Shown: positions 1 to 11,617 of the stretch, piece after piece | Position numbering within the stretch: the first letter of the stretch is position 1 | Layout: each line of letters opens with the position of its first letter | IMG/VR virus record: IMGVR_UViG_2622736468_000004 | DNA from: a virus | Lineage: Duplodnaviria > Heunggongvirae > Uroviricota > Caudoviricetes | DNA: 11,617 nucleotides | Reading direction: 5' to 3' (one strand) | Position numbers and translations under genes: made by a program | Notes under the pieces: generated by a model | Seen by the model: the letters and a program-made list of their open reading frames with translations, nothing else | Told to the model about the DNA's origin: nothing | Databases searched by the model: none

Positions 1-113
1 ATGATCCCGTTACCTTCCGGGACCAAAATTTGGCTGGTTGCCGGTATCACCGATATGAGAAATGGCTTCAACGGCCTGGCTGCGAAAGTACAAACGGCGC
101 TGAAAGACGATCC
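1..113 (+). pseudogene. 5' fragment (about 38 codons) of a second IS66-family tnpB/orfB copy, cut off at the insertion point of the complete IS66 element
   Basis: Bases 1-113 translate to [38 protein letters not shown], near-identical to the N-terminus of the complete orfB at 1739-2086 (minus). Nucleotide differences (e.g. ttaccttcc here vs ttatcttcc in the full copy) show it is a distinct copy. The frame ends at taa 115-117, supplied by the IS terminus. Confidence 0.7.
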
Positions 114-139
114 GTAAGCGTGCAGCAAGAACCGTATTG
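114..139. repeat. IS66 terminal inverted repeat (end proximal to tnpC)
   Basis: Matches the reverse complement of 2529-2554 at most positions across the first ~21 bp. Confidence 0.7.
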
Positions 140-150
140 ACGGGGATGTG

Positions 151-1689
151 TTATTCAGTCGGCAGTGCTACGCGCCAGGGGAGCAGTTCGCCGACCCGGT
201 TTATCGGCCAGTCGGCTATGACGTCAAGGACATAGCGGAGGTAGCTTTCTGGCTCCACTCCGTTCAGTTTGCACGTCCCGATCAGGCTGTACAGCAGCGC
301 TCCCCGCTCTCCTCCATGATCCGAACCGAAGAACAGGTAGTTTTTGCGGCCCAGACTGACCATCCGCAACGCATTTTCAGCGATGTTATTGTCCGCCTCA
401 GCCCAGCCATCATCTGCATAGTACGTCAGCGCCGGCCACTGGTTCAGGGCGTATGCGAACGCTTTCGCCAGTTCTGAGTGTCGCGACAGGGTTTTCATCT
501 TTTCACGCAGCCAGCTTTCCAGGGATTTCAGCAGCGGTTTCGTTTTCAACTGACGTTCGGCAAGGCGCTGTTCCGCCGTCATTCCCCTTATCTCTGCCTC
601 GATGGCGTACAGTTCGCCGATCCGTTTCAGCGCTTCCTCCGTCAGGGCTGACGGGGTGCGAACGTGCACATCGTGGATTTTACGGCGGGCGTGAGCCCAA
701 CAGGCGGCTTCCGTTATCCGGCCATCCCGGTACAGCTCGTTGAACCCGGCGTATGCATCCGCCTGCAGTACACCACTGAACCCCGCAAGATGGGTCTGCG
801 GATGGATGCCTTTTCTGTCCGGGCTGTAAGCGAACCACACCGCCGGCGCCAGCGTTGACCCGGCGTTACGGTCGTCACGAACATACGCCCACAACCGCCC
901 GGTCTTCGTTTTCTTATTGCCTGGCAACAGCACCGGGACAGGCGTGTCATCAACATGGAGCTTACCGTCAGTCAGCACATAGCCATGAAGCGCCTCTTCC
1001 AGCGGAGACAGCAGCCGGCAGCATGCATCCACCCAGCCCGACAGCAGTGAACGGCTCAGCTCCACACCTTGCCGGCCGTATATTTCTGACTGGCGATACA
1101 GCGGGGTGTGCTCTGCATACTTCGAGGTCAGCACGCGGGCCAGCAGCCCCGGTCCGGCGATACCCCGCTCGATGGGCCGCGAAGGTGCAGGTGCCTGCAC
1201 GATGGCATCGCACTGAGTACAGGCATGTTTTTCCCGTACCGTCCGGATAACCCGGAAGGCGCTACGCATCAACTCCAGCTGTTCGGCGGTATCCTCGCCC
1301 AGATAACTCAGTGAACCGCCGCAGTTCGGGCAGCACGGCGCCGCAGGCAACAGTCGCTTTTCGTCACGGGGTAGTGATTCAGGGAACGGCTTACGGGTGC
1401 GGGTCTGACGCAACGGACGCTGTACTGCCGGGTCATACACCCTACCAGTCAGCGTATCGCTCTCTTTCTGAAGCCGGTTCAGATCGGCTTCCATTTGTGC
1501 GATACGGCGGGAGACTTTTTCGGAACGACTGCCGAAGTTCATCCGGCGGAGTTTATCCAGCTGCGCCTGCAGATGGTCTATTTCGCGCTCCCGGTTGCTC
1601 AGCTTTTCCTGCAGGGCGTGGATCAGCGATTCCTGTTCGGCCAGGCGCTGTTTCAGCAGGAAGATGTCGTCAGAAGAGATGTCGTTCAT
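151..1689 (-). CDS. tnpC: IS66-family transposase TnpC (orfC), 512 aa
   Basis: Long minus-strand ORF with ATG start at 1687-1689. Has an N-terminal coiled-coil/leucine-rich region, a CxxC...CxxC zinc-ribbon (CCPNCGG...CTQCD) and a DDE-type core characteristic of IS66 TnpC. Sits between the IS66 IRs downstream of orfB. Confidence 0.9.
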
Positions 1690-1738
1690 AAGCCCGTATT
1701 TTACCGGGCTTATTCTGTGACAACCAGGATAAAGAGAT

Positions 1739-2086
1739 TTACAGCATGGTCAGGGAGGTCAGCAGCCGCTTAGGCTGTCGCCAGTCGATACCTTCCAGCA
1801 GCATCGCCAGCTGCGCCTGTGTAAGGAACACTTTGCCATCACGGGCTGACGGCCAGGCGAAGCGCCCACGCTCCAGCCGTTTGGTCAGGAGGCACAGTCC
1901 GTCACCGGTGGACCACAGCAGTTTAACCTGACTGCCGCTGCGGCCCCGGAAAATGAAAACATGGCCGGACATGGGATCGTCTTTCAGCGCCGTCTGTACT
2001 TTCGCAGCCAGGCCGTTGAAGCCATTTCTCATATCGGTGATACCGGCAACCAGCCAAATTTTGGTCCCGGAAGATAACGGGATCAT
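1739..2086 (-). CDS. tnpB: IS66-family accessory protein TnpB (orfB), 115 aa
   Basis: [33 protein letters not shown]... with ATG at 2084-2086; its start overlaps the orfA stop (ATGA-type overlap at 2083-2086), the typical IS66 orfA/orfB arrangement. Confidence 0.9.
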
Positions 2087-2462
2087 CGCTTCAGTTCCTG
2101 TATCAGCAGAGTCAGGAGCTTTTCGCTGACATTGCCATTGAAGCGGAGCGTCCCGTGCCGGAACGTTACCTCACAGCTGATACTGAGGGTTTTCGGGTCC
2201 TCTGCGAGCGATTCTGGCTGTTCGGCAGCTGCATCGAGAGTCACAGGAAGTAGCTGGGGCTCTCTGAAGAAGGTAATAGCAGCTTTCCCTCGCGCCATTG
2301 TTGTCGCCATTTGAACAACAGATTGGCGTTAATGCCATTTTCAAGAGCAAGTTTTGAGATGGATATCCCGGGTTCACAGGAGGCAGCAACGAGCTGCTGT
2401 TTAAATTCGGGAGGATAATTAGGGCAGCCTTTTCGCCTGCCGGGAGTCACATTTTTCTGCAT
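2083..2462 (-). pseudogene. tnpA: IS66 orfA (tnpA), split into two overlapping frames by an apparent 1-nt deletion in a homopolymer
   Basis: The N-terminal part (ORF 2241-2483; probable ATG at 2460-2462, MQKNVTPGRRKGCPNYPPEF...) and the C-terminal part (ORF 2083-2310, ...QLLPVTLDAAAEQPESLAEDPKTLSISCEVTFRHGTLRFNGNV...) overlap in different frames. Adding one G to the G4 run at 2256-2259 (C4 on the coding strand) would fuse them into one ~125-aa orfA reading ...SSESPQLLPVTL.... Confidence 0.65.
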
Positions 2463-2528
2463 ATCTGACACTTTGGTTCCCACTACTTATTTGGTGGACA
2501 CCACTTTGTCTAATTCGTCAGATTCTGA

Positions 2529-2554
2529 CCAGACGGTTCAGGCTGTACGCTTAC
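2529..2554. repeat. IS66 terminal inverted repeat (end proximal to orfA)
   Basis: Reverse complement gtaagcgtacagcctgaaccgtctgg pairs with 114-139. Confidence 0.7.
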
Positions 2555-2805
2555 GTACCATACACGCCACAGTTTTTATATCAGATTTCTTATGCTGGGC
2601 GTTCCGGCATGACGCATACTCTTCTGATGCCATATAACGAATTGAGTCGCTTTTAAATGTCGCAAAATCAAGAAATTAGTAAGAAAGAACAATACAACCT
2701 GAACAAGTAAGGGCAAAAATCACAACTATCTGACTCATAAGTGTTTTACTTATTTTTCAATGTGTTAAACATCATCAGCGAGAACAATAAACTACGATAA
2801 TCCAC

Positions 2806-2869
2806 TCTTTTTTTGCCCCTTTTTTGCCCCTTTTGCAGCGTTTTGCCCCATTTTTGCCACAAAAAAAAA
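2806..2869. repeat. Phased T-tract/GCCCC degenerate tandem repeats (5 units at ~10-11 bp spacing) followed by an A9 tract
   Basis: Read directly: ctcttttttttgcccc / tttttgcccc / ttttgcagcg / ttttgcccca / tttttgccac / aaaaaaaaa. The helical-period spacing of T-tracts predicts intrinsically curved DNA. Confidence 0.6.
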
Positions 2870-2898
2870 TTCCAAAACGTCTCAATCAAAGTCAAACC

Positions 2899-2939
2899 AA
2901 CCGCAGCACGTTCTTGCATACGACGTGACTGCGGTTTTT
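2899..2939 (+). terminator. Candidate Rho-independent terminator or structured RNA element on the plus strand
   Basis: Imperfect ~13-bp stem (aaccgcagcacgt ... acgtgactgcggtt, one bulged base) with an 11-nt loop, immediately followed by TTTTT (2935-2939). Confidence 0.35.
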
Positions 2940-3258
2940 CAACTATTCAGATACATCACTCCCATCACATTCATTCCTCCGCATCATAGGCATATAGGCT
3001 ATATCACCTTGATATTTTTCTTCTTCAGATAAAAACTGTTATCTATGTATACTTTTAAACCCAATCCGTGTAGACTCTCTGCATAAGATAGTTTGCAGTT
3101 GCCGCTTCAGCTTGCGCCATAAACCGCCTGATTTTTGCTGCCACCTGTTAGCATTCCTGTATACCTGAAACGACAATGTTTATCTACGAACTTTAAGAAC
3201 ACCCAAGATAAAAATTGTCAACTATATCATATATAACACATTACTAATTCGAGGCTAT

Positions 3259-3372
3259 ATGAACAGCATACTGATAATCACATCTCTCCTTATCATATTC
3301 AGCATTTTTAGCCATGCCCTAATAAAATTAGGGATTGGCATATCCAATAACCCAGACAAAACCGATGTATAA
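3259..3372 (+). CDS. Candidate small hydrophobic peptide (37 aa), [37 protein letters not shown]
   Basis: ATG at 3259 is preceded by GAGG (3251-3254) at SD-appropriate spacing and the product has a single predicted TM helix. It is not in the ORF track (below the length cutoff). Caution: AT-rich DNA yields hydrophobic ORFs by chance. Confidence 0.25.
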
Positions 3373-3440
3373 GTCAACATATCCTGAATCAGACATACAA
3401 TATCGCAATGAAAATCAATAATATTTTAAGGAATATCTTC

Positions 3441-3674
3441 ATGAAATCAAAAGACACCCTAAAGTGGTTCCCTGCGCAGCTTCCTGAAGTAAGAATTATC
3501 CTAGGGGGTGCTGTAGTGGAAGTAGCAAAACAGGGAAGACCTATCAATACCAGAACATTGCTTGATTACATTGAAGGAAACATAAAGAAAAAATCATGGC
3601 TGGATAACAAAGAATTATTACAAACAGCGATATCAGTTCTTAAAGACAACCAAAATTTAAATGGTAAAATGTAA
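3441..3674 (+). CDS. Hypothetical small protein (77 aa from the second ATG; the ORF track gives 88 aa from 3408)
   Basis: ORF 3408-3674. The internal ATG at 3441 is preceded by AAGGA (taaggaatatcttcATG), so 3441 is the favoured start. Basic, lysine-rich product with no family recognised by eye. Confidence 0.45.
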   Translation: MKSKDTLKWFPAQLPEVRIILGGAVVEVAKQGRPINTRTLLDYIEGNIKKKSWLDNKELLQTAISVLKDNQNLNGKM

Positions 3675-3922
3675 TATAATAAACTTACTTTTTTATCATT
3701 TTTCCACTTTAACAACATTTTGCTCCACTTTTCCACGACCAAACAACTTGAAATCTGGTTAAAATAACACGCAACACTATTCTTCTTCCTTGAGTCCGCC
3801 CGGAACTCGAAAAACAAACCGAGTTAAAGCCATTTTTCACAAAATCGATTTTGGGTCTCACCAAAATTACGGGGTTGCATACGCATTCGTTTATTTTCGA
3901 ACGTGTAGGTAATGACTCCAAC

Positions 3923-4426
3923 TTATTGATAGTGTTTTATGTTCAGATAATGCCCGATGACTTTGTCATGCAGCTCCACCGATTTTGAGAACGACAGCGA
4001 CTTCCGTCCCAGCCGTGCCAGGTGCTGTCTCAGATTCAGGTTATGCCGCTCAATTCGCTGCGTATATCGCTTGCTGATTACGTGCAGCTTTCCCTTCAGG
4101 CGGGATTCATACAGCGGCCAGCCATCCGTCATCCATATCACCACGTCAAAGGGTGACAGCAGGCTCATAAGACACCCCAGCGTCGCCAGAGTGCGTTCAC
4201 CGAATACGTGCGCAACAACCGTCTTCCGGAGCCTGTCATACGCGTAAAACAGCCAGCGCTGGCGCGATTTAGCCCCGACATAGCCCCACTGTTCGTCCAT
4301 TTCCGCGCAGACGATGACGTCACTGCCCGGCTGTATGCGCGAGGTTACCGACTGCGGCCTGAGTTTTTTAAGTGACGTAAAATCGTGTTGAGGCCAACGC
4401 CCATAATGCGGGCTGTTGCCCGGCAT
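3923..4426 (-). CDS. insB: IS1 InsB reading frame (expressed as an InsAB' fusion by -1 frameshifting)
   Basis: [53 protein letters not shown]... is canonical IS1 InsB. It overlaps insA in the -1 frame. Confidence 0.9.
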
Positions 4427-4620
4427 CCAACGCCATTCATGGCCATATCAATGATTTTCTGGTGCGTACCGGGTTGAGAAGCGGTGTAAGTGAACTGCAG
4501 TTGCCATGTTTTACGGCAGTGAGAGCAGAGATAGCGCTGATGTCCGGCGGTGCTTTTGCCGTTACGCACCACCCCGTCAGTAGCTGAACAGGAGGGACAG
4601 CTGATAGAAACAGAAGCCAC
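4345..4620 (-). CDS. insA: IS1 InsA (transposition inhibitor / N-terminal part of the InsAB' transposase), 91 aa
   Basis: [42 protein letters not shown]... is the classic IS1 InsA with a CxxC...CxxC zinc finger. Confidence 0.95.
4363..4369 (-). other. IS1 programmed -1 ribosomal frameshift site (A6C slippery heptamer) between insA and insB
   Basis: Plus-strand gtttttt at 4363-4369 is AAAAAAC on the coding strand, inside the insA/insB overlap. Confidence 0.8.
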
Positions 4621-4653
4621 TGGAGCACCTCAAAAACACCATCATACACTAAA

Positions 4654-5565
4654 TCAGTAAGTTGGCAGCATCACCCGACTTTCGAATACGGAATCATTTG
4701 TCACCCCCATTGATATGCAGGGTGTCTTCTTCCTGTATTTTTCGTGAAGGATTTTTACTGCAGCGTTGTTCCAGGTGACCTGATGGTGAATGCGTTTATG
4801 GCTGGCACCCATCAGTGAGATTTTTACGCACGACGGCGCATACATGACGGAGTAAAAACTTTTAACGTAGGTTCCGGAATCCAGATACAGCTCGGTCATT
4901 CCGCCGCTGTTTTTCTGCGTCTGTTTCTGCCCTAACTGGACAGCACCGATCGTCATAAACAATTCACCACAGCGGCCGAGATTCGTGTACGTATTCACAT
5001 CCTCGTTAATGCGCCCCATGAATGAGAACGGTCGATCAACCGAACAGATAAAGCTGTTCATTGCCTTGCGTTTCACCCACGAAGCATGGCCGCCATTGTC
5101 ACCAAGAAAATCCCCGCCCTGCGACATAGCGATGGAAAGAGCAGGTATTGATTCGTAGTACGCCAGCATTTCAGAAAGGATCGCATCCAGTTTCCTTATC
5201 GGAAAATAGGCCTGGTCATAGTTGCGATCCACCCGAAACTGGAACTCGTGATAATCATCATCGAGCTGAATGAAGTATTTACACCCGACCAGTTTTGCCT
5301 GGTCGAAACAGGCATTACGGGCGTAAAAAATTGAGCGGCGGTCACAGAAATTATCGGCTTCGTCAAAACGACTGGCGATATCGGCTTTGGAAAACACCAG
5401 CACCTGTTCACCAAATTCAGCCATGTACTGATGCCGTGTCTTATCTTCATCATCAACAACGATAAAAATTTTCCCGGTATAGCCAGCACGACGCAACGTC
5501 CGGTAAGTCAGAACTTTGTCCGGTCGCCCGTGAGTCAGAATAAAGGCGCAAAAATCATCACGCAT
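4654..5565 (-). CDS. Uncharacterised protein with a GT-A-like signature (tentative), translationally coupled to the upstream ParB-like gene; 3' end disrupted by IS1
   Basis: ORF 4654-5586; the favoured start is ATG 5563-5565 (MRDDFCAFILTHGRPDKV...), directly preceded by GAGGAGGAGG and overlapping the ParB-like stop (ATGCGTGA). The N-terminus has a beta-strand/THGRPD/...IFIVVDDEDKT layout and a later IQLDDDY, resembling nucleotide-sugar transferase DxD motifs. The last 6-7 codons and the stop (4654-4675) lie in IS1 sequence, so the native C-terminus is lost. Confidence 0.55.
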   Translation of the reverse strand: MRDDFCAFILTHGRPDKVLTYRTLRRAGYTGKIFIVVDDEDKTRHQYMAEFGEQVLVFSKADIASRFDEADNFCDRRSIFYARNACFDQAKLVGCKYFIQLDDDYHEFQFRVDRNYDQAYFPIRKLDAILSEMLAYYESIPALSIAMSQGGDFLGDNGGHASWVKRKAMNSFICSVDRPFSFMGRINEDVNTYTNLGRCGELFMTIGAVQLGQKQTQKNSGGMTELYLDSGTYVKSFYSVMYAPSCVKISLMGASHKRIHHQVTWNNAAVKILHEKYRKKTPCISMGVTNDSVFESRVMLPTY

Positions 5566-6349
5566 ATTCCTCCTCCTCACCACCATGCATGATCTCCACC
5601 ATGCGCTGCGTCATCCGGACAAATCCATTTTCAATAGCCTGCTGATAATCAATGATCACCAGCGCCGACTCCTCGAAAAAACACTGAATTTCAGCGGGGG
5701 CGTGAGCGTAATAGTCCGCAATTCTGCTGAAATTAAACACCGTGTGACGTTCTGCCGCACACAGGAGGAATTTCTCAATATCAGGCTCAAGGGACGCCGA
5801 ACGTATCCGGCTGATCAGCTCCTGAGTTTTCGTATCGTCGTACAGTTCACTGATATCCGGTTTACCGCCCGACGGCTCATAAACAGGCGTATCAATTTTC
5901 GTCGTATACGGCTCCTCCTCATTTCCTGTACCGGGCAAAACATCCGTCAACAGTTCATCAATTTCTGTCGGGATGAAGCCTGTCAGGGAGACATCAAAAT
6001 CAGCATTGATTAGGTCCGACAGCTCCATCCGCAACAGATCTTCATCCCAGCCAGCATTCATCGGCAGGCGATTATCTGCCAGGCGGTACGCCTTTTTCTG
6101 CTCATCCGTCAGGCCAGACAGAACAATGACCGGAACAGAATCCATTTTGAGCATTTCAGCCGCCATAACACGACTGTGACCCGCAATAATTTCGCCCTTT
6201 TCGTCAATCAGCACCGGATTAGTCCAGCCGAATTGCTTAATACTTTCTACCAGTTGTGCCACCTGCTCAGTACTGTGCGTCCTGGCGTTGTGCGCATACG
6301 GTGACAATTCTTGTAATGGGCGATAGACTATCTTTAATTTCTCGCTCAT
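5558..6349 (-). CDS. ParB-like nuclease-domain (ParB/sulfiredoxin fold) protein, 263 aa, acidic C-terminal tail
   Basis: ATG at 6347-6349 with AAGG upstream. The N-terminal region (PLQELSPYAHNARTHS...VLIDEKGEIIAGHSRVMAAEML) matches the ParB N-terminal domain, with an A-G-x-x-R-x-x-A-A box corresponding to the ParB GERRxRAA motif. The C-terminus ends in a GGEEEEYA acidic tail. Confidence 0.75.
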   Translation of the reverse strand: MSEKLKIVYRPLQELSPYAHNARTHSTEQVAQLVESIKQFGWTNPVLIDEKGEIIAGHSRVMAAEMLKMDSVPVIVLSGLTDEQKKAYRLADNRLPMNAGWDEDLLRMELSDLINADFDVSLTGFIPTEIDELLTDVLPGTGNEEEPYTTKIDTPVYEPSGGKPDISELYDDTKTQELISRIRSASLEPDIEKFLLCAAERHTVFNFSRIADYYAHAPAEIQCFFEESALVIIDYQQAIENGFVRMTQRMVEIMHGGEEEEYA

Positions 6350-6376
6350 ACAGCCTTGCTTTATGAATAAAACGCA

Positions 6377-6400
6377 CCCCAGCAGCCAGTGCTACTGGGG
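6377..6400 (-). terminator. Candidate terminator hairpin downstream of trkG (minus strand)
   Basis: Minus-strand RNA CCCCAGUAG-cacugg-CUGCUGGGG (9-bp stem with one G-U) followed after 4 nt by UUUUAUU. The non-adjacent U-tract makes it only moderate. Confidence 0.3.
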
Positions 6401-6486
6401 ACGGAGGTGTTGCTGGTAAAGTTAGGTATTGGATCAATGAGTGAGTCAACATAATATTAAACTCACAATTATAAATCAGCCATATA

Positions 6487-7944
6487 TTAGGAGCGCCAAA
6501 AAAAACCTGAAAACAATATAATAACAGGATAAATTTCAAGGCGACCAAGAATCATAGCTATGCACATTAAACATTTTGCAATGTCATTAAGCACTCCGAA
6601 TGACGATGCAGTAGCCCCAAAACCTAATCCCATATTATTAATACATGCAGCCACTGTTGCAAATGATGTAAGAAAATCATATCCCATACCATTTAACACC
6701 AGTATAAAAAACACCGTGAAGAGAGTATAAAGAAAAAAGAAACTCCATACAGACCTCATTACACGATCTGTAACTATCTTCCCTCCTACATTTACACTCA
6801 ACAACGCTCTGGGATGAGAAAGCTGATTTATCTCGTGTTTGCTTTGTTTGAAAAGTATAAGAAATCGAAGTGACTTAATTCCACCACAAGTTGAACCTAT
6901 ACATCCCCCAAAGAAACTTGACAACAGCAAAAACACTATCGTGTGCGTGGGCCAACTTGCATAATCCTGCGTAGCTAAACCATTATCAGTGAGCATGGAG
7001 CTGGCAAGAAAAAACGAATGAATAAAACTTCCATGCAAGTCATACATACCTATATGCCAGACCTGGAAAGAGGTAACAATGATCACCCCTAAGGCTATTA
7101 ACAGAAAGAAACGAAGTTCAATATCTCTGATTAAAGGTTTTATCGTTTTCCTGCTAATAACAATATACCAAAGAGTGAAGTTGAAAGCCGATAGCAGGGA
7201 AAAAGAACCAGCCACCAGCTCAACCAAATAGTTATTAAAATATCCGATACTCTCGCTATGAGTTGAGAAACCACCAAGCGAAACTGTGGAAATCCCGTGA
7301 CAAATAGCATCAAACAAAGGCATTCCTGCAAGTCTATAACAGACAATACAAGCAATACCTAATAAAGAATAAGTTATCCACAGTGTCCGTGACGTATCGG
7401 CCAGGCGGGGAGTGAGTTTGTCATCCTTAAATGGCCCCGGCATTTCTGACTGATAAAGCTTTGCACCACCAATACCCAATAATGGCAATACAGCAACCGC
7501 CAGAACAATAACTCCTAAACCACCTATAAAATTTAACTGTGACCGATAGTACAAATATGCCCGAGGTAATGAACTAACATCATCAATTACAGTTGCTCCT
7601 GTTGTTGTTATTCCAGAAACCCCTTCAAACAGAGCATCAATGAACGTTAAATTAAGTTCTGAGTCAATCCATAAAGGGAATGCACTAATAACAGAAAACA
7701 AAATCCAAAACATTACAATTATAATAAACCCATCACGGGTACGTAATTGAATGCCAGATTTCTTAGTTGTATACCACGCTCCGCCACCAATGCAAAAAAA
7801 TATAACGAAAGTTATAAAGAAAACGAACAGGCTTTTTTCTTTATAAAACAATGCTACAACCATTGGTGGCAACATTGAAAGACTATAGAGCCAAACCAGG
7901 AACCCACACATATGAGTAACAACTCTTACATGAGATGTATTCAT
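6487..7944 (-). CDS. trkG: TrkH/TrkG-family potassium uptake membrane protein (prophage-borne TrkG), 485 aa
   Basis: Polytopic membrane protein with repeated pore-loop motifs (e.g. GITTTGATV, GGFST, NGLATQD, GLGFGAT). From memory, the sequence beginning MNTSHVRVVTHMCGFLVWLYSLSMLPP corresponds to Rac-prophage TrkG of E. coli. The ORF track starts at a TTG (7962, with AAGGTGG upstream); the ATG at 7942-7944 gives the 485-aa form. Markedly AT-rich relative to its neighbours. Confidence 0.8.
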   Translation of the reverse strand: MNTSHVRVVTHMCGFLVWLYSLSMLPPMVVALFYKEKSLFVFFITFVIFFCIGGGAWYTTKKSGIQLRTRDGFIIIVMFWILFSVISAFPLWIDSELNLTFIDALFEGVSGITTTGATVIDDVSSLPRAYLYYRSQLNFIGGLGVIVLAVAVLPLLGIGGAKLYQSEMPGPFKDDKLTPRLADTSRTLWITYSLLGIACIVCYRLAGMPLFDAICHGISTVSLGGFSTHSESIGYFNNYLVELVAGSFSLLSAFNFTLWYIVISRKTIKPLIRDIELRFFLLIALGVIIVTSFQVWHIGMYDLHGSFIHSFFLASSMLTDNGLATQDYASWPTHTIVFLLLSSFFGGCIGSTCGGIKSLRFLILFKQSKHEINQLSHPRALLSVNVGGKIVTDRVMRSVWSFFFLYTLFTVFFILVLNGMGYDFLTSFATVAACINNMGLGFGATASSFGVLNDIAKCLMCIAMILGRLEIYPVIILFSGFFWRS

Positions 7945-8081
7945 ATCTAAATATTCTTTCAATTATAACCACCTTGCTGCAATATTATGATTATACTGTA
8001 TAAAATTTAACTCCTCTTAGATCTTACTTCACTGTTCCTTATGAAACAATCATCAAAATGAATCATATTGTAGTTAAGATT

Positions 8082-8546
8082 TTACTTTAAACACTGCTCG
8101 GTTATGTATTGCTGAGCACCTTCAAGTTGGGCCTGCATCATTACCAGTCGTTCCCGGAGGGTGAAATAATCCCGTTCAGCGGTGTCTGCCAGTCGGGGGG
8201 AGGCTGCATTATCCACGCCGGAGGCGGTGGTGGCTTCCCGCACTGACTGACAGACTGCTTTGATGTGCAACCGACGACGACCAGCGGCAACATCATCACG
8301 CAGAGCATCATTTTCAGCTTTCGCATCAGCTAACTCCTTCGTGTATTTTGCATCGAGCGCAGCAATATCACGCTGACGCATCTGCATGTCAGTAATTGCC
8401 GCGTTCGCCAGCTTCAGTTCTCTGGCATTTTTGTCGCGCTGGGCTTTGTAGGTAATGGCGTTATCACGGTAATGATTAACAGCCCATGACAGGCAGACGA
8501 TGATGCAGATAACCAGAGCGGAGATAATCGCGGTTACTCTGTTCAT
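8082..8546 (-). CDS. Rz: Rz i-spanin (inner-membrane spanin subunit)
   Basis: [60 protein letters not shown]... closely resembles lambda Rz as I recall it. The ATG at 8544-8546 overlaps the endolysin stop (ATGA). Has an N-terminal TM helix followed by a coiled-coil. Confidence 0.9.
8141..8326 (-). CDS. Rz1: Rz1 o-spanin lipoprotein, wholly embedded in Rz in the +1 frame
   Basis: [52 protein letters not shown]... has a lipobox (VVGC) and a proline-rich mature region; ATG at 8324-8326. The embedded architecture is the hallmark of lambda-type spanins. Confidence 0.85.
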
Positions 8547-9040
8547 TGCTGACCCCACAAACAGATTTCACGCTCAATCTCACGACGAGTCATGAGACCT
8601 TTCCATTGCTTACCGCCAGCATATGTCCAGCGACGTAGCTGATCACATGCGCCTTTGATATCGCCCTGGTTTATTTTGCGAAGAAGCGTCGATGTTCTGA
8701 AATTGCCAGCACCCACGTTGTAAACGAATGAGTAAAGAGCGCCGCGCGTTGTTTCCGGTATATCGACTTTGATGTACGGGTTAATTTGTCTGGCGACAGT
8801 GGCAAGGTCTTTATTCAAGAGTGTTTTGCATTCTGCTTTGGTATACGTTTTACCGAGCATGATGTCTTTTCCTGTATGCCCGTGACATACAGTCCATACA
8901 CCAACAATATCTTTGTATGGTATGTAGCTGACACCTTCCAGACCATCGTTACCACTTGGGCCAGTGATTAACACTGATGCTATAGCAATTGCTCCGCCAC
9001 CAATAGCAGCAGCAACGACTTTTCGTAATGATGGAGGCAT
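8543..9040 (-). CDS. R: SAR endolysin (phage-21 R-type, T4-lysozyme/GH24 fold), 165 aa
   Basis: The N-terminal Gly/Ala-rich weakly hydrophobic SAR domain ([21 protein letters not shown]) is followed by the catalytic triad E-x8-D-x5-T ([16 protein letters not shown]). The ATG at 9038-9040 overlaps the holin stop. Confidence 0.9.
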
Positions 9041-9255
9041 TATTCACCTCTCGCAGCCTTGCGCTTATCTTCTTTAATCTTGAAATAAAGGTTTGTCAGG
9101 TACGTCAGCAGGCCAAATACCAGACTACCCAGCACACCGATTGCAGCCCACTGTGACGGAGTTACTCTATCGAGCAACTGTAAAAACCAGTAGCCAGCAC
9201 TGCCTGCGGAGGTGCCGTAGGCAATGCCTGTTGAAATTTTGTCCATGGATTTCAT
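9040..9255 (-). CDS. S: Pinholin (phage-21 S21-type class II holin) with dual-start motif MKSM, 71 aa
   Basis: [71 protein letters not shown] has two TM domains and Met1/Met4 dual starts (antiholin/holin). GGAGGTGA Shine-Dalgarno upstream of ATG 9253-9255. The ORF track's longer 90-aa form (start 9312) lacks comparable support. Confidence 0.85.
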
Positions 9256-9289
9256 AGCCTCACCTCCGCACGGAACGGATGGCATAGTT

Positions 9290-9317
9290 ATTATGTGTAG
9301 GCTTTCAGACACATCAA
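9290..9317 (-). promoter_or_regulatory. Candidate sigma70-type promoter immediately upstream of the holin (minus strand)
   Basis: On the minus strand: TTGATG (-35; plus coordinates 9312-9317), a 16-bp spacer, then CATAAT (-10; plus coordinates 9290-9295), about 35 nt upstream of the S start codon. Hexamer match only. Confidence 0.25.
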
Positions 9318-9356
9318 TCAGAGCCTTAATTGATATATATGCTGGAGACGATGCAA

Positions 9357-9381
9357 TATAAAAAGCTCGCCGTAGCGAGCT
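9357..9381 (-). terminator. Rho-independent terminator (minus strand) between the TolA-like lipoprotein gene and the lysis cassette
   Basis: Minus-strand RNA AGCUCGC-uacg-GCGAGCU (perfect 7-bp GC-rich stem, tetraloop) immediately followed by UUUUUAUA. Confidence 0.55.
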
Positions 9382-9506
9382 AATAAAATGTATTTCTCTG
9401 ATATTATGTTTATTTGTATTAGCTCAGACTTGACATCACAGGTTTCGTATATAGAACATCATCAAATCTGTCAGTTTGCTATGAATGAGATATAGTAATT
9501 GAAGAG

Positions 9507-9902
9507 CTAACCTCGCATGTCAAAGCCAGATTTCTGAAAATCTCTGTAGACTTCCGGATTGTTGAAGGCCGGAAATTTGGCTTTATGAGCTGCGGACTTT
9601 ATCGCTTCGCAATAGGCTTTATCACCGTTACTGGTAGATATTTTTAACGCCGTGCCATCCTGAGAGAATTCCATATGCAACCTGCATTTTTTCCCTTTCC
9701 AGTTATGCGGCTCATCAAGTTTGGCATTAATTGCAGCTCTGATTCCCCGCGCTTGCGCCCCCCATTCATCCTGATCATCCCAGCGTCCTGAACTGCAACT
9801 ACCTGTAGCAGTAGTTTTGTGGCAATCTGAAGGGTGTAAAGGTGTGCATCCCGCAACAAAACCGACCCAAAAAGTCAACATAACGATTTTCTTTAATCCC
9901 AC
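9507..9902 (-). CDS. Prophage lipoprotein with a TolA C-terminal (domain III)-like domain, 131 aa
   Basis: GTG start at 9900-9902 preceded by GAGGAG (an in-frame ATG lies at 9879-9881). Signal peptide with lipobox (FVAGC). The C-terminal ~80 aa (KKCRLHMEFSQDGTALKISTSNGDKAYCEAIKSAAHKAKFPAFNNPEVYRDFQ) follow the TolA domain III pattern as I recall it (TCTLRIKLAPDGMLLDIKPEGGDPALCQAALAAAKLAKIPKPPSQAVYEVFK). Confidence 0.7.
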   Translation of the reverse strand: MGLKKIVMLTFWVGFVAGCTPLHPSDCHKTTATGSCSSGRWDDQDEWGAQARGIRAAINAKLDEPHNWKGKKCRLHMEFSQDGTALKISTSNGDKAYCEAIKSAAHKAKFPAFNNPEVYRDFQKSGFDMRG

Positions 9903-10053
9903 TTCTTGCTCCTCAATCCATTAAAATCTCAGCAATAGTAGTTGTTACGTCCGCCACTGGCTCAGAGCTGACTATCCGCTAAATTTAGCTCAGTGCCGTA
10001 GCTGTGTCAGAACAAACCTAAGCCGAAACCGTTTATTACAAAACAATAAATAT

Positions 10054-10225
10054 CAGGGTTTAAAATCCAGCACCCCATTTTGAAATACTTTATATACTTC
10101 CGGCGAAGGGGGGGCAGGTATATCAGCATTCTTTATCGCATTCATCGCTTCACGACATAAATCGAGGTCTCCACTTTCTCTTTTAACCTCCAGTAGAAGG
10201 CCATTCGGGGCCATATGCATTCTCA
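10054..10225 (-). pseudogene. 3' fragment (C-terminal 56 codons) of a second TolA-C-like gene, 5'-truncated by IS1
   Basis: Manual minus-strand translation of 10225 to 10054 gives ...RMHMAPNGLLLEVKRESGDLDLCREAMNAIKNADIPAPPSPEVYKVFQNGVLDFKP*, which matches the TolA domain III C-terminus pattern (...PLDFKP). The frame is open up to the IS1 boundary at 10226. Not in the ORF track. Confidence 0.6.
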
Positions 10226-10280
10226 GGTGATGCTGCCAACTTACTGATTTAGTGTATGATGGTGTTTTTGAGGTGCTCCA

Positions 10281-10556
10281 GTGGCTTCTGTTTCTATCAG
10301 CTGTCCCTCCTGTTCAGCTACTGACGGGGTGGTGCGTAACGGCAAAAGCACCGCCGGACATCAGCGCTATCTCTGCTCTCACTGCCGTAAAACATGGCAA
10401 CTGCAGTTCACTTACACCGCTTCTCAACCCGGTACGCACCAGAAAATCATTGATATGGCCATGAATGGCGTTGGATGCCGGGCAACAGCCCGCATTATGG
10501 GCGTTGGCCTCAACACGATTTTACGTCACTTAAAAAACTCAGGCCGCAGTCGGTAA
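10281..10556 (+). CDS. insA: IS1 InsA
   Basis: Identical 91-aa InsA sequence to the other copy. Confidence 0.95.
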
Positions 10557-10978
10557 CCTCGCGCATACAGCCGGGCAGTGACGTCATCGTCTGCGCGGAA
10601 ATGGACGAACAGTGGGGCTATGTCGGGGCTAAATCGCGCCAGCGCTGGCTGTTTTACGCGTATGACAGGCTCCGGAAGACGGTTGTTGCGCACGTATTCG
10701 GTGAACGCACTATGGCGACGCTGGGGTGTCTTATGAGCCTGCTGTCACCCTTTGACGTGGTGATATGGATGACGGATGGCTGGCCGCTGTATGAATCCCG
10801 CCTGAAGGGAAAGCTGCACGTAATCAGCAAGCGATATACGCAGCGAATTGAGCGGCATAACCTGAATCTGAGACAGCACCTGGCACGGCTGGGACGGAAG
10901 TCGCTGTCGTTCTCAAAATCGGTGGAGCTGCATGACAAAGTCATCGGGCATTATCTGAACATAAAACACTATCAATAA
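10475..10978 (+). CDS. insB: IS1 InsB reading frame (InsAB' via -1 frameshift)
   Basis: Canonical InsB sequence; the A6C slippery site lies at 10532-10538. Confidence 0.9.
10532..10538 (+). other. IS1 programmed -1 frameshift heptamer AAAAAAC
   Basis: ttaaaaaactc, within the insA/insB overlap. Confidence 0.8.
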
Positions 10979-10993
10979 GTTGGAGTCATTACC

Positions 10994-11617
10994 ACAGAAT
11001 TCAATGCATTAATGGAAAGTGAAAAAGGACAGAGCCAGAACTTGTGGAAATTTGCCGTTTACTCAGGACTTCGTCACGGGGAACTGGCAGCTCTGGCGTG
11101 GGAGGATGTGGATCTCGAAAAGGGAATAGTGAATGTCAGAAGAAACCTGACGATACTTGATATGTTCGGTCCCCCAAAAACAAATGCCGGGATCCGAACA
11201 GTAACACTACTGCAGCCTGCTCTTGAAGCACTGAAGGAGCAATACAAACTGACCGGGCATCATCGCAAAAGCGAAATCACCTTTTATCATCGGGAGTACG
11301 GCAGAACCGAAAAGCAAAAACTGCATTTTGTTTTCATGCCCAGGGTGTGTAACGGAAAACAAAAACCTTATTACTCGGTAAGCAGTTTGGGGGCAAGGTG
11401 GAATGCAGCAGTAAAACGTGCTGGTATTCGCCGCCGTAATCCGTACCATACGCGACATACTTTTGCCTGCTGGCTGTTGACGGCAGGAGCGAACCCGGCA
11501 TTTATAGCCAGCCAAATGGGGCATGAAACTGCGCAGATGGTGTATGAAATTTACGGTATGTGGATTGATGACATGAACGACGAACAGATAGCCATGTTGA
11601 ATGCGCGGTTATCGTAG
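10994..11617 (+). pseudogene. C-terminal catalytic fragment of a tyrosine recombinase (phage integrase family), N-terminus removed by IS1
   Basis: The frame is open from the IS1 boundary (TEFNALMESEKGQ...) to the stop at 11615-11617. Contains catalytic-domain signatures: ...NAGIRTVTL..., HTRHTFACWLL (H-x-x-R), GHETAQM, and the terminal tyrosine region VYEIYGMW. The N-terminal DNA-binding/core-binding domains are absent. Confidence 0.8.

Follow-up and report, generated by a model that had tools for sequence, protein, structure and literature searches.

Two IS1-associated deletions probably account for the Rac prophage remnant of Escherichia coli MRE600

Introduction

Deletions adjacent to IS1 have been known since the 1970s, originally from gal, and IS1 also forms compound transposons, with copies in direct orientation in Tn9 and in inverted orientation in Tn1681. 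In E. coli K-12, deletions by IS1-IS1 recombination and deletions after IS1 replicative transposition have both been experimentally documented (PMC7193553, Table 2).

Here we describe a window of 11,617 nt (the whole stretch of DNA analysed), which is 100% identical to CP014197.1, the chromosome that one paper names as that of E. coli MRE600; the genome paper of the strain mentions neither IS1, nor Rac, nor prophages. As in the known E. coli IS1 deletions, complete IS1 copies stand at the putative deletion points without a duplication, and kilobases including prophage DNA are missing. Unlike those cases, MRE600 has two scars in opposite orientation 5.5 kb apart in one prophage, whose parental states were not recovered. 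With the K-12 Rac it shares the ttcA site, intR beside ttcA, trkG cargo by the lysis genes, ynaK, and ydfK/ynaE at the far end. It differs from K-12 in lacking the entire early region (recET, kilR, sieB, racR and the replication genes) and the tail-fibre/pinR end, and in having a full-length ParB gene, a TAGT gene, a truncated intR and IS1-marked losses. As in Tn9, Tn1681 and the insertion in the Rac of OSUCMP42NDM, two intact IS1 copies surround a few kb of cargo; unlike these, MRE600 has no outer duplication, a native cargo context and no second location, and the likeness is structural only.

The Rac remnant in MRE600

Judged from its sequence, the window is the Rac prophage in its original place, with uspF on one side and ttcA on the other. 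About 9 kb of the prophage remain in MRE600, with trkG and the lysis genes still present. The following prophage features are found in the window:

2664-2706, no strand: Rac attachment-site repeat at the uspF-side prophage end (self-comparison of locus L004, CP014197)
3441-3674, plus strand: ydfK/ynaE-type cold-shock gene, intact, followed by no other Rac gene up to the left IS1 (gene call, PF27475; annotated ydfK in relatives)
4654-5565, minus strand: TAGT (TET-associated glycosyltransferase, 'GREB1-related') gene, 3' end lost (PF20691, E=1e-34; alignment to AJ1)
5558-6349, minus strand: ParB/Srx N-terminal domain gene, full-length ynaK type, 263 aa (PF02195; annotation in relatives)
6487-7944, minus strand: trkG potassium transporter gene, 485 aa, intact (Pfam TrkH, E=5e-145; gene call; annotated trkG in all relatives)
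8082-9255, minus strand: whole lysis cassette (Pfam Phage_lysis, Phage_lysozyme, Phage_holin_2_1; gene calls)
8082-8546, minus strand: Rz spanin of the cassette
8543-9040, minus strand: RrrD-type lysozyme of the cassette
9040-9255, minus strand: EssD-type holin of the cassette
9507-9902, minus strand: TolA C-terminal-domain gene, 131 aa, intact (PF06519)
10053-10225, minus strand: 3' remnant of a second tolA-like gene (complete form 429 nt; 5' ~256 nt missing)
10994-11617, plus strand: intR remnant, nt 613-1236 of the Rac integrase gene, with ttcA next, past the window end

The partner of the attachment-site repeat (43 nt, 93% identical) lies 59-101 nt past the right end of the window, within the start of ttcA. 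The repeat pair bounding the prophage, the intR remnant followed by ttcA, and the collinear order TAGT, ParB, trkG, Rz, R, S ... int are those of a Rac-type lambdoid prophage. It is not a complete inducible prophage, having no early region, no xis, no 5' half of int and no genes for head, tail or terminase.

The two IS1 copies

A repeat search of the window returned inverted-repeat arms at 3908-4678 and 10223-10993, within which lie two IS1 copies:

3908-4675, minus strand: left IS1, complete, 768 bp, IRR end outward (3908) and IRL end toward the block; insA 4345-4620, insB 3923-4426
10226-10993, plus strand: right IS1, complete, 768 bp, IRL end toward the block and IRR end toward intR; insA 10281-10556, insB 10475-10978

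The block between them (4676-10225) is 5,550 bp long, and the whole IS1-bounded unit 7,086 bp. By exact comparison, the oppositely oriented copies are identical at 767/768 positions, the sole difference being a private substitution in the left copy that changes InsB Met to Leu. A third MRE600 IS1, located between ompN and nifJ beyond the window, is identical to the right copy. Both copies have the length and terminal repeats of IS1 (GGTGATGCTGCCAACTTACTGAT and GGTAATGACTCCAACTTATTGAT, 18/23 matching), intact insA and insB (InsA 91 aa, InsB 167 aa), and the A6C motif AAAAAAC of the -1 frameshift at IS1 position 307. The product matches PF03400 (DDE_Tnp_IS1), the IS1-type DDE transposase.

The 9-bp flanks are GAACGTGTA and CGACTTTCG for the left IS1, and GCATTCTCA and ACAGAATTC for the right IS1. 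No target-site duplication is present at either copy, and direct, inverted and outer-outer pairings of the flanks all mismatch. The same test detects duplications of 8 bp at the third MRE600 IS1 and in PSJ-23, of 9 bp at both simple insertions of SCZE5 and at GF31, and of 9 bp at the outer ends of the IS1B-bounded compound transposon in the OSUCMP42NDM Rac. The missing 8-9-bp duplication bears on the history of the two IS1 copies and not on the type of element. These results bear out the initial annotation, which had described two complete, inverted 768-bp IS1 copies around a 5.55-kb block and no target-site duplications; its first flank, given as AAACGTGTA, was one base off from GAACGTGTA, and its conclusion that the flanks mismatch holds.

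The four IS1 junctions

All four junctions fall exactly at IS1 termini, and three of them cut genes, as had been claimed: intR, the second tolA-like gene, and the TAGT gene adjoining the ParB gene. At the outer right junction, intR lacks its first 612 nt, so that the arm-binding N-terminal 204 codons are gone and the catalytic domain is retained. At the inner right junction, the tolA-like gene is reduced to the last ~173 of its 429 nt; its position has an uncertainty of 1 bp, as G, the next native base, is also the first base of IS1. At the inner left junction, the TAGT gene lacks its last 43 nt and its frame continues 22 nt into IS1, giving a fusion of 303 aa in place of the native 310 aa. 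The outer left junction is intergenic, 233 nt past ydfK/ynaE and, in relatives, 84 nt ahead of the pinR start.

Searches of 5,426 complete E. coli genomes with 120-nt queries gave no one-piece ungapped match to any of the four junctions. The nearest IS1 ends elsewhere in these genomes are 1 or 13 bp off in intR, and 7 or 12 bp off in the ydfK-pinR spacer. None of the four positions has an ancestral simple insertion in these genomes or in the other loci fetched, and two scans of metagenome contigs gave zero matches to the predicted simple-insertion junctions in intR or tolA. Among the junction products, the TAGT-IS1 fusion is the only usable marker protein. The 201-aa int' and 53-aa tolA' products were rejected as markers, being called in many genomes from point-mutated int and degenerate tolA.

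Comparison with Rac-type prophages of other strains

PSJ-23, AJ1, ET490 and PSS-13 align with the window in order and on one strand, and AJ1, PSS-13 and D9 are likewise collinear with its gene order. In the Rac-type phage vB_EcoS-683R6 (locus L007), window positions 4673-9270 correspond to 18577-23174 and positions 10994-11617 to 40787-41410, with 99.1% identity over 4.6 kb and with order and strand unchanged with respect to int. A shared ISEc22 was considered as a sign of close relationship and rejected; in D9 and CUWW10 it is located elsewhere, within the tail-fibre assembly gene.

ET490 resembles MRE600 in overall layout, with ydfK', IS1 on the minus strand, late genes, IS1 on the plus strand, and int'. 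Like MRE600, ET490, PSS-13, CUWW10, 2018-01-1CC, VE-T9, AJ1 and PK8566 have IS1 copies without duplications at Rac deletion points, whereas the position of every junction in these seven strains differs from those in MRE600. VE-T9, AJ1 and PK8566 have a common IS1|intR junction, 1 bp from that of MRE600, with differing left endpoints. The IS1 copies at this junction are mosaic: that of PK8566 resembles IS1A as far as about position 260 and belongs to a divergent type over 262-764. The mosaic copies and the nested deletions anchored in intR indicate that IS1-IS1 recombination acts at the Rac locus.

Counted across genomes that are not independent of one another, the orientation of IS1 at the intR flank is the same in 17 and really opposite in about 4, and at the ydfK flank it is the same in 23 and opposite in 24.

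Two probable deletions, each marked by one IS1

Complete IS1 copies, junctions exactly at their termini, lack of duplications and collinearity with intact relatives are all observed in MRE600. Two independent IS1-associated deletions, each leaving one IS1 as its scar, very probably cut Rac to its present ~9 kb. The right IS1 would link intR, from its nt 613 on, with the 3' part of the tolA-like late gene, and the left IS1 would link the TAGT gene, at its 3' end, with the ydfK-pinR spacer. Estimated from relatives that are each rearranged or partial, the right deletion would have removed about 17 kb (the Q/nin region, the replication, immunity and recET genes, xis, and the 5' half of intR), and the left deletion at least 18.5 kb (pinR, the tail-fibre, tail, head and terminase genes, and the last 43 nt of the TAGT gene). 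It had been proposed in the initial annotation that two simple insertions do not explain the arrangement; this is supported. Its suggestion that an IS1-linked deletion of the early and head regions placed an integrase remnant beside late genes is likewise supported, and extends to the tail region, which has also been lost.

As to how the DNA was lost, the odds are perhaps even that two IS1 copies, each of which had inserted in the prophage, in direct orientation to one another, underwent RecA-type recombination. Such recombination would leave a single IS1 with one flank from each parent copy. The three MRE600 IS1 copies are at most 1 nt apart, so that a mosaic would be invisible in any recombinant IS1. 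Because no ancestral junction was found, the order of events and the choice of deletion mechanism rest on inference.

The surviving copies are mutually inverted, and recombination between them cannot delete the block, consistent with its persistence. Excision of the prophage is no longer possible, since xis is lost and int truncated, and the late genes are left without their Q-dependent control region.

Alternative explanations

A different last step is a serious contender, if one to which we give somewhat less than even odds. Within Rac, one IS1 would have inserted on each side, and its end would then have attacked a target in the same molecule (intramolecular replicative transposition, or 'adjacent deletion'), removing the intervening DNA, keeping one original junction, and yielding the same product as IS1-IS1 recombination. 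This departs from the recombination account in the last step only, needs two insertions against four, and agrees with junctions lying exactly at IS1 termini without a duplication. Repeated one-sided deletion would be expected to give what VE-T9, AJ1 and PK8566 show, a constant IS1|intR junction and left endpoints that vary, and deletions after IS1 replicative transposition are on record in K-12 (PMC7193553). However, the mosaic IS1 copies at that shared junction are not made by transposition alone; nor has any of the four MRE600 junctions been seen as an ancestral simple insertion in the complete genomes and metagenome contigs searched.

A broader reading of the locus, which we consider unlikely, is that IS1 preferentially inserts and recombines in Rac at ttcA, with a narrow hotspot in intR, that different lineages have been pared to the same trkG-lysis core, and that the MRE600 pair may be transposition-competent for trkG, the lysis cassette and the ParB/TAGT genes. 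IS1 junctions in intR lie at nt 569, 613, 614 and 626 in unrelated strains, and the recurrence of IS1 at the Rac locus is the only part of this reading that is demonstrated.

Inversion of the block, either by recombination of the inverted IS1 copies or by a duplicative inversion that created the second copy, had also been suggested, and is very improbable. An inverted pair identical at 767/768 positions is a substrate for inversion, and a real IS1-bounded inversion of recT'/recE' is known in the Rac of strain 2018-01-1CC. In MRE600, however, the block has the same gene order and strand with respect to ydfK and intR/ttcA as in intact Rac-type prophages, and two independent assemblies agree on its orientation. 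No reversed segment with exchanged or inverted duplication halves is seen: the outer left flank is not the reverse complement of the inner right, nor is the inner left that of the outer right. Relatives with the same gene order and no IS1, the kind of genome that the initial annotation had singled out as telling against its reading, are found for the block; they make inversion needless, and deletion is still required.

That the 7,086-bp unit arrived or moves as a compound transposon with trkG and the lysis genes is scarcely credible: although the ends, insA and insB are intact in both copies, and IS1-bounded units do transpose (e.g. the IS1B-bounded cargo in the OSUCMP42NDM Rac, with its outer duplication), GAACGTGTA and ACAGAATTC, which flank the pair on the outside, do not match, the cargo and its two flanks adjoin one another in the native Rac arrangement, 80% of the window occurs in no complete E. 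coli genome searched and 80% of the block in no plasmid searched, no second genomic context was found among these genomes and plasmids, and the exact TAGT-IS1 fusion protein is confined to the two MRE600 assemblies. The two IS1 copies have ends that look functional by sequence alone, and transposition of the pair as a compound unit is conceivable in principle.

Significance of the MRE600 remnant

The MRE600 Rac is an undescribed instance of a well-known process, the ordinary decay of a prophage through mobile elements, and leaves current knowledge of IS1 and of prophage decay unchanged. It provides a worked example of the reading of IS scars, for which other strains supply positive controls of simple insertion, compound transposition and inversion. 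Its value lies chiefly in annotation, accounting for a 9-kb non-excisable Rac stump in a strain that is a standard source of ribosomes and tRNA. Without recET, kilR, sieB and the Rac repressor, this stump still holds trkG, an intact-looking holin-lysozyme-spanin set and the ParB/TAGT pair.

The Rac remnant of E. coli MRE600

CP014197.1, identified in a paper as the genome of E. coli MRE600, matches the window at 100% identity, and no complete RefSeq E. coli genome was found to cover 80% of the window. The gene order (zntB, ynaL, dbpA, ttcA, int', IS1, block, IS1, ydfK/ynaE, IS66-family element, uspF, ompN, a third IS1, nifJ) is that of the Rac prophage site. The attachment-site repeat, 43 nt long, is found at 2664-2706 and has its second copy within the ttcA start just outside the window; these repeats delimit a Rac remnant of ∼9 kb, including 1.5 kb of IS1. 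The annotated features are:

151-1689, minus strand, tnpC of an ISEc22-type IS66-family element
1739-2086, minus strand, tnpB of the same element
4654-5565, minus strand, TET-associated glycosyltransferase (TAGT) gene
5558-6349, minus strand, ParB-N gene
6487-7944, minus strand, trkG
8082-8546, minus strand, Rz
8543-9040, minus strand, lysozyme
9040-9255, minus strand, holin
9507-9902, minus strand, TolA-C gene
10053-10225, minus strand, 3' remnant of a second tolA-like gene
10994-11617, remnant of intR, right of the right IS1

Every gene from TAGT through the tolA-like remnant is thus on the minus strand. The ParB-N-domain and TAGT genes lie side by side (4654-6349); intact relatives have this pair flanked by trkG on one side and the small terminase subunit on the other. 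No TET/JBP gene was seen next to the pair.

The ISEc22-type element is complete (∼114-2553), lies between uspF and the Rac end, and adjoins a second, partial copy of its tnpA-tnpB end in inverted orientation; the region as a whole is window 1-2554 plus 468 nt to its left (13012-16034 of L004, the locus from CP014197). The inverted arms are 582 nt long and 99% identical, and window 1-113 is the tip of one of them. D9 and CUWW10 carry the element elsewhere, in the tail-fibre assembly gene. CP014197 and the NCTC assembly of MRE600 differ by two 1-nt indels across 20.9 kb, one of them in ISEc22 tnpA (∼2259), which is broken into short ORFs in the window and forms an intact frame of 126 aa in the NCTC assembly; one of the two assemblies is probably in error here.

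The IS1 pair and its junctions

A repeat search returned a single long inverted repeat in the window (arms 3908-4678 and 10223-10993), within which reading of the ends and exact comparison of the copies define two complete 768-bp IS1 elements (3908-4675 and 10226-10993), identical at 767 of 768 positions. At the one remaining position, the left copy encodes Leu instead of Met in InsB. In both copies the terminal repeats of IS1 match at 18/23, the InsA and InsB frames are 91 and 167 aa long, and the frameshift motif AAAAAAC lies at IS1 position 307. The transposase is on the minus strand in the left copy and the plus strand in the right, so that the IRR ends face outward and the IRL ends face the 5,550-bp block 4676-10225. 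Repeat search and exact comparison together confirm in all essentials the inverted, complete IS1 pair around a 5.55-kb block described in the initial annotation.

The 9-bp flanks are GAACGTGTA and CGACTTTCG for the left copy, and GCATTCTCA and ACAGAATTC for the right copy. In 9-bp comparisons, no match was found between the two flanks of either copy, between the outer flanks, or in either inversion-type pairing. The earlier reading of these flanks, one base off in the first of them, was correct in finding no duplication in any pairing.

Junctions were placed to the bp by alignment to relatives, which bears out the earlier claim that three of the four cut genes. IntR retains nt 613-1236 and has lost its arm-binding half; the tolA-like gene, 429 nt where complete, retains its last ∼173 nt, the boundary being ambiguous by 1 bp since the next native base is G, as is the first base of IS1; and the TAGT gene has lost its last 43 nt, its frame continuing 22 nt into IS1. 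Only CP014197.1 and an NCTC assembly encode the fusion protein of this inner-left junction. The outer-left junction falls between genes, 233 nt past ydfK and 84 nt short of where pinR starts in PSS-13. None of the four junctions is present in 5,426 complete genomes or the other fetched loci, and the two predicted partner junctions had zero matches in metagenome contig scans.

Two deletions in a resident prophage

In PSJ-23, AJ1, ET490 and PSS-13, the left flank, block and int remnant align with the same strand and order as in the window. The Rac-type phage record vB_EcoS-683R6 (partial) is the least degraded of the references, with the order tail, head, terminase, TAGT, ParB, trkG, Rz, R, S, Q region, replication, cI/cII, Rac repressor, kil, recE, recT, ralR, xis, int, ttcA. 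Window 4673-9270 corresponds to its 18577-23174, and window 10994-11617 to its 40787-41410. The right IS1 stands where ∼17 kb of early and regulatory DNA and the initial 612 nt of intR have been lost. The left IS1 takes the place of all DNA between the 3' end of TAGT and pinR, with the terminase, head and tail genes, which amounts to at least 18.5 kb by this partial record. We therefore interpret the locus as two deletion scars in an in-place Rac prophage, with much higher confidence than we attach to any choice of mechanism.

The four junctions all coincide exactly with IS1 termini, an indication that the events depended on IS1 and were not random illegitimate recombination. Two routes, both documented by K-12 deletion experiments (PMC7193553, Table 2), would give the same product: homologous recombination of two directly oriented IS1 insertions, and intramolecular IS1 transposition, the classical adjacent deletion. 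The three IS1 copies of MRE600 are too similar to show a recombinant. An IS1-intR junction at nt 614, one base from that of MRE600, is common to VE-T9, AJ1 and PK8566, with different, nested left endpoints (upstream of holin in VE-T9, TehB in AJ1, and sieB' in PK8566). The AJ1 IS1 has 65 differences from the MRE600 IS1, spread over the whole element; that of PK8566 is IS1A-like to about position 260 and of a divergent type at 262-764; and that of VE-T9 is IS1A-like except for a divergent patch at 262-363. These nt-614 copies (L002 12557-13324; L032 and L033 8293-9060) are mosaics of IS1A and a ∼8% divergent type and show directly that IS1-IS1 recombination or conversion acts at this locus. Recombination is for this reason ranked slightly ahead for MRE600: we give about an even chance to deletion between directly oriented IS1 copies, and regard intramolecular transposition as a serious, somewhat less probable route.

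The IS1 pair around the block has the anatomy of a compound transposon. That the unit has moved is argued against by the outer flanks, which are not a duplication, by the cargo and flanks, which are native Rac neighbours, and by the unit itself, found neither in complete RefSeq E. coli genomes (at 80% of the window) nor in plasmids, where matches span only about half of the block, around trkG. Inversion of the block, offered in the initial annotation together with or instead of deletion, is unneeded given the collinear relatives. Both inversion-type duplication patterns are absent, and block orientation agrees in two independent MRE600 assemblies; the deletion part stands on the missing early, head and tail DNA and the collinear relatives.

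The identical flank comparison was applied to IS1 copies elsewhere as controls.

Flank comparison in control IS1 copies
MRE600, third IS1 between ompN and nifJ: 8-bp duplication
PSJ-23 IS1: 8-bp duplication
SCZE5, two IS1 copies: 9-bp duplication each (two simple insertions)
GF31, ompN-side IS1: 9-bp duplication
OSUCMP42NDM, IS1B pair around foreign cargo: 9-bp direct repeat outside the pair (genuine compound-transposon insertion into Rac)
ET490, PSS-13, CUWW10 and 2018-01-1CC IS1 copies: no duplication of any kind

The OSUCMP42NDM insertion (L036 15603-21226) has a 4-kb cargo with truncated ISEcp1 transposase and Hok/Gef-type toxin genes, and its direct repeat is TGCACTCCT. In 2018-01-1CC (L034 19274-23872), recT' and recE' are reversed between two inverted IS1 copies without duplications, which is a true IS1-bounded inversion within Rac. 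The tests can thus detect duplication, compound insertion and inversion, and none was detected for the MRE600 pair. In PSS-13 (L006 18194-21713), an inverted IS1 pair surrounds a tape-measure gene fragment, and the outer flanks AGCGACGTC and AGCGACGCT match at 7/9 in direct orientation, a likeness that may be due to chance or to a decayed duplication.

IS1 in Rac prophages

IS1 ends adjoin intR at nt 569, 613, 614 (three strains, different IS1 variants) and, in opposite orientation, 626 (L002, L015, L016, L032, L033), with further ends upstream at nt 358 and other positions; a short AT-rich intR stretch may be an IS1 hotspot. Adjacent IS1 pairs inside Rac were inverted in 9/9 cases (L005, L006, L016, L030, L034, L036, L037 and the window), which are not counts of independent events. 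The only direct pair seen is the left IS1 of MRE600 with its ompN-nifJ IS1, 6.2 kb apart, and the excess of inverted pairs may have arisen because recombination eliminates direct ones. IntR is also called as two ORFs in several genomes without a nearby IS (5370-6606 of L008, L009, L014 and L017), one of ∼199 aa with the arm-binding domain and the other the same 201-aa catalytic part; point mutation has thus frequently inactivated the Rac integrase already.

IS1, Rac and prophages go unmentioned in the MRE600 genome paper, and the MRE600 instance therefore seems undescribed. It is a case of IS-mediated prophage decay, a well-known process in a well-known prophage.

What the first reader, a model, noticed from the sequence alone, without database searches (positions are those of the whole stretch)
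4654..6349. Translationally coupled ParB-like / GT-A-like two-gene module in the phage late region, partner gene clipped by IS1
A 263-aa ParB N-terminal-domain protein with a variant box (AGHSRVMAA rather than GERRxRAA) and an acidic EEEE tail ends 4 nt inside the start of the next gene (ATGCGTGA overlap). The GAGGAGGAGG run that encodes the tail doubles as the Shine-Dalgarno for the partner. The partner has a GT-A-like layout (THGRPD ... IFIVVDDEDKT ... IQLDDDY) but no match I can place from memory. ParB-like domains recur in phage DNA-modification and defence-associated proteins, so a ParB-like DNA-binding/nuclease component coupled to a possible sugar transferase could be an uncharacterised nucleic-acid modification or defence/counter-defence module. 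It is also the probable counterpart of the degraded ynaK/ydaY region next to trkG in Rac-like prophages. Function is unassigned; the GT-A call is pattern-based.
Basis: partly seen in the sequence, partly recalled or inferred. Interest (0 to 1): 0.65.

Follow-up and report, generated by a model that had tools for sequence, protein, structure and literature searches.

The report
Phage glycosyltransferase with ParB-like partner
A decayed prophage carries a two-gene unit found in many phages: a sugar-transferring enzyme from the family that decorates phage DNA, plus a ParB-like helper protein; no enzyme that normally prepares DNA for sugar attachment is present, so its target is an open but testable question.

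Summary

The main new result concerns the C-terminal acidic domain of the "ParB" protein. In my samples it accompanies this TAGT clade whichever gene I start from, across bacterial phyla and an archaeal virus. The genes nearly always overlap stop to start and usually sit just upstream of the packaging genes. The ParB N-domain is optional, and is the same subtype that is fused to phage DNA methyltransferases. No hydroxymethyl-pyrimidine-making enzyme was found in the complete genomes I examined.

Best reading: a late-expressed, ParB-assisted DNA glycosylation cassette whose acceptor is unknown. It is a new variant of a known kind.

The parts
5558..6349 (-). Partner gene (full-length ynaK), 263 aa: ParB/Srx N-domain, two-helix spacer, disordered linker, acidic C-terminal domain
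6050..6349 (-). ParB/Srx nucleotide-binding-type N-domain (aa 1-100); box II reads GHSR instead of GERR
5561..5929 (-). TAGT-partner domain (aa 141-263): linker motif plus acidic helical domain. No Pfam family. It accompanied this TAGT clade in every informative locus sampled.
   Evidence: Conserved in ParB-fused and stand-alone (~130 aa) forms. There are 1188 representative clusters at 50% identity, and the domain is C-terminal in the 150 best listed. A scan starting from this domain found TAGT in 79 of 80 loci.
5873..5908 (-). Conserved linear motif Y-T-x-K-I-D-T-P-V-Y-E-P (aa 148-159) within a predicted disordered linker
   Evidence: Y148, P155, Y157 and P159 are invariant across distant and stand-alone forms. 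pLDDT is below 50 for aa 136-161.
4676..5565 (-). TAGT-family GT-A glycosyltransferase, native part (residues 1-297 of 310)
4654..4675 (-). IS1-encoded replacement tail (V-MLPTY) and stop codon of the clipped transferase ORF
   Evidence: IS1 terminal repeat at 4653-4675. Alignment to the intact 310-aa protein.
5558..5565 (-). 8-nt stop/start overlap ATGCGTGA, the translational coupling site
   Evidence: Sequence. The same geometry occurs in 56 of 152 pairs elsewhere, and ATGCGTGA itself in 35.
5567..5578 (-). Purine run GAGGAGGAGGAA, which encodes the EEEE tail and is Shine-Dalgarno-like for the transferase
   Evidence: Sequence. An acidic tail is conserved in homologues. Its function as a ribosome-binding site is inferred.
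6377..6400 (-). Intrinsic terminator-like hairpin of the trkG moron, 28 nt upstream of the partner gene's ATG
   Evidence: 10-bp stem with 7 GC pairs, followed by TGCGTTTTAT. No convincing promoter lies between it and the ATG.
3908..4675 (.). IS1 copy that clips the transferase gene and replaces the terminase-to-tail genes
   Evidence: Both terminal repeats located. Intact relatives continue into TerS, TerL and portal.

Best explanation
This is a two-gene, translationally coupled phage cassette for post-replicative glycosylation of DNA.

The downstream gene encodes a TAGT-family GT-A glycosyltransferase that would use a nucleotide-sugar donor (DxD-type metal site, D102-D104).

The upstream gene encodes its partner. 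The acidic C-terminal domain, with the linear motif YxxKIxxPxYEP in front of it, is the part tied to the transferase. I infer that it docks or regulates the enzyme.

The N-terminal ParB/Srx nucleotide-binding-type domain is the subtype also fused to phage DNA methyltransferases. It is related in architecture to the ParB proteins that switch on phage thymine dioxygenases on duplex DNA. I infer that it holds or activates the enzyme on double-stranded DNA.

The pair usually lies just upstream of the packaging genes, so in lambdoid phages it would be made late, from the Q-antiterminated late transcript. Progeny DNA would then be modified just before encapsidation, plausibly to blunt restriction in the next host.

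Shown: family memberships, folds, catalytic-motif conservation, the two-way gene linkage, the overlap geometry, the position next to terminase genes, and the absence of TET/JBP or hydroxymethylase genes.

Inferred: physical complex formation, DNA as the target, the timing, and the protective role.

Unknown: the acceptor atom and the sugar.

In this window the cassette is a remnant. The late promoter, Q and all packaging and structural genes have been lost to IS1 events.
For: 1. TAGT membership and GT-A fold with an invariant R...DDD...ED motif. This is the motif reported for phage GT-A DNA glycosyltransferases.
2. The phage TAGT/GT-A enzymes described in the papers I read act on DNA: on 5hmC, or on glucose already attached to hmC in T2/T6.
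3. The partner's N-terminal region (aa 3-144) matches the N-terminal part of phage DNA methyltransferase profiles at 3e-50 and 3e-38. Of 435 phage records with this N-domain, many annotate it as a DNA methyltransferase, for example Javan105.
4. The predicted architecture is an N-terminal nucleotide-binding-type domain, a short helical spacer, a disordered linker and a C-terminal domain, with no HTH. This matches the description of ParB176, which is required for its dioxygenase on dsDNA.
5. Linkage holds in both directions. A partner lies directly upstream in 50 of 51 informative species-level loci across phyla. TAGT was found in 79 of 80 loci retrieved with the partner domain. 144 of 152 pairs overlap.
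6. Only these two genes are conserved among 56 neighbourhoods. The downstream terminases belong to at least four unrelated types.
7. In Lactobacillus phage c5 the pair are ORF1 and ORF2, immediately after the cos site.
8. In some relatives, accessory enzymes are wedged inside the cassette. These are a cytidylyltransferase-phosphatase, a radical SAM enzyme, CofD-like plus NTP-transferase genes, and a methyltransferase fusion. This resembles multi-step hypermodification clusters.
Against: - No enzyme that would create the usual hydroxyl acceptor is present. Complete genomes carrying the cassette (Rac-type ON470614, phage c5) have no TET/JBP or thymidylate-synthase-like gene. Canonical DNA bases offer no hydroxyl.
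- The partner is strongly acidic (pI 4.5; the C-domain 4.4) and has no recognisable DNA-binding domain.
- The ParB domain is absent from many partners (60 of 80), so DNA clamping cannot be essential to the enzyme.
- A eukaryotic TAGT homologue, GREB1, is reported to glycosylate a protein.
- No physical interaction or activity was tested here.
Confidence: 0.5

Rival explanations
1. The transferase glycosylates a protein, not DNA. The acceptor could be the partner itself, for example one of the invariant tyrosines in the disordered YxxKIxxPxYEP motif (as glycogenin glucosylates its own tyrosine). It could also be a packaging, virion or host protein, with the partner's C-domain acting as substrate or adaptor.
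For: - GREB1, a TAGT homologue, is reported to O-GlcNAcylate ER-alpha.
- No hydroxymethyl-pyrimidine pathway is present.
- The invariant Tyr/Pro motif sits in a predicted disordered segment directly upstream of the transferase-linked domain.
- The partner is acidic and lacks a DNA-binding domain.
- Stand-alone partners without ParB are common.
Against: - The ParB domain fused to most genomic partners is the subtype fused to DNA methyltransferases.
- The phage TAGT/GT-A enzymes described in the papers I read act on DNA.
- The GREB1 in vitro activity was weak and not donor-specific by its authors' own account.
- The threonine in the motif is not conserved.
Confidence: 0.2
2. The pair acts on another nucleic-acid or nucleotide substrate, for example hydroxyl-bearing modified tRNA bases, DNA ends, or a signalling nucleotide. 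It would serve as a counter-defence or host-takeover function unrelated to bulk DNA modification.
For: - The acceptor problem stated above applies here too.
- In large Vibrio phages the cassette sits among replication genes rather than next to the terminase.
- The accessory nucleotidyl-transferase-type genes would also fit small-molecule chemistry.
Against: - No match to any PADLOC defence or anti-defence model for the transferase or the partner domain.
- The position directly upstream of the packaging genes recurs across phages with unrelated terminases.
- Nothing links the pair to RNA-handling genes.
Confidence: 0.12
3. The ParB-like protein is a packaging accessory, acting as a nuclease or as a pac/cos-binding or partition factor. 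The transferase would be an unrelated moron that merely travels with it.
For: - The pair lies next to cos and the terminase genes.
- Proteins of this kind are commonly annotated as 'ParB-like nuclease' or 'partition protein'.
- Stand-alone ParB N-domain proteins occupy the same position in other phages.
Against: - The domain strictly tied to the transferase is the C-domain, not the ParB domain, and it occurs without ParB in many phages.
- There is no ParA, no HTH and no parS-type partner.
- A conserved stop/start overlap in 144 of 152 pairs argues for one functional unit.
- The cassette occurs with four unrelated terminase types.
Confidence: 0.05
4. The pair is a ParB-like small terminase plus a large-terminase fragment. 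This is the refutation case the first reader named.
For: Only the position in the late region.
Against: - Pfam places the partner gene in TAGT, with no terminase match.
- Its fold is GT-A.
- Intact relatives have separate TerS (Terminase_2) and TerL (Terminase_6N/6C) genes immediately downstream.
Confidence: 0.01

Closest known systems
ParB-dependent phage thymine dioxygenases (5mYOX176/ParB176; O'Toole et al., PNAS 2026, PMC13229309)
   Same: A phage ParB-like protein with an N-terminal nucleotide-binding domain, a short helical spacer, a disordered linker and a C-terminal domain, but no DNA-binding domain. It is encoded next to a post-replicative DNA-modifying enzyme and near terminase genes. 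Pairing is specific to the cognate partners.
   Different: The partner enzyme here is a GT-A glycosyltransferase, not an Fe/2OG dioxygenase, and no dioxygenase is present. Box II here is GHSR/GHGR. In this family the ParB domain is often absent.
Phage TAGT / GT-A DNA glycosyltransferases: the 5mYOX-associated GT-A enzymes of Pyle et al., and the T2/T6 beta-glucosyl-HMC-alpha-glucosyltransferase (PF20691)
   Same: Same Pfam family, same GT-A fold and same R...DDD...ED motif.
   Different: Those enzymes have a defined acceptor made by a TET-like dioxygenase or a dCMP hydroxymethylase. This clade has neither, and instead has a partner protein in every informative locus sampled. The clade is also unusually conserved, at 43-59% identity across phyla.
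ParB-domain-DNA methyltransferase fusions of phages (phrog_498; PADLOC MTase_II; surveyed by Kaljevic et al. 2025, PMC12704722)
   Same: The same ParB N-domain subtype (31-52% identity in the listed phage hits). It sits at the same genomic position, upstream of the terminase genes, and is joined to a DNA-modifying enzyme.
   Different: There the enzyme is fused in one polypeptide and uses SAM. Here it is a separate, translationally coupled glycosyltransferase, reached through an extra C-terminal domain.
GREB1 (animal TAGT-domain protein)
   Same: Homologous glycosyltransferase domain. NCBI names the bacterial protein 'GREB1-related'.
   Different: GREB1 is a large eukaryotic protein reported to O-GlcNAcylate a nuclear receptor. 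It has no ParB-type partner.
Canonical partition ParB/Spo0J/KorB/Noc
   Same: The fold and several nucleotide-site positions of the N-domain are shared: R60 aligns with the last arginine of GERR, and N93 aligns in box III.
   Different: There is no ParA gene, no HTH and no canonical dimerisation domain. The catalytic Glu of GERR is replaced by His. TIGR00180 scores 38 bits against a cutoff of 58.

Membership tests
TAGT, TET-associated glycosyltransferase (Pfam PF20691) | Profile match above the curated gathering score | tested here: met
   120.4 bits against a cutoff of 27.5, E 1.2e-34, covering profile positions 4-205 of 205. phrog_842 1e-103.
TAGT, TET-associated glycosyltransferase (Pfam PF20691) | GT-A (nucleotide-diphospho-sugar transferase) fold | tested here: met
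TAGT, TET-associated glycosyltransferase (Pfam PF20691) | [quoted passage not shown] | tested here: met
   R14, D102-D103-D104 and E188-D189 are invariant in 25 sequences down to 60% identity. The third position after ED is V, not Y/F.
TAGT, TET-associated glycosyltransferase (Pfam PF20691) | Genomic association with a TET/JBP dioxygenase or another source of hydroxymethyl pyrimidine (the association that names the family) | tested here: not met
   None in the Rac-type phage ON470614 or phage c5. None in the precomputed Pfam of three other neighbourhoods. No third conserved gene in 56 loci.
TAGT, TET-associated glycosyltransferase (Pfam PF20691) | Transfers a sugar to a DNA-borne acceptor | not testable with these tools
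   Needs enzymology or nucleoside mass spectrometry.
ParB/Srx N-terminal domain superfamily | Profile match and fold | tested here: met
Partition-type ParB (CTP-dependent clamp, ParABS) | GERRxRA box II with the catalytic Glu; an HTH that binds parS; a ParA partner | tested here: not met
   Box II is GHSR (family consensus GHGR). No HTH was detected. TIGR00180 is below its cutoff. The neighbours are trkG and the transferase, not parA.
Partition-type ParB (CTP-dependent clamp, ParABS) | Binds and hydrolyses CTP | not testable with these tools
   R60 and N93 align with phosphate-binding positions, but the hydrolysis residues differ. Nucleotide specificity cannot be predicted from sequence.
ParB activators of phage DNA-modifying enzymes (as defined for 5mYOX-associated ParB) | Architecture: N-terminal nucleotide-binding domain, linker and C-terminal domain, without a DNA-binding domain | tested here: met
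   AF2: confident domain at aa 1-95, helices at 103-134, disordered 136-161, helical C-domain at 166-255. Compared with the published description.
ParB activators of phage DNA-modifying enzymes (as defined for 5mYOX-associated ParB) | Encoded next to, and required by, a cognate DNA-modifying enzyme acting on dsDNA | tested here: inconclusive
   Adjacency and coupling to an enzyme of a DNA-modifying family are very strong. The requirement, and DNA as the substrate, were not tested. The enzyme class differs.
Phage terminase (small or large subunit) | Terminase profile match; position as the first packaging genes | tested here: not met
   No terminase family matches either protein. True TerS and TerL follow in intact relatives.
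Known anti-phage defence systems (PADLOC) | Match to a defence-system protein model | tested here: not met
   The transferase and the partner C-domain have no hit. The ParB domain hits only a type II methyltransferase model.

The most novel reading that the evidence does not exclude
The partner-domain/TAGT cassette carries out a glycosylation chemistry that needs no hydroxymethyl pyrimidine. It might put a sugar directly on an otherwise unmodified DNA base or DNA end. Alternatively it might glycosylate the invariant tyrosine motif of its own partner, giving a glycoprotein that acts on or with phage DNA. If so, a large and unrecognised class of phages, including Rac-type prophages in about one in six complete E. 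coli genomes, would carry a previously unknown DNA or DNA-associated modification.
Probability: 0.25. Interest if true: 0.85.

Novelty: new variant of a known kind. Interest (0 to 1): 0.6.

Why it matters
Phage DNA glycosylation is currently understood as decoration of 5-hydroxymethyl or 5-hydroxy pyrimidines. ParB-like helpers have only recently been shown to switch on one class of phage DNA-modifying enzyme.

This cassette joins the two themes in a new combination: a ParB-type partner with a glycosyltransferase and no hydroxylating enzyme. It is not rare.
- The complete pair is in 904 of 5426 complete E. coli genomes. Its stump is the K-12 gene ynaK.
- Close relatives (43-59% identity) occur across bacterial phyla and in a haloarchaeal virus.

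One published survey set aside about 65% of phage GT contigs as 'not obviously' DNA-related. The partner domain defined here gives at least part of that set a recognisable signature and a genetically easy E. coli model.

If DNA turns out to be the target, the result would extend the chemistry of natural DNA modification and the ParB-activator principle. If a protein is the target, it would give the first bacterial or phage handle on the protein-directed activity claimed for GREB1.

Tried and rejected
- **Terminase reading:** rejected.
- **ydaY as the transferase remnant:** rejected.
- **Partition ParB:** rejected, because there is no ParA and no HTH, and it scores below the TIGR00180 cutoff.
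- **Defence system:** no PADLOC support.
- **Solved structure of a homologue:** none found by sequence for the transferase.
- **Literature on the ParB-TAGT pairing:** no paper in the library mentions both terms. Iyer et al. 2013, which defined TAGT and may discuss ParB links, is not held. Its view is known to me only second-hand, through Burke et al..
- **ParB176 sequence for direct comparison:** not obtainable. No supplements are held.
- **First structure job:** I repeated it with P0002 as the first row.
- **First viral-contig scan:** returned mostly near-identical E. coli prophages, so I took diversity from genome contigs and from a scan seeded with a stand-alone partner.
- **Co-divergence test:** the Mantel correlation between partner and transferase distances is r 0.52 overall (0 of 999 permutations reach it), but only 0.12 among distant pairs. 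I give it little weight (the first attempt failed on short fragments).
- **Direct profile scan of all about 225 loci for TET/JBP:** not done, because no seed sequence was available offline. The negative result rests on two complete genomes, three precomputed neighbourhoods and the neighbour clustering.
Full report
**What is in the window.**
- The finding lies on the minus strand. ORF 5558-6349 encodes a 263-aa protein.
- The next gene starts at ATG 5565 (MRDDF...) and runs to a stop at 4654-4656.
- The two genes overlap by 8 nt (5558-5565, ATGCGTGA). The purine run GAGGAGGAGGAA (5567-5578) encodes the EEEE tail of the first protein and sits just before the second ATG.
- IS1 occupies 3908-4675.

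**Surrounding genes.** The block is the late region of a Rac-type lambdoid prophage that IS elements have cut down on both sides.
- trkG (6487-7962)
- Rz (8082-8558), lysozyme (8543-9040) and a P21-type holin (9040-9312)
- Two TolA-C-domain ORFs
- A second, inverted IS1 (10226-10993)
- An integrase fragment (11012-11617)
- An IS66-family element (151-2483)

**Identity of the two proteins.**
- The upstream protein matches Pfam ParB_N just above threshold and PHROG 620 at 6e-90. In E. coli genomes it is annotated as ynaK.
- Its AGHSRVMAA segment aligns with the GERRYRAA box II of Spo0J.
- The downstream protein matches Pfam PF20691, TET-associated glycosyltransferase (TAGT), at 1.2e-34 and 120 bits. 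It matches PHROG 842 at 1e-103. PGAP calls it 'GREB1-related protein'.
- No solved structure is detectable by sequence.
- R14, D102-D104, E188-D189 and H260-H261 are invariant in homologues down to 60% identity. This reproduces the R...DDD...ED motif described for phage GT-A DNA glycosyltransferases.

**Extent of the IS1 damage.**
- An intact relative, Escherichia phage vB_EcoS-666R9 (ON470614), encodes a 310-aa transferase.
- The window copy is identical through residue 298 apart from two substitutions. It replaces the last 12 residues with five IS1-encoded ones.
- Most homologues are only 285-290 aa, so the catalytic domain is untouched.
- This exact junction occurs in only one of 5426 complete E. 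coli genomes.
- What the IS1 events did remove is everything downstream: a 69-aa gene, TerS, TerL, portal, head and tail genes. The upstream Q/late-promoter region is also gone.
- In this strain the cassette is therefore an orphaned remnant.

**Relation to K-12.** In MG1655 the order is trkG-ynaK-ydaY-ynaA.
- ynaK corresponds to the first 254 nt of the gene here.
- YdaY is 98% identical to a protein encoded between the tail-tube and tape-measure genes of the intact phage. It has no similarity to the transferase.
- K-12 therefore lost the transferase and about 10 kb of morphogenesis genes in one deletion.

**How general the pair is.**
- The 1674-bp pair is at least 80% covered in 904 of 5426 complete E. 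coli genomes.
- A scan of one genome per species found 53 loci at 43-99% identity. They come from Enterobacterales, Bacteroidota, Bacillota, Desulfobacterota, Chlorobiota, Acidobacteriota, Actinomycetota and candidate phyla.
- In 50 of 51 informative loci, a homologue of the upstream protein lies directly upstream on the same strand.
- Clustering of neighbours in 56 loci showed only these two genes to be conserved.
- The genes that follow are terminases of unrelated types (Terminase_6N, T7-like, GpA, TerL_ATPase) and portals.
- Cultured examples include Lactobacillus phage c5, where the pair are ORF1 and ORF2 directly after the cos site. Others are phi jlb1, Nocardia phage NTR1 and the haloarchaeal virus HHTV-2.

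**The partner is a fusion, and its C-terminal half is the part tied to the transferase.**
- The AlphaFold2 model (mean pLDDT 70.7) has four parts: a confident ParB/Srx domain (aa 1-95); two helices (103-134); a disordered stretch (136-161); and a helical C-domain (166-255).
- Splitting the profile showed that several loci, including the 191-kb Vibrio phage pv27, encode only the C-terminal part as a protein of about 130 aa upstream of the transferase.
- The stand-alone and fused forms share an invariant motif, Y-x-x-K-I-x-x-P-x-Y-E-P, and a conserved helical core.
- Scanning viral contigs with this domain returned 80 loci:
  - 70 have TAGT immediately downstream.
  - 9 have it within 2.4 kb.
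  - In 1, the contig ends 670 nt after the partner gene, too short to hold a complete TAGT ORF.
  - 60 of the 80 partners lack the ParB domain.
- Across 152 pairs, 144 overlap stop to start, mostly by 8 nt (56 pairs) or 11 nt (64 pairs).
- An exhaustive search found 1188 representative clusters with the domain. It is C-terminal in the 150 best listed.
- The domain has no Pfam, PADLOC or NCBIfam family. It is acidic, pI 4.4 against 8.3 for the transferase.

**What the ParB domain says.**
- Residues 3-144 match the N-terminal part of phage DNA methyltransferase profiles (phrog_498 3e-50; PADLOC MTase_II 3e-38).
- Of 435 phage records with a similar domain, many annotate it as an adenine or 'DNA modification' methylase. 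Such genes also sit upstream of terminase genes.
- A 2025 survey likewise found phage ParB folds fused to N6/N4 methyltransferases. It does not mention glycosyltransferases.
- A 2026 study showed that a phage ParB-like protein is required for its neighbouring thymine dioxygenase to act on duplex DNA. That protein has the same domain plan and no DNA-binding domain, and mutations in its nucleotide-binding site had little effect.

**The acceptor problem.**
- The phage TAGT/GT-A enzymes described in the papers I read glycosylate 5hmC, or the glucose already on hmC.
- I found no TET/JBP or hydroxymethylase gene in the Rac-type phage or in phage c5. None appears in three neighbourhoods with precomputed Pfam.
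- A published mining study noted that about 65% of phage GT contigs lack such neighbours, and set them aside.
- Some relatives carry extra enzymes inside the cassette: a phosphatase-cytidylyltransferase, a radical SAM protein, CofD-like plus NTP-transferase genes, and a methyltransferase fusion. This suggests a multi-step modification, but does not reveal the acceptor.

**Conclusion.**
- The best-supported model is a late-expressed, partner-dependent DNA glycosylation cassette. The C-domain docks or regulates the transferase, and the optional ParB domain helps it work on duplex DNA before packaging.
- I put this at about 0.5 because the acceptor is unexplained.
- A protein-directed activity, as reported for GREB1, remains a serious rival. 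The partner's own tyrosine motif is a possible target.
- Both proteins belong to known families, but this combination appears undescribed in the literature I could search: a dedicated partner domain, an optional ParB domain, and no hydroxylase.

Noticed in passing
window 3908-4675 and 10226-10993: Two complete 768-bp IS1 copies in inverted orientation bracket the whole surviving late-region block (4676-10225). No pairing of flanks shows a matching target duplication, so adjacent deletions or rearrangements occurred. Q/pR' and the terminase-to-tail genes are gone.
   Followed up: partly
window 9507-9902 (-) and 10053-10220 (-): Two ORFs with a TolA C-terminal domain lie upstream of the holin (Pfam PF06519, 1e-14 and 3e-11). 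The first is 131 aa with a lipoprotein-like N-terminus. The second is a 5'-truncated copy cut by IS1. They could be a prophage decoy for Tol-dependent phages or colicins.
   Followed up: partly
window 6377-6400 (-) and 6487-7962 (-): trkG is a moron inserted between Rz and the cassette. It carries its own strong intrinsic terminator 28 nt before the partner gene's ATG, so the cassette would depend on antiterminated read-through.
   Followed up: partly
window 151-2483 (-): IS66-family element, with transposase at 151-1689 and the TnpB-like Orf2 at 1739-2086. It is followed by an AT-rich stretch (about 2600-3900) containing an 88-aa ORF (3408-3674, +) with no family match.
   Followed up: partly
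window 11012-11617 (+): C-terminal fragment of a tyrosine integrase that begins 19 nt after the second IS1 ends and runs off the window end.
   Followed up: partly
L207:2034-3029, L149:5712-6692, L167:3107-5477, L205:4929-6596, L114:2970-3845: Some relatives carry extra genes between or beside the partner gene and TAGT. These are a His-phosphatase+cytidylyltransferase fusion, a radical SAM enzyme, a CofD-like protein plus a MobA-like NTP transferase, a TAGT-methyltransferase fusion, and a second TAGT paralogue. They hint at multi-step elaboration of the product.
   Followed up: partly
L228:4001-6746 (Streptococcus phage Javan105): A ParB-domain-adenine methyltransferase is followed by a cytosine methyltransferase with the same 8-nt stop/start overlap. 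This is the same coupling geometry as the cassette studied here.
   Followed up: no
L089:9102-10008 (Shigella flexneri SFBU0723): The partner gene is split into two ORFs (N-domain 9102-9491; remainder 9502-10008) upstream of an intact transferase. This suggests decay of the ParB part in Shigella.
   Followed up: no
L001:17828-18940: The intact phage's head-morphogenesis protein (Phage_Mu_F domain) is annotated in the record as an NAD+-asparagine ADP-ribosyltransferase. Only the Mu F domain was confirmed here.
   Followed up: no

Follow-up and report, generated by a model that had tools for sequence, protein, structure and literature searches.

The S-R-Rz/Rz1 lysis cassette at positions 8082-9255 (minus strand) of the window, the whole 11,617-nt stretch of DNA analysed here, is best explained as an ordinary Rac late-operon lysis module of the phage-21 type, orphaned by a very recent IS1-mediated deletion. 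We put the probability of this explanation, in which intactness is no sign of purpose, at about 80%. In complete relatives, the operon would be driven from a late promoter directly behind a Q-type antiterminator gene; two TolA-domain morons separate Q from S, and Q-modified polymerase would read through their terminators. Two IS1-associated deletions shrank the prophage to ~8 kb, one of them removing both Q and the late promoter. The cassette would remain as a transcriptionally orphaned and probably near-silent passenger, which a moron terminator would insulate from upstream transcription. That it is still intact would reflect a very recent deletion, as gauged by sequence divergence, rather than demonstrable selection.

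Anatomy of the lysis cassette

The four-gene anatomy proposed in a first-pass annotation of this DNA was recovered in full on the minus strand, with family matches in Pfam far above chance for every gene. S (9040..9255, 71 aa) is an S21-type class II holin, or pinholin (PF04971, 'P21 holin S', E=2e-35, profile positions 1-63 of 64; holin in PHROG). R (8543..9040, 165 aa) is a signal-anchor-release (SAR) endolysin with a GH24 lysozyme domain (PF00959, E=2e-45). The inner-membrane spanin subunit is Rz (8082..8546, 154 aa; PF03245, E=5e-53; PHROG 13 over its full length), and the outer-membrane lipoprotein subunit is Rz1 (8141..8326, 61 aa; PF06085, E=1e-18). The couplings that had been described between these genes can be read directly: the stop codon of S and the start codon of R have one base in common (TAATG), and the R stop and Rz start overlap by four (ATGA). 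Rz1 (8326-8141) lies wholly within Rz (8546-8082) in a different frame. RefSeq uses the names essD and rrrD for genes of this cassette.

On sequence criteria, namely family, dual start and two transmembrane domains (TMDs) with a charged tail, S qualifies as an S21-type pinholin. The MKSM dual start noted previously is present: the N-terminus reads ATG AAA TCC ATG (M1-K-S-M4), encoding the same residues as in phage 21, with a GGAGG Shine-Dalgarno sequence at 9267-9263. The second start, at 9246, predicts a 68-aa holin beside a 71-aa antiholin. Within TMD1 (residues 8-26), 12/19 residues are Gly, Ala, Ser or Thr; TMD2 forms a hydrophobic peak over residues 33-58, and a charged C-terminal tail of 13 residues is also present. 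S is identical to the essD-annotated copy of the FORC_081 Rac prophage (WP_000839565). Its near-identity to S21 suggests that it would form small heptameric pores that depolarise the membrane without releasing a cytoplasmic endolysin (PMC9636201). A stem-loop governing start choice was sought in the S leader and start region (9300-9225), where folding was no better than in shuffled sequences (z=-0.59).

R resembles the R21/RrrD type of SAR endolysin in predicted fold, catalytic triad and SAR segment. The Glu-x8-Asp-x5-Thr triad, reported earlier, is present as E35/D44/T50. Matches to PDB 4ZPU (RrrD; E=9e-111) and 3HDE (E=3e-110) cover residues 1-165. In the 19-residue SAR segment (residues 8-26; Gly/Ala/Ser/Thr 11/19), the sole difference from 4ZPU is residue 8, which is V here and A in RrrD. 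Rz has an N-terminal TMD at residues 1-25 as well as Cys99 and Cys152, while Rz1 has a VVGC lipobox with Cys20, a further Cys29 and a penta-proline run (P32-P36). Together, these features fit a two-component embedded spanin.

If the cassette were expressed, lysis would be expected to follow the course described in the S21/R21 and lambda spanin literature (PMC9636201, PMC5295617). The S68 pinholin would build up in the inner membrane, held back by the antiholin S71, which is translated from the first start, until small pinholin pores collapsed the proton-motive force. The SAR endolysin, tethered to the membrane up to this point, would be freed by the collapse to refold in the periplasm and cut the cell wall. 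In a last step, the Rz/Rz1 spanin would fuse the inner and outer membranes.

The cassette is intact at the level of open reading frames, with one caveat. Its one private change is the lineage-specific Rz1 V30G (window position 8238): the 31-mer with the G allele occurs in 0/5426 complete E. coli genomes, and the T-allele 31-mer at 5550 places. Rz residue 61 is I here and V in phage 21, 683R6 and some Rac copies. One could argue that the cassette is intact in looks only and that Rz1 V30G, Rz V61I or both have already impaired its function, since V30G is private and sits beside the disulfide Cys29, and since lambda Rz V61A is lysis-defective (PMC5295617). However, V30G falls within an Rz1 linker that is tolerant in lambda, where (Gly-Ser)3 in place of residues 25-30 leaves lysis unharmed (PMC5295617). 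The change from Val to Ile is conservative, and the exact Rz protein is also encoded in prophages that keep terminase, portal and head genes. Impairment of this kind is highly unlikely.

A Rac remnant shaped by IS1

The window is 100% identical to CP014197.1, a genome named E. coli MRE600 in a paper. This match came from looking up the exact Rz protein; a search with the whole window among complete E. coli genomes gave no record with 80% or more coverage at a single place, and a look-up of the TAGT-IS1 fusion open reading frame had no result. The order there is ttcA-int'-IS1-tolA'-S-R-Rz-trkG-ParB-TAGT-IS1-ynaE. Judging from its gene content and position, the window represents what is left of a Rac prophage next to ttcA. 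The ttcA gene adjoins the integrase fragment in two loci, L014 and L015 (the latter being the CP014197.1 locus). This fragment, the 3' half of the Rac integrase gene intR (10995..11617, plus strand; PF00589), aligns to the 3' end of FORC_081 intR; its open reading frame, from 11012, encodes a C-terminal fragment of 201 aa, IS1 having truncated the gene at 10994/10995. Directly downstream of Rz is trkG (6487..7962, minus strand; PF02386, E=5e-145), a Rac-borne K+ transporter gene. The truncated integrase and the lack of head, tail and early genes in the window, both noticed at first pass, were confirmed.

Two IS1 copies, whose ends were both read, mark the missing parts. The first (10227..10994, plus strand, 768 bp) stands at a deletion junction: it has no 9-bp target duplication at its flanks, and these map to positions 3464 and 20001 of the FORC_081 Rac locus, so that ~16.5 kb is missing. 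The deletion took xis, recET, the repressor region, the replication genes, a Q-type gene and a candidate pR'. The second copy (3909..4676, minus strand) is inverted relative to the first and also lacks a target duplication. It truncates the 3' end of a TAGT-like gene, and the terminase-to-tail region is deleted; relatives carry terminase, portal and head genes from here on. A composite transposon formed by the two inverted copies was considered and rejected, as target duplications are missing on the inner and outer flanks alike and the flanking DNA is colinear with Rac.

Loss of the candidate late promoter

The first-pass annotation described a promoter-like site ahead of the cassette instead of an obvious Q-dependent late promoter. 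Relatives give a different picture. In FORC_081, a Q-type gene ends at 18701; its product is a DUF1133 protein with a faint Phage_antitermQ match, and the Q-type DUF1133 gene is annotated as Q in phage 683R6. A candidate pR' at 19072-19101 is a 10/12 promoter-like consensus match that would mark the position of the late promoter, and it is followed by a hairpin and T-run at 19129-19148. The Q-type gene and candidate late promoter are thus found ~1.9 kb upstream of S in relatives. Neither is present upstream of S in the window, where the DNA runs into IS1 at 10227, because the IS1 junction maps to FORC_081 position 20001, past both. The Q-type gene and candidate pR' were thus deleted by IS1. 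The Rac relative has no tRNA genes in the interval from Q to S, in contrast to phage 21 and 683R6. The latter phage shares the Q, S-R-Rz and trkG, with tRNAs at the place that the morons occupy here.

Morons, terminator and promoter-like hexamers

Morons between Q/pR' and S are self-contained, with their own promoter-like site and terminator, and Q-modified polymerase reads through them in lytic growth. Two such genes lie upstream of S in the window, both on the minus strand. The nearer one (9507..9902; PF06519, E=1e-14; PHROG 5772) encodes a lipoprotein with a TolA C-terminal domain, labelled 'cell envelope integrity TolA C-terminal domain-containing protein' in RefSeq. The other is the 3' fragment of a second tolA-like moron (10053..10226; PF06519, E=3e-11) whose first ~85 codons were removed by IS1; the full 142-aa gene is at 19746-20174 in FORC_081.

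Between the nearer moron and S lies an intrinsic terminator (9381-9357, minus strand), identified by folding. It has a 7-bp stem with five G-C pairs, a UACG loop and a U-tract (-13 kcal/mol, z=-4.4; 0/200 shuffles fold as well). The strong terminator reported previously is therefore real, but it is not the cassette's own: the hairpin is found 125 nt downstream of the TolA-domain lipoprotein gene and ends that moron. Its sequence is identical in the FORC_081 Rac prophage and phage mEp460_ev081. The hairpin was also considered as the tR' of the late operon and rejected, given that it follows the moron and that the candidate pR' and terminator of relatives are located 1.7 kb further upstream.

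Ahead of S are sigma-70-like hexamers, TTGATG-16-CATAAT (9317-9290, minus strand; 9/12 consensus positions), placed ~25-30 nt upstream of the S start. These had been put forward as a possible promoter. Although the hexamers are present, sites of this 9/12 type are no more frequent than chance allows, with eight in the 2.4-kb region against 4.4 +/- 2.4 in shuffles, and the match provides no evidence of function. The same hexamer sequence is conserved in complete prophages and in the viable phage mEp460_ev081. Since it occurs in a viable phage and in prophages bearing Q, terminase and head genes, it can hardly be a strong constitutive promoter there, which ahead of S would be lethal to lysogens.

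The whole block of moron, terminator, hexamers and S21-type holin gene is found elsewhere. In the late region of mEp460_ev081 it is matched at 96.9% identity over 1.74 kb, from ~290 nt upstream of the tolA-like gene through S, with a different Q upstream. The moron-to-S block also occurs in Rac-type prophages in which Q, terminase and head genes are retained.

Is the cassette kept by selection?

An intact lysis module in a defective prophage invites the suggestion, made at first pass, that it is maintained by selection. In this domestication scenario, the cassette would have its own sigma-70 promoter at 9317-9290 and its own terminator, and would be selected for programmed lysis, vesicle release or toxin release. 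The four intact genes, the suitable spacing of the hexamers from the S start and the low long-term dN/dS are all in keeping with it. There is also a precedent in K-12: for the S-R-Rz/Rz1 operon of prophage DLP12, both expression and an effect on vesicle production and biofilm have been reported (PMC7918800). Set against this are the chance-level hexamers and their presence in a viable phage and Q-bearing prophages, the moron's ownership of the terminator, and several further observations.

The first concerns regulation. Beyond the Shine-Dalgarno sequence and start, the region upstream of S has no homology to the DLP12 regulatory region. Regulation of the DLP12 kind, through a Q-type factor, RpoE and Hha, is therefore not transferable to this cassette. 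No host-controlled promoter or regulatory region of that kind was found, the 9/12 hexamers being the sole candidate, and no Rfam family matched anywhere in the window at gathering thresholds, so that no known regulatory RNA lies near the cassette.

The second concerns time. Over a 5,551-nt block, identity is 99.8-99.9% with Rac-type prophages in which terminase, portal and head genes remain. The remnant has only three private substitutions in this block, and the one within the cassette changes an amino acid in Rz1. Disabling changes make up 6.4% of possible substitutions, which leads to an expectation of ~0.04 disabling substitutions in the cassette on this lineage. Intactness consequently needs no selection. 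The divergence is too small for it to be informative.

The third concerns relatives. The trkG gene was found in 1539/5426 complete E. coli genomes, and a trkG-linked, near-complete cassette in only 692/1539 of the trkG-carrying genomes, counts that are not phylogenetically corrected and whose trkG-only genomes probably include a disproportionate share of K-12 derivatives. In the sampled genomes, the cassette's neighbour is far more widely kept than the cassette itself. Disabling mutations in relatives had been named beforehand as grounds for abandoning the idea of selection, and they were found. At least four different insertion sequences interrupt the cassettes of relatives, in addition to the K-12 deletion: IS3 and IS2 in rrrD, IS903B in the holin gene, and ISEc36 inside the cassette of relative H121, where rrrD is annotated as two pieces. 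One relative has a frameshifted Rz, and the K-12 Rac cassette is reduced to an Rz fragment and Rz1. Relatives have therefore lost or disrupted the cassette in several ways yet kept trkG, and on these uncorrected counts, retention and integrity of the cassette among them show no excess over neutral expectation.

Compared pairwise with phage 21, 683R6 and DLP12, the cassette has a low dN/dS (0.03-0.56). This points to purifying selection on the module over a longer history, which includes life as an active phage, and is silent on the remnant branch. Taken together, domestication is quite unlikely.

A weaker form of the idea is that the cassette is transcribed at a low level. Weak transcription may arise from the 9/12 hexamers, or from read-through from the moron promoter or IS1, and by analogy with DLP12 the cassette may have a low-level host role like the one reported there. 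The more specific proposal that low, regulated transcription, from the hexamers or through terminator read-through, leads to cell-wall turnover, vesicles or content release in MRE600 is very unlikely. If true, it would provide a second, independently kept host-serving lysis module with a different control region, which would be incremental beside DLP12.

A possible reservoir for incoming phages

The cassette could also matter to phages rather than to the cell. Silent in its host, it would be available to incoming lambdoid phages, which could recombine with it and gain or repair S, R and Rz/Rz1. Hundreds of lambdoid phages match the cassette over 1.1-1.3 kb at 92-98% nucleotide identity, and mosaic boundaries are found at the S start and just past the S end. 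In addition, lambda has swapped R and Rz for the DLP12 copies by homologous recombination and stayed viable (PMC3945230). Nevertheless, recombination is an outcome of homology and not a reason for retention by the host, and no recombinant from this particular locus was identified. Such a role is conceivable, at odds clearly below even.

Under the preferred reading of a recently orphaned Rac module, the locus is a clean textbook case of IS1-mediated deletions whittling down a lambdoid prophage. It also illustrates that a domestication reading of an intact-looking lysis cassette in a remnant needs a divergence-based null. A standard strain for preparing ribosomes, E. coli MRE600 harbours a pinholin/SAR-endolysin/spanin set that is complete but lacks a promoter, and this set could be rescued through recombination with incoming lambdoid phages. 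Beyond correct annotation, the importance of the locus is small.

Comparison with known systems

The biology of the cassette itself is already known. The cassette of phage 21 has the same four genes, order, overlaps, MKSM dual start, E35/D44/T50 triad and embedded Rz1, with 94% nucleotide identity over 1.14 kb and seven (S), three (R), 12 (Rz) and five (Rz1) residue differences. The Rz and Rz1 C-termini differ. In phage 21, the DNA ahead of the cassette holds Q21, pR', a terminator and two tRNA genes, whereas here homology ends ~40 nt upstream of S, and TolA-domain morons stand there without Q and pR'.

The DLP12 cassette of K-12 (essD-rrrD-rzpD/rzoD) is of the same type, also lies in a defective prophage and likewise shows 94% nucleotide identity, with four (S/EssD), three (R), 15 (Rz) and six (Rz1) residue differences. 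In the literature, it is the precedent for a module of this kind serving its host (PMC7918800). However, it belongs to another prophage at another locus with other upstream DNA (nmpC::IS5), and it has kept the Q-type gene quuD upstream, while the remnant described here has no Q.

Lambdoid morons between Q and S offer a further parallel: a gene with an upstream promoter-like site and its own terminator, located between Q/pR' and S. The module here moves between phages with different Q genes, and its cargo is a pair of TolA C-terminal-domain proteins (PHROG 5772).

The Rac prophage of K-12 has in common the integration site at ttcA, the integrase and the ynaE/ydfK right end. The order rz-trkG-ynaK (ParB-like) is also shared, with rzpR'-rzoR-trkG-ynaK in K-12 and a matching order in FORC_081 Rac. 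The two remnants differ in what was kept. K-12 Rac retained the early region (recET, kilR, racR, ydaS-W) without S, R and the 5' part of Rz, whereas the remnant in MRE600 lost the early region and kept the whole cassette.

The lysis cassette and its predicted action

The lysis cassette (8082-9255, minus strand) comprises S (9255-9040; 71 aa, N-terminus MKSM), R (9040-8543; 165 aa), Rz (8546-8082; 154 aa) and Rz1 (8326-8141; 61 aa), the last lying fully within Rz in a different frame. S and R meet at TAATG, with one base common to the S stop and the R start, while the R stop overlaps the Rz start by four bases (ATGA). All four proteins match their expected Pfam families well over threshold (S: PF04971, 'Bacteriophage P21 holin S', E=2e-35; R: PF00959, E=2e-45; Rz: PF03245, E=5e-53; Rz1: PF06085, E=1e-18), with PHROGs in accord in each case. 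R carries the catalytic residues E35, D44 and T50, its residues 8-26 include 11 Gly, Ala, Ser or Thr out of 19, which fits a signal-anchor-release (SAR) domain, and the structures 4ZPU (RrrD) and 3HDE match it over its full length (E ~1e-110). Rz has an N-terminal membrane segment plus Cys99 and Cys152, and Rz1 has a lipobox Cys20, Cys29 and a P32-P36 stretch. The four intact, coupled lysis genes described in the first-pass annotation are therefore borne out, and the cassette belongs fully to the S21, R21 and Rz-Rz1 families.

If transcribed, the cassette should act like that of phage 21 (lysis mechanism: PMC9636201; spanin: PMC5295617). The 68-residue pinholin and 71-residue antiholin would build up in the inner membrane, and triggering would open small heptameric pores and thereby collapse the proton-motive force. 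The membrane-tethered SAR endolysin would then be freed, refold to its active form and break down peptidoglycan, and the Rz/Rz1 spanin would disrupt the outer membrane via membrane fusion.

A Rac remnant shaped by IS1

The locus is the Rac prophage site. The whole window (11,617 bases) is 100% identical to CP014197.1, named in a paper as the E. coli MRE600 genome. A second assembly, GCA_901482365.1, matches the window at 99.99% identity. An identical Rz protein is encoded in two records that share the complete architecture of the window, and the arrangement is found in one piece in no genome of the RefSeq complete E. coli set. In CP014197.1, the gene order is ttcA, a 201-aa integrase fragment, IS1, a tolA-like fragment, a TolA-C lipoprotein gene, S, R, Rz, trkG, a ParB-like gene, a TAGT-like glycosyltransferase gene, IS1, ynaE, an IS66-family element, uspF and ompN. 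The Rac order in E. coli K-12 is rzpR (a pseudogene), rzoR, trkG and ynaK, and in E. coli FORC_081 it is intR-xis-ralR-recT-recE-...-Q-type gene-tolA-like-TolA-C lipoprotein-essD-rrrD-Rz-trkG-ParB-TAGT-terminase.

FORC_081 also retains a candidate late promoter. Its Q-type gene, which ends at position 18701 of the Rac locus (L003), is a DUF1133 family member that also matches Phage_antitermQ faintly, and the counterpart in phage vB_EcoS-683R6, in a region of ~90% nucleotide identity, is annotated as antitermination protein Q. A promoter-like site (19072-19101, 10/12 positions) is followed by a hairpin and T-run (19129-19148), and from its sequence we infer that 19072-19148 is a candidate for the classical arrangement of a phage late promoter (pR') and terminator. 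Two TolA-domain genes come next, and S starts at 20972, so that the candidate promoter lies ~1.9 kb upstream of it.

In the window, the flanks of the right-hand IS1 (10227-10994), which lacks a 9-bp target duplication, map to FORC_081 positions 3464 and 20001, so ~16.5 kb is missing. Among the sequences lost are the excisionase, recET, the regions for immunity and replication, and both the Q-type gene and the candidate late promoter. At the second, inverted IS1 (3909-4676), also without a target duplication, the deletion extends from the 3' end of the TAGT-like gene as far as the prophage right end, a region in which relatives encode terminase, portal and head proteins. The earlier reading that the cassette has a possible sigma70 promoter instead of an obvious Q-dependent late promoter is thus not supported, as relatives have a Q-type gene and candidate pR' upstream that were deleted here at IS1.

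The inverted IS1 pair brackets a 5.55-kb trkG-plus-lysis block in a composite-transposon-like layout. A composite transposon was rejected because the outer flanks are colinear with Rac and 9-bp target duplications are absent; two IS1-adjacent deletions are simpler.

Other parts of the remnant are also recognisable. An IS66-family element (ISEc22-like) with three ORFs occupies 1-2553, and next to it the source genome has a second, partial copy, which lies just within the right end of Rac and close to ynaE/ydfK and uspF. At 4677-6349, a ParB-N-domain protein (263 aa) overlaps the TAGT-like glycosyltransferase (PF20691; PHROG 842, 'beta-glucosyl-HMC-alpha-glucosyltransferase'), whose last codons are supplied by the IS1 end. 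This pair lies directly upstream of the terminase genes in complete Rac-type prophages, a position that suggests a DNA-modification module.

The upstream region and expression state

The hairpin at 9381-9357 (minus strand; 7 base pairs, UACG loop, U-tract) is a convincing intrinsic terminator, with a free energy of -13 kcal/mol (z=-4.4) that none of 200 shuffles equalled. The TolA-C-terminal-domain lipoprotein gene (9902-9507, minus strand) ends 125 nt upstream of it and is preceded by a promoter-like site (10010-9982). Together, these have the layout of a moron, a stand-alone gene inserted in a late operon. The cassette's "own" terminator is thus real, yet is an ordinary part of a mobile module, 3' of the TolA-C gene. 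The proposed sigma70 promoter (TTGATG-16-CATAAT, 9317-9290, minus strand) matches only 9/12 positions and does not rise above chance against shuffles: the surrounding 2.4 kb holds 8 comparable sites, against 4.4 +/- 2.4 in shuffled sequence.

Phages carry the same module. Phage mEp460_ev081 shares a block that begins ~290 nt before the tolA-like gene and ends with S; over 1.74 kb it shows 96.9% identity to FORC_081 Rac, and within it the segment made up of moron and leader is, on its own, 99.8% identical to the window. In this phage, the block lies 3' of a different Q gene and is followed by an endolysin and a downstream ORF that differ too. The Rac-type Q gene occurs together with S-R-Rz and trkG in phage 683R6, with tRNA genes at the Rac moron position. 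As the module is carried by phages and complete prophages, the terminator and hexamers are ordinary parts of it and not acquisitions of a domesticated cassette. Lysogens with identical sequence ahead of S must keep S silent, so we infer that the hexamers cannot be a strong constitutive promoter.

In both Rac-type prophages and mEp460_ev081, two TolA C-terminal-domain genes (PHROG 5772) separate the Q-type gene from S. In the window, one encodes a predicted lipoprotein (9507-9902) and the other (10053-10226) is cut by IS1. Speculatively, a periplasmic TolA domain III might serve as a decoy for TolA-dependent colicins or filamentous phages.

This genome has lost the natural driver of the cassette, which is the action of Q in cis at its promoter. 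Q antitermination requires the Q target site to lie at the promoter, so the Q proteins of other prophages cannot substitute. With Q and promoter lost, and the moron terminator between upstream transcription and S, silence or weak read-through is most likely. Given its 92-98% identity to hundreds of lambdoid phages, the cassette could also be a recombination substrate, as the DLP12 R and Rz genes are for lambda (PMC3945230).

Intactness as expected without selection

The first-pass annotation proposed that selection maintains the intact cassette. However, the 5,551-nt inter-IS1 block is 99.8-99.9% identical to its counterpart in Rac-type prophages whose terminase, portal and head genes remain, and compared with six relatives it has only three private substitutions, one of them in the cassette. 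When all 3,522 single cassette substitutions were enumerated, 6.4% were disabling (a stop created, a stop removed or a start codon destroyed). With ~0.6 cassette substitutions expected on the lineage, ~0.04 would be disabling, and an intact cassette is the neutral prediction. In pairwise comparisons with phage 21, 683R6 and DLP12, dN/dS is low (0.03-0.56), which reflects the module's long history, including life in active phages, rather than the remnant branch.

The private cassette substitution, at 8238, changes Rz1 codon 30 (V30G) and is synonymous in Rz. Of 5,426 complete E. coli genomes, none contains the G-allele 31-mer, whereas the T-allele control occurs at 5,550 places in 3,958 genomes. 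V30G falls in a linker, and in lambda replacement of Rz1 residues 25-30 by (Gly-Ser)3 leaves lysis intact (PMC5295617), so the change is probably tolerated. It is the type of change expected under relaxed constraint, although a single event proves nothing either way.

Relatives provide the outcome named in advance as refuting selection, namely disabling mutations. Insertion sequences interrupt the cassette in 7 of the 60 best matches; for three of these, annotation confirmed IS3 and IS2 at different sites within rrrD and IS903B within the holin gene. In a further genome, H121, ISEc36 lies in the cassette and rrrD is annotated as two pieces. From K-12 Rac, S, R and the 5' portion of Rz are gone. 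In E. coli ECZP248, a 1-nt deletion in the C-run of Rz/Rz1 (~10110 of locus L008, window ~8195) is annotated as a frameshift; its trkG is likewise annotated as frameshifted, and both could reflect either true decay or assembly errors at homopolymers. Such varied lesions show that the cassette has been lost repeatedly and independently while trkG was kept. The trkG gene (6487-7962) is present in 1,539 of the 5,426 genomes, nearly always at >=99% identity, whereas a near-complete cassette is linked to it in only 692, counts that ignore phylogeny and in which K-12 derivatives are probably over-represented. This suggests that the cargo kept by Rac remnants is trkG rather than the cassette.

Comparison with known systems

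In summary, a known element was annotated correctly and its significance over-read; on present evidence, the cassette falls outside the class of domesticated lysis modules. It most closely resembles the phage 21 cassette, the K-12 DLP12 module (essD-rrrD-rzpD/rzoD) and Rac itself. For a lysis operon in a defective prophage, DLP12 is the published case in which effects on the host have been reported, as has control by a Q-type factor together with RpoE and Hha (PMC7918800). Unlike DLP12, the remnant lacks a Q gene, and its upstream region has no homology to the DLP12 control region. From the annotated phage 21 proteins, it differs by 7 residues in S, 3 in R, 12 in Rz and 5 in Rz1.

Follow-up and report, generated by a model that had tools for sequence, protein, structure and literature searches.

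A TolA domain III-like lipoprotein gene in a degraded Escherichia coli prophage: architecture, distribution among Enterobacterales and a possible role as a decoy for TolA-dependent invaders

Introduction

Why does a decaying prophage keep, directly before its lysis genes, an intact gene for a lipoprotein that resembles the C-terminal domain of the host envelope protein TolA? This question is raised by a reading frame at 9507..9902 (minus strand) of the IMG/VR record IMGVR_UViG_2622736468_000004, a stretch of 11,617 nucleotides from a virus of the Caudoviricetes, which was analysed at its full length and is here called the window. An initial annotation, made from the sequence alone, had described the frame as a prophage lipoprotein with a TolA domain III (TolAIII) fused to a lipoprotein signal peptide, and had suggested a decoy function in superinfection exclusion or colicin tolerance. 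It had overlooked a tandem paralog, the spread of the gene on plasmids and chromosomes, and the purifying selection on it.

Results

Gene, translation start and flanking signals

The gene, hereafter paralog A, is a complete open reading frame of 131 codons plus stop. Reading of the sequence places its translation start at a GTG (9902-9900), separated by a spacer of 6 nt from the Shine-Dalgarno sequence GAGGAG (9909..9914, minus strand), and both signals had been noted initially as the gene's own. The Shine-Dalgarno sequence is kept in all genomic contexts compared. The start position is supported by the homologues because these start in the same register, the plasmid homologues with ATG at exactly the same codon and the chromosomal homologues with GTG. 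Between paralog A and the holin gene an intrinsic-terminator-like hairpin with a T tail (9354..9381, minus strand) was found, in agreement with the terminator expected downstream; the hairpin (9381-9364) consists of a 7-bp stem and a 4-nt loop, and the T tail runs to about 9354. The same element occurs in phage mEp460_ev081 and is absent from the plasmid and chromosomal copies.

As a candidate for an own promoter, a weak sigma-70-like site (CTGACA-17-TAAATT, 9982..10010, minus strand) was the sole site in the window. It matched at 9/12 positions, was not above shuffles and was not conserved in position across contexts, and on these grounds an own promoter is not claimed for paralog A. A TTGAAA-17-AAGAAT motif read by eye in the Serratia marcescens row of the alignment is out of register with the promoter-like site of the window. 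The Rfam scan of the window gave no RNA element, and for the 5′ region of about 100 bp an RNA structure was unsupported (−2.3 kcal/mol, one covarying pair), though the region is conserved. Base composition was dropped as a moron signature, since the G+C content of paralog A (0.46) lies within that of the flanking phage genes (0.44-0.48) and is not distinctive.

Protein architecture and fold

The N-terminus of the product, MGLKKIVMLTFWVGFVAGC, combines a basic n-region, a hydrophobic core and the lipobox VAGC. As lipoprotein signal we required [LVI][ASTVI][GAS]C within the first ~35 residues together with a basic n-region and a hydrophobic core, and these parts were found as MGLKK, IVMLTFWVGF and VAGC, respectively. 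The signal peptide comprises residues 1-18, MGLKKIVMLTFWVGFVAG (9849..9902, minus strand), in which the lipobox VAG is followed by Cys19, encoded at 9848-9846 and invariant in alignments of 16 and of 56 homologues. A residue other than Asp at position +2 after the lipobox cysteine generally predicts Lol-dependent sorting to the outer membrane. Since the +2 residue is Thr in the window protein and Thr, Ala or Ser, never Asp, in the homologues, the product is predicted to reside at the inner leaflet of the outer membrane. The signal peptide is followed by a linker of 25 residues (residues 20-44, TPLHPSDCHKTTATGSCSSGRWDDQ; 9771..9845, minus strand), which stands in place of TolA domain II and holds the extra cysteines C27 and C36. 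In the AF2 model its confidence is low; in the comparison of homologues the linker, with the consensus CxPLHPSxCHKTTATGSCSSGRWDDQDEWG, is as conserved as TolA domain III itself.

Residues 45-131 (9510..9770, minus strand) adopt the TolA domain III fold according to Pfam, phmmer, AF2 and Foldseek. The initial assignment to TolA_C was thereby borne out by profile as well as by structure prediction: Pfam PF06519 matched residues 44-125 with E=1.3e-14 and 54.6 bits (cutoff 25), and phmmer against the PDB retrieved the E. coli TolAIII chains 1s62, 3qdp, 2x9a and 1tol with E of about 5e-9. The AF2 model has a pLDDT >90 over residues 45-131, with helices at 46-61, 65-68, 95-107 and 116-122 and strands at 72-79, 85-93 and 124-130. 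Foldseek superimposed it on 2x9a_B, 3qdp and 1tol at an rmsd of 1.0-1.3 Å with probability 1.00; the target-normalised TM scores were 0.87 and 0.93 for the isolated TolAIII chains 2x9a_B and 3qdp, respectively, and 0.51 for 1tol, a g3p-TolA fusion of 156 residues. The matched TolAIII structures come from complexes with If1 g3p, ColA and M13 g3p. The conserved features named at the outset are also in place, namely a Cys pair, C73/C98, which aligns with both TolAIII cysteines, the DG and the VYxxF motif. Identity to TolAIII of the E. coli host amounts to 34%. In the C-terminal strand SGFDMRG, compared with APLDFKP in TolA, the Asp is kept, Lys is replaced by Arg and there is no Pro; the Asp of this docking strand is nearly invariant across paralog A, the second paralog described below and a Klebsiella plasmid version.

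The product of paralog A is not TolA proper. It scored below the cutoffs of the NCBIfam TolA equivalogs NF007065 and TIGR02794 (53.7 vs 213 and 47.2 vs 59.45, respectively), with the match confined to the last ~80 profile positions. Its N-terminus differs, and its gene lies outside a tolQRA-tolB-pal cluster, the neighbours in the window being phage lysis genes and IS1. Since the protein of 131 amino acids has neither the transmembrane helix that binds TolQR (TolA domain I) nor the helix that spans the periplasm (domain II), it cannot couple to TolQR or, judged from its sequence, transmit the proton-motive force.

Prophage neighbourhood

The element that hosts the intact paralog A is a degraded E. 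coli prophage. Of 5426 complete E. coli genomes, 777 (about 14%) have kept the locus at >=99% identity, inside a decaying prophage. Directly downstream of paralog A lies the lysis cassette (8082..9312, minus strand; open reading frames and Pfam), which comprises, all on the minus strand, a P21-type holin (9040-9312 as the longest open reading frame, or 9040-9255 if the 216-nt RefSeq essD call of strains L73 and HS30-1 is transferred by position), a lysozyme (8543-9040; Pfam) and Rz (8082-8558; Pfam). An embedded frame of 61 amino acids that overlaps Rz (8141-8326) has the position of the RefSeq-annotated Rz1 lipoprotein gene rzoR of strain L73.

Upstream, paralog A adjoins what is left of a further gene for a TolA_C lipoprotein, paralog B: its 3′ part with the final 57 codons and the stop (10053..10225, minus strand; PF06519 E=2.8e-11), truncated by an IS1 copy (10226..10993, plus strand). 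IS1 thus stands between the two paralogs and the phage late promoter region in this window. The full paralog B protein has 142 amino acids, the lipobox IIGC and 61% identity to E. coli TolAIII, and its docking strand GVLDFKP is near-identical to APLDFKP of host TolA; the gene is labelled a pseudogene in many genomes. In phage mEp460_ev081 both tandem paralogs are intact, and paralog A lies in the Q-dependent late region between the Q antiterminator gene and the holin gene, directly before the latter. The moron-like location upstream of the lysis cassette proposed initially therefore holds, the site being a cargo slot between Q and the lysis genes.

Distribution beyond phages and selection

The label of a prophage lipoprotein was correct in that the gene is phage-borne here; it proved too narrow, since the family was found in a single one of 50,697 deposited phage genomes (mEp460_ev081), on about 600 plasmids of the I-complex and pO157-like types and at chromosomal sites. 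On IncB/O/K/Z/I-gamma plasmids an 88%-identical gene consistently follows the relaxase gene nikB at a distance of 68 bp on the same strand, the I-complex copy lying between nikAB and trbABC. The same 88%-identical gene is carried by pO157-like IncF plasmids, where its neighbour is toxB, and Klebsiella IncFII conjugative plasmids hold a 35%-identical lipoprotein version. Chromosomal copies with 65-89% identity were found at unrelated sites in about 20 species of Enterobacterales, among them stable copies in Enterobacter, Serratia and Citrobacter, and with 47% identity in two Klebsiella species. The chromosomal flanks differ in almost every species and the copies behave as a single-gene module, which moves alone and is made up of the open reading frame and some 100 bp of sequence 5′ to it. 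Vertical inheritance in Enterobacter was rejected, as the flanks differ between nearly all species representatives; the exception is one Enterobacter locus common to several genomes.

Neighbours across the loci include integrases, RexB, umuDC, GmrSD/HEPN genes and an O-antigen-type acyltransferase, and among the loci compared no co-inherited partner gene was found. Besides the homologue, some loci encode a second copy of TolA; in Klebsiella grimontii and Klebsiella michiganensis a short TonB_C-domain protein, which is secreted, forms a pair with the homologue. In a library clustered at 50% identity, dozens of mutually distant proteins of 115-165 amino acids combine a lipobox with TolA_C, and the lipobox is present in most of the short TolA_C relatives. 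Paralog A matched PHROG 5772, a phage family of unknown function, over its full length (E=6.7e-65), as did paralog B and the Klebsiella version; TolA_C and PHROG 5772 were the only matches of the paralog A product in the Pfam and PHROG scans. Among the viral structures of BFVD no significant TolAIII-like fold was found, and full-text literature searches on TolA with prophage, plasmid and exclusion themes returned no paper describing the family.

For the mature protein dN/dS was 0.04-0.12 at dS 0.5-1.1, which points to strong purifying selection.

Discussion

A possible decoy for TolA-dependent invaders

Of the readings compared, an outer-membrane-tethered decoy for TolA-dependent invaders, i.e. 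pilus-specific filamentous phages and group A bacteriocins, explains the paralog A product best, although this reading is put forward tentatively. After cleavage by signal peptidase II and lipidation of Cys19, the protein would be sorted to the inner leaflet of the outer membrane, and the linker of ~25 residues would hold TolA domain III in the periplasm. Just beneath the outer membrane this motor-less decoy would capture ligands that need beta-strand augmentation on TolAIII, namely g3p-N1 of the Ff phages (F pili) and of If1 (I pili) as well as those segments of group A colicins and of related bacteriocins that bind TolA. Interception before the energised TolA is reached would stall import and leave the cell tolerant. 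On I-complex and F-type plasmids the decoy may thereby compensate for the exposure to phages that the pili of the plasmid itself bring about. Such a role would explain why the gene is carried by elements exposing the host to such agents, like these plasmids, and why it has cargo status in temperate phages and genomic islands. The wider proposal, that conjugative plasmids, temperate phages and islands of Enterobacterales use co-receptor mimicry as an immunity strategy by which g3p and bacteriocin translocation domains are intercepted, is possible but more speculative still. Superinfection exclusion in the strict sense, as suggested initially, is unlikely, since lambdoid phages are not known to require TolA.

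The decoy reading draws on the way in which TolAIII is bound. g3p-N1, ColN-T and the TolB N-terminus each add a strand to beta3 of TolAIII (A415-K420), mainly through backbone hydrogen bonds of D418 and K420, and at this site beta-propensity outweighs sequence, whereas prolines abolish binding (PMC4339652; PMC7391070). In the paralog A product D128 and R130 take the places of D418 and K420, and the strand is free of proline. The pilus receptors are IncI pili for If1 and IncF pili for M13 (PMC7911639 Table 1), and g3p of If1 binds TolAIII (PDB 2x9a). The initial idea of a decoy or a colicin-tolerance factor is strengthened by the plasmid linkage of the gene, because I- and F-type pili are the receptors of the TolA-dependent phages If1 and M13. 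Excess TolAIII exported to the periplasm reportedly renders wild-type cells tolerant to colicins E1, E2, E3 and A, is said to leave sensitivity to the TonB-dependent colicin D unaffected, and reportedly also makes cells leaky. By analogy, a decoy would fit this dominant-negative effect; it would also carry a cost because of the leakiness. The cargo-like spread, the purifying selection, the dispensability in conjugation (see below) and the pairing with TonB_C in Klebsiella are likewise counted in favour of a decoy.

Several observations count against it. The domain is only 34% identical to host TolAIII, the likeness being one of sequence and fold. Purifying selection as strong as this, with sequences nearly identical between genera, is atypical of a decoy in an arms race and fits a conserved host partner, e.g. 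the TolB N-terminus, at least as well. In many carriers the gene is chromosomal and no genes for a conjugative pilus are evident in its vicinity. Expression in the lysogen is putative, given a promoter-like site that is weak and unconserved and, in the window, an IS1 copy that cuts the gene off from the late promoter. Finally, PADLOC-DB v2 gave no match at E<=0.1 for paralog A, paralog B or the Klebsiella plasmid version.

Other explanations

A less probable but serious alternative is that the tethered TolAIII modulates the host Tol-Pal system by competing with the real TolA for the TolB N-terminus (or CpoB). Pal mobilisation, the stability of the outer membrane or the output of vesicles would be adjusted in this way. 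The carrier could profit from increased vesicle shedding or from an envelope that is loosened under stress, when a plasmid is transferred or towards the end of the lytic cycle. The beta3 edge on which g3p and ColN dock is also the docking site of the TolB N-terminus, this strand is preserved in paralog A, and a conserved host target of this kind would account for both the strength of purifying selection and the 78-89% identity between genera. The reported leakiness of wild-type cells with free periplasmic TolAIII, the position of the phage copy in a Q-dependent late region immediately 5′ of the holin gene and the stable chromosomal copies of Enterobacter, Serratia and Citrobacter point the same way. 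However, the affinity of TolAIII for TolB is low, with a Kd of 40-200 µM (PMC7391070), because of which a minor lipoprotein would titrate little TolB, while parasitic ligands bind in the low-µM range (11.9 µM by steady-state SPR; PMC4339652). Moreover, a costly tol-like phenotype is hard to square with a gene that is carried by 14% of E. coli genomes and by successful plasmids, conjugation does not require the gene, and a patchy, cargo-like spread is seen more typically in genes for conditional protection than in housekeeping genes of the envelope. It is unlikely that the protein is instead a generic beta-augmentation adaptor, an outer-membrane-anchored docking module for another envelope partner and unrelated to Tol-dependent invaders. 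The dozens of distant short lipobox-TolA_C proteins do suggest a wide class whose partners may vary, conservation of the linker equals that of the domain and could reflect binding by the linker itself, and identity to TolAIII is only 34%; yet the module moves alone with no candidate partner co-inherited, and paralog B, with 61% identity to host TolAIII and GVLDFKP in place of APLDFKP, points to the own ligands of TolA.

The constant site 68 bp after nikB on IncB/O/K/Z/I-gamma plasmids would suit a component of the conjugation machinery, e.g. in mating-pair stabilisation or a relaxosome-linked envelope function, but the same gene occurs in prophages, on non-mobilisable pO157-like plasmids and on chromosomes without transfer genes. 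In TraDIS data, ORF 720 of pMS7163B, the positional equivalent, had a log2FC of +0.39 compared with about −5.7 for nikAB (PMC10286972 supplement) and was not required for transfer; this highly improbable explanation was rejected on that result. Hardly credible at all is the view that a tolA 3′ end was captured and survives as a non-functional remnant. The adjoining paralog B is indeed truncated here and an annotated pseudogene in many genomes, but paralog A is an intact open reading frame with conserved start, Shine-Dalgarno sequence, lipobox and cysteines, its fold is predicted with high confidence (AF2), hundreds of intact copies occur on several replicon types, and its dN/dS effectively refutes a pseudogene.

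Implications

If the decoy reading is true, this would be a natural protection by imitation of a periplasmic co-receptor rather than by altering or masking a surface receptor, a mode of protection for which no report was found in the literature searched. It would be widespread, with about 14% of complete E. coli genomes and about 600 plasmids including epidemic IncK and IncB/O resistance plasmids and pO157, it would affect the use of filamentous phages and of Tol-dependent colicins and klebicins against plasmid-bearing Enterobacterales, and it would give a role to a conserved backbone gene of I-complex plasmids. If the protein instead tunes Tol-Pal, the gene would be a mobile regulator that acts on vesiculation and on the stability of the outer membrane. 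E. coli K-12 appears to lack the family, and its Rac prophage is not known to carry this segment, which is probably why the family is experimentally untouched.

Comparison with known systems

The closest known relative is domain III of host TolA (E. coli residues about 330-421; PDB 1TOL, 2X9A, 3QDP/3QDR, 1S62), with which the paralog A product shares the Pfam family, the fold, the disulfide-forming Cys pair and the C-terminal edge strand for beta-augmentation. Unlike host TolA, it is encoded on mobile elements, has a lipobox anchor and a two-Cys linker, and is 34% identical in the domain. With regard to location, lambdoid morons (bor, lom, stx, nmpC) have in common with paralog A the site between Q and the lysis genes, a downstream terminator and a variable presence among related prophages, whereas the G+C content of paralog A is not deviant, its promoter is a candidate and the module is commoner outside phages.

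Cor of phi80, N15 and mEp phages, Llp of T5 and TraT of F are outer-membrane lipoproteins that act as exclusion factors. They too are small envelope-acting lipoproteins of phages or conjugative plasmids, with genes often close to those for lysis or transfer, and they shield the carrier from incoming phages or DNA. The Pfam and PHROG scans gave no sequence or family relation to the paralog A product. These proteins bind and inactivate a host receptor (FhuA, OmpA), whereas the paralog A product would imitate one.

In function, the proposed decoy resembles the engineered free periplasmic TolAIII of Levengood-Freyermuth, Click & Webster (1993) and Bouveret et al. (2002), which is likewise uncoupled from TolQR and reportedly confers group A colicin tolerance, the phenotype proposed for paralog A. 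The engineered domain was over-expressed, soluble, host-identical and leaky, whereas the paralog A product is natural, diverged and, as predicted, lipid-anchored. A further likeness lies in Ff phages themselves. Their superinfection immunity is reportedly mediated by g3p (Boeke, Model & Zinder 1982), with the g3p-TolAIII step blocked and with colicin tolerance as a result. There, a phage ligand saturates host TolA; in the case of paralog A, a copy of the receptor would saturate the incoming ligand.

Gene structure and genomic surroundings of paralog A

The gene under study, here called paralog A, is an ORF of 131 codons on the minus strand (9507-9902) with a GTG start at 9902, preceded by the Shine-Dalgarno sequence GAGGAG (9914-9909, minus strand) 6 bases 5′ of the GTG. 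In alignments across contexts the start codon lies in the same register, being ATG in plasmid homologues and GTG in chromosomal homologues of other genera, and the Shine-Dalgarno sequence is kept, which supports the start position. The N-terminus (MGLKKIVMLTFWVGFVAGC) contains two lysines, a hydrophobic core and the lipobox VAGC and is, judged from its sequence, a textbook lipoprotein signal peptide. The genes located directly 3′ were identified by Pfam as the lysis genes for a P21-type holin, a lysozyme and Rz, and an embedded 61-aa ORF (8141-8326) occupies the position of the Rz1 lipoprotein gene rzoR annotated by RefSeq in the comparison strain L73. A terminator-like hairpin with T-run (9381-9354, minus strand) is the sole such site in 8900-10300. 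Sequence, homologue comparison and Pfam agree with the initial annotation in its description of the ORF, GTG start, Shine-Dalgarno sequence, lipobox, terminator and siting at the lysis cassette. Its interpretation of the gene as a moron encoding a TolA mimic and possible decoy is partly supported. The base composition of paralog A is not moron-like, the only promoter-like site upstream is weak and not conserved, and no RNA element was detectable in the 5′ region. The IS1 copy upstream of the gene lies between paralog A and the late promoter.

Domain assignment and fold

Residues 44-125 matched the Pfam family TolA_C (PF06519) with E=1.3e-14 and 54.6 bits against a cutoff of 25. The top phmmer matches among all PDB sequences were chains of the C-terminal domain III of E. 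coli TolA (TolAIII; E ~5e-9), and C73 and C98 aligned with both TolAIII cysteines. An AlphaFold2 model based on a 56-sequence alignment reached pLDDT values above 90 for residues 45-131, with helices at 46-61, 65-68, 95-107 and 116-122 and strands at 72-79, 85-93 and 124-130, while residues 20-44 were modelled with low confidence. The model was superposed by Foldseek on TolAIII of 2x9a_B (If1-g3p complex), 3qdp (ColA study) and 1tol (M13-g3p fusion) with an rmsd of 1.0-1.3 Å and an identity of ~31%; the target-normalised TM was 0.87 and 0.93 for the isolated TolAIII chains of 2x9a_B and 3qdp, respectively, and 0.51 for the longer 1tol fusion chain. Both the profile match above the cutoff and the structural fit confirm the proposed TolA_C assignment, and paralog A belongs to this domain family. 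The full-length TolA models of NCBIfam scored far under their cutoffs and aligned only at their last ~80 profile positions; therefore paralog A lacks both the transmembrane domain I and the long helical domain II. It is predicted to consist of domain III alone, held by a lipid anchor. A classification as true TolA was rejected on the basis of equivalog cutoffs, domain architecture and operon context.

Paralog B and the rearranged prophage remnant

A second TolA_C gene (paralog B), missed in the initial annotation, is present directly upstream of paralog A as a remnant encoding its last 57 residues (10053-10225, minus strand; PF06519, E=2.8e-11), cut by IS1 (10226-10993). In phage mEp460_ev081 the two paralogs form an intact tandem flanked by the Q antiterminator gene and the lysis genes, and full paralog B is a 142-aa lipoprotein with the lipobox IIGC. 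Its domain shares 61% identity with E. coli TolAIII and has an almost unchanged docking strand (GVLDFKP versus APLDFKP); for paralog A the identity is 34% with TolAIII and 29% with paralog B.

The window as a whole represents a Rac-type prophage remnant that has undergone heavy rearrangement and also contains trkG, a ParB-like ynaK, a TAGT-family glycosyltransferase gene, one IS66-family element and an integrase fragment. The IS66-family element at the left window end (151-2483, minus strand) comprises a 512-aa transposase, a 115-aa TnpB and a TnpA-like ORF. Two complete 768-bp IS1 copies (3908-4675 and 10226-10993), inverted with the same end inward, bracket positions 4676-10225 with the TAGT gene, ynaK, trkG, the lysis cassette and the TolA_C genes, an arrangement which is composite-transposon-like or inversion-prone. 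The gene of the TET-associated glycosyltransferase family protein (4654-5586, minus strand; PF20691, E=1.2e-34) overlaps the end of the ParB_N/YnaK-like gene (5558-6349, minus strand), and the two may represent a phage DNA-modification pair; comparison with strain HS30-1 revealed that IS1-derived codons have replaced those for the last 12 glycosyltransferase residues. The gene trkG (6487-7962, minus strand; PF02386, E=5e-145), which codes for a TrkH-family K+ transporter and has a low G+C content (0.38), is flanked by the lysis genes and ynaK, as in the Rac-type prophage segment of the L73 and HS30-1 annotations. An integrase-like ORF (11012-11617, plus strand) begins immediately beyond IS1 and continues past the window end. 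By eye it resembles the C-terminal portion of tyrosine integrases, and it is probably a gene fragment left by the insertion of IS1.

Distribution and selection

The locus was found at an identity of at least 99% in 777 of 5426 complete E. coli genomes, and the gene was present in 1 of 50,697 isolated phage records and on 59 prophage-type contigs of IMG/VR. A search of the viral structures in BFVD for a TolAIII-like fold gave no significant match. Beside the E. coli arrangement, the IMG/VR contexts included end-of-prophage cargo adjoining umuDC and a location near an O-antigen-type acyltransferase gene. An 88%-identical gene is carried by about 600 plasmids. On IncB/O, IncK, IncZ and IncI-gamma plasmids it occupies the interval between nikAB and trbABC, in the same orientation as the relaxase gene nikB and 68 bp beyond it; on pO157-like IncF plasmids it is located between the hok/psiAB leading region and toxB. 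Homologues with 78-89% identity occur in Citrobacter, Enterobacter, Serratia, Raoultella and Klebsiella, and a 35%-identical lipoprotein version is found on ~290 Klebsiella IncFII conjugative plasmids.

Scanning one genome per species yielded 22 loci from ~20 Enterobacterales species, with flanks almost all unrelated to one another and consisting of ordinary chromosomal genes and occasional integrase, RexB, umuDC, KAP NTPase and GmrSD/HEPN genes. Copies from different contexts share DNA homology only over the ORF and ~100-130 bp upstream of it, up to the stop codon and no further; therefore, the mobile unit is the single gene with its 5′ region. A representative library at 50% identity contained dozens of mutually distant proteins of 115-165 aa with lipobox and TolA_C domain, so that lipid-anchored stand-alone TolAIII domains form a broad class.

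Among the comparison loci (own coordinates), the chromosomal L041 (5517-6393) and L042 (5517-6390) of Klebsiella grimontii / K. michiganensis encode a secreted short TonB_C-domain protein (141 aa, PF03544, E=1.2e-15) immediately 5′ of a 47%-identical TolA_C lipoprotein, thus pairing stand-alone C-terminal domains of both energy transducers. On the Klebsiella pneumoniae IncFII plasmid NZ_CP033755 (L005, 5217-6246) the 35%-identical gene follows a thioredoxin-fold gene, and a UvrD-helicase and ATPase gene pair a few kb away has the look of a defence system. In Serratia marcescens (L010-L013, 8001-10736) the chromosomal homologue adjoins genes for GmrSD_N (type IV restriction-like) and HEPN-domain proteins, in surroundings that resemble a defence island. 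The plasmid-type gene (88%) also occurs on an 8.3-kb contig labelled as a Lachnospiraceae MAG (L022, CAAFVW010000016) in the order 903-aa ORF, TolA_C gene, 767-aa ORF and 374-aa ORF; the flanking ORFs match I-complex nikB-like relaxase, trbC and DsbC-family genes in size and order, and the contig is most likely a mis-binned enterobacterial plasmid fragment.

Comparison of the prophage, plasmid and chromosomal copies gave dN/dS values of 0.04-0.12 at dS 0.5-1.1 for the mature protein, a clear sign that the gene is functional in every replicon type. Constraint spans the linker as well as the domain, and in close homologues the linker CxPLHPSxCHKTTATGSCSSGRWDDQDEWG is constrained as much as the domain. 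This linker (9771-9845, minus strand; low AlphaFold2 confidence) carries two extra cysteines (C27 and C36) and the acidic/aromatic motif GRWDDQDEWG.

A possible decoy and competing explanations

The g3p-N1 domain of Ff phages, the colicin N translocation domain and the TolB N-terminus add a strand to TolAIII beta3 (A415-K420), mainly via the backbone of D418 and K420, where beta-propensity counts more than sequence and prolines abolish binding; the colicin A docking site is beta2 on the opposite side (PMC7391070; PMC4339652). At the beta3 position paralog A has SGFDMRG, in which Asp is kept, Lys is replaced by Arg and proline is absent. Ligand uptake requires the TolQR motor working through TolA domains I and II (PMC10666116), both missing from paralog A. 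The +2 residue, which directly follows the lipobox Cys, is Thr, Ala or Ser and never Asp in the homologue alignment, and by the +2 rule the lipoprotein should reside in the outer membrane, the place where g3p and the translocation domains of colicins first appear on their way in. Levengood-Freyermuth and coworkers reportedly observed in 1993 that excess TolAIII exported to the wild-type periplasm conferred tolerance to colicins E1, E2, E3 and A, without tolerance to the TonB-dependent colicin D, and caused leakiness. An outer-membrane-anchored, motor-less TolAIII copy would act as a decoy for g3p and colicin translocation domains. Because the docking strand is kept, domains I and II are missing, free TolAIII is said to give tolerance and an outer-membrane site is predicted, we tentatively favour such a decoy as the most economical explanation.

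Because the dominant-negative experiment reported to give tolerance also made the envelope leaky, modulation of Tol-Pal, which would affect outer-membrane stability or vesiculation or help with lysis, is a serious rival, even if we rate it as rather unlikely. An arms-race decoy accounts for the strong purifying selection and the cross-genus near-identity no better than a conserved host target does, e.g. the TolB N-terminus. The high diversity of the short lipoprotein TolA_C class would suit a docking fold reused with an unrelated partner, an explanation we consider slightly less probable still. The decoy reading gains weight from the fact that the gene rides on plasmids with pili used by filamentous phages: IncI pili are the route of attack for If1 and IncF pili that for M13 (PMC7911639 Table 1), If1 g3p uses TolAIII as co-receptor (PDB 2x9a), and the TolA_C gene belongs to the constant backbone of I-complex plasmids. 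ORF 720 of pMS7163B, which from position and size only would correspond to the TolA_C gene, is dispensable for transfer (TraDIS log2FC of +0.39 versus about −5.7 for nikAB).

Comparison with known systems

Public annotation names the domain only (‘cell envelope integrity TolA C-terminal domain-containing protein’, ‘tolA family protein’), and PHROG 5772, which matches the paralog A protein, is listed as of unknown function. None of the PADLOC defence models covers the protein, and full-text literature searches yielded no study of the family. The family is worth attention, being common, conserved, uncharacterised and cheap to test. Engineered periplasmic TolAIII is among its nearest functional relatives. 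Also functionally near are Cor, Llp and TraT, lipoprotein exclusion factors that block receptors without copying them, and the g3p-mediated immunity of Ff phages, in which the block to the same step comes from the ligand. Paralog A thus presents a known domain in an architecture that is new, mobile and lipid-anchored, for which a protective role would be plausible.

Follow-up and report, generated by a model that had tools for sequence, protein, structure and literature searches.

A dead 3′ remnant of a TolA-domain-III lipoprotein gene at an IS1-associated deletion in a Rac-type prophage

The frame found at 10053..10225 of the window (the whole 11,617-nucleotide stretch of DNA analyzed here) is almost certainly the dead 3′ end of a 142-codon gene, here called TolA2, from Rac-type or mEp460-type lambdoid prophages of Escherichia coli. 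The intact gene encodes a small predicted lipoprotein carrying a copy of TolA domain III (TolA-III). The remnant itself is non-functional, and the break that produced it is an IS1-associated deletion and not a simple insertion. A dead remnant, this deletion history and the existence of intact TolA-III lipoproteins together very probably make up the best explanation overall. The features on which this account is based are collected in Table 1.

Table 1. Features of the window bearing on the TolA2 remnant, with the evidence for each
Feature	Position	Strand	Evidence
TolA2 3′ remnant, codons 86–142 and stop	10053..10225	-	Translation, PF06519, PDB TolA-III, DNA of L001 and L002
Right-hand IS1, 768 bp (InsA 10281..10556, InsB′ 10475..10978)	10226..10993	+	Ends, ORFs, self-BLAST
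Left-hand IS1, inverted orientation, second deletion junction	3908..4675	-	Self-BLAST, L001 collinearity, left-flank annotation
Rac integrase intR 3′ half, fused to IS1	10994..11617	+	Pfam Phage_integrase, E=5e-23
TolA1, intact 131-aa lipoprotein gene, lipobox VAGC	9507..9902	-	Translation, PF06519, PDB TolA
Terminator-like hairpin and T-run, between TolA1 and holin gene	9364..9381	-	Consensus scan, pattern match only
Weak sigma-70-like site CTGACA-17-TAAATT (9/12), between remnant and TolA1	9982..10010	-	Consensus scan, pattern match only
Lysis cassette: P21-type holin 9040..9312, lysozyme 8543..9040, Rz 8082..8558	8082..9312	-	Pfam

The remnant and the intact TolA2 gene

Translation of the minus strand gives LRMHMAPNGLLLEVKRESGDLDLCREAMNAIKNADIPAPPSPEVYKVFQNGVLDFKP*, i.e., 57 native sense codons followed by a TGA stop codon at 10053–10055, in a frame which is still open across the junction, into the end of IS1 at 10226. 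The original prediction had described a 56-codon frame from 10054 running open into IS1, and it was right about the open frame and only trivially off in its count and start. It had also reported the frame as absent from the ORF list, which holds for the full frame but not for 10053..10220, listed mechanically as a 55-codon ORF from an internal ATG at 10220. Its main claim, that the window contains a second TolA-domain-III gene in tandem with an intact one (here TolA1), is supported by two comparisons. The remnant matches Pfam PF06519 (TolA_C) over profile positions 41–96 of 96 with 46.2 bits (E=5.4e-12) and, like TolA1, exceeds the gathering cutoff of 25 bits. In a PDB search, it was aligned with the E. 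coli TolA-III chains 1S62, 3QDP and 2X9A (E about 5e-15, 32/57 identities). The similarity to TolA_C is far beyond chance. The alignment with TolA domain III and the intact paralog, which had been proposed as a check, confirmed that the fragment is nearer to host TolA than its intact neighbor, with an identity to E. coli TolA of 56% for the remnant and 60% for the full-length TolA2 domain versus 34% for TolA1.

The search of related prophages for the uninterrupted arrangement, proposed as a second check, recovered the full 142-aa gene. The uninterrupted 142-codon ORF is present in E. coli ECCHD184 (locus L001) and in phage mEp460_ev081 (L002). Over 9300..10225, the window is 100% identical to ECCHD184 and shows two differences from mEp460_ev081, neither of them within the remnant. 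In TolA2, residues 1–20 correspond to a lipoprotein signal peptide with the lipobox IIGC and a Thr at +2 (sequence inspection), from which an outer-membrane destination is predicted. The signal peptide is followed by a disordered tether of ~35 residues (21–53) and by a complete TolA domain III (residues 54–142). In the AF2 model of the full-length protein, residues 1–51 are disordered, while the domain (54–142) is predicted with a pLDDT of about 90 and superimposes on the TolA-III of 2X9A chain B with an rmsd of 0.7 Å over 88 columns and a target-normalised TM of 0.95; the model also matches 3QDP (E=7.7e-12, Foldseek in both cases). TolA2 aligns with residues 334–421 of E. coli TolA with E=5e-28. 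Within this alignment, the Cys84–Cys109 pair coincides with both cysteines of E. coli TolA-III, LLEVKR faces TolA 375-LLDIKP-380 (the colicin A site) and LDFKP is identical to TolA 417–421 (the g3p, colicin N and TolB site). All alleles at 64–99% identity to the first sequence have retained the lipobox Cys as well as the two cysteines of the domain, and a dN/dS of 0.25 over the domain, obtained for one pair of alleles, indicates that intact TolA2 is under purifying selection. Just upstream of the intact gene, a consensus scan located a sigma-70-like site, TTGAGC-18-TATAAT (10/12 match; pattern match only).

According to the AF2 model, the cut falls in strand β1 (residues 84–90 of TolA2). The remnant, as placed by residue mapping, has lost the promoter, the signal peptide, the lipobox Cys20, the tether, helix 1 (54–72) and Cys84, and it retains partial β1 through β3, including LLEVKR and LDFKP. 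Deprived of its own promoter, of the export signal and lipidation site and of the first helix, and left with a single cysteine of two, the remnant can make no working protein; some translation from the ATG at 10220 may formally be possible. That such a 55-residue product, or a fusion reading outward from IS1, would still be expressed and useful is very unlikely. Such a product could draw on a frame that is already open within IS1 and stays so up to the native stop, on the in-frame ATG and on the two retained motifs, and the DNA of the remnant is undecayed relative to the intact copies. However, without a signal peptide it would be cytoplasmic, away from every known TolA-III ligand, and it would miss helix 54–72, the start of β1 and Cys84. 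Furthermore, IS1 provides no in-frame start codon upstream of the junction, the listed ORF beginning only at 10220, and no ribosome-binding site is evident in the sequence before this ATG. The absence of decay is itself accounted for by a recent deletion, the window differing from ECCHD184 at 19 positions in 5.5 kb.

The gene had been presented as unannotated, which is incorrect as far as public data are concerned. RefSeq/PGAP annotations of the locus exist for hundreds of E. coli genomes, usually with the intact gene mislabeled as a pseudogene of tolA (“tolA, missing N-terminus”), the mEp460_ev081 record names the gene product “TolA protein”, and PHROG 5772 (“unknown function”) matches both window genes end to end (E=1.6e-62 and 6.7e-65). 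The tolA label arises because domain III alone exceeds the TIGR02794 cutoff: the full-length protein reaches 75.6 bits (cutoff 59.45), yet only over model positions 265–362 of 362. With NF007065, it scores 107.8 bits, below the cutoff of 213, and does not qualify as a TolA equivalog. All full-length alleles carry a (precomputed) PF06519 match. Together with the shortness of the fragment (57 codons), the PGAP label could suggest that the frame is open by chance, or that part of host tolA was captured recently, and that there is no distinct phage gene. This interpretation is vanishingly improbable. The E-values range from 1e-12 to 1e-15, the identity to E. coli TolA is merely 56–60%, complete 142-aa alleles exist with their own lipoprotein signal peptide and under purifying selection, and the context is that of a prophage and not of tolQRAB-pal, while the label only reflects the score of domain III.

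An IS1-associated deletion

The gene had been described as beheaded by IS1. The cut is indeed located at the end of the element, but a simple insertion in place does not account for what lies beyond it. The right-hand IS1 is complete, with the usual inverted ends (GGTGATGCTGCC...GGAGTCATTACC), and is 99.7% identical to the left-hand copy, which is inverted relative to it (self-BLAST). No direct repeat flanks the right-hand element, as its 9-bp flanks, gcattctca and acagaattc, differ. The segment on its far side matches annotated intR or tyrosine recombinase genes adjoining IS1 in E. coli genomes, and in a further locus (L011) intR is followed by ttcA. In intact Rac-type prophages, the genes on the two sides of this IS1 are separated by the early region (Q, recET and others). 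The 5′ 255 bp of TolA2 are nowhere in the window, BLAST comparison with L001 and L002 stopping at 10226. Between the two elements, the window (4673..10226) is collinear with positions 1374..6927 of L001 at 99.7%, and identity ends exactly at both IS1 ends. At the left-hand junction, the structural genes are missing along with the final 13 codons of the TAGT gene, and the sequence is joined to the ydfK/ynaM end of Rac.

The absence of the 5′ half, the presence of the 3′ half of intR on the far side and the lack of a target duplication identify the break as an IS1-associated deletion. The fusion of intR to IS1 shows that Q and the replication, immunity and recombination region were deleted along with the 5′ part of TolA2; the deletion took everything from TolA2 codon 85 upstream to a point halfway through the Rac integrase gene. 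Had IS1 simply been inserted, the 5′ half of TolA2 would lie just beyond the element and precise excision could restore the gene. The clean abutment of the IS1 end on the coding sequence would fit such an event, as would the fact that IS1 has repeatedly struck the neighborhood of the TolA2 gene in other E. coli strains. Nevertheless, with the integrase half gene on the opposite strand beyond IS1, with the missing 255 bp and with differing flanks for which a swap with those of the inverted left-hand IS1 restores no duplication, this scenario is highly improbable.

An inversion with the oppositely oriented IS1 copies as its end points was also considered. It was ruled out, as gene order and orientation relative to the intR and ydfK/ynaM flanks match those of an intact Rac-type prophage; swapping the flanks likewise yields no target duplications.

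The exact IS1/TolA2 junction was sought in other genomes. The five E. coli matches “covering” it consist of two pieces 200–400 bp apart, with IS1 at other positions, and a scan for the exact 38-mer junction in one genome per species returned no match. H45 (strain 504838), examined as a candidate for the same junction, was discarded since its IS1 truncates the other gene of the pair.

The TolA1 neighbor, the two-gene cassette and the wider family

TolA1 is untouched by the deletion upstream, and its DNA is identical to that of ECCHD184. Its probable start is the GTG at 9902, preceded by GAGGAG, and its lipobox is VAGC-T (sequence inspection). The protein matches PF06519 with 54.6 bits (E=1.3e-14) and PDB TolA with E=5e-9. 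It shares only 28% identity with TolA2 and is 88% identical to the product of a gene of plasmid pO157. The weak sigma-70-like site separating it from the remnant could be a TolA1 promoter that survived the deletion. The terminator-like hairpin marks the downstream edge of the two-gene cassette. Beyond it, the lysis genes match Pfam Phage_holin_2_1, Phage_lysozyme and Phage_lysis, and PGAP names their counterparts in ECCHD184 essD, rrrD and lysis protein. The cassette is located in the late operon, just ahead of the lysis genes. In every prophage context seen, it occupies a slot with the Q antiterminator and tRNAs upstream and holin, lysozyme and Rz downstream. This Q-to-holin slot is the stx slot in Stx phages.

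The original prediction regarded the two genes as tandem paralogs suggestive of diversification. This argument is weak, considering their low mutual identity and the fact that each occurs alone elsewhere: other lambdoid prophages have a TolA2-type allele without TolA1, and pO157 has a solitary TolA1-type gene. On the same grounds, a recent tandem duplication was ruled out, and TolA2 and TolA1 look like two independently mobile modules and not like a local duplication. As regards phage-moron criteria, the cassette has the 10/12 promoter-like site upstream and the terminator-like hairpin downstream (pattern matches only), and its distribution is patchy. Both genes are present in 778 of 5426 complete E. 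coli genomes, and a single phage record out of 50,697 carries the cassette.

A lipobox, defined as [LVI][ASTVI][GAS]C with no Asp at +2, was recognized in 42 of 67 short family representatives, none with an Asp at +2 (sequence inspection). The TolA-III lipoprotein of Klebsiella, whose lipobox is LTAC-K, adjoins a periplasmic TonB C-terminal domain on cloacin plasmids, beside the bacteriocin operon. The close TolA1 homolog of pO157, an F-type plasmid, is located in its leading region. Among distant family members, most of whose contigs were too short for their context to be interpreted, at least one (P0058) resides in an ordinary chromosomal context which is not obviously mobile; hence, the family is more than a weapon of mobile elements. 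Among the defence models of PADLOC-DB 2.0, no family was matched by either protein at E<=0.1, and no experiments on any family member were found in the literature searched.

Proposed function and comparison with known systems

It is plausible, though tentative, that the intact proteins are decoys for TolA-III ligands under the outer membrane. Tethered there, with no coupling to the TolQR motor, these TolA-III domains would be competitors of host TolA for colicin translocation domains, for the g3p of filamentous phages and/or for the TolB N-terminus. For the lysogen, the outcome would be tolerance to colicins or filamentous phages, or an altered outer-membrane integrity. In TolA-III, strand β2 binds colicin A, while β3, with D418 and K420, binds g3p, colicin N and TolB (PMC4339652, PMC7391070). 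Both ligand strands are conserved in TolA2 according to the alignment. As β-strand addition depends little on side chains, this conservation is no proof of ligand binding. The decoy proposal is further supported by the use of exported periplasmic TolAIII to render E. coli leaky (PMC6195910), by the occurrence of TolA-III lipoproteins on Klebsiella cloacin plasmids and of a TolA1 homolog in the pO157 leading region.

Alternatively, the intact proteins could be lysis or release accessories and not protective decoys, the remnant being equally dead in this case. A late burst of outer-membrane-tethered TolA-III would titrate TolB off host TolA, loosen the Tol-Pal link and render the outer membrane leaky or vesiculating. 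The cassette is found between Q/tRNAs and the holin gene in every prophage context seen, and the β3 strand conserved in TolA2 is bound by TolB (PMC7391070). A TolA-related gene of CP-933O, annotated as tail fiber, increased 32-fold on ciprofloxacin induction (PMC11125564), and this induction together with the late-operon position agrees no less well with a function in lysis or release than with one in the lysogen. In addition, signal-sequence-fused periplasmic TolAIII serves as a means of releasing periplasmic proteins from E. coli, as described in PMC6195910, which has Levengood-Freyermuth 1993 and Wan & Baneyx 1998 among its references. Still, the promoter-like and terminator-like signals bracketing the cassette (pattern matches) suggest expression independent of the late operon, homologs are also found on cloacin plasmids, in the leading region of pO157 and at a chromosomal site, all of them non-lytic settings in which a part in lysis would hardly make sense, and the outer membrane is already handled by the spanin Rz/Rz1. 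The accessory role is rather unlikely.

Extending the decoy reading to the whole family is more tentative still. The family might consist of natural TolA-III decoys (on plasmids, also TonB C-terminal domains), held at the outer membrane with no link to the motor, which would shield the carrier from Tol-dependent colicins and/or pilus-specific filamentous phages through capture of their TolA-binding epitopes right below the outer membrane, with the tandem genes covering different ligands. On this reading, they would be an unrecognized kind of superinfection-exclusion or bacteriocin-tolerance determinant. TolA1 and TolA2 may differ in ligand specificity.

The remnant is of minor weight, being another IS1 scar in a decaying Rac prophage. 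The intact gene is of broader interest, as roughly one complete E. coli genome in seven encodes a lipoprotein copying the tip of TolA, usually mislabeled as a broken tolA, and such lipoproteins recur on pO157 and on Klebsiella bacteriocin plasmids, with no reported function in the literature searched. Correcting the pseudogene annotation of the intact gene is immediately actionable. If these proteins are decoys, they would affect the response of strains to colicin-based and filamentous-phage-based tools, and they would provide a simple natural case in which a mobile element has copied a host import hub in order to block competitors.

The closest known counterpart is E. coli TolA domain III (~334–421; 1S62, 3QDP/3QDR, 1TOL and 2X9A), which has a fold in common with TolA2 and shares with it 60% identity, an identical LDFKP, a nearly identical colicin A box and an aligned cysteine pair. 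In contrast, E. coli TolA possesses a membrane anchor (domain I) and a long helical domain II, both of which are replaced in TolA2 (142 aa) by a short disordered tether behind a lipoprotein signal peptide. Lacking the domain I anchor and domain II, TolA2 is not energisable by TolQR. The genomic contexts differ as well, TolA being encoded in the tolQ-tolR-tolA-tolB-pal operon and TolA2 in a prophage late region.

Engineered periplasmic TolAIII is, like TolA2, in principle an exported TolA domain III uncoupled from the motor, whereas the prophage version is natural, has a predicted outer-membrane lipid anchor and has diverged from host TolA. In the 1993 work of Levengood-Freyermuth, periplasmic TolAIII reportedly also gave tolerance to (group A) colicins and to Ff phages.

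Among accessory envelope proteins of lambdoid prophages, the lipoprotein Bor and the exclusion protein Cor are involved in lysogenic conversion or superinfection exclusion. Like TolA2, whose cassette has promoter- and terminator-like flanks, these morons are small envelope products of lambdoid accessory genes. They have no sequence relationship to TolA2, of which the domain is a copy of a part of a host machine and the slot is that between Q and the holin gene.

PHROG 5772 holds both genes as a catalog entry without a function attached, and TolA-III genes of the Klebsiella and pO157 type are mentioned merely in passing in PMC10269471. The protein of the Klebsiella cloacin (ColRNAI) plasmids has the same lipobox–linker–TolA-III architecture, with 49% identity to TolA and 39% to TolA2, but it is plasmid-borne and its partner is a TonB domain instead of a second TolA domain. 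Similarly, the TolA_C lipoprotein encoded in the leading region of pO157 shares the architecture of TolA2 and is 88% identical to TolA1, and it is carried by a plasmid and not by a prophage.

The truncated TolA-III gene and its intact counterparts

On the minus strand, a single open frame runs across 10053..10280, its translation reading ...SWQHH up to the IS1 end and LRMHMAPNGLLLEVKRESGDLDLCREAMNAIKNADIPAPPSPEVYKVFQNGVLDFKP with a stop codon beyond it; the mechanical ORF list held only the internal-ATG part of this frame (10053..10220). The 58-residue remnant peptide matched Pfam TolA_C (PF06519) with 46.2 bits (cutoff 25 bits; E=5.4e-12; profile positions 41-96 of 96) and the E. coli TolA-III chains 1S62, 3QDP, 2X9A and 1TOL with E of ~5e-15. 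The frame, its place and its TolA_C similarity, all part of the original prediction, are therefore real and far beyond chance. As also claimed, the fragment is closer to E. coli TolA (56% identity) than is the neighbouring gene, TolA1 (34%); fragment and TolA1 share 32%.

Megablast with 9300..10225 located this region in 1294 of 5426 complete E. coli genomes, with query coverage of at least 80% in 778 of the 5426, mostly at identities of at least 99%, and in one phage record, Escherichia phage mEp460_ev081. The DNA is identical in the Rac-type prophage of E. coli ECCHD184 and shows two differences in the phage, both outside the remnant. In these two sequences the frame extends upstream to an ATG, and the proposed search of related prophages for the uninterrupted gene thus yielded a 142-aa ORF, MGFRSASILTLIISGIIIGC followed by TDAVSTNYHDRTSYYSDKAIETQYVSSSERTSDVSEDIRLYAHQIKSAIEKQFGDASKYSGKECTLRMHMAPNG...LDFKP, hereafter TolA2.

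TolA2 begins with a lipoprotein signal peptide whose n-region is basic, whose core is hydrophobic and whose lipobox, IIGC, is followed by Thr. By the +2 rule, Thr after the lipobox cysteine predicts an outer-membrane destination, and TolA2 is accordingly predicted from its sequence to be lipidated and sent to the outer membrane. In the AlphaFold2 model, residues 1-51 have pLDDT below 50 and residues 54-142 about 90, with the elements H54-72, H76-79, E84-90, E96-104, H106-118, H127-133 and E135-140. The model superposes on 2X9A chain B (TolA-III) at 0.7 A over 88 columns (target-normalised TM-score 0.95). A gapless alignment pairs residues 55-142 with E. coli TolA 334-421 (E=5e-28; local identity 52/86, 60%), and Cys84 and Cys109, kept in every allele, align with both cysteines of E. 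coli TolA-III. The domain is a PF06519 member with the TolA-III fold, and the intact protein, by its sequence a TolA domain III with an export signal, has neither the membrane anchor nor the helical domain through which TolA is coupled to TolQR. Alleles 64-99% identical to the first sequence all retain the start, the lipobox cysteine and both domain cysteines. Between two alleles, dN/dS fell from 0.36 overall to 0.25 for the domain and 0.18 for the 57 retained codons; judging from the domain value, the intact gene is under purifying selection.

Allele P0023 is a mosaic whose N-terminal 80 residues are of the P0026 type and whose C-terminal 60 are identical to the window type, with a switch near GKECTLRMHM, which indicates recombination inside the gene. 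In mEp460_ev081, tRNA-Arg(TCT) (6331..6407) and tRNA-Met(CAT) (6508..6583) lie between the Q antiterminator and TolA2, in the usual lambdoid accessory slot; this tRNA region is deleted in the window.

The window retains TolA2 residues 86-142, the IS1 cut falling inside strand beta1. The promoter region, the signal peptide with the predicted lipidation site Cys20, the tether, the long first helix and Cys84, partner of Cys109, are all lost. Without export signal, first helix or partner cysteine, the remnant cannot function, and proposals of a decoy or lysis role do not apply to it. It amounts to a commonplace scar left by an IS1 deletion in a Rac prophage that is decaying and, being a copy of a catalogued and annotated gene, is an already known sequence feature. 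The observation behind the original prediction was hence confirmed, and its interpretation was supported in part.

IS1 junctions and gene neighbourhood

Features of the window around the remnant
Feature	Coordinates	Strand	Description
Inverted duplicate of 1974..2086	1..113		113 bp, 98% identity; 5' part of IS66-family tnpB region
IS66-family tnpC	151..1689	-	
IS66-family tnpB	1739..2086	-	
Left IS1	3908..4675		inverted relative to right IS1; 99.7% identical to right copy
TAGT gene	4654..5586	-	TET-associated glycosyltransferase-like; Pfam TAGT PF20691, E=1e-34
ParB_N-domain gene	5558..6349	-	ynaK-like
trkG	6487..7962	-	potassium transporter
TolA1	9507..9902	-	131 aa, MGLKKIVMLTFWVGFVAGC then TPLH...; lipobox then Thr; TolA_C domain
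TolA2 remnant, native share	10053..10225	-	57 codons and TGA
Right IS1	10226..10993		768 bp; starts GGTGATGCTGCCAACTTACTGAT..., ends ...AAGTTGGAGTCATTACC; InsA and InsB' frames intact

Window 4673..10226 is collinear with the ECCHD184 prophage (1374..6927; 99.66%, 19 differences), and this identity ends precisely at both IS1 ends. To the right of the right IS1, the plus strand carries a tyrosine integrase gene as its 3' half (Pfam E=5e-23); E. coli annotations name it intR, the Rac integrase, and it adjoins ttcA, the Rac integration site (PMC6379469). The left IS1 is bordered on its outer side by the ydfK/ynaM end of Rac. As trkG and the lysis genes are oriented towards intR in the way they are on the K-12 Rac map, no inversion needs to be invoked. 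The four 9-bp IS1 flanks, compared directly and after swapping, showed no match among any of them. The simplest history is that of two IS1-associated deletions within a Rac-type prophage: one would have taken out everything between TolA2 codon 85 and the middle of intR, early region included, and a second would have begun at the end of the TAGT-like gene and extended through the structural genes. The TolA2 5' half is absent from the window. The exact IS1/TolA2 junction was contiguous in no complete E. coli genome, nor in a set of one genome per species; IS1 has independently landed near TolA2 in several E. coli strains.

The TAGT gene lies directly downstream of the ParB_N-domain gene and overlaps it; its last 13 codons are replaced by the left IS1 (window 4673 corresponds to 1374 in ECCHD184, where the gene ends at 1334), and no TET/JBP gene is in view near it in this prophage. 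trkG is flanked by the Rz gene and ynaK, the arrangement of K-12 Rac; upstream of it, the window keeps holin, lysozyme and both TolA-like genes, presumably unlike K-12. At the far left, the 113-bp inverted duplicate implies that the window opens within a second, inverted partial copy beside the IS66-family element.

Annotation of TolA2 and its relation to TolA1

The locus had been described as unannotated, which is wrong for public data. PGAP labels it in most genomes 'tolA: cell envelope integrity protein TolA, incomplete, missing N-terminus' and in some (H1) as a second 'TolA C-terminal domain-containing protein', while the phage record gives 'TolA protein'. TolA2 reaches 75.6 bits against TIGR02794 tolA_full (cutoff 59.45) at model positions 265-362 only; PGAP calls a missing N-terminus because domain III alone exceeds this cutoff, and the pseudogene label on intact TolA2 is an artefact. 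The mislabelled gene occurs at 6754..7182 in the ECCHD184 prophage and in most of the 778 genomes as a complete ORF with its own signal peptide. TolA2 is not a TolA: it is devoid of domains I and II, fails NF007065 and lies outside the tol-pal operon. PHROG 5772 (unknown function) matches the TolA1 and TolA2 proteins end to end, which, like the residues kept across alleles and the dN/dS values, speaks against TolA2 being a pseudogene; PADLOC has no entry for either, and no study on the function of the intact family was found in the searchable literature.

TolA1 (Pfam TolA_C E=1.3e-14; PDB TolA E=5e-9) is intact in the window, identical to the gene of other strains, and a weak promoter belonging to it may have survived. 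Its likely true start is the GTG at 9902, with GAGGAG 7 nt upstream, which yields MGLKKIVMLTFWVGFVAGC and agrees with a pO157 homologue; the PGAP start, an internal ATG (124 aa), leaves the signal peptide without its basic n-region. Regarding the proposed tandem paralogs, a second TolA-III gene does stand beside TolA1, but recent duplication is unsupported, as the pair is only 28% identical and each gene is found alone elsewhere. A TolA2 allele (P0028, 66% identical) sits alone between Q antiterminator and holin in other lambdoid prophages. The TolA1 homologue, 88% identical, lies in the F-type plasmid leading region of pO157 (E. coli strain 155; 4815..5246), downstream of psiB, psiA and hok; it explains ~525 plasmid hits whose DNA identity is 80-90%.

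Possible roles of the intact proteins and plasmid relatives

Partners bind TolA-III by beta-strand addition: colicin A uses beta2 and needs the TolA 375-LLDIKP-380 box, whereas beta3 binds g3p-N1, colicin N and the TolB N-terminus, the D418 and K420 backbone amides being critical (PMC4339652; PMC7391070). At these two positions TolA2 has LLEVKR and LDFKP, the latter identical to TolA, and TolA1 has ALKIST and FDMRG. Exported TolAIII reportedly confers tolerance to group A colicins and Ff phage (Levengood-Freyermuth et al. in 1993). It also makes E. coli leaky, according to PMC6195910 and titles in its references. Intact TolA2 might act as a decoy: fastened beneath the outer membrane by its lipid and a tether of ~35 residues, its TolA-III would meet incoming colicin translocation domains or g3p ahead of host TolA and hold them without energy input, resulting in tolerance. 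We regard this protective role as a tentative proposal, somewhat short of even odds. The cassette of both genes lies directly upstream of holin, endolysin and Rz, and ciprofloxacin induces a TolA-related CP-933O gene annotated as tail fiber (PMC11125564), both of which favour a late-lytic role, in which tethered TolA-III would titrate TolB and loosen the outer membrane. Such a lysis accessory appears rather unlikely; bacteriocin-operon adjacency on plasmids, the TonB-domain partner, and the cassette's flanking sigma-70-like promoter and hairpin resembling a terminator (consensus pattern matches) favour protection instead. Some other role takes up the remaining probability.

Exhaustive HMMER searching across 1.84 billion representatives retrieved 316 proteins at E<=1e-3. 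Among the 67 representatives of 105-170 aa, 42 have a lipobox within the first 50 residues, none of them with Asp at +2, and in several others the signal peptide is of the ordinary kind, so that small exported TolA-III proteins form a broad class. The distant member P0058 has an ordinary chromosomal neighbourhood. These widespread, mislabelled, mobile-element-borne lipoproteins, with a testable decoy hypothesis, hold moderate residual interest.

TolA-III matches occur in 660 Klebsiella plasmid records, and one paper touches on such genes in passing (PMC10269471). In the cloacin-type ColRNAI plasmid p1_090045 of K. pneumoniae (10,060 bp), the only record examined for the pair, TolA-III and periplasmic TonB-domain genes overlap (3687..4420), copies of the tips of both envelope import machines. 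On the 10-kb ColRNAI cloacin plasmids of Klebsiella, the TolA-III lipoprotein (lipobox LTAC, 49% identity to TolA, C-terminus LDFRP) is followed directly by a TonB C-terminal domain that carries a signal peptide, and this pair adjoins the genes for cloacin, immunity and lysis.
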